DNA from: Bacillota bacterium
GTDB lineage: Bacteria > Bacillota_I > Bacilli_A > RF39 > UBA660
Assembly (NCBI GenBank): GCA_021771185.1
Contig: JAETPN010000002.1
Coordinates: 69,297 to 133,296, forward strand
DNA: 64,000 bases
Direction: 5' to 3'
In this document: piece by piece, positions 1 to 64,000 of the stretch
Layout of the letters: every line of letters begins with the position of its first letter
Position numbering within the stretch: position 1 is the stretch's first letter
Position numbers and translations under genes: made by a program
The notes under the pieces: model-generated
Databases searched by the model: none
What the model was told of the DNA's origin: nothing
The model's input: only the letters and a program-made list of their open reading frames with translations

Positions 1-19353: not shown

Positions 19354-19581
19354 TTAATTACTAGCGATATCAAAATCTTTTACTTCATCATCTTCTGAAA
19401 CCATCTTACTAACTTGTTCTTCAATGCTTTTTAATTTTTCATCACATTCTTTTACAAGTTTCATAGCTTTGGTATATTTTTCAATGGATTCATCTAAATC
19501 AATTTCACCATTTTCTAAATCAGAAACAATGGATTCTAATTCTTTCATTTTTTCTTCAAATTTTTGTTCATTTTTTGACAT
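19354..19581 (-). CDS. xseB: exodeoxyribonuclease VII small subunit
   Basis: 75-aa coiled-coil, directly downstream of xseA. Confidence 0.8.
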   Translation of the reverse strand: MSKNEQKFEEKMKELESIVSDLENGEIDLDESIEKYTKAMKLVKECDEKLKSIEEQVSKMVSEDDEVKDFDIASN

Positions 19582-19584
19582 AGT

Positions 19585-21003
19585 TTAATGCTCCTTCTCT
19601 ATTTTTTCTATTTTGGTATAAACTTCTCCATCATAAAAACGTAATCTTAAGTTATCACTCTTGATATCTTCAATATTTTTAATTAAATGTTGATCTTGAT
19701 AAGCAAGATGATATCCTTTTTGTAAAAGATGGAGTGGATTCATTACATCTAACTTCTCTATGAAATGTTGCAAATCTATTTGGTAAGATTCATATAACGT
19801 TGATGGATTGGTTAAAATATAATGTTTTTTGATAGAAATCAGTTGTTGTTTTTTCTGCTCTATTTGGTATCTTATTTTTTGGTTTATTTCATGTTTTATA
19901 TTCGTTAATTTGGTTTTTGAACCTTCAAATAAAACATCTGGATTTTTAAATATATAAGATTTTTTTAAATGATTAAAGTGAATTTTTTCAAATTCAAGTT
20001 TTTTTACCATCATTTCTCTAAGATGATCATCTAAAATCATGAGTTGTTGTTTTTTTGTATCAAAAATTCTTTCAGGATTTTTTAGTAAATAATTATTTTT
20101 TAAATGATTTAATTTTGTACGATTAGATTCTAAGCGATTACGCATTGTTTCCTTTAATCGAATGGAAAGACTTTGAAGGTGTTGTTCTATTTCATCTAGA
20201 TGTGGGACAGCCATTTCTGCAGCTCCCGTTGGCGTTGGTGCTCGTAAATCGGCTACAAAATCAGCAATCGTAAAATCAACCTCATGCCCTACTGCACTAA
20301 TCACTGGAATTGGACAATCAAAGATGGCACGTGCGACAATCTCTTCGTTAAAGGGCCATAAATCTTCAATCGATCCCCCACCACGTCCTACGATCAAAAC
20401 ATCAATAGGATAAGTACTCGCTTGTTTTATCTTTTTTGCGATATCACTAGCAGCATATTCGCCTTGAACTAGACAAGGGAAAAGTAAAGTTTCCGCAAGT
20501 GGGAAGCGTCTTCTTATTGTGGATATAATATCTTTAACAGCAGCTCCTGTTGACGCTGTAATAATACCAATACGTTCTGGAATTTTAGGAATAGGTTTCT
20601 TCCACTTCTCATCAAATAAACCTTCACTTGCTAGTTGCTTTTTTAATTTTTCAAAGGCAATATATAAATTCCCTACACCATCTAGCATCATTTCATCTAC
20701 GTAAATTTGATAATTTCCAGTAGCTTCATAAACACTTACTCTACCTGTCACAAAAACTTTGGCTCCATCTTCTGGTGTAAAATTTAGCTTACTTGCTTTA
20801 CTAGAAAACATAATCGCATTAATTTTACTCGTTTCATCTTTGAGTGAAAAATAAAGATGTCCTCTAGTATGTGCCTTAAAGTTAGAAATCTCCCCTTTTA
20901 AAAAAACAGTTTGTAAATGAGGATCTTGTTCAAATTTAACTTTTAAATATTTTGTAAGCGCACCAACCGTAAGATATTTTTCTACATCCATATTATTCAC
21001 CAA
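19585..21003 (-). CDS. xseA: exodeoxyribonuclease VII large subunit
   Basis: OB-fold N-terminus, 472 aa, coupled to xseB. Confidence 0.85.
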   Translation of the reverse strand: MVNNMDVEKYLTVGALTKYLKVKFEQDPHLQTVFLKGEISNFKAHTRGHLYFSLKDETSKINAIMFSSKASKLNFTPEDGAKVFVTGRVSVYEATGNYQIYVDEMMLDGVGNLYIAFEKLKKQLASEGLFDEKWKKPIPKIPERIGIITASTGAAVKDIISTIRRRFPLAETLLFPCLVQGEYAASDIAKKIKQASTYPIDVLIVGRGGGSIEDLWPFNEEIVARAIFDCPIPVISAVGHEVDFTIADFVADLRAPTPTGAAEMAVPHLDEIEQHLQSLSIRLKETMRNRLESNRTKLNHLKNNYLLKNPERIFDTKKQQLMILDDHLREMMVKKLEFEKIHFNHLKKSYIFKNPDVLFEGSKTKLTNIKHEINQKIRYQIEQKKQQLISIKKHYILTNPSTLYESYQIDLQHFIEKLDVMNPLHLLQKGYHLAYQDQHLIKNIEDIKSDNLRLRFYDGEVYTKIEKIEKEH

Positions 21004-21421
21004 TTTTCTCGTGATATACTTTATCTAAGACACTATTAATCATTTTTCTTACATCATCATCACTATAATCTTTCGCTAGAAGAATGGCTTCATTAATGGA
21101 TACGATATCTGGTGTATCCGTATAAAGAAGTTCATAGATTCCAATACGAAGAATCGCTTGATCCGTATTTCCTAAACGATCCAATGTCCAATCTTTCATA
21201 TACTTATTCGCAAGTGCATCAATTTCATTTTGATACGTTAAAACACCATATACAACTTCTTTAACAAATTCATTTTCAACAGGAAGTACTTCTTTCATTA
21301 CTTCTTCTACATCATAAGTCATTTTATTCTTTTGATAGACATTAATTTGATAAAGAATTGTCATAATTTTTTTTCTTAATTCACTTCGATTTAATTGTTC
21401 CATGTTATCACCTACATCCAT
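20993..21421 (-). CDS. nusB: transcription antitermination factor NusB
   Basis: NusB-like helical 140 aa, nusB-xseA-xseB order as in Bacillus. Confidence 0.75.
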   Translation of the reverse strand: MDVGDNMEQLNRSELRKKIMTILYQINVYQKNKMTYDVEEVMKEVLPVENEFVKEVVYGVLTYQNEIDALANKYMKDWTLDRLGNTDQAILRIGIYELLYTDTPDIVSINEAILLAKDYSDDDVRKMINSVLDKVYHEKIGE

Positions 21422-21457
21422 TATACCAAAAATTAAAAAAATAGTAACGTCGAATTA

Positions 21458-21847
21458 CTATTTTATAAACTTTTCTCCATTTCCACGATATAAGGAAATT
21501 AGACACCAAATATTTAAATATAAAACCATAATAAATAAGAGTGTCCATCCTAAAATAGGAACAATAAGACACAAAATCCAAGTGTAAGGAGACATGTAGA
21601 TTTCTTCTCCTGGGACACTTAATTTTTTTGCGACCATAGATAAACTTTGGACTGAAAACACAGTAAGCATAATAATGAAAGGAAAGAAGCAGAGGCAAAC
21701 TCCAAGTACCCAAACATACCATTTTTTATACCATGCATCTTCTTGATATAAATCTAACATACTCGCAAGAATAATTCCAAAAAAACTATTCCCTAAAAGT
21801 AAAATGAAAAGCCAAATCCACCAATTTTTTTGTTTTAGTAAGTCCAT
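21458..21847 (-). CDS. small membrane protein
   Basis: 4 TM, Trp-rich. Confidence 0.3.
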   Translation of the reverse strand: MDLLKQKNWWIWLFILLLGNSFFGIILASMLDLYQEDAWYKKWYVWVLGVCLCFFPFIIMLTVFSVQSLSMVAKKLSVPGEEIYMSPYTWILCLIVPILGWTLLFIMVLYLNIWCLISLYRGNGEKFIK

Positions 21848-21856
21848 ACAATTCTC

Positions 21857-24406
21857 CTATCTCTGTGTATTTTCTACTTCTTCTTTTAATTCATAAAGCG
21901 TATTTAACGCTTCCATGGGTGTCATTTCAAGAGGATTTACCTCTTTTAATTTTTGTTCTATGATGGAAGGTTCTTTCATCAAGTCATCTAATGGAAGAGC
22001 TTCTTGAATACGAATATCACGTTTAAATTCTTTGTTTTCATAAATTTTAAGAATCTGATCTGCGCGTTTAATTAAAGCATCTGGCATATTCGCTAGTTTC
22101 GCTACATGAATTCCGTAACTTTTATCGACACTACCAGGTTTAATTTTATGTAAGAAAATAATATTTCCATCTTCTTCTAGGGCAGATACATGAATGTTTT
22201 TCACACCGCTTAAGGTATCCTCTAAATCAGTAAGTTCATGGTAATGCGTCGAAAAGAATGTTTTTGCCCCTATTTTATCATGAATATACTCAATAATTGC
22301 TTGTGCTAAAGCCATTCCATCAAAGGTTGCGGTTCCACGTCCTAGTTCATCAAATAAAATTAAACTATGCTCTGTTGCACTAGTAATCGCATAATTTGCT
22401 TCCATCATTTCAACCATAAAAGTAGATTCCCCACTCACTAAGTCATCACTTGCCCCAATGCGTGTAAAGATATGATCAAAAATAGGTAGTGTAGCTCTTT
22501 CTGCAGGTACAAAACATCCAATTTGCGCCATAATAACGGTAATAGCCACTTGTCTCATGTAGGTTGACTTACCAGCCATATTAGGTCCAGTAATAAGTAA
22601 AATATTTGTATGGGGATCCATCATAATATCATTTGGAACAAATTCTCCATCAATCACTTTTTCAACGACAGGATGACGATCATTTATAATTTCTAATGTA
22701 CGATCTGTACTAAGCGTTGGTCGAACATAATTATTTTCTTCCGAAACCGTTGCGAAAGACTGTAAAACATCAATCTCACTTAATACCTTAGCGATTTCTT
22801 GAAGACGTGGAATATAAGTTTTAATTTGTTCGCGAATCGATGTAAATAATTCATATTCTAACTCGATAATTTTTTCTTCCGCGTTTAAAATAAGAGCTTC
22901 TTTTTCTTTTAAAATAGGACTAATATAACGTTCACAATTACTTAAGGTTTGCTTTCTTTCATAACCATATTCTTCTTTTACAAGTGAAGTTTGCCCCTTA
23001 GATACTTCAATGTAATAGCCAAACACACGGTTATATCCAACTTTTAATGTTTTAATTCCTGTACGTTCTCTTTCTTCAGTTTCAAATTTAGCAACAAAGT
23101 CTTTTCCACCTTTACGAAGACTTTTTAATTCATCGAGTTCTTCACTATATCCCTCTTTAATTAAATATCCTTCTTTTACAGAGATTGGAGGATTTTCATA
23201 AATACTTTGTTCTAATAAAAGATATAAATCTTCTAACGTTTCCATTGCTTTATAAAAATGAATTTCTTTTAAAAGACTTTGAATATGAGGAAGAACTTTT
23301 AAAGAATTTTTTAACTGAATTAAATCTCTAGCATTCGCACTTCCAAAGGCAATGCGCCCACTTAAACGTTCTAAGTCATACACTTCAAACAAATCATTTT
23401 GTAGCTCTTCTTTGATGATAAATTGCTCTAACAAAGTCTCTACCATATCATAGCGACGATTCATTTCTATGGGATCAATTAATGGATTTTCAATAAATGT
23501 TTTTAAACGGCGTGATCCCATCGCTGTTTTCGTTTTATCTAATAACCAAATCAGTGAATAATTACGTTGTTTTAAACGAAGTGTTTCTGTTAACTCTAAA
23601 TTTCTTTTCGTATGAACATCCATTTTTAAATAAGCTTTATTTTCACGAAGAAGTGCCTTTTGTAAATGTGATAGTTCTCTTTTTTGTGTCTGTTTAATAT
23701 AAGTAAGTAAATGTTTAATCGTTGTAATTAATCTTACATCTCCTAAAGATTCATAAACATACGTATACTCCTCTACTTCATCGATATCATCACTCGTTGA
23801 AACAGGTAATTTAAATTGGTTTTTTAACATACTAGAAAGATGTGTATCTACTTTAGATGTTACAATCACTTCTTTAAGACCTAAACTAACAATTTCACTA
23901 GCCACCTTAGAAACATTATGTTCCATCATAAAGGTAAAAATTTCTCCAGTAGAAATATCTGCATAACTAATTCCATATCCGTGATTAAAATCAACGATAT
24001 TTCCTATATAATTATTTTCTTTCTCGTTTAAAGCTTCCCCGTTCATCACGGTTCCCTTAGAAATCACTTGAATAATATCACGTTTAACAATACCTTTTGT
24101 ATTTTTAGGATCTTCTAGTTGTTCACAAATTCCTACTTTATACCCACGCTCTACTAATTTTTCAATGTAAAGATTAGCCGCATGGTGTGGAACACCACAC
24201 ATTGGAATTTTTTCATCTAATCCGGCATTTTTTCCCGTAAGCGTTAATTCTAATTCGCGAGATACCGTAATCGCATCTTCAAAAAACATTTCATAAAAAT
24301 CACCTAAGCGGAAAAATAAAATAATATCTTCATTTTCGTTTTTAATTTCTAAATATTGACGCATCATTGGCGTTACTTTATTACAATCTACATCTTTACG
24401 ATTCAT
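21857..24406 (-). CDS. mutS: DNA mismatch repair protein MutS
   Basis: mismatch-binding GDFYEMFFEDA, Walker A GPNMAGKST, C-terminal HTH; start MNRKD after AGGTGG RBS. Confidence 0.9.
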   Translation of the reverse strand: MNRKDVDCNKVTPMMRQYLEIKNENEDIILFFRLGDFYEMFFEDAITVSRELELTLTGKNAGLDEKIPMCGVPHHAANLYIEKLVERGYKVGICEQLEDPKNTKGIVKRDIIQVISKGTVMNGEALNEKENNYIGNIVDFNHGYGISYADISTGEIFTFMMEHNVSKVASEIVSLGLKEVIVTSKVDTHLSSMLKNQFKLPVSTSDDIDEVEEYTYVYESLGDVRLITTIKHLLTYIKQTQKRELSHLQKALLRENKAYLKMDVHTKRNLELTETLRLKQRNYSLIWLLDKTKTAMGSRRLKTFIENPLIDPIEMNRRYDMVETLLEQFIIKEELQNDLFEVYDLERLSGRIAFGSANARDLIQLKNSLKVLPHIQSLLKEIHFYKAMETLEDLYLLLEQSIYENPPISVKEGYLIKEGYSEELDELKSLRKGGKDFVAKFETEERERTGIKTLKVGYNRVFGYYIEVSKGQTSLVKEEYGYERKQTLSNCERYISPILKEKEALILNAEEKIIELEYELFTSIREQIKTYIPRLQEIAKVLSEIDVLQSFATVSEENNYVRPTLSTDRTLEIINDRHPVVEKVIDGEFVPNDIMMDPHTNILLITGPNMAGKSTYMRQVAITVIMAQIGCFVPAERATLPIFDHIFTRIGASDDLVSGESTFMVEMMEANYAITSATEHSLILFDELGRGTATFDGMALAQAIIEYIHDKIGAKTFFSTHYHELTDLEDTLSGVKNIHVSALEEDGNIIFLHKIKPGSVDKSYGIHVAKLANMPDALIKRADQILKIYENKEFKRDIRIQEALPLDDLMKEPSIIEQKLKEVNPLEMTPMEALNTLYELKEEVENTQR

Positions 24407-24486
24407 AAAACCACCTATATCCATTTTATCAAAAAAAGGATGGAAAGTCTATGAATATTCCGAAGAATCCTTTCATATAGCAAACG

Positions 24487-24966
24487 CTACTTATAACTTT
24501 TTTTCTTTTCATCTAAAGATTCTAATTGCGTTTTAATATCAATCAACTCTGTTTGGTATCTTTCTATTTTTTCAATCAGTTTTTTGGACGCATCTGGCTC
24601 TCTATTTTTCGTTTCTTTAAATCTTTTAATCCAATTCCGTTCTTCTTCTAAAGTTAGCCTTTCATCCATAAAATGCGCTAGTAAGTATTTATCAATCATT
24701 CCAGTCACAACGATAAAGAATAAATCCTGAAAGAATATTTCACCTTGTGGTAAACTCATTAAATCAACGGTTGCTAGGGTTAGAAAAAGATTATTTAAGA
24801 CAAATTTAAGATCAACTTGTTTTGATAGAAAATGATAATAACGTTCATAAGAGACACTAACATGTAAAAGTTCCTCTTCACTCATATGATGATCACCAAA
24901 TGTACAAAGTAAATTCACAATACGATTGATTTCATCTTTTCTTATGTTTAATTCTTCTTTTGTCAC
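24487..24966 (-). CDS. hypothetical protein
   Basis: 159-aa ORF. Confidence 0.3.
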   Translation of the reverse strand: MTKEELNIRKDEINRIVNLLCTFGDHHMSEEELLHVSVSYERYYHFLSKQVDLKFVLNNLFLTLATVDLMSLPQGEIFFQDLFFIVVTGMIDKYLLAHFMDERLTLEEERNWIKRFKETKNREPDASKKLIEKIERYQTELIDIKTQLESLDEKKKSYK

Positions 24967-25021
24967 AATATCACCCTATTAAAATTTATGTCAAAAAAAA
25001 GAAAAAGATACAAAAATGTAT

Positions 25022-26035
25022 CTAATCTAATGTTTCTAAATATCGAATGGCATCTTCAAAATGTTTGACTTCAACGACATCAATTTTAAAATGATGCTTC
25101 TTTTTGAGGGCTAGCGCTTCTTGATAATTTTTCCCAGTTGGAGCAAAAAAGATATCTGCTTTCTTTTTCTCTGCACCGCGCAATTTAAATTCAATACCCG
25201 CGATTTCACCTACTGTTCCATCAATATCAATCGTACCTGTACCAACAATCGTTTTTCCATGCGTAATATCTTCTTTGGTTAATCGATTATATATTTCTAG
25301 TGAAGTCATAAGTCCTCCAGAAGAACCTGATTCTTTAGCCCTTTTCGTAAATTTAATTTGGGGAGTGGTGGTAATTTGATAGATTGGAATTAATAAAATA
25401 CCTAAACGCTTTTCACCATCAAGATTTAGAATGGGAATAGTAATGTTTCTTTCTTTGTTTTCTCTTTTTAAAGTTAATTCAATGTTCTTTCCAACATTAG
25501 ACTGTTTCACAAAAGAAACAATTTCATCGTAAGAAGTAATTTCTTTTCCATTGATTTTTACTAATTGATCACCAACATTGATATCTTCTTTTACTTGTTC
25601 ATCAAGATAAGCCACATGAAACACAGGATCTGTGATGTTTATTTTTCTTTTAGCGTATGTATAACCAACGATTAAAGCATTTTGATTTGCTTGCTCCAAT
25701 AATAATTTTGATCTTACTTCGGCATCTTTTAATGTTTCATGATCATATTTAATATCATCAATCTTGATTCTTTTCCAATCAGAATGAAAAAGAGAAAGAA
25801 GATAATTCCCTGGGTTCGCTCTTGTTTCATTAACATAACTTAAATTAAAGCTTCCGGAAGAATCAAAACTATCCTGAATCATGACACGATCTTCTACGGG
25901 TAATAGTCCACCTGGCATATCAATCATATATGGAAGTGGAAACAAAAAAAAGAACCAGCAAAACACTAGAAAAAGCATAAACTTATAATTTTCAGAAATG
26001 AATTGTTTCATTTTCGCATATCTTTTATTAGTCAT
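25022..26035 (-). CDS. YlbL/SepM-like PDZ + Lon-type protease
   Basis: N-terminal TM, PDZ, Lon catalytic region SGSSGGLM. Confidence 0.6.
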   Translation of the reverse strand: MTNKRYAKMKQFISENYKFMLFLVFCWFFFLFPLPYMIDMPGGLLPVEDRVMIQDSFDSSGSFNLSYVNETRANPGNYLLSLFHSDWKRIKIDDIKYDHETLKDAEVRSKLLLEQANQNALIVGYTYAKRKINITDPVFHVAYLDEQVKEDINVGDQLVKINGKEITSYDEIVSFVKQSNVGKNIELTLKRENKERNITIPILNLDGEKRLGILLIPIYQITTTPQIKFTKRAKESGSSGGLMTSLEIYNRLTKEDITHGKTIVGTGTIDIDGTVGEIAGIEFKLRGAEKKKADIFFAPTGKNYQEALALKKKHHFKIDVVEVKHFEDAIRYLETLD

Positions 26036-26082
26036 GAAACACGACCTTTCTAATGTTATTTTATCACAAAGTGGGAGGTATT

Positions 26083-27063
26083 ATGAAAAAAATATTGACA
26101 AGTATTGCAATAATGATCACCTTGCTCTTTTTTGGAGTTCAAATTTTATACCATTCAAAAGCCGTATTAGATAGTGTTTTATTTTCCTTAAACATTTGGC
26201 AAAAAAATATTTTTCCTTCCCTTTTCCCTTTCTTTCTTTTGTCTAGTGTTTTAACAGAATATGGATTTATTGAACTGGTTGGTGAACTTTGTAAACCTTT
26301 GATGCAACTATTGTTTAAATGTAAAGGGGAATGTGCATTTGTCCTTATCATGAGTTTAATTTCAGGATTTCCAAGTAATGCAAAATATACAAGGGAACTC
26401 TTTGAACAGGGAATTCTCTCCGAACAAGAAGCTTCTAAGATATTAATGTTTACACATTTTTCTAATCCATTATTTATTCTAGGAACCGTATCTATTTTAT
26501 TTTTAAATAATAAAGAAGTGGGTATTTTAATTCTTCTTTGCCATTATGTTTCAAATTTGATTATTGGTCTTTTGGTTCGTTCTTATGCTCCATCAAAAAT
26601 AGAACAAGAATCCTTTAGTATTAAAAAGGCTATTTTAAAAATGCATCAAAAAAGAATTGATAATACAAAGTCTTTTGGACAAATTATTACCAATTCCTTA
26701 AAAAATACGATCGATACCCTATTATTAATTTTAGGTGTTGTGACCATGTTTTTAATCATTACGACTATTATTGATCAAAACATTCAATTAAGCTCTTACC
26801 ATCAAAGTATTTTAAATGGATGTTTTGAAATGACTCAAGGATTAAAATACATTAGTTTGTTGCACATTCCCTTAAAATACAAAGCAACGCTTTCTGTGAT
26901 GATTTTATCCTTTGGTGGATTTAGTGTCCATATGCAGATGATTGGTATTTTAAGTGATACTAAAATTCGTTATCTTCCATTTCTAACGGCTAGATTACTT
27001 CATGCGTCGATTGCGTCCATTCTCGTATTTAGCTGTTTTGATTTCTGGATTACCTTACTATGA
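26083..27063 (+). CDS. YlbJ-like sporulation integral membrane protein (nucleoside-recognition/Gate domain)
   Basis: multi-TM, synteny with ylbL-like gene; GGGAGG RBS before MKKILTSIA. Confidence 0.45.
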   Translation: MKKILTSIAIMITLLFFGVQILYHSKAVLDSVLFSLNIWQKNIFPSLFPFFLLSSVLTEYGFIELVGELCKPLMQLLFKCKGECAFVLIMSLISGFPSNAKYTRELFEQGILSEQEASKILMFTHFSNPLFILGTVSILFLNNKEVGILILLCHYVSNLIIGLLVRSYAPSKIEQESFSIKKAILKMHQKRIDNTKSFGQIITNSLKNTIDTLLLILGVVTMFLIITTIIDQNIQLSSYHQSILNGCFEMTQGLKYISLLHIPLKYKATLSVMILSFGGFSVHMQMIGILSDTKIRYLPFLTARLLHASIASILVFSCFDFWITLL

Positions 27064-28299
27064 AGTAACACTAACTAAAGTAATACGCGCAAATCCATGA
27101 CCTGGATTTCCGGTAATATTACTTGATCCTCTAGGATTTGGCATGCTCTTTGTATTAGAAATACTTGTGATATTATTAAATTCCTTTGCATTCGAAAGAG
27201 GAAAGGAATCACCAAGGCCTCCGGACGCAGCTAAGATACGAGAAGCAGTACTGTTTGTATCGTTTACATCTCCACCCTTAACACGAAGGTCTGTAGCGCC
27301 CTGGTTAAAAGTATTTTCACTTCCCTTTTCACCAACATAAAGATATAAGTTTTCGCTTTTCTCTAACTGAACTTCACCAGAAGTATAACTTCCTTTGGTT
27401 TGATCATCTTTTGCTGCGCCCCATAATTCTACTTTATAAAGACCTTTTTGAGAGACTGTAAACATTTGACGCTCTTTCGTATAATCAAAGTTTGTAGACG
27501 TATTAAGCACTAATACACGGCGTATCTTTTCATCGACGACTACACCGTCTTTTTTTAATTTAAAATTTAATGTATAAGTTGTATTTGGGTTATTTCCAAC
27601 CTCACCAGTTATTTCAACCCCACAAGTATTACTACCATTTGGTGTACAAAGATCTCCTTTCGAATCAATCACATAATAACCTGGGTCTTGATATGGCAAA
27701 ACACTACTATGCGTCATATCGGAAGATCCTTTTAAAACAATCGTTCCACCTTCATTGGTATTTTGATCATCATAAACAATATCAGAGATTGCTGTAATTC
27801 TAGAATCATACTGATACACAAGATTAATCCCATAATCTCCCTCTACCAGAGAATGTTTTACAGGAATTTTAATATGAATCATCGAATTATCTTTTCCATC
27901 CGAAACATTTAAAACAGTCTCATTTGAAATTTCGATATTTCCAAACTGACTACCAGATAATAATTTTATTGTATAGTTAATACTTCCATGATCATTATTA
28001 ATAAAAGAGAATATTCCTTTTTCTTTATCAATGGTTAAAGTAGATGATGAATCATCTTCATAAATAAACGTTAAACATCCACGTCCACAGCGCATTGCTG
28101 CTTTTATGCTTTTTAAATGAAATTGTTCACTAATTTTACGATTCATAATTGCTTGCTTACTTAATAATTCGGTTTTAATCCCTGCATCTACATACAGTGT
28201 TTTTACCATGGTAACAATTTGCAGAAGCATAATCACGACCATCATGACAAGTGCGAATGATACAATTAATTCAACAACGGTAAACCCTTTCTTATTCAT
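27058..28299 (-). CDS. large type IV pilin-like protein
   Basis: class III signal KKG/FTVVELIVS (G^FTxxE), 413 aa. Confidence 0.6.
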   Translation of the reverse strand: MNKKGFTVVELIVSFALVMMVVIMLLQIVTMVKTLYVDAGIKTELLSKQAIMNRKISEQFHLKSIKAAMRCGRGCLTFIYEDDSSSTLTIDKEKGIFSFINNDHGSINYTIKLLSGSQFGNIEISNETVLNVSDGKDNSMIHIKIPVKHSLVEGDYGINLVYQYDSRITAISDIVYDDQNTNEGGTIVLKGSSDMTHSSVLPYQDPGYYVIDSKGDLCTPNGSNTCGVEITGEVGNNPNTTYTLNFKLKKDGVVVDEKIRRVLVLNTSTNFDYTKERQMFTVSQKGLYKVELWGAAKDDQTKGSYTSGEVQLEKSENLYLYVGEKGSENTFNQGATDLRVKGGDVNDTNSTASRILAASGGLGDSFPLSNAKEFNNITSISNTKSMPNPRGSSNITGNPGHGFARITLVSVTS

Positions 28300-28300
28300 A

Positions 28301-28858
28301 CTATCCCTCTCTTTGATATAATTTTAAACTAGCATAGGTATCATCTTTAAATTCGATAATTGTACGACGACGTGTGAGTTCTATATCATCTGTATCGTAT
28401 TTAATGGATTTGATAAAATTCCTTAAATGAACATCCAATTCTTCATAGGAATCTAATTTTCCAATAAAATCTGTTAAATCAGCATAAGTCACAAGAACAC
28501 GCTTAACATTAAGATTTTTCATTAAACGATTACAATAATCAGTTTCATATAAATAAACCTTGGAACACTCATCTGTTTCATTATAAAGTTCAACATAAGG
28601 TTCTGGTTTCGCTGTTTCCCCTTCCACTGTTCGTCCACTCATGTAATCTACAATTTTTTCATATCCGTTTTTTAAAATATATTGATTTATTTCTCTCGTC
28701 GCATAGATACCTTCTGTTGTGTTATAGGAAAAAGAACGTTGATATCCTGTATAAATACGACGAAATTGAACAAAAATAAAAATCATCGTTGTCGCAATAA
28801 ACGTTGAAACAATAAGTGTTTCAACTAACATAAACCCTTCATTCTTCTTTTTTTTCAT
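28301..28858 (-). CDS. type IV pilin / pseudopilin
   Basis: prepilin motif NEG/FMLVETLIV. Confidence 0.55.
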   Translation of the reverse strand: MKKKKNEGFMLVETLIVSTFIATTMIFIFVQFRRIYTGYQRSFSYNTTEGIYATREINQYILKNGYEKIVDYMSGRTVEGETAKPEPYVELYNETDECSKVYLYETDYCNRLMKNLNVKRVLVTYADLTDFIGKLDSYEELDVHLRNFIKSIKYDTDDIELTRRRTIIEFKDDTYASLKLYQREG

Positions 28859-28945
28859 AAAATTCCCAGCCCCTAGCTTGTATTTATTATAAATATATTA
28901 TATAATAAAATAGATATAAAAGCTAGTGTAAAAGAAAATAAGGGG

Positions 28946-30283
28946 ATGAATTTTATGCTTAAAAAATATGATTTTACCAAAACACCACCTGTTGAAGTCG
29001 CAAATGATATCTTAGTAGATGCGGCTCATCGTGGAGCTAGTGATATTCATTTTGATCCACATGAAGATCGTATGTTAATACGTATTCGTATTGATGGTGA
29101 ATTAATAAATTATGCAGAAATTCCAAAGGAAGTTCAAAAAAACTTAATTACTCGTCTTAAAATATTATCTGGAATGAATATCACTGAAACACGCTTACCA
29201 CAAGATGGCGCAATTAAAATGCATTTAAAAGATACAGATCTAGATCTTCGTGTTTCTGTTTTACCTCTTCTTGAAGGAGAAAAAATGGTTATTCGTATTT
29301 TAGATTATCGACGTAGTTTACAAGGAATTGAGACGTTAGGATTTAGTGATACTAACTATCAGAAAATTTTAAAAATGATTTCTGTTCCTAATGGAATCGT
29401 TTTAGTTACAGGGGCGACCGGAAGTGGTAAATCAACAACAGTATATTCTATTTTACAACGTTTAAACAAAGAGCAAACCAATATCATTACAGTAGAAGAT
29501 CCAATTGAAATGGGTATTGATGGCATTAATCAAGTTCAAACAAATAGTGAAATTGGATTAACTTTCGCCAGTGCTTTACGTTCCATTTTACGTCAAGATC
29601 CTAACATTATCATGATTGGAGAAATTCGTGATTCTGAAACTGCACAAATTGCGGTTCGTGCTTCTATTACGGGGCATTTAGTATTATCAACACTTCATAC
29701 CAATAACTCCTTAACAACGATTGAACGTTTGATTGATATGAATGTAGAACGTTACTTACTAGCGAGTTCATTAACGGGAATTGTTTCTCAAAAATTAGCT
29801 CGTAAATTATGCCCTAAATGTACACATATGCGTCCTGCCAACGATTATGAAAAGAACTTATTTAAAGGTGTTTTAGGGGTTGATATTACAGAACTTCCAA
29901 CAACAGATGGTTGCGATGAATGTACAAATGGATATCATGGACGTATCGCCATTCATGAAGTTTTACTTATTGATCAAGATATTCGCGATGCGATTAGTAA
30001 TGGAATTAAAAAGGAAGAATTAAGAGAGCTTGTTTATACTTCTCAGGTAACAACCATGCTTCAAGACGGATTACAAAAAGTATTAAAAGGATTAACAACC
30101 TTTGAAGAAATCCTTAAAATTATCGAATTAGATGACGATGAACATGTGGAAGAAAATGCAGATTTAAAAGCGGCGATTCATAATACAAATATTGCGGTTC
30201 AAAATACAGTACAAGAACAAAATTCTACGCTTCCTTATGTACAAGAATTTAATCAAGTTCAAAATAAACCAGAAGCTTTATAG
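28946..30283 (+). CDS. type IV pilus / competence assembly ATPase (GspE/PilB/ComGA family)
   Basis: Walker A GATGSGKSTT, GspE Asp/His boxes, C-terminal tetracysteine CPKC..CDEC. Confidence 0.85.
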   Translation: MNFMLKKYDFTKTPPVEVANDILVDAAHRGASDIHFDPHEDRMLIRIRIDGELINYAEIPKEVQKNLITRLKILSGMNITETRLPQDGAIKMHLKDTDLDLRVSVLPLLEGEKMVIRILDYRRSLQGIETLGFSDTNYQKILKMISVPNGIVLVTGATGSGKSTTVYSILQRLNKEQTNIITVEDPIEMGIDGINQVQTNSEIGLTFASALRSILRQDPNIIMIGEIRDSETAQIAVRASITGHLVLSTLHTNNSLTTIERLIDMNVERYLLASSLTGIVSQKLARKLCPKCTHMRPANDYEKNLFKGVLGVDITELPTTDGCDECTNGYHGRIAIHEVLLIDQDIRDAISNGIKKEELRELVYTSQVTTMLQDGLQKVLKGLTTFEEILKIIELDDDEHVEENADLKAAIHNTNIAVQNTVQEQNSTLPYVQEFNQVQNKPEAL

Positions 30284-30302
30284 CTCCTGGTTTTTATATG
30301 AT

Positions 30303-31067
30303 TTATAAAATTAATAATTGAAATAACGTTTTAAATTCAATACCACTAAAAAATAAAATTAAAGCTGCAATACTTAAAAAAGGGCCAAAAGGAATCATAT
30401 TGGTCTTTTTTCTTATGAGAATATAAAGTGAAATTGGTAATCCAATAAAAGAGGCCAGGAAAATACTAATTAAAGCCATAGGCCAACCTAAAAAGAAACC
30501 AAAGAAAAACAATAATTTAATATCTCCCCCACCCATAGATTCTTTTTTGAATAAATAATCGCCAAAACACTTTAATAAAAACATACTAAGGAAAGCTAAA
30601 AAACCGTTAAAAAATGAAGTAAGACACATCGATAAGCCACCCTTGATGAAGAAACACATAAAAAGTAGTGCTGTCCCAACGATTAAAATTTCGTCTGGAA
30701 TAATCATAAAACGAAGATCACTAATAATAACAACCATCAACGTCGAAACAATGGTAAGTGCAATAAAAAAGTCAATGCTAAAACCATACAAGTAATAACT
30801 AAATGCAAATAAAAGTCCTGTAAATAATTCAAAACAAGGATATATCCATGAAATTTTTCTTTTACATGCCCTACACTTTCCACGAAGGCCTAAAAAAGAA
30901 AAAATAGGAATAAGTTCTAAAGGACTTAACTTATGATTGCAATAGGGACAATGAGAGGCTGGAAATACAATCGATTCTTCTTTTGGTAAACGGTATCCTA
31001 AAACATTAAAAAAAGAGCCGAACAAGAGTCCGAAAATAAAAGTTATACCTATATAATAAACTTCCAT
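30303..31067 (-). CDS. prepilin peptidase (A24 family, PilD/ComC)
   Basis: N-terminal CPYC..CRAC zinc finger, catalytic Asp in ISDLRFMIIPDE, 8 TM. Confidence 0.8.
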   Translation of the reverse strand: MEVYYIGITFIFGLLFGSFFNVLGYRLPKEESIVFPASHCPYCNHKLSPLELIPIFSFLGLRGKCRACKRKISWIYPCFELFTGLLFAFSYYLYGFSIDFFIALTIVSTLMVVIISDLRFMIIPDEILIVGTALLFMCFFIKGGLSMCLTSFFNGFLAFLSMFLLKCFGDYLFKKESMGGGDIKLLFFFGFFLGWPMALISIFLASFIGLPISLYILIRKKTNMIPFGPFLSIAALILFFSGIEFKTLFQLLIL

Positions 31068-31076
31068 ATATACCTC

Positions 31077-32516
31077 CTAAGCACCTTGAATAGCTCCATA
31101 CATTTTAAACATTGGAATAACAATCGAAAGAACAATTAACCCAACCATCGCTGTTAACATTACAATTAATAAAGGTTCAATAAAAATTTTAATACGTGCA
31201 ACAGCGTTTTTATGTAAATCTTGATAATACGCAGATACTTTTTCCATCATTTCTGGTAATTCTCCAGTACGCTCCCCAGTGACTAACATTTCATAAGCAG
31301 GAACTGGAAATGCCCAATGATCTTTAAAAGCTAACGAAATTCTTTCTCCAGTAGCTAAGTTTCTAATTGTATCATTAATTAATTCTTTATAAATTTCATT
31401 ATTGGTAATCTTTTTTAAAATTTTCATCGTATCTGTAATAAATACATTATGTGCCATTAAAGAACTAAATGTTTTTGTAAACATTGTAACTTCATTATAA
31501 ATGATGACATTTCCAAATACTGGAATATGCATTAAAACAATTTGAATAAATCGACGCACTCCAGTTACATTTTGATATAAATAACGCATTACTAAGATAA
31601 GAATCACAATACTAATCATAATCCATATGATATAATCTTTCATAAAACCACTCATATTCATTATGAATAAAGTAATTCCTGGAATCGCTGAGGCATCCAT
31701 ACTTTCAAAGATGTCAACAAATTGCGGAACAACAAATAACATTACAAAGGTTAATACCCCTAAAGCAATGATGAAAACGATACTTGGATACATCATAGCT
31801 GTAATCATTTGTTTTCTAGTCTGTTCCATCTCATCAAAATACACTGCTTGGTCGTCTAAGACCTCAGGCAATGATCCTGTCATCTCACTCGCACGAACCA
31901 TATTGATTAATAATCGAGGAAAAGCTTTTCCCTGTTTTTCCATAGCTTCACTAAAACTAACCCCTAAATTTAAATCATATACAAGCGATTTCATAATGCG
32001 CTGATAATGTTTATTTTTAAATTGGCGTGATAAAATTTCTAATGATTCTGCCAAAGGAATTCCAGCTTTAATATAAGTAGAAAGTTGGGTCAAGAAAAAC
32101 ACTAAATCTTTGGTTTTTATTTTGACGTTTCCACTTGCAGTATCTTTATGTAACAATGTAATCCAACGATTTGTTCGAATACTATATACTTCTAATCCCT
32201 CATTAATCAAGAATGAACGAACTTCCATTTTATTAAAAGCTTCAAAATACCCTTTTACTTGTTTTCCATGTTTATCTTTTGCAACATATTCATAAAGAAT
32301 CTTCTCTTTTACTTCACTACTTCTGTTTTTATTTTCACCAGCGTTTTTTTCTTCCTCTAAAAGTTCTAAATTTAAATCATCTGGTGTTTTTTCTCGTTTT
32401 AATATTTTTTTATTCGCTCCCGTTTTATGAAAACTTAAATCGGTAGTTAAAAATTGTTTTACTTTTTCTAAAGAAGAAGGTTCCTTTGAAAAACTTACAC
32501 TATGATCTAAAAACAT
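31077..32516 (-). CDS. type IV pilus assembly platform protein PilC/GspF family
   Basis: two GspF repeats; ORF open to 32768 but the PilC-like N-domain begins ~YEYVAKDKHGKQVKGYFEA, so start uncertain. Confidence 0.65.
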   Translation of the reverse strand: MFLDHSVSFSKEPSSLEKVKQFLTTDLSFHKTGANKKILKREKTPDDLNLELLEEEKNAGENKNRSSEVKEKILYEYVAKDKHGKQVKGYFEAFNKMEVRSFLINEGLEVYSIRTNRWITLLHKDTASGNVKIKTKDLVFFLTQLSTYIKAGIPLAESLEILSRQFKNKHYQRIMKSLVYDLNLGVSFSEAMEKQGKAFPRLLINMVRASEMTGSLPEVLDDQAVYFDEMEQTRKQMITAMMYPSIVFIIALGVLTFVMLFVVPQFVDIFESMDASAIPGITLFIMNMSGFMKDYIIWIMISIVILILVMRYLYQNVTGVRRFIQIVLMHIPVFGNVIIYNEVTMFTKTFSSLMAHNVFITDTMKILKKITNNEIYKELINDTIRNLATGERISLAFKDHWAFPVPAYEMLVTGERTGELPEMMEKVSAYYQDLHKNAVARIKIFIEPLLIVMLTAMVGLIVLSIVIPMFKMYGAIQGA

Positions 32517-32868
32517 ATCCGTATTTTTAGATGTTGGCTGCTTTAACTTCTTTGTCTTTGGTTTCGTTGGAATCCATCCTGTAAAAATGGTAGAACATCC
32601 ACGAACTATATAATACCATAGAACATCAAAACCTAAAAATATCATATGAAAAAAATGATAAACTTGCTTAGAACAAGCGATAAAGCCATGATAACAATAG
32701 CGCATCATATGATAAACAAAAATAAACGGCATGACATACCCTGGTTTATACATCCTAAACACCACCATTCTTTTTATTCTCTTACTATAAAATTATAACA
32801 TATTTTGGAAAAATAGAAAACATTATTGTAAAAAAAACATATAATATTTTAGAAAGGAGTCTTGTACT

Positions 32869-33249
32869 ATGAACTATTACAATCCTTACTATTATATGAT
32901 GTCTCCATCGGTAGCGAATTATCCTATCGGAACAGGGGCTACAGGGACAGGATTATTCTCACGTTTAACTGGGGGACTTCGAAATATTGGATGGTCAGGA
33001 ATTTTAAATAATACGCAACGAACTTTAGGTATTATCAATCAAACCATTCCACTTGTAAAACAAGCAACACCAATGTTTCGTAATGCTCGAACAATGTTTC
33101 AAATTATGAACGAATTTAAAAAAGATGATGCTCCTTTGATGCAGTCTTCTACAGTAGATACAAAGAATGTAGAAACTATTGCTAAGAAAACAGAACAGGC
33201 ACCAAAACAAGAAATCAATTATCATAACGGTCCCACGTTTTTCCAATAA
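32869..33249 (+). CDS. hypothetical protein
   Basis: 126-aa ORF, GGAG RBS. Confidence 0.3.
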   Translation: MNYYNPYYYMMSPSVANYPIGTGATGTGLFSRLTGGLRNIGWSGILNNTQRTLGIINQTIPLVKQATPMFRNARTMFQIMNEFKKDDAPLMQSSTVDTKNVETIAKKTEQAPKQEINYHNGPTFFQ

Positions 33250-33253
33250 AAAA

Positions 33254-33913
33254 TTAGAGATTTTCTCTAATTTTTTTTAATTGCTCCACCTCTTCTTTTA
33301 TCAAAGAATCTAAATCAAGGGAAGATTTTGTCATCTGTTTCATATGTGCCTTTTTCTTTTCATATAAAAACGTAAAATAATCCATTTCATTTTGTTTTAA
33401 TAAACATGGTCCATAACGTAATTGTATTTCTGAATAGTCTTCCATTCCTCGAACAAAATCTATAATCACGTAATATTTTTGTCTTTCATAAACTACTTTC
33501 TCATGTGCAATTTTAAATCCATGTTTTACCATATATGTTCTAAGTAGATATAAATGATTATTACTTTGAAGAATAAAATGGTTCCCTTTTTTCAAAATTT
33601 CTGGAGTTAAAATTCCCATCATAGTTTTTGTACCCATTCCTGCAAGAATAATTTGGTCATCAGGTTTAATTTCAATTTCTAAAAGACCATCGGCTACAAG
33701 CATTTGAATTTGATCCTCTACTTGATAACGTTTAAAATTTTTCTCTGCCTCCCACAAAGATTTTGGATTACAGTCTGTCGCAATAATATCATTTTTTCTT
33801 TTGTTTAAGGCAAAATAAATACATAAATAACCATGATTTGAACCAACATCAATAATTCTACCATCTTCCCAAACAAAAGAGGCTACAGCCTCTAATCTAT
33901 CCATTAATTTCAT
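33254..33913 (-). CDS. trmK: tRNA (adenine22-N1)-methyltransferase
   Basis: DVGSNHGYL motif; position immediately after sigA as B. subtilis yqfN. Confidence 0.65.
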   Translation of the reverse strand: MKLMDRLEAVASFVWEDGRIIDVGSNHGYLCIYFALNKRKNDIIATDCNPKSLWEAEKNFKRYQVEDQIQMLVADGLLEIEIKPDDQIILAGMGTKTMMGILTPEILKKGNHFILQSNNHLYLLRTYMVKHGFKIAHEKVVYERQKYYVIIDFVRGMEDYSEIQLRYGPCLLKQNEMDYFTFLYEKKKAHMKQMTKSSLDLDSLIKEEVEQLKKIRENL

Positions 33914-35007
33914 TAGTCACCCATATAATCTTTTAATTTACGTGAACGAGATGGATGACGTAATTTACGAAGTGCTTTCGCCTCAATTTGACGAATACGT
34001 TCACGAGTAACATTAAACATCTTCCCTACTTCTTCTAACGTTCTTGATTTTCCATCTTCTAATCCAAAACGTAAACGAATCACTTTTTCTTCACGTTCGG
34101 TTAGTGTTAATAAGATTTCTGAAATTTCATCTTTTAACATTTCATTTGTCGCATATTCTTCTGGGCTCATATTACGTTCATCTGGAACAAAATCCCCTAA
34201 GTGAGAATCATCTTCTTCGCCGATTGGCGTTTCTAAACTCACTGGTTCCTGACTAATTTTATAAATATCACGAATTTTTTCAACAGTGGTTCCCATTTTT
34301 TTCGCTAATTCTTCTTCCGTTGGTTCACGATTTAACTCTAGTGTTAATTGACGATGAACACGAGTTAATTTATTGATTGTTTCAACCATATGAACAGGAA
34401 CACGAATGGTACGTGCTTGATCAGCAATGGCACGTGTAATTGCCTGTCTAATCCACCAGGTTGCATAGGTTGAGAACTTGAAACCTTTCTCAACATCAAA
34501 TTTATCTACGGCTTTCATTAAACCAATATTTCCCTCTTGAATTAAATCAAGAAATAACATCCCACGACCAACATATCTTTTTGCAATACTTACCACAAGA
34601 CGAAGATTGGCTTCTGCTAATGTTGCTTTTGCAGACTCATCTCCTGCTACAATACGATCCGCAAGTTCTAATTCTTCCTCCATCGTTAATAACTTAATTT
34701 GCCCAATTTCTTTTAAGTACATACGAACAGGGTCATTAATTGTTAAATCTTTCGTTAAATCATCATCATCCAACAATAACTTTTTAGTAGAGTCTCCATC
34801 CGCATGATCACTTCCTGCTTCTTCTTCTGTAACCACCGCAATTTGATGTTCACTAAAAGTATTATATAAATCATCTAAACTATCAGCATCCAAATCAAGT
34901 CCTTTTAAAGACTTCGCTAATTGCTCATATGTAATAAATCCTTTTTCTTTTCCTAATTTAACTAACTCTTCTTTTCTTTCTTCCAATGTTTTAATCTCAT
35001 GTAACAT
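33913..35007 (-). CDS. sigA: RNA polymerase primary sigma factor
   Basis: region 2 [33 protein letters not shown], region 4. Confidence 0.95.
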
Positions 35008-35012
35008 ACTAT

Positions 35013-36776
35013 TTATTCTCCTTTTACTTTCAATTCTATAATTTTTTGTGCAATTTGTGCTTTCTCTAAGGGATCGGTAACTGTTTCCATTTGTCTTTTT
35101 AAACGTTGTTGTTCGTAAGTTACATTATATTCCCTAATCACACGCACATAATCTTCAATTTCTTCCAAATGATATGTTTCCTTTAAAGGTAACATTAAAA
35201 TATGACTTAAGGCATCAAGTAAAACTTGATTATCCCCTAAAAAACTTATAAAATCTGCCTCATTAATTTCATGATACGTTTTATAATAATAACTGATATT
35301 ACGCGCTAAAAAGCGATATACTTCGGTAGGCATATAAGTCATTTTTTTATCATAAATCTTAATAACCTCTGGCGATTTTAACATATAATAAATTAAATTT
35401 TGTTCTGCGAGTGTATATTTGCTCATGTGTGATCTTTTTACTTCTTGTTTCTCTTTTTTTAGTGAAGTAGAAGCTTGTCCACGATTTTTTAGTGATTTTT
35501 CTTCTACTTGTTTTTTTAAAAATTCCTCATCTAGTCCAGACTCTTTACTAATTTTTTGAATTGTAATCTCCTTTAATACTTCATCATTCATAGGAGCTAG
35601 TTCATTGATTACATCATGAATATACAAAGATAAATCTTCATTACTTGTTAAATCACGATGTTCTTTTAAATAAGAAATTTTAAAATCCATCACATTCATC
35701 GGATGATCTACTTTACGAAGAAATTTTTCTTTCCCATATTTTTTAATATATTCATCGGGATCTAGATTTTCCTCTAGTCGAACAATTTTCGGAGTGATGC
35801 CAACCGCAAGAAGTTCATTGGCACAAGCATACGTTGCTTTAGCCCCTGCAGCATCCCCATCAAAAACTAAAACAATATTTTTAGCCATACGTTTTAATAA
35901 AACAATGTGTTCTTTCGTAACTGCTGTACCCATCGTAGCAACAGCATTTTTAATACCAACACTATAAGCTCTAATAACATCCATAAAACCTTCCATAATA
36001 AGAATGGTATTTAATCTTCTAGCCTCATCTTTTGCACGATGATAATTATAAAGCATTTCACCTTTTTTAAAAATTTCTGTTTCTTTGGTATTAATATATT
36101 TAAAGTTTCCATCGCCTTTATAAATACGACCACTATAACCAACGATTTTTCCAGTAATATCCCATAGTGGAAACATAATACGATCACAATAAATATCTAA
36201 ATATCCATAATCGTTTTTAATTACTAAACCACTACGTAACATCTCTTCATAACGATAGTTTTTACTTAAAAATAATTTTGTTAAAACATCACGTTGTTGT
36301 AAAGCTAGACCAATCCCAAATTCACGGATAATGTCATCATTAATATCTCTCTGACTTAAATACTTTTTGGCTTCTACACCACGTGCTGTATGAATATTGT
36401 TCTGATAAAGTTTTTCACTCAACTCATACATTTCATACAAAGGCTCTAAATGTGCCGTATGCTTTTGTTTCGTATGAACGTCAATTTGAACATTTAACCC
36501 AGCTTTTTCAGCGACTAGCTTTACTGCTTCTGGAAAACTGATATTTTCATAATCCATCACAAAGCGAAAAACATTTCCAGTCGCACCACAAGAAAAACAT
36601 GTATAAATTTGTTTATCTTTCGATACACTCATACTAGGATTCGTGTCATCATGGAATGGACAAACGCCAAAAAAGTTTTTCCCTTTAGGTGTTAATGGCA
36701 AATAACTAGAAATAATGTCAACAATATCAACATTTTTACGTATTTCATTAATTTGTTCTGTGCTAATCATGGCCAT
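35013..36776 (-). CDS. dnaG: DNA primase
   Basis: zinc finger [20 protein letters not shown]; likely start ATG GCC ATG after AGGGAG (track uses TTG at 36809). Confidence 0.9.
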
Positions 36777-36869
36777 AATATCATACTCCCTATTAATAAT
36801 ATACGACAAAACTTTCTGATTTCCTTTTTTTTCGTGAAAATTTTTTAATTTTTTATAAAAAAGGGTATG

Positions 36870-37427
36870 TTATTCCCCTTTCATTAAATCTTTAATGGTT
36901 TCATAAACCTCATGTGGGTGTTCCATATTACGAAGTAACATCACTTGACATGGTTTTGTATTTTTTTTCATTTTAATATGACCAATTCCAAAAAAATAGT
37001 CTAAAAAATTTTGATAAGCAACCATATGAATCACTTCTTCATAATATAATTCACCATTTAAACGTGGATAATAATCATTTTCATAAGAAATACGATCTTT
37101 ATAAAGCGTAAACGTTACCCCACGGTATAATTTTTCTAAATATAAAGTATTTACATAGGCAGTAAGAAAATACATTGGAAATAACATAAGTAAGAATAAC
37201 AATGGTAGATCTTGCCAGAGACATATCCCGTACCCACATAGCATAATAAGACCAAAATAAACAATATGTCCTATTAAATAATTTAACACTTCATACCAAC
37301 GATGGTAAAACGGATGAAGAACGATGGGTTGATCACTTATTTCATCATTCACGATTTGTTCACTTCCACACGTTGGACAAACCTTTTTCCCTTCTGGTAT
37401 TTCCGCATAACATTTTGGACAAAACAT
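36870..37427 (-). CDS. zinc-ribbon membrane protein
   Basis: CPKC..CPTC N-terminus then 3 TM. Confidence 0.4.
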   Translation of the reverse strand: MFCPKCYAEIPEGKKVCPTCGSEQIVNDEISDQPIVLHPFYHRWYEVLNYLIGHIVYFGLIMLCGYGICLWQDLPLLFLLMLFPMYFLTAYVNTLYLEKLYRGVTFTLYKDRISYENDYYPRLNGELYYEEVIHMVAYQNFLDYFFGIGHIKMKKNTKPCQVMLLRNMEHPHEVYETIKDLMKGE

Positions 37428-37488
37428 AACATCACCTAATTTCTAATGAATAGTGTTTATTCTACCTCGAGAACGTTATTTTGTCAAA

Positions 37489-37512
37489 TTAAAAGAGGAG
37501 AATTCTCCTCTA
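37489..37512 (-). terminator. palindromic hairpin terminator (agaggagaattctcctct)
   Basis: perfect 18-bp palindrome; on the minus strand followed by TTTTAATTT; lies downstream of the orphan comEC 3' fragment. Confidence 0.5.
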
Positions 37513-37847
37513 TCTATATAAAACGCCAAACATACAAGACGTTTAGCGGACACTAAACATAGTTATACCATGATAACCTACTTTTAATATATCCATATAT
37601 AAAAGAAAATATGCATCAAAAGATACTTTTACTTATCTCTTCATAAATAGTATATTCACAAATCCAAAATTCGTGTATAAAATTAGTGTTTTTCAGTTTT
37701 ACCCCAAAACTTAATTTTTTTCATATAAGTTATGTTACATAAAATGATTCATATAATCTTTTCTCAAGATTTACTGCTAACTTCGTGTAATAATTTTTCA
37801 ATCTCTATATATTTAATTTGTTTCTCCCTATTGAATAATTTTTGAAC

Positions 37848-38174
37848 TTAGGAATTATAAGTTCTAATCTTATAATTATTTTTATTTAGTTTAATTTCTA
37901 TACTCCCATTGATATCTGTTCGGTAAATATCACAATAAGGATCAAGAGTATCAATCACACTTTCTTTTGGATGTCCATACCTATTATTCTTACCAACTGA
38001 TATCAAGCAATTTTTAGACTTTATATTATCAATAAAAACTTTACTACTACTTGTATTAAATCCACGATGGCTTACTTTTAAGAAATCTATCTCACTTAAA
38101 TTGTATTCATCAAGAATATCTTTTTCTCTATCTCTTTCGGCATCTCCCGCATGATCGAAGTCTCCATGTGGTGA
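37848..38174 (-). pseudogene. orphan 3' fragment of a comEC paralogue (C-terminal metallo-beta-lactamase domain, ~108 codons, frame intact)
   Basis: translates to SPHGDFDHAGDAERDREKDILDEYNLSEIDFLKVSHRGFNTSSS..NNRYGHPKESVIDTLDPYCDIYRTDINGSIEIKLNKNNYKIRTYNS*, colinear with the last 108 aa of ComEC; ~90% nt identity over the terminal 140 nt with 39233-39372, decaying further upstream. Confidence 0.6.
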
Positions 38175-38393
38175 TTATCGTTTATGAACACGAATGGGTT
38201 CCATTTATTTACAAAGAAAAAAAAGATCGCTAAAAGCAATCTATCGATGTTTCATATTAGTTACAGAAGATAAGTCATGCGATAAATCAAATGCCATTGC
38301 TCTACTATTATTTTTTAATAAATGTTTAGGATCATATGATGGATTAAATACTATTTTTTATGTCTAAATATTCAAAATTCATAAAATCGATGC

Positions 38394-39221
38394 CTACGTA
38401 ATATTATTTTTTTTACAAATTATTATTCCTATGGTTTTATCTTGAGTTATTTTTTTTAAATTTGAATCAATGTAATTCATATATATTTGTATTTGTCCTA
38501 TATGCTCCTTTTTCAATTCTATTACCTTCAACTCTACAACCACATAACAATTAAATTCAATATTATATAAAAGTAAATCAATATAATTATAACTATCACC
38601 TATTTTGATTTTATATTCACTATCTATAAATGAAAAACCATTACCAAGTTCCTTCATAAATTCAGTTATATTTTCTAATATTAAGTGATGTAATACTTTT
38701 TCACTAACTATATCAATATTGTTCTTATTCTTAATTAAAATAGGATTAGGCACTAGATCTTTGATTTTCAATTCATCGTTTTTTAAAATTTTATTTTTAT
38801 ACTCAACAGGCAATCTTTTATATTCTTTATTTTTTATAATTGACTCCAATTCTCTTTTGCTTAACCCTTTAAATAATGATTGTGAAATATAGTAATTAAT
38901 TTCGTTACTATCATTTAATTTAAATAATAATCTACAATGAGATATAGTTAATTGTGCACCCAATGGGTGCACTTTTATAAACAAATATAATTTTCTTATA
39001 TCAAATAAGTACCTAATACTATACTTCTTATTTAATTCTATTGATAATCTAAAAGAATAATCTTTGATAACGCTTTCACCATATTTGCCACTTACTTCAT
39101 ATAATAATTTTCCAATTTCTACATACGCATTTAGTTTATTCCTCTCTATCGAACATTTTTTAGCTTTACTATATATTTGTTCATCTATTATTTTATTTTT
39201 TATCTCATCATAATAATTCAT
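38394..39221 (-). CDS. YhcG/DUF1016-family PDDEXK nuclease-fold protein
   Basis: N-terminal DUF1016_N pattern (YVEIGKLLYE..KYGESVI..LS..L..YS.RYLFDIRKLY.F..QLTISHCRLL), C-terminal D..VVVELK motif. Confidence 0.6.
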   Translation of the reverse strand: MNYYDEIKNKIIDEQIYSKAKKCSIERNKLNAYVEIGKLLYEVSGKYGESVIKDYSFRLSIELNKKYSIRYLFDIRKLYLFIKVHPLGAQLTISHCRLLFKLNDSNEINYYISQSLFKGLSKRELESIIKNKEYKRLPVEYKNKILKNDELKIKDLVPNPILIKNKNNIDIVSEKVLHHLILENITEFMKELGNGFSFIDSEYKIKIGDSYNYIDLLLYNIEFNCYVVVELKVIELKKEHIGQIQIYMNYIDSNLKKITQDKTIGIIICKKNNIT

Positions 39222-39232
39222 CTTCTCACTCC

Positions 39233-41287
39233 TTACGGATTATAAGCTCTAATCTTATAATTATTTTTATTTAGTTTAATTTCTATACTCCCATTAATAT
39301 CTGTCCGATAAATATCACAATAAGGATCAAGAGTATCAAGCACTCTCTCTTTTGGATGACCATATCTATTATTTTCACCTACAGATATAAGACAATGTTT
39401 CGGTTTTAATTGATGGATAAAATCCTCACTAGAAGATGTTTCAGATCCATGATGTCCTACTTTTAAAAAATCAATATCACTTAAATTGTATTCATTCATG
39501 ATATCCTTTTCCCGTTTTTTCCCCGCATCTCCCATAAATAAAAATTGATAATCATAATACTTGAAATATACAACATTTGAATTATCATTTTCATTATCAT
39601 ATTTTTTTGTATTTAAAAAATAAAGTGTCTGATGGTGAATTTTTAACTGTTCTACATCATGATCGTATGGAATATCCTTTTTATTTAATAAATCAATGAG
39701 TTCTAATTCTAAATCATTATTTTCTCCCGAATTAAATATCACTCTTTTAATCTTAATATTACTTATTAAACAACTAGCGTCACCCGCATGATCATAATCA
39801 CCATGGGTTAAAATGAGGGCATCTAACGAAGTAATCCCTTGACTCTTTAAATATGGAACAATTTCCCGAAAACATCGTTTATGATCAAGTGTTCCACCAG
39901 TATCAATTAAAATATTTCCTTTGTGATGTGCGAGTGAAATTAGTGTACTATCCCCCTGTCCTACATCTAAAGACACTACTTTTGTTTGATCATCTAAATA
40001 AGGTAAAAAAAGATGAAATAAAAACAAACTAGCTAAAATATAACAGTATCTTTTATTATTTCTTTGAATCCCTTCAAAACAAAGAAAAATCAAGATCAAA
40101 TATAGAACATAAACCACGATAGGTAGAGCCTTAAAAGTGATCATCCAAGAACCATATTTTCCCATAAACGTAAATATTTTTTCTAAACCATAAAGACAAA
40201 TACTAAAGATAGGTTCTAACAGAGGAAAGAGAAAACTTAAGATACATAATGGAAAGATGAACACTTGAAATAGTGATGATAATAAGATATTAAAAACAAT
40301 CGAACATAAATTAAATTCAAAAGAAGTTGCAAGTGTGATTGGAATGCTTGCAATACCTGCGACCATAGAAACTCTAAACACTGAATGTTTTTGCTTTATA
40401 AAATTTTTAAAAGAAAGAAGAAAAAAAGAAACAACAAAACTATATAAAAAACTGGTTGAATAAATGATAAAAGGATTGATTAATAAAAAGAAGCAACACA
40501 AATAAACAAAAAGTTGAAGCGAGGTATATTTTAAATGATAGTTCTTATTAATCACATTTAACAAAAGAAAAAAGAAAGCTCGTAAAAGCGATGGACTTTG
40601 AAGCGTGAATAAAACATAACACATTAAAATAAAAAGTAAAATAAAGTATTTCTTTTTTTCTGATAGTTTAAAGGAAGATAAAAGATTCATCAGAAACACA
40701 CTAAAAATAGATAGATGCATTCCAGATAAAGCAAATAAATGACTAATCCCTAACTTTCTTATATTATGTTTATAAGAATCATCTAAATCACTTTGATCAC
40801 CCAAAAGGAACGTTTTATAATAAGCTTTCTCTTTTCTTGTTTCTATATAATGATATAATCTATTTTTTATAAGATCAAGAAAGCAATCAGAATGTTTGAT
40901 AACTTCAATTGTTCTTGCTTCCATCATCCAATAGACTTTCTTGCTCTTTAAATAATTTCGATAATTAAAAAGATGATTCATTCGATTTCGACGAGGACGT
41001 TTTAATTCTCCAGTAATAGATATCGTATCTCCAATTTTTAAATCTACACTTTGATAAACAAAAACCTGAATTTTTTCTTTTGCTTTGACCTCTAAAGTAG
41101 AATATTTTTCTTGATGTTTTATAGTCCTTACAACACCTATGATCTCATGATCATCCTCTGTATAAATTGTTCTTAATCCTATTTGATTACGAATAAAAGT
41201 AACCCAAAGTACAAAAAGAAAAAAACAAAAAATAAAATAGTTAGAGTGTAATATGCTCTTTAATTTTTGAAAATAAACTTTCACCAA
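39233..41287 (-). CDS. comEC: DNA internalization competence protein ComEC/Rec2
   Basis: polytopic competence domain + C-terminal metallo-beta-lactamase (HxHxDH as LTHGDYDHAG); 5' end overlaps comEA so true start may be downstream. Confidence 0.85.
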   Translation of the reverse strand: MVKVYFQKLKSILHSNYFIFCFFLFVLWVTFIRNQIGLRTIYTEDDHEIIGVVRTIKHQEKYSTLEVKAKEKIQVFVYQSVDLKIGDTISITGELKRPRRNRMNHLFNYRNYLKSKKVYWMMEARTIEVIKHSDCFLDLIKNRLYHYIETRKEKAYYKTFLLGDQSDLDDSYKHNIRKLGISHLFALSGMHLSIFSVFLMNLLSSFKLSEKKKYFILLFILMCYVLFTLQSPSLLRAFFFLLLNVINKNYHLKYTSLQLFVYLCCFFLLINPFIIYSTSFLYSFVVSFFLLSFKNFIKQKHSVFRVSMVAGIASIPITLATSFEFNLCSIVFNILLSSLFQVFIFPLCILSFLFPLLEPIFSICLYGLEKIFTFMGKYGSWMITFKALPIVVYVLYLILIFLCFEGIQRNNKRYCYILASLFLFHLFLPYLDDQTKVVSLDVGQGDSTLISLAHHKGNILIDTGGTLDHKRCFREIVPYLKSQGITSLDALILTHGDYDHAGDASCLISNIKIKRVIFNSGENNDLELELIDLLNKKDIPYDHDVEQLKIHHQTLYFLNTKKYDNENDNSNVVYFKYYDYQFLFMGDAGKKREKDIMNEYNLSDIDFLKVGHHGSETSSSEDFIHQLKPKHCLISVGENNRYGHPKERVLDTLDPYCDIYRTDINGSIEIKLNKNNYKIRAYNP

Positions 41288-52183: not shown

Positions 52184-52567
52184 ATGAAAGAACAAGCAAA
52201 AAAGAAAAGAAAAAAGCCACTAGAAAGTGATCAACCAATCGATGTGGATTTAAATAGTTTATCCCCTTCTTTTAAAGAAGAAAAGAAAGATTCACGTGAT
52301 CAACTGCTTGAAGCTTTTGATATGGATAAAACCGTACCTATTGATAAAACAAAAATTGATGAGGTATTAAAAAATGAGACAGAAAAGTTTAAAACGTTAC
52401 CTAAAACAGAACAAGAGGTTGTAAAAAAAGGGATCGGCTTAGAACTTCTTTATAATTATGATAAGGAAGAACCAAAGCAAAAAAAGAAAACAAGAAAAGG
52501 ATTAACTCTTTTACTACTTCTTCCTTTCTTTCTTTTATTCATTCTTATCGTTCTTTATTTGATATAA
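52184..52567 (+). CDS. Lys-rich hypothetical protein with C-terminal TM
   Basis: 127-aa ORF. Confidence 0.3.
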   Translation: MKEQAKKKRKKPLESDQPIDVDLNSLSPSFKEEKKDSRDQLLEAFDMDKTVPIDKTKIDEVLKNETEKFKTLPKTEQEVVKKGIGLELLYNYDKEEPKQKKKTRKGLTLLLLLPFFLLFILIVLYLI

Positions 52568-52599
52568 CAAAAACACTTTCAAGCGAAAGTGTTTTATGT

Positions 52600-53049
52600 T
52601 TATCTTAATTTTACTTTTGTTAAAACAAGAGATTCATTGTGAAAATATGCTTTTCTTTCACCATTCTGTGGCATAAAAGCGTTATCTTGAAAAATAAATC
52701 CCATTAAATCTTCAATTGTTTTTTCAATATTATTTTCCCATAAAATAACAGAATTAATATTATTTTCTGAAATATTTAGACTATTTAAATCTGCATTTTC
52801 ATCTACAACTTTTACAATAATATCATAACCTTGTACATTCGATATTTTACCAATGGTTTCTAATAATAATGAAAATATCGGACGCGTTAATGCGTTATCT
52901 TCACGAATACTTGTTAATAGAAAACATAATATTTTTAGTAAATAATTTTTACTTTTTTTAAGATTCTCAGCAGTGTAACCTGTAGGTAATTGAAATTTAT
53001 TTAATTCTTCCTGAGCCAAAAATATTGAAGCTTCACTAATTTTATTCAT
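52600..53049 (-). CDS. hypothetical protein
   Basis: start MNKISEAS after GGGAGGG RBS. Confidence 0.3.
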   Translation of the reverse strand: MNKISEASIFLAQEELNKFQLPTGYTAENLKKSKNYLLKILCFLLTSIREDNALTRPIFSLLLETIGKISNVQGYDIIVKVVDENADLNSLNISENNINSVILWENNIEKTIEDLMGFIFQDNAFMPQNGERKAYFHNESLVLTKVKLR

Positions 53050-53076
53050 TTTATTTCCCTCCCTTTTATCGCGCAT

Positions 53077-53100
53077 AAAAAGCAGTTTAATTTACTGCTT
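53077..53100 (-). terminator. rho-independent terminator after mreD (agcagt-N7-actgct + T-run on minus strand)
   Basis: hairpin + TTTTTAT. Confidence 0.55.
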
Positions 53101-53171
53101 TTATAACTTTTTTTATCGCGTAAGCTTAATTATACTGAATAATTTTATCTTTGTCAACAAAAATATTCAAT

Positions 53172-53672
53172 TTAATCAATTTTTTTAATATGATACTTTT
53201 TACTAAAGTAATCCGTCGTGATATAAAGAATGACTCCATATATCATATTCAATAAGAATGAAGAATATACACTTTTTAATAAAACAGTCCAATCAAAAGG
53301 TAAAAAACCAACAACCACAAGGATCGCGTACATTATAATACGATACATTAAAACGGTGAAAAAAATCATAATACTAATGCTAATCATGTGATTAGATAAA
53401 AAAGAATTAAGGAACCGAATAAAAAGACCAACAACGACAAATAAGCACGCATTAACGATTAAGGTATCTGTATATACAAGGTCATAAAAAAGACCTAGTG
53501 CAAAACAACACTTTAAAAGGTTCCCCTCTTCATGATTGAAATATGGATAAATAATTAATAAAGAAACAACCGAAAATAAGGGAGTAAAAAGTTGTGTATT
53601 AATTCCAACGACATTCGATGCGAATCCTTCAAGAAAAAAAGAAAGAATAACAACTACACTAACGAGCATCAT
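53172..53672 (-). CDS. mreD: rod shape-determining protein MreD
   Basis: 5 TM, follows mreC with overlap. Confidence 0.65.
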   Translation of the reverse strand: MMLVSVVVILSFFLEGFASNVVGINTQLFTPLFSVVSLLIIYPYFNHEEGNLLKCCFALGLFYDLVYTDTLIVNACLFVVVGLFIRFLNSFLSNHMISISIMIFFTVLMYRIIMYAILVVVGFLPFDWTVLLKSVYSSFLLNMIYGVILYITTDYFSKKYHIKKID

Positions 53673-54534
53673 GTTCTTCTCCTTGACGTTTTAATATTGT
53701 TACATATCTAATATCATCAAAATCGACACTAGATTCAACTTCTACTGTACGAGCCAAATCAAAATTATCTTTTGTAATTTTAGTAACTTTTCCTACTAAG
53801 ATACCACTTGGAAAGACATCTCCCATACCTGTCGTTAAAACCATACTCCCCTTTTTGATTTCGGTATTATCCGCAATTCCTTCTAAAATAAAACGATTTC
53901 GTTTTTGATGATACCCAGACAATAAACCATAAACATTTTTGCCATCAATATTAATTTTTACACTGATCTTATTATTAATGTCTTCACTCGTTAATAATTT
54001 GACCGTACTATTAAATTTTGTTACTTTTGATACTTTTCCAATGAGACCCTCACTCACTACGACGGGCATATCAACTCTAACGCCATTCGCAGATCCCTTA
54101 TCAATTGTTATAGTGTTATACCAATAACCTAAATTTCGATTCACTACCGTCGCATTTAAATAAGCATCTGAAGATAACGTTTGATTTAATTCTAACATCT
54201 TCTTTAATTTAACAATTTCATCTTCTAACTCTAATTTTTTTGCCTCAATAGAGTCACTTTCCTTTACCTTGCGTTCAAGAATTTGATATTGTTCATATAC
54301 ATGATGTAATTTAGAAATTTCTGTCATTTTATCCTGTACAAAGCGAATGGGTTGATACACTATTTTTTGAACAAACAAAACAGAATCTTTGATTGCCATT
54401 TCAACAGGTGTTAATTTTCGCTTACTTGTTACTATACTAGAAATAACAACAAGTAATAATATAACTCCAATTACACCAGCTAATAAAACATATTTTTTTT
54501 CTAATTTATTTCTTTTATTCCACATTCTAATCAC
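53659..54534 (-). CDS. mreC: rod shape-determining protein MreC
   Basis: N-terminal TM, coiled coil, beta-rich C-domain. Confidence 0.8.
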   Translation of the reverse strand: MIRMWNKRNKLEKKYVLLAGVIGVILLLVVISSIVTSKRKLTPVEMAIKDSVLFVQKIVYQPIRFVQDKMTEISKLHHVYEQYQILERKVKESDSIEAKKLELEDEIVKLKKMLELNQTLSSDAYLNATVVNRNLGYWYNTITIDKGSANGVRVDMPVVVSEGLIGKVSKVTKFNSTVKLLTSEDINNKISVKINIDGKNVYGLLSGYHQKRNRFILEGIADNTEIKKGSMVLTTGMGDVFPSGILVGKVTKITKDNFDLARTVEVESSVDFDDIRYVTILKRQGEEHDAR

Positions 54535-54570
54535 CTTTTTAATTATAAACTATTTTGAAGCGTTTTCCAA

Positions 54571-55254
54571 CTATATATGTCCATTTTCAAAAAAACTATA
54601 ATAGTTTTTTAAACCAATAATTAAATGATCATCCAAAACGATTCCCATTATTTTCCCAATTTCTTGTAATTGTTTTGTCAGTAACATATCCTGTTTACTA
54701 GGTGTAACATTACCTGATGGATGGTTGTGAATACAAATAAATGAAGTAGCGCCTGTTAAATAGGCTTCTTTAAATACTTCCCTTGGATGGACAATACTAT
54801 AATTAATCGTTCCCTTAAATAATAATTTTTCACAAATTACTTTCTTTTGTTGATTTAAATACAATACATAAAAACATTCTTGTTCTTCATCTGCGAATGT
54901 ATGTTTATAATAATCAAATACCATATCTGAATTTACTATTTTCTTTCCTTTTAGTGGTTCTTTACCAATATGAATTCGCTTACTAAGCTCAATTGCCGCC
55001 ATAAGTTCACAAGCTTTCGCAGGACCAATTCCACGAAAGGATAATAATTGTTCAATATTAATATTTCGAAACTTAGCTATTGGACCTAATTTTGTTAAGA
55101 GTGATAAAGCCAATTCCTTCGCTGAAGAATCCTTCCCACCCGTTTTTAAAAGAATAGCTAATAATTCTTCATTACTAAGGTGATCCACACCTTCTTGTAA
55201 TAAACGTTCCCTTGGACGATCATTTTTTGGTAGTTCTTTGATCCTGACTGCCAT
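54571..55254 (-). CDS. radC: RadC-family JAB/MPN domain protein
   Basis: N-terminal IKELPKNDRPRERL, HhH, JAMM HNHPSG. Confidence 0.8.
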   Translation of the reverse strand: MAVRIKELPKNDRPRERLLQEGVDHLSNEELLAILLKTGGKDSSAKELALSLLTKLGPIAKFRNINIEQLLSFRGIGPAKACELMAAIELSKRIHIGKEPLKGKKIVNSDMVFDYYKHTFADEEQECFYVLYLNQQKKVICEKLLFKGTINYSIVHPREVFKEAYLTGATSFICIHNHPSGNVTPSKQDMLLTKQLQEIGKIMGIVLDDHLIIGLKNYYSFFENGHI

Positions 55255-55708
55255 CAATAACCCCATCCTTATAGGCATTTAATATCTTTTCCAACACTTT
55301 AAAAATTGCCTCCTCTTCTGTTGTTTTCTCTAAAACTAGATCATATTGTTTTAATTGATCGATAAAAGTTTTCTCTGTTAGTATCATATCCTTCACATAA
55401 ATAGTATACCCTTTTTTCTCTAGCAATTCCTTTATTTTTTCTGCATTTTTTTTATTTAAAGTCATTCCAACATATACATGATATTTATCATTTTCCTCGG
55501 TATAAATATAATTATGAAAAATTTCTGCCTGTTGTTTCACCTTTTCAATGTCTGAATAAACACCTAATTGTAAAAAATAAACCGTTTCCTTTTGTTCAGA
55601 AAAGGTTGATTTTATTTGAACCTTGGAATCATACTCATGAAAAATATAAGATCCCATCAAAAAACCTAAAAAAATAGAACAACACATGGATATTAATATT
55701 TTTTTCAT
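55220..55708 (-). CDS. membrane-anchored SPOR-like domain protein
   Basis: TM then VYFLQLGVYSDIEKVKQQAE..YHVYVGMT..AEKIKELLEKKGYTIYV pattern. Confidence 0.4.
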   Translation of the reverse strand: MKKILISMCCSIFLGFLMGSYIFHEYDSKVQIKSTFSEQKETVYFLQLGVYSDIEKVKQQAEIFHNYIYTEENDKYHVYVGMTLNKKNAEKIKELLEKKGYTIYVKDMILTEKTFIDQLKQYDLVLEKTTEEEAIFKVLEKILNAYKDGVIDGSQDQRTTKK

Positions 55709-55795
55709 ATGAATCACCATACTTATCATATCTATGTTTGACGTCTATTTTTGTCAAAAAAAAGAAGTAAATTTTACTTTTCTACTTCTCTTTTA

Positions 55796-56290
55796 CTATT
55801 TTTTTGCCTCTTTTTTTAAATATTTTAGTTTAATAGGTTGATTTTTAACTGCATGATCTTCTTCCTTTTGAAGATACCATGCACTTTTTTTATTTAGTGT
55901 AATGGTATCCCTTAAAGCAACAGAATGAGTTAAAATTTCTTTTGGAAACATGGTTAAAACATGTTTAATAAGATGTAATATTTCAGTATTTTTAGTAGCA
56001 ACTAAATAATCAAGAGGTATAGGTTGGATATGCCAGAGAACAAATCGATCATCAACAGATTCAATCCTTCCTCCTATGCTTGAACAAAGAAGATCTTCTT
56101 CATATAAACATTGTCCATTATTTTTTTTCATATATTCAATTTGGCAATAATACATGATACATTCCAGAATAAAAGCCGTAGGTGTTACACCAAATTTTTT
56201 ATAATATTCTAGAATGATTGTATCGGCTAAATAAAATATTGAAATATTATGTTGTTCTTTCATCAATAGATTATACCTCCTGTAAAACAA
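55796..56290 (-). CDS. hypothetical protein
   Basis: 164-aa ORF. Confidence 0.3.
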   Translation of the reverse strand: MFYRRYNLLMKEQHNISIFYLADTIILEYYKKFGVTPTAFILECIMYYCQIEYMKKNNGQCLYEEDLLCSSIGGRIESVDDRFVLWHIQPIPLDYLVATKNTEILHLIKHVLTMFPKEILTHSVALRDTITLNKKSAWYLQKEEDHAVKNQPIKLKYLKKEAKK

Positions 56291-57917
56291 TTAAAATCAT
56301 TGGTTTACATTCTGTTTCTTGATATAAATATTTACCAAGTTTGTCACGAACACCTGATTTAATTTTATTAAAATCCACATAGTTTTCTTTAATATTTTGA
56401 TGAATAATTTCTAAAGAAATGCGTTCTGCCTCTTTAATTAAATCAATATTTTCTTTTACATAAATAAAACCACGTGTTAAAATTTCAGGGCCCGAAACAA
56501 CTTCTTTTGTTTTACGATCCATCGTTGCACTAACGATAACAATTCCATTTTCACTTAATAATTCACGATCTTTTAAGACAAGTTCACCAACATCACCCGC
56601 TTGTTTTCCATCGATTAATACATCATCAATTTTAATTTTATCCATGGATTCTGTAAGGGTACCATCTTGAAAAGTTGTAACTTCACCATTTAATCGTAAT
56701 AAAATGTGATCCTCCTGCATTCCTAGACGCGTCGCTGTTAGTGAATTTTCTACCTGATGACGGTATTCTCCAATCACTGGCATATAGTATTTTGGATGCA
56801 TTAAATCTAGCATCATCATTAAATCTTCACTTGAAGCGTGATACCCAAGGTACTCTTTTCCACTAATCGTAATTAGATTCGCCCCAATGCGGGCAATTAA
56901 ATCAAATAATTTCGTAGAAGTACGTTCTTGCCCTTCCATCACAGGAGACGTGAACACTACATGATCTTCTGGTGTTATTTTAACAAAACGATCATATCCT
57001 TTGGCAATACGTCCCATATTTGAAAAAGGTTTTTCACGTTCATCGGCAACTAAGATAAAGATATCTGGATCACTCGCATGATGAATGGTTGTAATTTTTT
57101 CTTTATCAAAAGAGATAGCCTTCTCATCAATCGCACGCATAATAATACTTTCCAAGCGTTTTCCTAAAATAACTACTTTACGTTCTGTTTTAGAAACTTC
57201 ATTAAAGATTTCTTGAATACGTGTAAGTCCACTAGATGAAACATTACACAAAATACGTCCTTCACATTTATTTAATACTTCACTCATAAATTTAGCAATA
57301 CGATGTTTTGGCGAAGTATATCCTTTTTTATCTGCATATAAAGATTCACTTAATAAACATAAAACTCCTTGTTTCCCTACATAGGCTAATTTCCCGATAT
57401 CTGTTTTATAGGCACCAATTAATGTTGGATCAAATACAAAGTTCCCTGTATAAAAGATTGCTCCATCCGGAGTATATAATACATACCCTACACTATCTGG
57501 AACTGAATGTGTTAAGCGAATTGGAAAAATACTATTCTTCCCAAAGGAAACCTTTTTGTGTGGTACAACAACTTTTAAATTCGCTCCCTCAATTTTTTCT
57601 TCTCTAAGTTCCTGACTTAATAATTCTAATGTAAATTTTGTCCCATAAATAGGCACTTCTTTAAAATCTTGAATCAACTCTGGAATCGCACCCATCTGTG
57701 AATCATGACCATGCGTAATAAAGAACCCTTTAATACGCTTTTTATTTTCTTTTAGATAATCAACATTAGGAATAATATAATCAACACCTAACATTTTATC
57801 ATCCGCATACTTTAATCCGGCATCAAACACAAAAATATCTTCGTCAACTTCAACAACATACATGTTTTTTCCGTTTTCGTTTAATCCGCCTAAAGCTACT
57901 ATCTTTATTTTACTCAT
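56271..57917 (-). CDS. ribonuclease J (beta-CASP metallo-beta-lactamase), motif II degenerate
   Basis: N-terminus IVALGGLNENGKNMYVVEVDEDIFVFDAGL as RNase J, but HGHEDH replaced by HGHDSQ. Confidence 0.8.
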   Translation of the reverse strand: MSKIKIVALGGLNENGKNMYVVEVDEDIFVFDAGLKYADDKMLGVDYIIPNVDYLKENKKRIKGFFITHGHDSQMGAIPELIQDFKEVPIYGTKFTLELLSQELREEKIEGANLKVVVPHKKVSFGKNSIFPIRLTHSVPDSVGYVLYTPDGAIFYTGNFVFDPTLIGAYKTDIGKLAYVGKQGVLCLLSESLYADKKGYTSPKHRIAKFMSEVLNKCEGRILCNVSSSGLTRIQEIFNEVSKTERKVVILGKRLESIIMRAIDEKAISFDKEKITTIHHASDPDIFILVADEREKPFSNMGRIAKGYDRFVKITPEDHVVFTSPVMEGQERTSTKLFDLIARIGANLITISGKEYLGYHASSEDLMMMLDLMHPKYYMPVIGEYRHQVENSLTATRLGMQEDHILLRLNGEVTTFQDGTLTESMDKIKIDDVLIDGKQAGDVGELVLKDRELLSENGIVIVSATMDRKTKEVVSGPEILTRGFIYVKENIDLIKEAERISLEIIHQNIKENYVDFNKIKSGVRDKLGKYLYQETECKPMILIVLQEV

Positions 57918-58026
57918 AAAATCTCCTTTCTTTTTCTGTTTATGACTTATCCATTATATCAAAAATTAATTCTAAAGTCTAATGCTTCTTCATTCAAACA
58001 GTCATATCATCTAAAAAAACAAGAAT

Positions 58027-58725
58027 TTATTTTTCTTGTTTTTCATATCTTTTCACTACCCACTCCATAAACTTTAAAAATAACGAATTCATAGAATCAT
58101 CGTAGGATAACATAGATTCTGGATGCCATTGGACTCCTATATAAAAATCTTTGTTCTTGTCTTCAATCGCTTCAATGATTCCATCATCACTAAGCGCACT
58201 AACCATTAAATCTGTCTGTATTAAACAATCTTGATGTCTACTATTGACATGTATTTTTTCGTTTTTTAAAAGATGAAATAATTGACTACGCTTATCTACA
58301 AAAATGTCATGAGAATATGGTTGATGGTTTTGATGACGTTCTTTATTTTCAACATGTCCCAATATTCCACCCATAGCTACACCCATGGTCTGCATTCCTA
58401 GGCAAATTCCTAACGTTGGTATGTTTTTTTCATGAGTATATCTAGCAACTTCTACATCATAAGGATAAAATTCCATACCTCCCTGTAATAAAATCCCATC
58501 ACATTCATCAACCATCTGATGTAAAATATCTTTCTCATCCGCACTTAGTTCGTTTATATTTTCATACTTCACGGAATGATAAGAATCTAAATTAGGCGGA
58601 AAGAGCTGCACAGGAATACCTCCAAATTTTATAATCATTTCATGAATTTCTTGATAGGTCCCATAAATTTTTCTTCCACTTTCACTTATCATAGGCCTAG
58701 CTAAAACACCAATTTTTGGTTTCAT
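58027..58725 (-). CDS. class I glutamine amidotransferase-like / gamma-glutamyl hydrolase family protein
   Basis: GICLGMQ nucleophile elbow, His in GVQWHPE. Confidence 0.6.
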   Translation of the reverse strand: MKPKIGVLARPMISESGRKIYGTYQEIHEMIIKFGGIPVQLFPPNLDSYHSVKYENINELSADEKDILHQMVDECDGILLQGGMEFYPYDVEVARYTHEKNIPTLGICLGMQTMGVAMGGILGHVENKERHQNHQPYSHDIFVDKRSQLFHLLKNEKIHVNSRHQDCLIQTDLMVSALSDDGIIEAIEDKNKDFYIGVQWHPESMLSYDDSMNSLFLKFMEWVVKRYEKQEK

Positions 58726-58765
58726 ACTTGTCCCCTCCAAAGAAAAAAATAGGTCATCGCCTATT

Positions 58766-58990
58766 TTACATATACTTATTCATTGTTTTCATCATTTGAT
58801 TTACTTGTTTTTGACTTGGTGTACGTCCCATTCCACTCATCATAGCTCTAATCATTTGTTCATTCATTGGTGGATTTTTTTTCATATACTTTTTCATATA
58901 ATTACGCGCTAAAAAGAATCCAGCAATAAGTCCTACAACAAGTCCTCCTAAGATTTGTAGTACATCTATTAAAAATGCTCCCCAGTTCAT
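58766..58990 (-). CDS. yneF: UPF0154/YneF-family small membrane protein
   Basis: TM + [27 protein letters not shown]; synteny tkt-sirA-yneF. Confidence 0.55.
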
Positions 58991-59077
58991 AAATACCCTC
59001 CTTACAATTCTTATTGTACTATAAAATGATGTTCTTTTCAAGTAAATCCTAGGATATTATATGTTCCTATTTTTTTA

Positions 59078-59497
59078 TTAGAACATTGGTTTTTTATAAT
59101 CCTTAATCCAAAAATAATCTTGATTTTCGATGTCAACAACAAAAATGCGTCGTTGATACAAATAAAACAAATTTAAGACATGAGGAAAATTAACATTCGT
59201 ATAAACAGTAATATGACTAGGTTTTAAAAAAATCAAAGAAGTTTCTTTTCTTGCATCGTTTACAACTAAATACTTATGTCTATTTTTTTTCAATCGAAAA
59301 CGATAATTTAAATAATCACTTAAATAAGAGATTTCAATAGGTTCACATAACTGCTTATAAATAGACAAACCAAAACTATAATTATTTAATTTAACTTTAA
59401 ATAAGGAAGATAATGCTTTATATAAGAGTGCGGAATTATCATTATATAAGTCATAATATTCCTTCCTGATAACAAACAAATGATACGTTCTCATCAT
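59078..59497 (-). CDS. SirA/YneE-like sporulation inhibitor of replication (tentative)
   Basis: N-terminus M(R)TYHLFVIRKEYY resembles SirA; position between tkt and yneF as in B. subtilis. Confidence 0.4.
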   Translation of the reverse strand: MMRTYHLFVIRKEYYDLYNDNSALLYKALSSLFKVKLNNYSFGLSIYKQLCEPIEISYLSDYLNYRFRLKKNRHKYLVVNDARKETSLIFLKPSHITVYTNVNFPHVLNLFYLYQRRIFVVDIENQDYFWIKDYKKPMF

Positions 59498-59606
59498 TTC
59501 ACACACCATTCTTTTGGTATAATGTGTAAATTTATAAAATTCAAACAAAAAAAGTCATATTGACTTTTTTTTTAGTTTTGTAGAAACATTTAAATATAAG
59601 ATTATT

Positions 59607-61604
59607 TTACTTTAACAGTTTTATAACACGCTCTTTAATCGTTTCATAATCAAACTGACAAGATTTTAATACTTCATCCTTTGTTCCAGAAGCCCCAAAT
59701 TGATCTACCGTTAATAAATAGCGATCATGATAAACAAAACGATGCCATCCAAAGGAAGATGCGGCTTCTATGACAATCACCCTAACTCCTACTGGTAAAA
59801 TTTCTTTTTGAAGTTCTTCAGATTGTTCTAAAAAACGTTCCATACAAGGCATACTAACGACACGTATATCAAGGCATTGTTCCTGATATAATTGTTCTGC
59901 CACACGAAGTGCAGTATGAACCTCTGTACCCGTTGCAAGTAAAATTCCATGTAAGTGTTCTCTTTCTTTATGAATAATATAAGCGCCTTGTTTTACAAGC
60001 TCTCTAGAACTAGACTCTAATACTGGTACTGCATTTTTAGTAACAATAAGAGAACTAGGCGTTCTTTTCAAGGATAAGATATCTTGCCAAGCACCTATTA
60101 ATTCGTTTTCATCACAAGGACGATACACATTTAGATTAGGTGTACTTCGAAGCATCGCTAATTGTTCAATAGGTTGATGTGTTGGTCCATCACTACCAAT
60201 GCTAATTGAATCATGCGTAAAAATATAAGTTACTGGAATTTTCATCAAAGCACTCATTCGAATTGCTGGTTTCATATAATCACTAAACGCTAGAAAAGTT
60301 GATCCAAACACTTTGAAATTAGATAAGGCCAGTCCATTTAAAATAGCTCCCATCGCATGTTCTCTTACACCAAACCAAATATTTGATCCGGTATAATTTT
60401 CTCTTGTAATATCTGCTCTTTTTGATAAATAAGTTTTGGTAGAACTACGCAAGTCTGCACTTCCTCCGATAAAATATGACATCACATCACTAATTTGATC
60501 CATAATTTTTTGATTGGTTACACGAAGTTCTTCTTTATCATCTTTCATGACATTACTTCTAAAATCTAAAATATTAATTTGTTGATCTCGTCCAAATAAA
60601 TAATCGAACTCCGAGGTATTTCCTCCTAAATGATCATTTACATAACTACGATATTCTCTTGCCCATTCTTCGTATTTAGCTTTACTATGTTCCTGAATTT
60701 GTCTTCTAAAGTTATTAACAGCACGTTCAGATACTGTAAATGGTGTGGTATTCCATCCTAACTTTTCTTTTAACTGAAAAATATCTTCGCCAGTTAAAGG
60801 AGCCCCATGTACAGCATTTGTTCCTGCAAGCAAAGAACCTTCTCCTAATGTTGTACGTATTTCAATGATCGATGGCTTCTTAGATGATTTTGCTTCCTTG
60901 ATCGCTTTATCAATCGCATTCACATCATTTCCATTACCAACATAATCTGTATGCCAACCATAGGCCTTAAAACGTTCTAACACTTTTTCATTAAAACTAA
61001 AATCTGTACTACCATCTAAACTAATATGATTAGAATCATAAAGAACAATTAAATTATCTAGCGCATAACTCCCAGCAAATGAGGCAGCTTCACTACTAAT
61101 TCCTTCCATTAAATCTCCATCCCCACATAAACAATAAATATGGTGATCAAAAATGAGTTCTTTAGATTCTTTTCCAAAACGACTCTTTTCTGTTAAGAAA
61201 TACTTTTGTTCTAAAATCTTATCTCCCAAGGCAAGTCCTACTGCAGTAGCAAATCCTTGTCCTAAAGGTCCAGTAGAAACATCTACACCAGGGGTTACAC
61301 CAAACTCTGGATGTCCTGGTGTTTTAGAATTTAATTTACGAAATTGTTTTAAATCATCAATCGTTAAATCAAAGCCAGCCATATAAAGTGTTGCATACAA
61401 CAAAGCAGAACCATGCCCTGCACTCATCACAAAACGATCTCGATTAATCCAATAAGGATCATTCAAATTGATATTTAAATGACGCGAAAACAACGTATAT
61501 ATCGTAGGAGCTGCTCCTAAAACAATCCCAGGATGTCCACTTTTCGCCTCATTAATCATGTCAATTCCTAATACTTTGATATTATTAATAATTTCAGTAT
61601 CCAT
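59607..61604 (-). CDS. tkt: transketolase
   Basis: TPP motif GHPG, GDGDLMEG, 665 aa. Confidence 0.9.
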   Translation of the reverse strand: MDTEIINNIKVLGIDMINEAKSGHPGIVLGAAPTIYTLFSRHLNINLNDPYWINRDRFVMSAGHGSALLYATLYMAGFDLTIDDLKQFRKLNSKTPGHPEFGVTPGVDVSTGPLGQGFATAVGLALGDKILEQKYFLTEKSRFGKESKELIFDHHIYCLCGDGDLMEGISSEAASFAGSYALDNLIVLYDSNHISLDGSTDFSFNEKVLERFKAYGWHTDYVGNGNDVNAIDKAIKEAKSSKKPSIIEIRTTLGEGSLLAGTNAVHGAPLTGEDIFQLKEKLGWNTTPFTVSERAVNNFRRQIQEHSKAKYEEWAREYRSYVNDHLGGNTSEFDYLFGRDQQINILDFRSNVMKDDKEELRVTNQKIMDQISDVMSYFIGGSADLRSSTKTYLSKRADITRENYTGSNIWFGVREHAMGAILNGLALSNFKVFGSTFLAFSDYMKPAIRMSALMKIPVTYIFTHDSISIGSDGPTHQPIEQLAMLRSTPNLNVYRPCDENELIGAWQDILSLKRTPSSLIVTKNAVPVLESSSRELVKQGAYIIHKEREHLHGILLATGTEVHTALRVAEQLYQEQCLDIRVVSMPCMERFLEQSEELQKEILPVGVRVIVIEAASSFGWHRFVYHDRYLLTVDQFGASGTKDEVLKSCQFDYETIKERVIKLLK

Positions 61605-61669
61605 AAGCCACCTCGTTTATTCTTAATTTTATTATACCAAAATTATAAAAATTTATAAACCGCTTTTCT

Positions 61670-61810
61670 TTAATTTGTCGAATATACTACAGCATTCTCC
61701 TTTTGCTCTCTTTCGATCATTTTTCTTTCGTTTGTTCCGTTCATATAGGTGATCGACAACACCAACACCATAAATCCAATCATCCATTTGCTTTTTAACA
61801 TTTCTTTCAT
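61670..61810 (-). CDS. 46-aa single-TM micro-protein divergent from lexA (SOS-induced division-inhibitor candidate, YneA/SosA position)
   Basis: MKEMLKSKWMIGFMVLVLSITYMNGTNERK..; GGGAGG RBS; Cheo box 37 bp upstream. Confidence 0.35.
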   Translation of the reverse strand: MKEMLKSKWMIGFMVLVLSITYMNGTNERKMIEREQKENAVVYSTN

Positions 61811-61846
61811 TTTTATTACCTCCCTTTTGACATTATTATCATATCA

Positions 61847-61888
61847 CGAACAGTTGTTCGTGTCAATACGTTTTCGAACAAATGTTTG
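61847..61888. promoter_or_regulatory. two LexA (Cheo) boxes + lexA promoter
   Basis: CGAACAGTTGTTCG (61847-61860) and CGAACAAATGTTTG (61875-61888); -35 TTGACA 61886-61891, 17-nt spacer, -10 TATGAT 61909-61914. Confidence 0.7.
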
Positions 61889-61939
61889 ACATCATCTGTA
61901 AAGTATGATATGATGAATTTGTAATTAAAGGAGGGGCTT

Positions 61940-62557
61940 ATGGAAAAACTAACAAAAAGACAAGAAGAGATTTTAAATTATATTAAAGAATATATTGTAG
62001 CGCATGGGTATCCACCAACTGTAAGAGAAATTGGTGCAGATCTTGGGGTATCTAGCCCCGCAACGATTCATGCACATTTAAAGAACTTAGAAGAAAAAGG
62101 ATTTATTTTAAAGAAAGAAACAAAAAATCGTGCGATTGAGTTATTAGTAGAAAATGAATTTGCTCATAAGGATGAAAATACGATTGAAGTTCCATTATTA
62201 GGAAAAGTAACTGCTGGGAGTCCAATTGAAGCCATTGAAAACCCTAATGAATATTTTCAATTACCTGCGTATTTAGTACCAAAAAACAAACAAGTATTTA
62301 CACTTACTGTTTCTGGTGAAAGTATGATCAACGCCGGTATCTTAGATGGAGATATTCTTATCGTTGAAAAAAACAATACTGCTCGTAATGGTCAAATCGT
62401 TGTAGCAATGAATGAAGATAATGAAGCCACAGTAAAAACATTCTATAAAGAAAACGGATACTTTAGATTACAACCAGAAAATGATACCATGGATCCTATT
62501 ATTTTAAATCAAGTGACGATTTTAGGAAAAGTTATTGGTTTATATAGGCAATTTTAA
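61940..62557 (+). CDS. lexA: LexA repressor
   Basis: N-terminal winged HTH, catalytic SGESM and Lys, 205 aa. Confidence 0.9.
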   Translation: MEKLTKRQEEILNYIKEYIVAHGYPPTVREIGADLGVSSPATIHAHLKNLEEKGFILKKETKNRAIELLVENEFAHKDENTIEVPLLGKVTAGSPIEAIENPNEYFQLPAYLVPKNKQVFTLTVSGESMINAGILDGDILIVEKNNTARNGQIVVAMNEDNEATVKTFYKENGYFRLQPENDTMDPIILNQVTILGKVIGLYRQF

Positions 62558-62569
62558 AAGGAAGATGCA

Positions 62570-64000: not shown

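Follow-up and report, generated by a model that had tools for sequence, protein, structure and literature searches.

Putative stacked cassettes with replacement comEC termini and candidate defence genes in gut Bacilli

The comEC locus and its displaced terminus

The comEC gene of this Bacillota bacterium is followed by a yhcG gene and a displaced second copy of its own 3' end. The locus lies in the window, the 64,000-nucleotide stretch of DNA that was analysed, and contains the following features.

41241-41858, minus strand: comEA, the operon partner upstream of comEC (context)
39233-41287, minus strand: comEC, an intact 684-aa ORF with DUF4131, Competence and Lactamase_B domains
39233-39805, minus strand: head C-terminal module (CT) of comEC, 190 terminal codons plus the stop codon
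38394-39221, minus strand: yhcG, a DUF1016 PD-(D/E)XK nuclease gene (275 aa), the only ORF between the two CT copies
38224-38242, minus strand: terminator-like hairpin and T-run, right end of the cassette
38169-38200, minus strand: cassette junction motif, 'type 2' variant AACCCATTCGTGTTCATAAACGATAATCACCA, ending directly before the orphan His codon
37848-38168, minus strand: displaced orphan CT, HGDFDHAGDA joined to ERDREKD...TYNS*
37753-37835, minus strand: relic of a second, older yhcG, equivalent to yhcG codons ~23-52, with an in-frame stop
37568-37598, minus strand: tentative third, ancient comEC-CT relic, from the weak evidence of MDILKVGYHG resembling IDFLKVGHHG
37494-37548, minus strand: two hairpins resembling terminators (37548-37524 and 37511-37494) at the end of the locus, conserved in L040, the nearest relative

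The comEC 3' end recurs as a 300-nt direct repeat (37847-38146 versus 39232-39531) with 81% identity and a spacing of 1385 nt in the repeat search, duplicating the distal part of the target gene as integrative elements do. In the ungapped register, the head and orphan copies are 92.1% identical across the terminal 140 nt and 71.7% identical upstream, and their longest identical run spans 48 nt (37863-37910 = 39248-39295). These values agree with an earlier note on this DNA, which had described the recurrence with ~90% identity over the terminal 140 nt, a 48-nt run and lower identity further in. That note had also read both copies as in-frame sequences that encode the C-terminal half-domain. 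The frame is indeed kept, but the orphan CT has no start codon, and its GHHG motif is changed to SHRG. Moreover, its opening codons (HGDFDHAGDA) correspond to comEC 39805-39776 and then jump to the equivalent of 39531. The orphan thus has an in-frame internal deletion of 252 nt (84 codons) relative to head positions 39784-39532, with the deletion ends at two GG.GA.GC (GDA) microhomologies, and therefore encodes no intact half-domain.

The single gene between the two copies belongs to the YhcG family, as first reported. It begins 11 nt past the comEC stop codon with its own GGAG and is probably co-transcribed with comEA-comEC. Both Pfam domains of YhcG (PF06250 and PF17761) exceed their gathering cut-offs (YhcG_C, 115.5 bits against 32.5, 2.6e-33; DUF1016_N, 55.9 bits against 32.8, 6.4e-15). 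The D...E-x-K residues D215, E230 and K232 are present and invariant in an alignment of 25 homologues, and the predicted model, with a pLDDT of only 70.6, adopts a NucS-like fold whose best PDB match is the EndoMS/NucS nuclease domain. The window protein is shorter than its full-length clade members (275 versus 293-296 aa) and lacks the last ~18 residues; its C-terminal domain is incomplete, with the Pfam match ending at profile position 120 of 157, and an out-of-frame tail relic ('..RFYEF*') may lie at about 38372-38389. Given its match to the PADLOC candidate PDC-S02 profiles (E-value 3e-49), YhcG is a candidate defence protein.

The repeat does not end with comEC. Directly after the orphan stop codon, positions 37753-37835 are ~71-79% identical to yhcG 39067-39153, with the RBS, the ATG and the first ~20 codons deleted. 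The repeated unit is therefore [comEC terminus + yhcG], and the earlier count of only one cargo gene has to be extended by this second yhcG relic. Because the repeat takes in the relic, the window reads as a stack of at least two such units. Little is missing from the head unit (39805-38169). Decay is evident in the older unit, whose orphan has lost 84 codons and whose yhcG is cut to ~80 nt. The head and orphan CTs of the window are mutual nearest relatives (76% aa), so the second unit could have originated by unequal crossing-over within the lineage. The putative third relic (84% over 31 nt) is also present in L040, in which the block conserved with the window begins at window position 37683, and may predate the split of the two lineages. 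The site at 37511-37494 corresponds to the palindromic terminator previously placed beyond the orphan, and the promoter-like site of a Zn-ribbon gene follows the closing hairpins.

Recurrence of comEC arrays and their junction in related gut Bacilli

This architecture is found again in many metagenome-assembled genomes of distant gut Bacilli, in the order comEC, cargo, terminator, ~29-nt junction motif and orphan terminus from the His codon, with up to four termini per array. Orphans equivalent to window residues 491/495-684 occur in L005, L017/18/20/24, L023, L025, L028 (three termini), L034, L035-37, L038 and L043-52 (up to four termini). Array-bearing lineages represent approximately one third of those sampled through comEC, and cassette units of 1.1-2.3 kb with the same ends occur in about 20 lineages. 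Upstream of the arrays, the window and the related loci carry comEA and housekeeping genes, and the hosts encode the DNA-uptake genes comEA, comEC and pilus genes. This recurrence in many lineages substantiates two proposals of the earlier note, that a replacement terminus is carried so that comEC stays intact and that the element is an uncharacterised small cassette type. The cassette system is undescribed and widespread in uncultured gut Bacilli; literature searches returned no account of comEC cassettes. The window's own species is represented by one genome on record and a 1.35-kb Logan contig, and strain comparisons rest on relatives; genome and metagenome scans found only relatives at <=42% identity across the full-length protein. 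A second comEC-like match in L003 was rejected as an orphan and is a separate 342-aa membrane-anchored MBL gene.

Where does a cassette enter comEC? The first codon of the head CT is the His codon of the metallo-beta-lactamase motif HGDYDH (39805-39803), and all orphans in the related loci begin at this codon. In comparisons between species, nucleotide identity rises abruptly at the His codon, from ~50-60% to 83-90%, and the use of identical codons at conserved residues increases from 45-51% to 69-79% past it; synonymous identity climbs as a gradient (57, 69, 71 and 79%) without a clean step. Because the orphans share this start and both nucleotide and synonymous identity climb from it, the head CT is, as judged by sequence comparison, the portion of comEC that cassettes bring. 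Thus, the earlier note was right that an element inserts in comEC, but the insertion point is the HGDYDH His codon, 573 nt before the stop codon, and not the 3' end. The cassette system would also account for the much stronger between-species resemblance of the C-terminal third of ComEC compared with the remainder of the protein.

An open frame of 189 codons is preserved in most orphans. A protein database search with an orphan yielded 5,702 matches (E <= 1e-20), full-length ComECs among them, and 84 of the best 120 matches are exactly 196 aa long; the N-terminus of such 196-aa ORFs, MHK[RHLC][MI]SP, is encoded by the junction motif. Open frames of this kind, together with a functional head that became chimeric by recombination with an orphan (L019, a chimera of A and B that switches at ~+250 nt), would be expected if orphans served the host as silent spares, with recombination swapping the outer half of the ComEC nuclease domain, as in pilS cassettes or orphan toxin modules, and the cargo being incidental. 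We regard such host-serving variation as very improbable, given that the CT is the most conserved and not the most variable part of comEC between species, that deletion-based switching is irreversible and that no selective agent is known.

The junction motif has the consensus AAT.CgTaTGCATAAac..at.TCACCA|CATGG in ~19 distinct junctions and is 86-90% conserved among cassettes with unrelated cargo. The window variant, together with the upstream TTTTTCTTTGTAAATAAA, matches the L043 7574 junction, and other cassettes share the window layout, with a T-rich terminator tail ~25 nt upstream of the motif. Some motif copies contain in-frame stops, and the motif is therefore conserved at the DNA level. 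These stops (ATGCATAAATGATAG..., CGATAATCACCA) and the absence of a Shine-Dalgarno sequence rule out a translated N-terminus of the 196-aa protein as the role of the motif. A sigma-70 promoter was likewise rejected, with no consistent -35/-10 elements and a scan no better than shuffles. The junction sequence, TCACCA-CA-TGG(T/A)GA, forms an inverted repeat that flanks a central dinucleotide. The motif and the CT start (HGDYDHMG codons) have inverted-repeat potential, with 92% of cells paired and no compensatory changes; a conserved hairpin thus has pairing potential but no covariation in its favor. No known RNA family was found in the window region. A group II intron in L028 is an incidental insertion behind a terminator.

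Exchange between arrays and proposed entry at the His codon

One cassette, cassette A, is common to three species at 95-100% identity. Among L018, L023 and L005, the 300 nt that precede the junction are 96-100% identical up to the final base of the motif, and identity is 53-72% in the first 100 nt past the junction. The cassette adjoins three unrelated types of orphan CT, of which that of L023 is deeply divergent and only ~43-48% identical to other CTs, and its flanks in the three species are <=78% identical or unalignable. Furthermore, conspecific strains can vary by entire units: compared with L019 of the same species, L018-type genomes have one additional unit of 2180 nt. The comparison of related comEC 3' regions that the earlier note had proposed thus reveals size polymorphism in a mobile context rather than a fixed rearrangement, and the within-species polymorphism and the shared cassette uphold its view that the repeat is not a recent simple duplication.

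Within a species, units are gained and lost when CT repeats recombine by homologous crossover. Each intraspecific indel examined is an ordinary crossover of this kind inside the repeats, and none is a precise excision; besides L019, orphan 2 of L043 is chimeric, its crossover lying at ~+450 nt. On their left side, recent exchanges begin within the CT (at ~+70 nt in L018/L023 and ~+160 nt in L005), which points to homologous exchange. Is homologous recombination sufficient for the spread of the cassettes? In a purely homologous scheme, as for the Neisseria 'minimal mobile elements', the junction arose once, in the distant past, and the two CT repeats that flank each cargo act as portable RecA homology during natural transformation without a site-specific enzyme. 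The crossovers and exchange ends inside the CT, the synonymous identity gradient, the uptake genes of the hosts and the lack of a detected recombinase all favor this scheme. However, the same cassette joins three unrelated kinds of orphan precisely at the His codon, where the recipient offers no usable homology to the left and where the L023 orphan is highly divergent, and the conservation of a non-coding ~29-nt motif is left unexplained. We therefore consider purely homologous spread possible but rather doubtful.

Instead, we propose, with confidence that is evenly balanced, that small recombinase-less cassettes are stacked by insertion at one fixed comEC point, the HGDYDH His codon. Each cassette would consist of a replacement CT (190 codons), cargo, a terminator and the ~29-nt motif ending in ...TCACCA. 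On insertion, the resident comEC would acquire the new CT as an in-frame fusion, and the old CT plus its cargo would be displaced downstream as a silent orphan. A cassette would first enter a new comEC through site-specific recombination, with strand exchange over a short core located at the His codon. The recombinase would act in trans and, by analogy to Phi1207.3, would most likely be a large serine recombinase encoded by a phage or other element that targets comEC. Homologous recombination would then rearrange the arrays and transmit them, probably following natural transformation.

The analogy draws on streptococcal prophages, which bear out the earlier description of comEC as a well-known target for mobile elements. 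The integration site of Phi1207.3 is a GA dinucleotide within comEC (PMC4260502). Phi1207.3, Phi10394.4, phi29961 and the S. suis 'comEC' phages (phi-Ssu_comEC) share the target gene (comEC/celB) and essentially the same site with the cassettes: the annotated attB core and the GA crossover are no more than ~7 nt away from the homologous His codon (THTDTDH versus THGDYDH). The annotated attB core of S. pyogenes phi29961 overlaps this codon and is adjoined by two serine recombinase genes, and the S. suis phages are inserted at the corresponding place. As at the att site of Phi1207.3, the cassette junction combines this comEC position with imperfect dyad symmetry round a central dinucleotide. In contrast, the prophages are 50-60 kb long with two or three serine recombinases of their own and split comEC without a replacement end, whereas the cassettes are 1.1-2.3 kb long, lack a recombinase gene, make comEC whole again and form stacked arrays. 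The phage element-side arm by the His codon (TTGTATCAAATTGAGTAC) was compared with the cassette motif and is not alignable in register.

Several observations weigh against the proposed insertion of recombinase-less cassettes. As first noted, no integrase is present: gene tables and tblastn revealed no integrase or serine recombinase in the 64-kb window, the arrays or the 55 related loci, tblastn with Phi1207.3-type serine recombinases gave no match in the window or L001-L055, and the Phage_integrase and Resolvase families are absent from every array gene table. Some L043-type arrays do have transposases of insertion sequences inside or next to them. IMG/VR scans with YhcG, the orphan, the CT alignment and the junction DNA pattern returned nothing relevant and no free or phage-borne form. 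The homologous nature of the within-species indels, the synonymous gradient with recent exchange ends inside the CT, the inverted repeat without covariation, the unalignable phage arm, the mutual proximity of the window's two CTs and the single genome on record for the window's own species, which offers no pair of empty and occupied sites, also count against it.

An element that once had its own integrase is the other option raised by the earlier note. The arrays could be decayed remnants of a larger integrase-bearing island or prophage in comEC, similar to a CIME-like relic, given that the streptococcal prophages have serine recombinases beside the same junction and that the window units are visibly decaying. 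However, the units of about 20 lineages have the same ends at 1.1-2.3 kb and none contains phage or recombinase genes, and the known prophages bring no replacement terminus. A decayed island is thus disfavored and quite improbable.

YhcG itself might provide the cutting activity as a free-standing homing-type nuclease that cleaves the palindromic HGDYDH-coding site of a cassette-free comEC, with repair copying the CT and yhcG. In about 12 of the ~14 lineages with arrays, yhcG comes first among the cargo genes, invariably 11-16 nt past the CT stop codon; displaced copies are often pseudogenised, as in the life cycle of homing genes; the target lies inside an active-site motif; and the protein has a PD-(D/E)XK fold with intact catalytic residues. 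However, several cassettes lack yhcG (the L025 head unit, L028 unit 1 and L035-37), and not every unit therefore holds the nuclease. Between-species upstream homology (50-60%) is too low for homing repair, clean homing would replace rather than displace the old terminus, and the head and orphan cores show no systematic 'immune' difference. DUF1016 is, moreover, a frequent passenger of R-M loci and mobile elements (PMC9881135, PMC4316617). We consider YhcG homing improbable.

Cargo and comparison with other systems

The cargo of the arrays starts 11-16 nt past the CT stop codon and is mostly YhcG (PDC-S02), sometimes DinD-like (PADLOC PDC-S13), Bro-N or genes of no assigned kind; orf189 and other small cargo ORFs have no Pfam or PADLOC match. 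The comEC cassettes are compact (1-2 kb) and apparently very common vehicles for candidate defence genes in gut Bacilli that have received little study. Disruption of competence genes by mobile elements is well known; the comEC cassette instead repairs the gene that it enters.

Replacement of a gene end is not unique to comEC. The e14 and phage 21 elements at icd, as well as tRNA- and tmRNA-targeting islands, supply a substitute gene end, keep the target functional and leave the old end as a downstream pseudo-copy. Such e14/phage 21-type elements encode an integrase and duplicate a segment of tens to ~165 nt, whereas the cassettes carry a 570-nt segment that encodes half an enzyme domain and no integrase. 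Tandem accretion at one site in a conserved gene also characterizes the SCCmec/psi-SCC arrays at rlmH and the streptococcal CIMEs, in which many units lack a recombinase and rely on its supply in trans. These elements use short direct repeats at the extreme 3' end with Ccr or integrase partners; the comEC cassettes stack similarly, but a partner enzyme is known only for SCCmec and CIMEs. The arrays lack one prerequisite of a self-mobile prophage, ICE or IME, an integrase or recombinase of their own.

Integrons likewise add small, mostly single-gene cassettes with adaptive or defence cargo at the array head beside a fixed platform, using a conserved end site with inverted-repeat character. They differ in that comEC arrays have no intI, attI or attC consensus and that their repeat is a protein-coding segment. 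With more reserve than the insertion mechanism, we tentatively suggest an integron-like, recombinase-less platform of CT repeat and ~29-nt site that moves defence genes among uncultured gut Bacilli and always rebuilds comEC. Such an element would preserve, and probably depend on, host competence, with its junction perhaps read by a hijacked phage serine recombinase in trans or as folded ssDNA during transformation. The conserved motif, the codon-level target and the natural presence/absence variants make the system testable, and it could reveal a new trans-acting recombination activity or a coding repeat that acts as portable transformation homology.

The orphans also resemble cdiA-CT/cdiI and rhs modules, in which displaced C-terminal fragments start from a conserved motif, are each followed by a small partner gene and form chimeras by recombination with the main gene. 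However, ComEC is no toxin, its CT is a conserved half of an MBL nuclease domain rather than a hypervariable toxic terminus with an immunity gene, and the partner is a nuclease-fold defence candidate. In genome annotation, an 'MBL fold' ORF of 196 aa or a truncated yhcG that lies downstream of comEC is to be expected as a cassette relic.

Stacked comEC termini in the window

The comEC locus reads from comEA to rpoD on the minus strand and contains a second, displaced copy of the comEC 3' end. We term the last 190 codons of comEC, from the His codon of the metallo-beta-lactamase (MBL) motif HGDYDH, the C-terminal module (CT). The CT fused to the functional gene is the head, and a displaced downstream CT is an orphan. 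A cassette, or unit, consists of a CT, one or more cargo genes, a terminator and a junction motif of ~29 nt.

Features of the comEC locus in the window, in minus-strand order
41241-41858, minus strand: comEA
39233-41287, minus strand: comEC (684 aa; DUF4131, Competence and Lactamase_B)
38394-39221, minus strand: yhcG (YhcG_C and DUF1016_N)
between yhcG and the Zn-ribbon gene: non-coding stretch
36870-37427, minus strand: Zn-ribbon membrane protein gene
last in order, minus strand: dnaG, then rpoD
39805-38169: head unit (CT, yhcG with a truncated tail, terminator, type-2 junction motif)
38169-38200: junction motif, variant "type 2" (...CGTGTTCATAAACGATAATCACCA)
38168-37753: older, decaying unit

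The repeat reported in the earlier note is real: in a window of 29% G+C, 37847-38146 matches 39232-39531 with 81% identity at a spacing of 1385 nt. As that note had described, identity is uneven, reaching 92.1% over the terminal 140 nt, with a 48-nt identical run (37863-37910 = 39248-39295), and 71.7% further in. Read on the minus strand, the reading frame of the orphan starts at 38168 with HGDFDHAGDA, corresponding to the MBL-motif codons at comEC 39805-39776, and resumes at the equivalent of 39531. The orphan therefore spanned all 190 terminal codons at first and then lost 84 of them between two GG.GA.GC microhomologies. Directly 3' of its stop, 37753-37835 retains 71-79% identity to yhcG codons ~23-52, with an in-frame stop. 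Thus, a repeated unit comprises a comEC terminus and yhcG, and the stack contains at least two such units. A 31-nt piece (37568-37598) that resembles the comEC KVGHHG region and is kept in L040, the window's nearest relative, may conceivably be a third, older relic.

The head and orphan CTs of the window are mutually nearest (76% amino acid identity), and L040 comes next at 70% and 64%. Their 92%-identical end can be explained by gene conversion or by crossing-over of the copies, a process also seen in two related loci, L019 and L043, and upholds the earlier view that this is not a recent simple duplication. The window yhcG retains its D/E/K catalytic residues and lacks the final ~18 residues of its 293-296-aa relatives. 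A strong G+C-rich hairpin (GTGCACCCAATGGGTGCAC; 38954-38972, plus strand) lies within yhcG on the opposite strand. It spans the codons of a conserved KVHPLGAQ segment, whose amino acids are also conserved in L028, and is probably a chance product of what the gene encodes.

The window's species has one genome on record and its next relative stands at 48% identity; in contig scans, the top full-length comEC identity to the window is ~42%. L040 carries comEC, an intact yhcG, a yhcG relic, a window-like downstream block with terminator, the Zn-ribbon gene, dnaG and rpoD, and therefore stacking predates or parallels the split between the two. Tandem yhcG paralogues, not separated by a comEC terminus, also occur directly 3' of comEC (L053-L055, 7001-8816; L040, 10058-11366), the second being a relic in L040 and both being intact in L053. 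This layout suggests deletions that removed spacer, motif and orphan and spared the next cargo.

Recurrence and cargo of the arrays

By tblastn and ORF maps, the order comEC, cargo, orphan recurs repeatedly in metagenome-assembled genomes of uncultured gut "Bacilli"/"Tenericutes". Orphans in these distant relatives cover window-equivalent residues 491/495-684, and further units often lie behind them.

Arrays among the related loci sampled from other genomes (L001-L055)
L005, L017/18/20/24, L023, L025: comEC plus orphan unit(s)
L028: three termini
L034, L035-37, L038/39: arrays
L043-L052: ten strains of one human-gut species, up to four termini

Roughly one-third of the lineages sampled through comEC possess an array. 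L003, L040 and L053 have comEC-yhcG, and other lineages have comEC alone (for example L002, with comEC, a 121-aa ORF, dnaG and rpoD). A protein-database search with one orphan yields 5702 matches at E <= 1e-20; 84 of the best 120 of these are exactly 196 aa long and start with MHK[RHLC][MI]SP. IS elements (DDE_Tnp_1_6, IS3/rve, UPF0236) pile up in or beside the L043-L052 arrays and vary by strain, lying downstream of the arrays, for example, at 8975-10363 in L045, 9833-10684 in L048 and 9217-10629 in L043.

Cargo begins 11-16 nt past the CT stop and is yhcG in ~12 of ~14 array-bearing lineages. Other cargo comprises DinD-like genes (L028, L038), a Bro-N protein, a lipoprotein-like ORF (L025), a PLPC-like ORF (L043) and unknown ORFs. 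YhcG and the DinD-like protein match the PADLOC candidates PDC-S02 and PDC-S13, respectively, and the top match of a predicted YhcG structure (pLDDT 70.6, moderate confidence) is the NucS/EndoMS nuclease domain. DUF1016 is often a passenger of restriction-modification loci and mobile elements (PMC9881135, PMC4316617).

Junction motif and exchange of the comEC terminus

Every orphan begins at the His codon of HGD(Y/F)DH and is preceded by the junction motif, ~25 nt past a terminator-like hairpin and T-run. The consensus over ~19 distinct junctions is AAT.CgTaTGCATAAac..at.TCACCA, continued across the junction by CATGGaGA. Since some copies contain in-frame stops, the motif is conserved at the DNA level and not as a translated leader. 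The type-2 variant and an upstream TTTTTCTTTGTAAATAAA are common to the window and a cassette of the unrelated L043 species. TCACCA-CA-TGG(T/A)GA forms an inverted repeat across the junction, and (T/C)C(G/A)TATG pairs with CATATGG in RNAalifold; covariation is absent. An ORF-less group II intron (L028, 3428-~4070; Rfam RF02001, 143 bits; GUGCG 5' end, domain V/VI visible) sits directly after a cassette terminator, ~35 nt 5' of the motif. Insertion after terminators is typical of class C introns, which target them.

Within one species, 2180 nt from the His codon on are present in L018/L020/L024/L017 and absent in L019. The single L019 unit is chimeric, being A-type to ~+250 nt and B-type beyond, and is therefore the product of a deletion by head/orphan crossover. 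The second L043 orphan likewise joins parts of two L050 orphans, which meet at ~+450 nt, and L034 has yet another arrangement.

Between species, cassette A (CT, yhcG, orf189, terminator and motif) is ~95% identical in L018, L023 and L005, whereas its flanks are at most 78% identical or unalignable. Identity is 96-100% in the 300 nt before the junction versus 53-72% in the 100 nt after it, and the downstream orphans are of three unrelated types. The L023 orphan, with indels and only 43-48% identity to other CTs, is as expected of a native terminus pushed aside by a first invasion. At the His codon, between-species nucleotide identity jumps from ~50-60% to 83-90%, and identical-codon use at conserved residues rises from 45-51% upstream to 69-79% downstream. 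Therefore, the terminal third of comEC comes from a shared, exchanged pool. Species with ~30% identity over the N-terminal 430 ComEC residues can reach up to 94% over the C-terminal 190 (e.g. L002 and L008), and such a chimeric history would mislead any comEC-based phylogeny.

Insertion, reshuffling and neighbouring elements

How do the cassettes enter comEC? No recombinase gene was found in any array, elsewhere in the window or in the 55 related loci, and no free cassette form in IMG/VR. Homologous recombination clearly accounts for remodelling and for much of the exchange; crossovers lie inside the CT repeats at +70 to +450 nt, and synonymous identity climbs as a gradient. The first insertion looks site-specific, as one cassette with an identical end base adjoins three unrelated termini, the recipient has no homology left of the joint, and the joint is covered by a conserved motif that shows dyad symmetry about a central CA. 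A purely homologous model is a serious rival. Homing driven by the YhcG nuclease is a less probable reading, given that some cassettes lack yhcG and between-species upstream homology is too low.

Phages that integrate into comEC provide a direct precedent for the insertion site. In S. pyogenes phi29961 and its relatives (Phi1207.3/Phi10394.4 family) and S. suis "phi-Ssu_comEC", found by database check, the annotated attB core overlaps the homologous His codon (THTDTDH), and two serine-recombinase genes adjoin the junction. Published work puts the crossover at a GA dinucleotide in comEC (PMC4260502). These phages split comEC, whereas the cassettes carry a replacement end. Given this precedent and the site-specific appearance of the first insertion, we favor a recombinase acting in trans, most likely a serine recombinase, which would mediate the first insertion. 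Homologous reshuffling would follow, probably aided by natural transformation, as comEA, comEC and pilus genes are present in these hosts.

Literature searches turned up no account of comEC cassettes. They resemble integrative elements with a replacement gene end, recombinase-less psi-SCC/CIME units, integron cassettes and orphan toxin modules, but none of these matches them in every defining feature. That they represent a distinct platform type is a tentative classification, less likely than not.

The window contains exactly two copies of the element AGGAAAT-N12-TCGTATA, against 0 expected by chance. They lie just 5' of dnaG and comEA, and the element likewise precedes both genes in L040.

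AGGAAAT-N12-TCGTATA elements in the window
36800-36825, minus strand: within the 42-nt repeat copy 36790-36831
41880-41905, minus strand: within the 42-nt repeat copy 41870-41911

Set against the sigma-H consensus of B. subtilis, it resembles a sigma-H/ComX-family promoter; if it is one, competence-type control would extend to comEA-comEC-yhcG. Two further minus-strand ORFs of 263 and 541 aa (42259-43050 and 43208-44833) consist of tandem ~35-aa repeats (...SLNSPHHREDMELIANAKTDKIA...) and have near-identical C-terminal ends.
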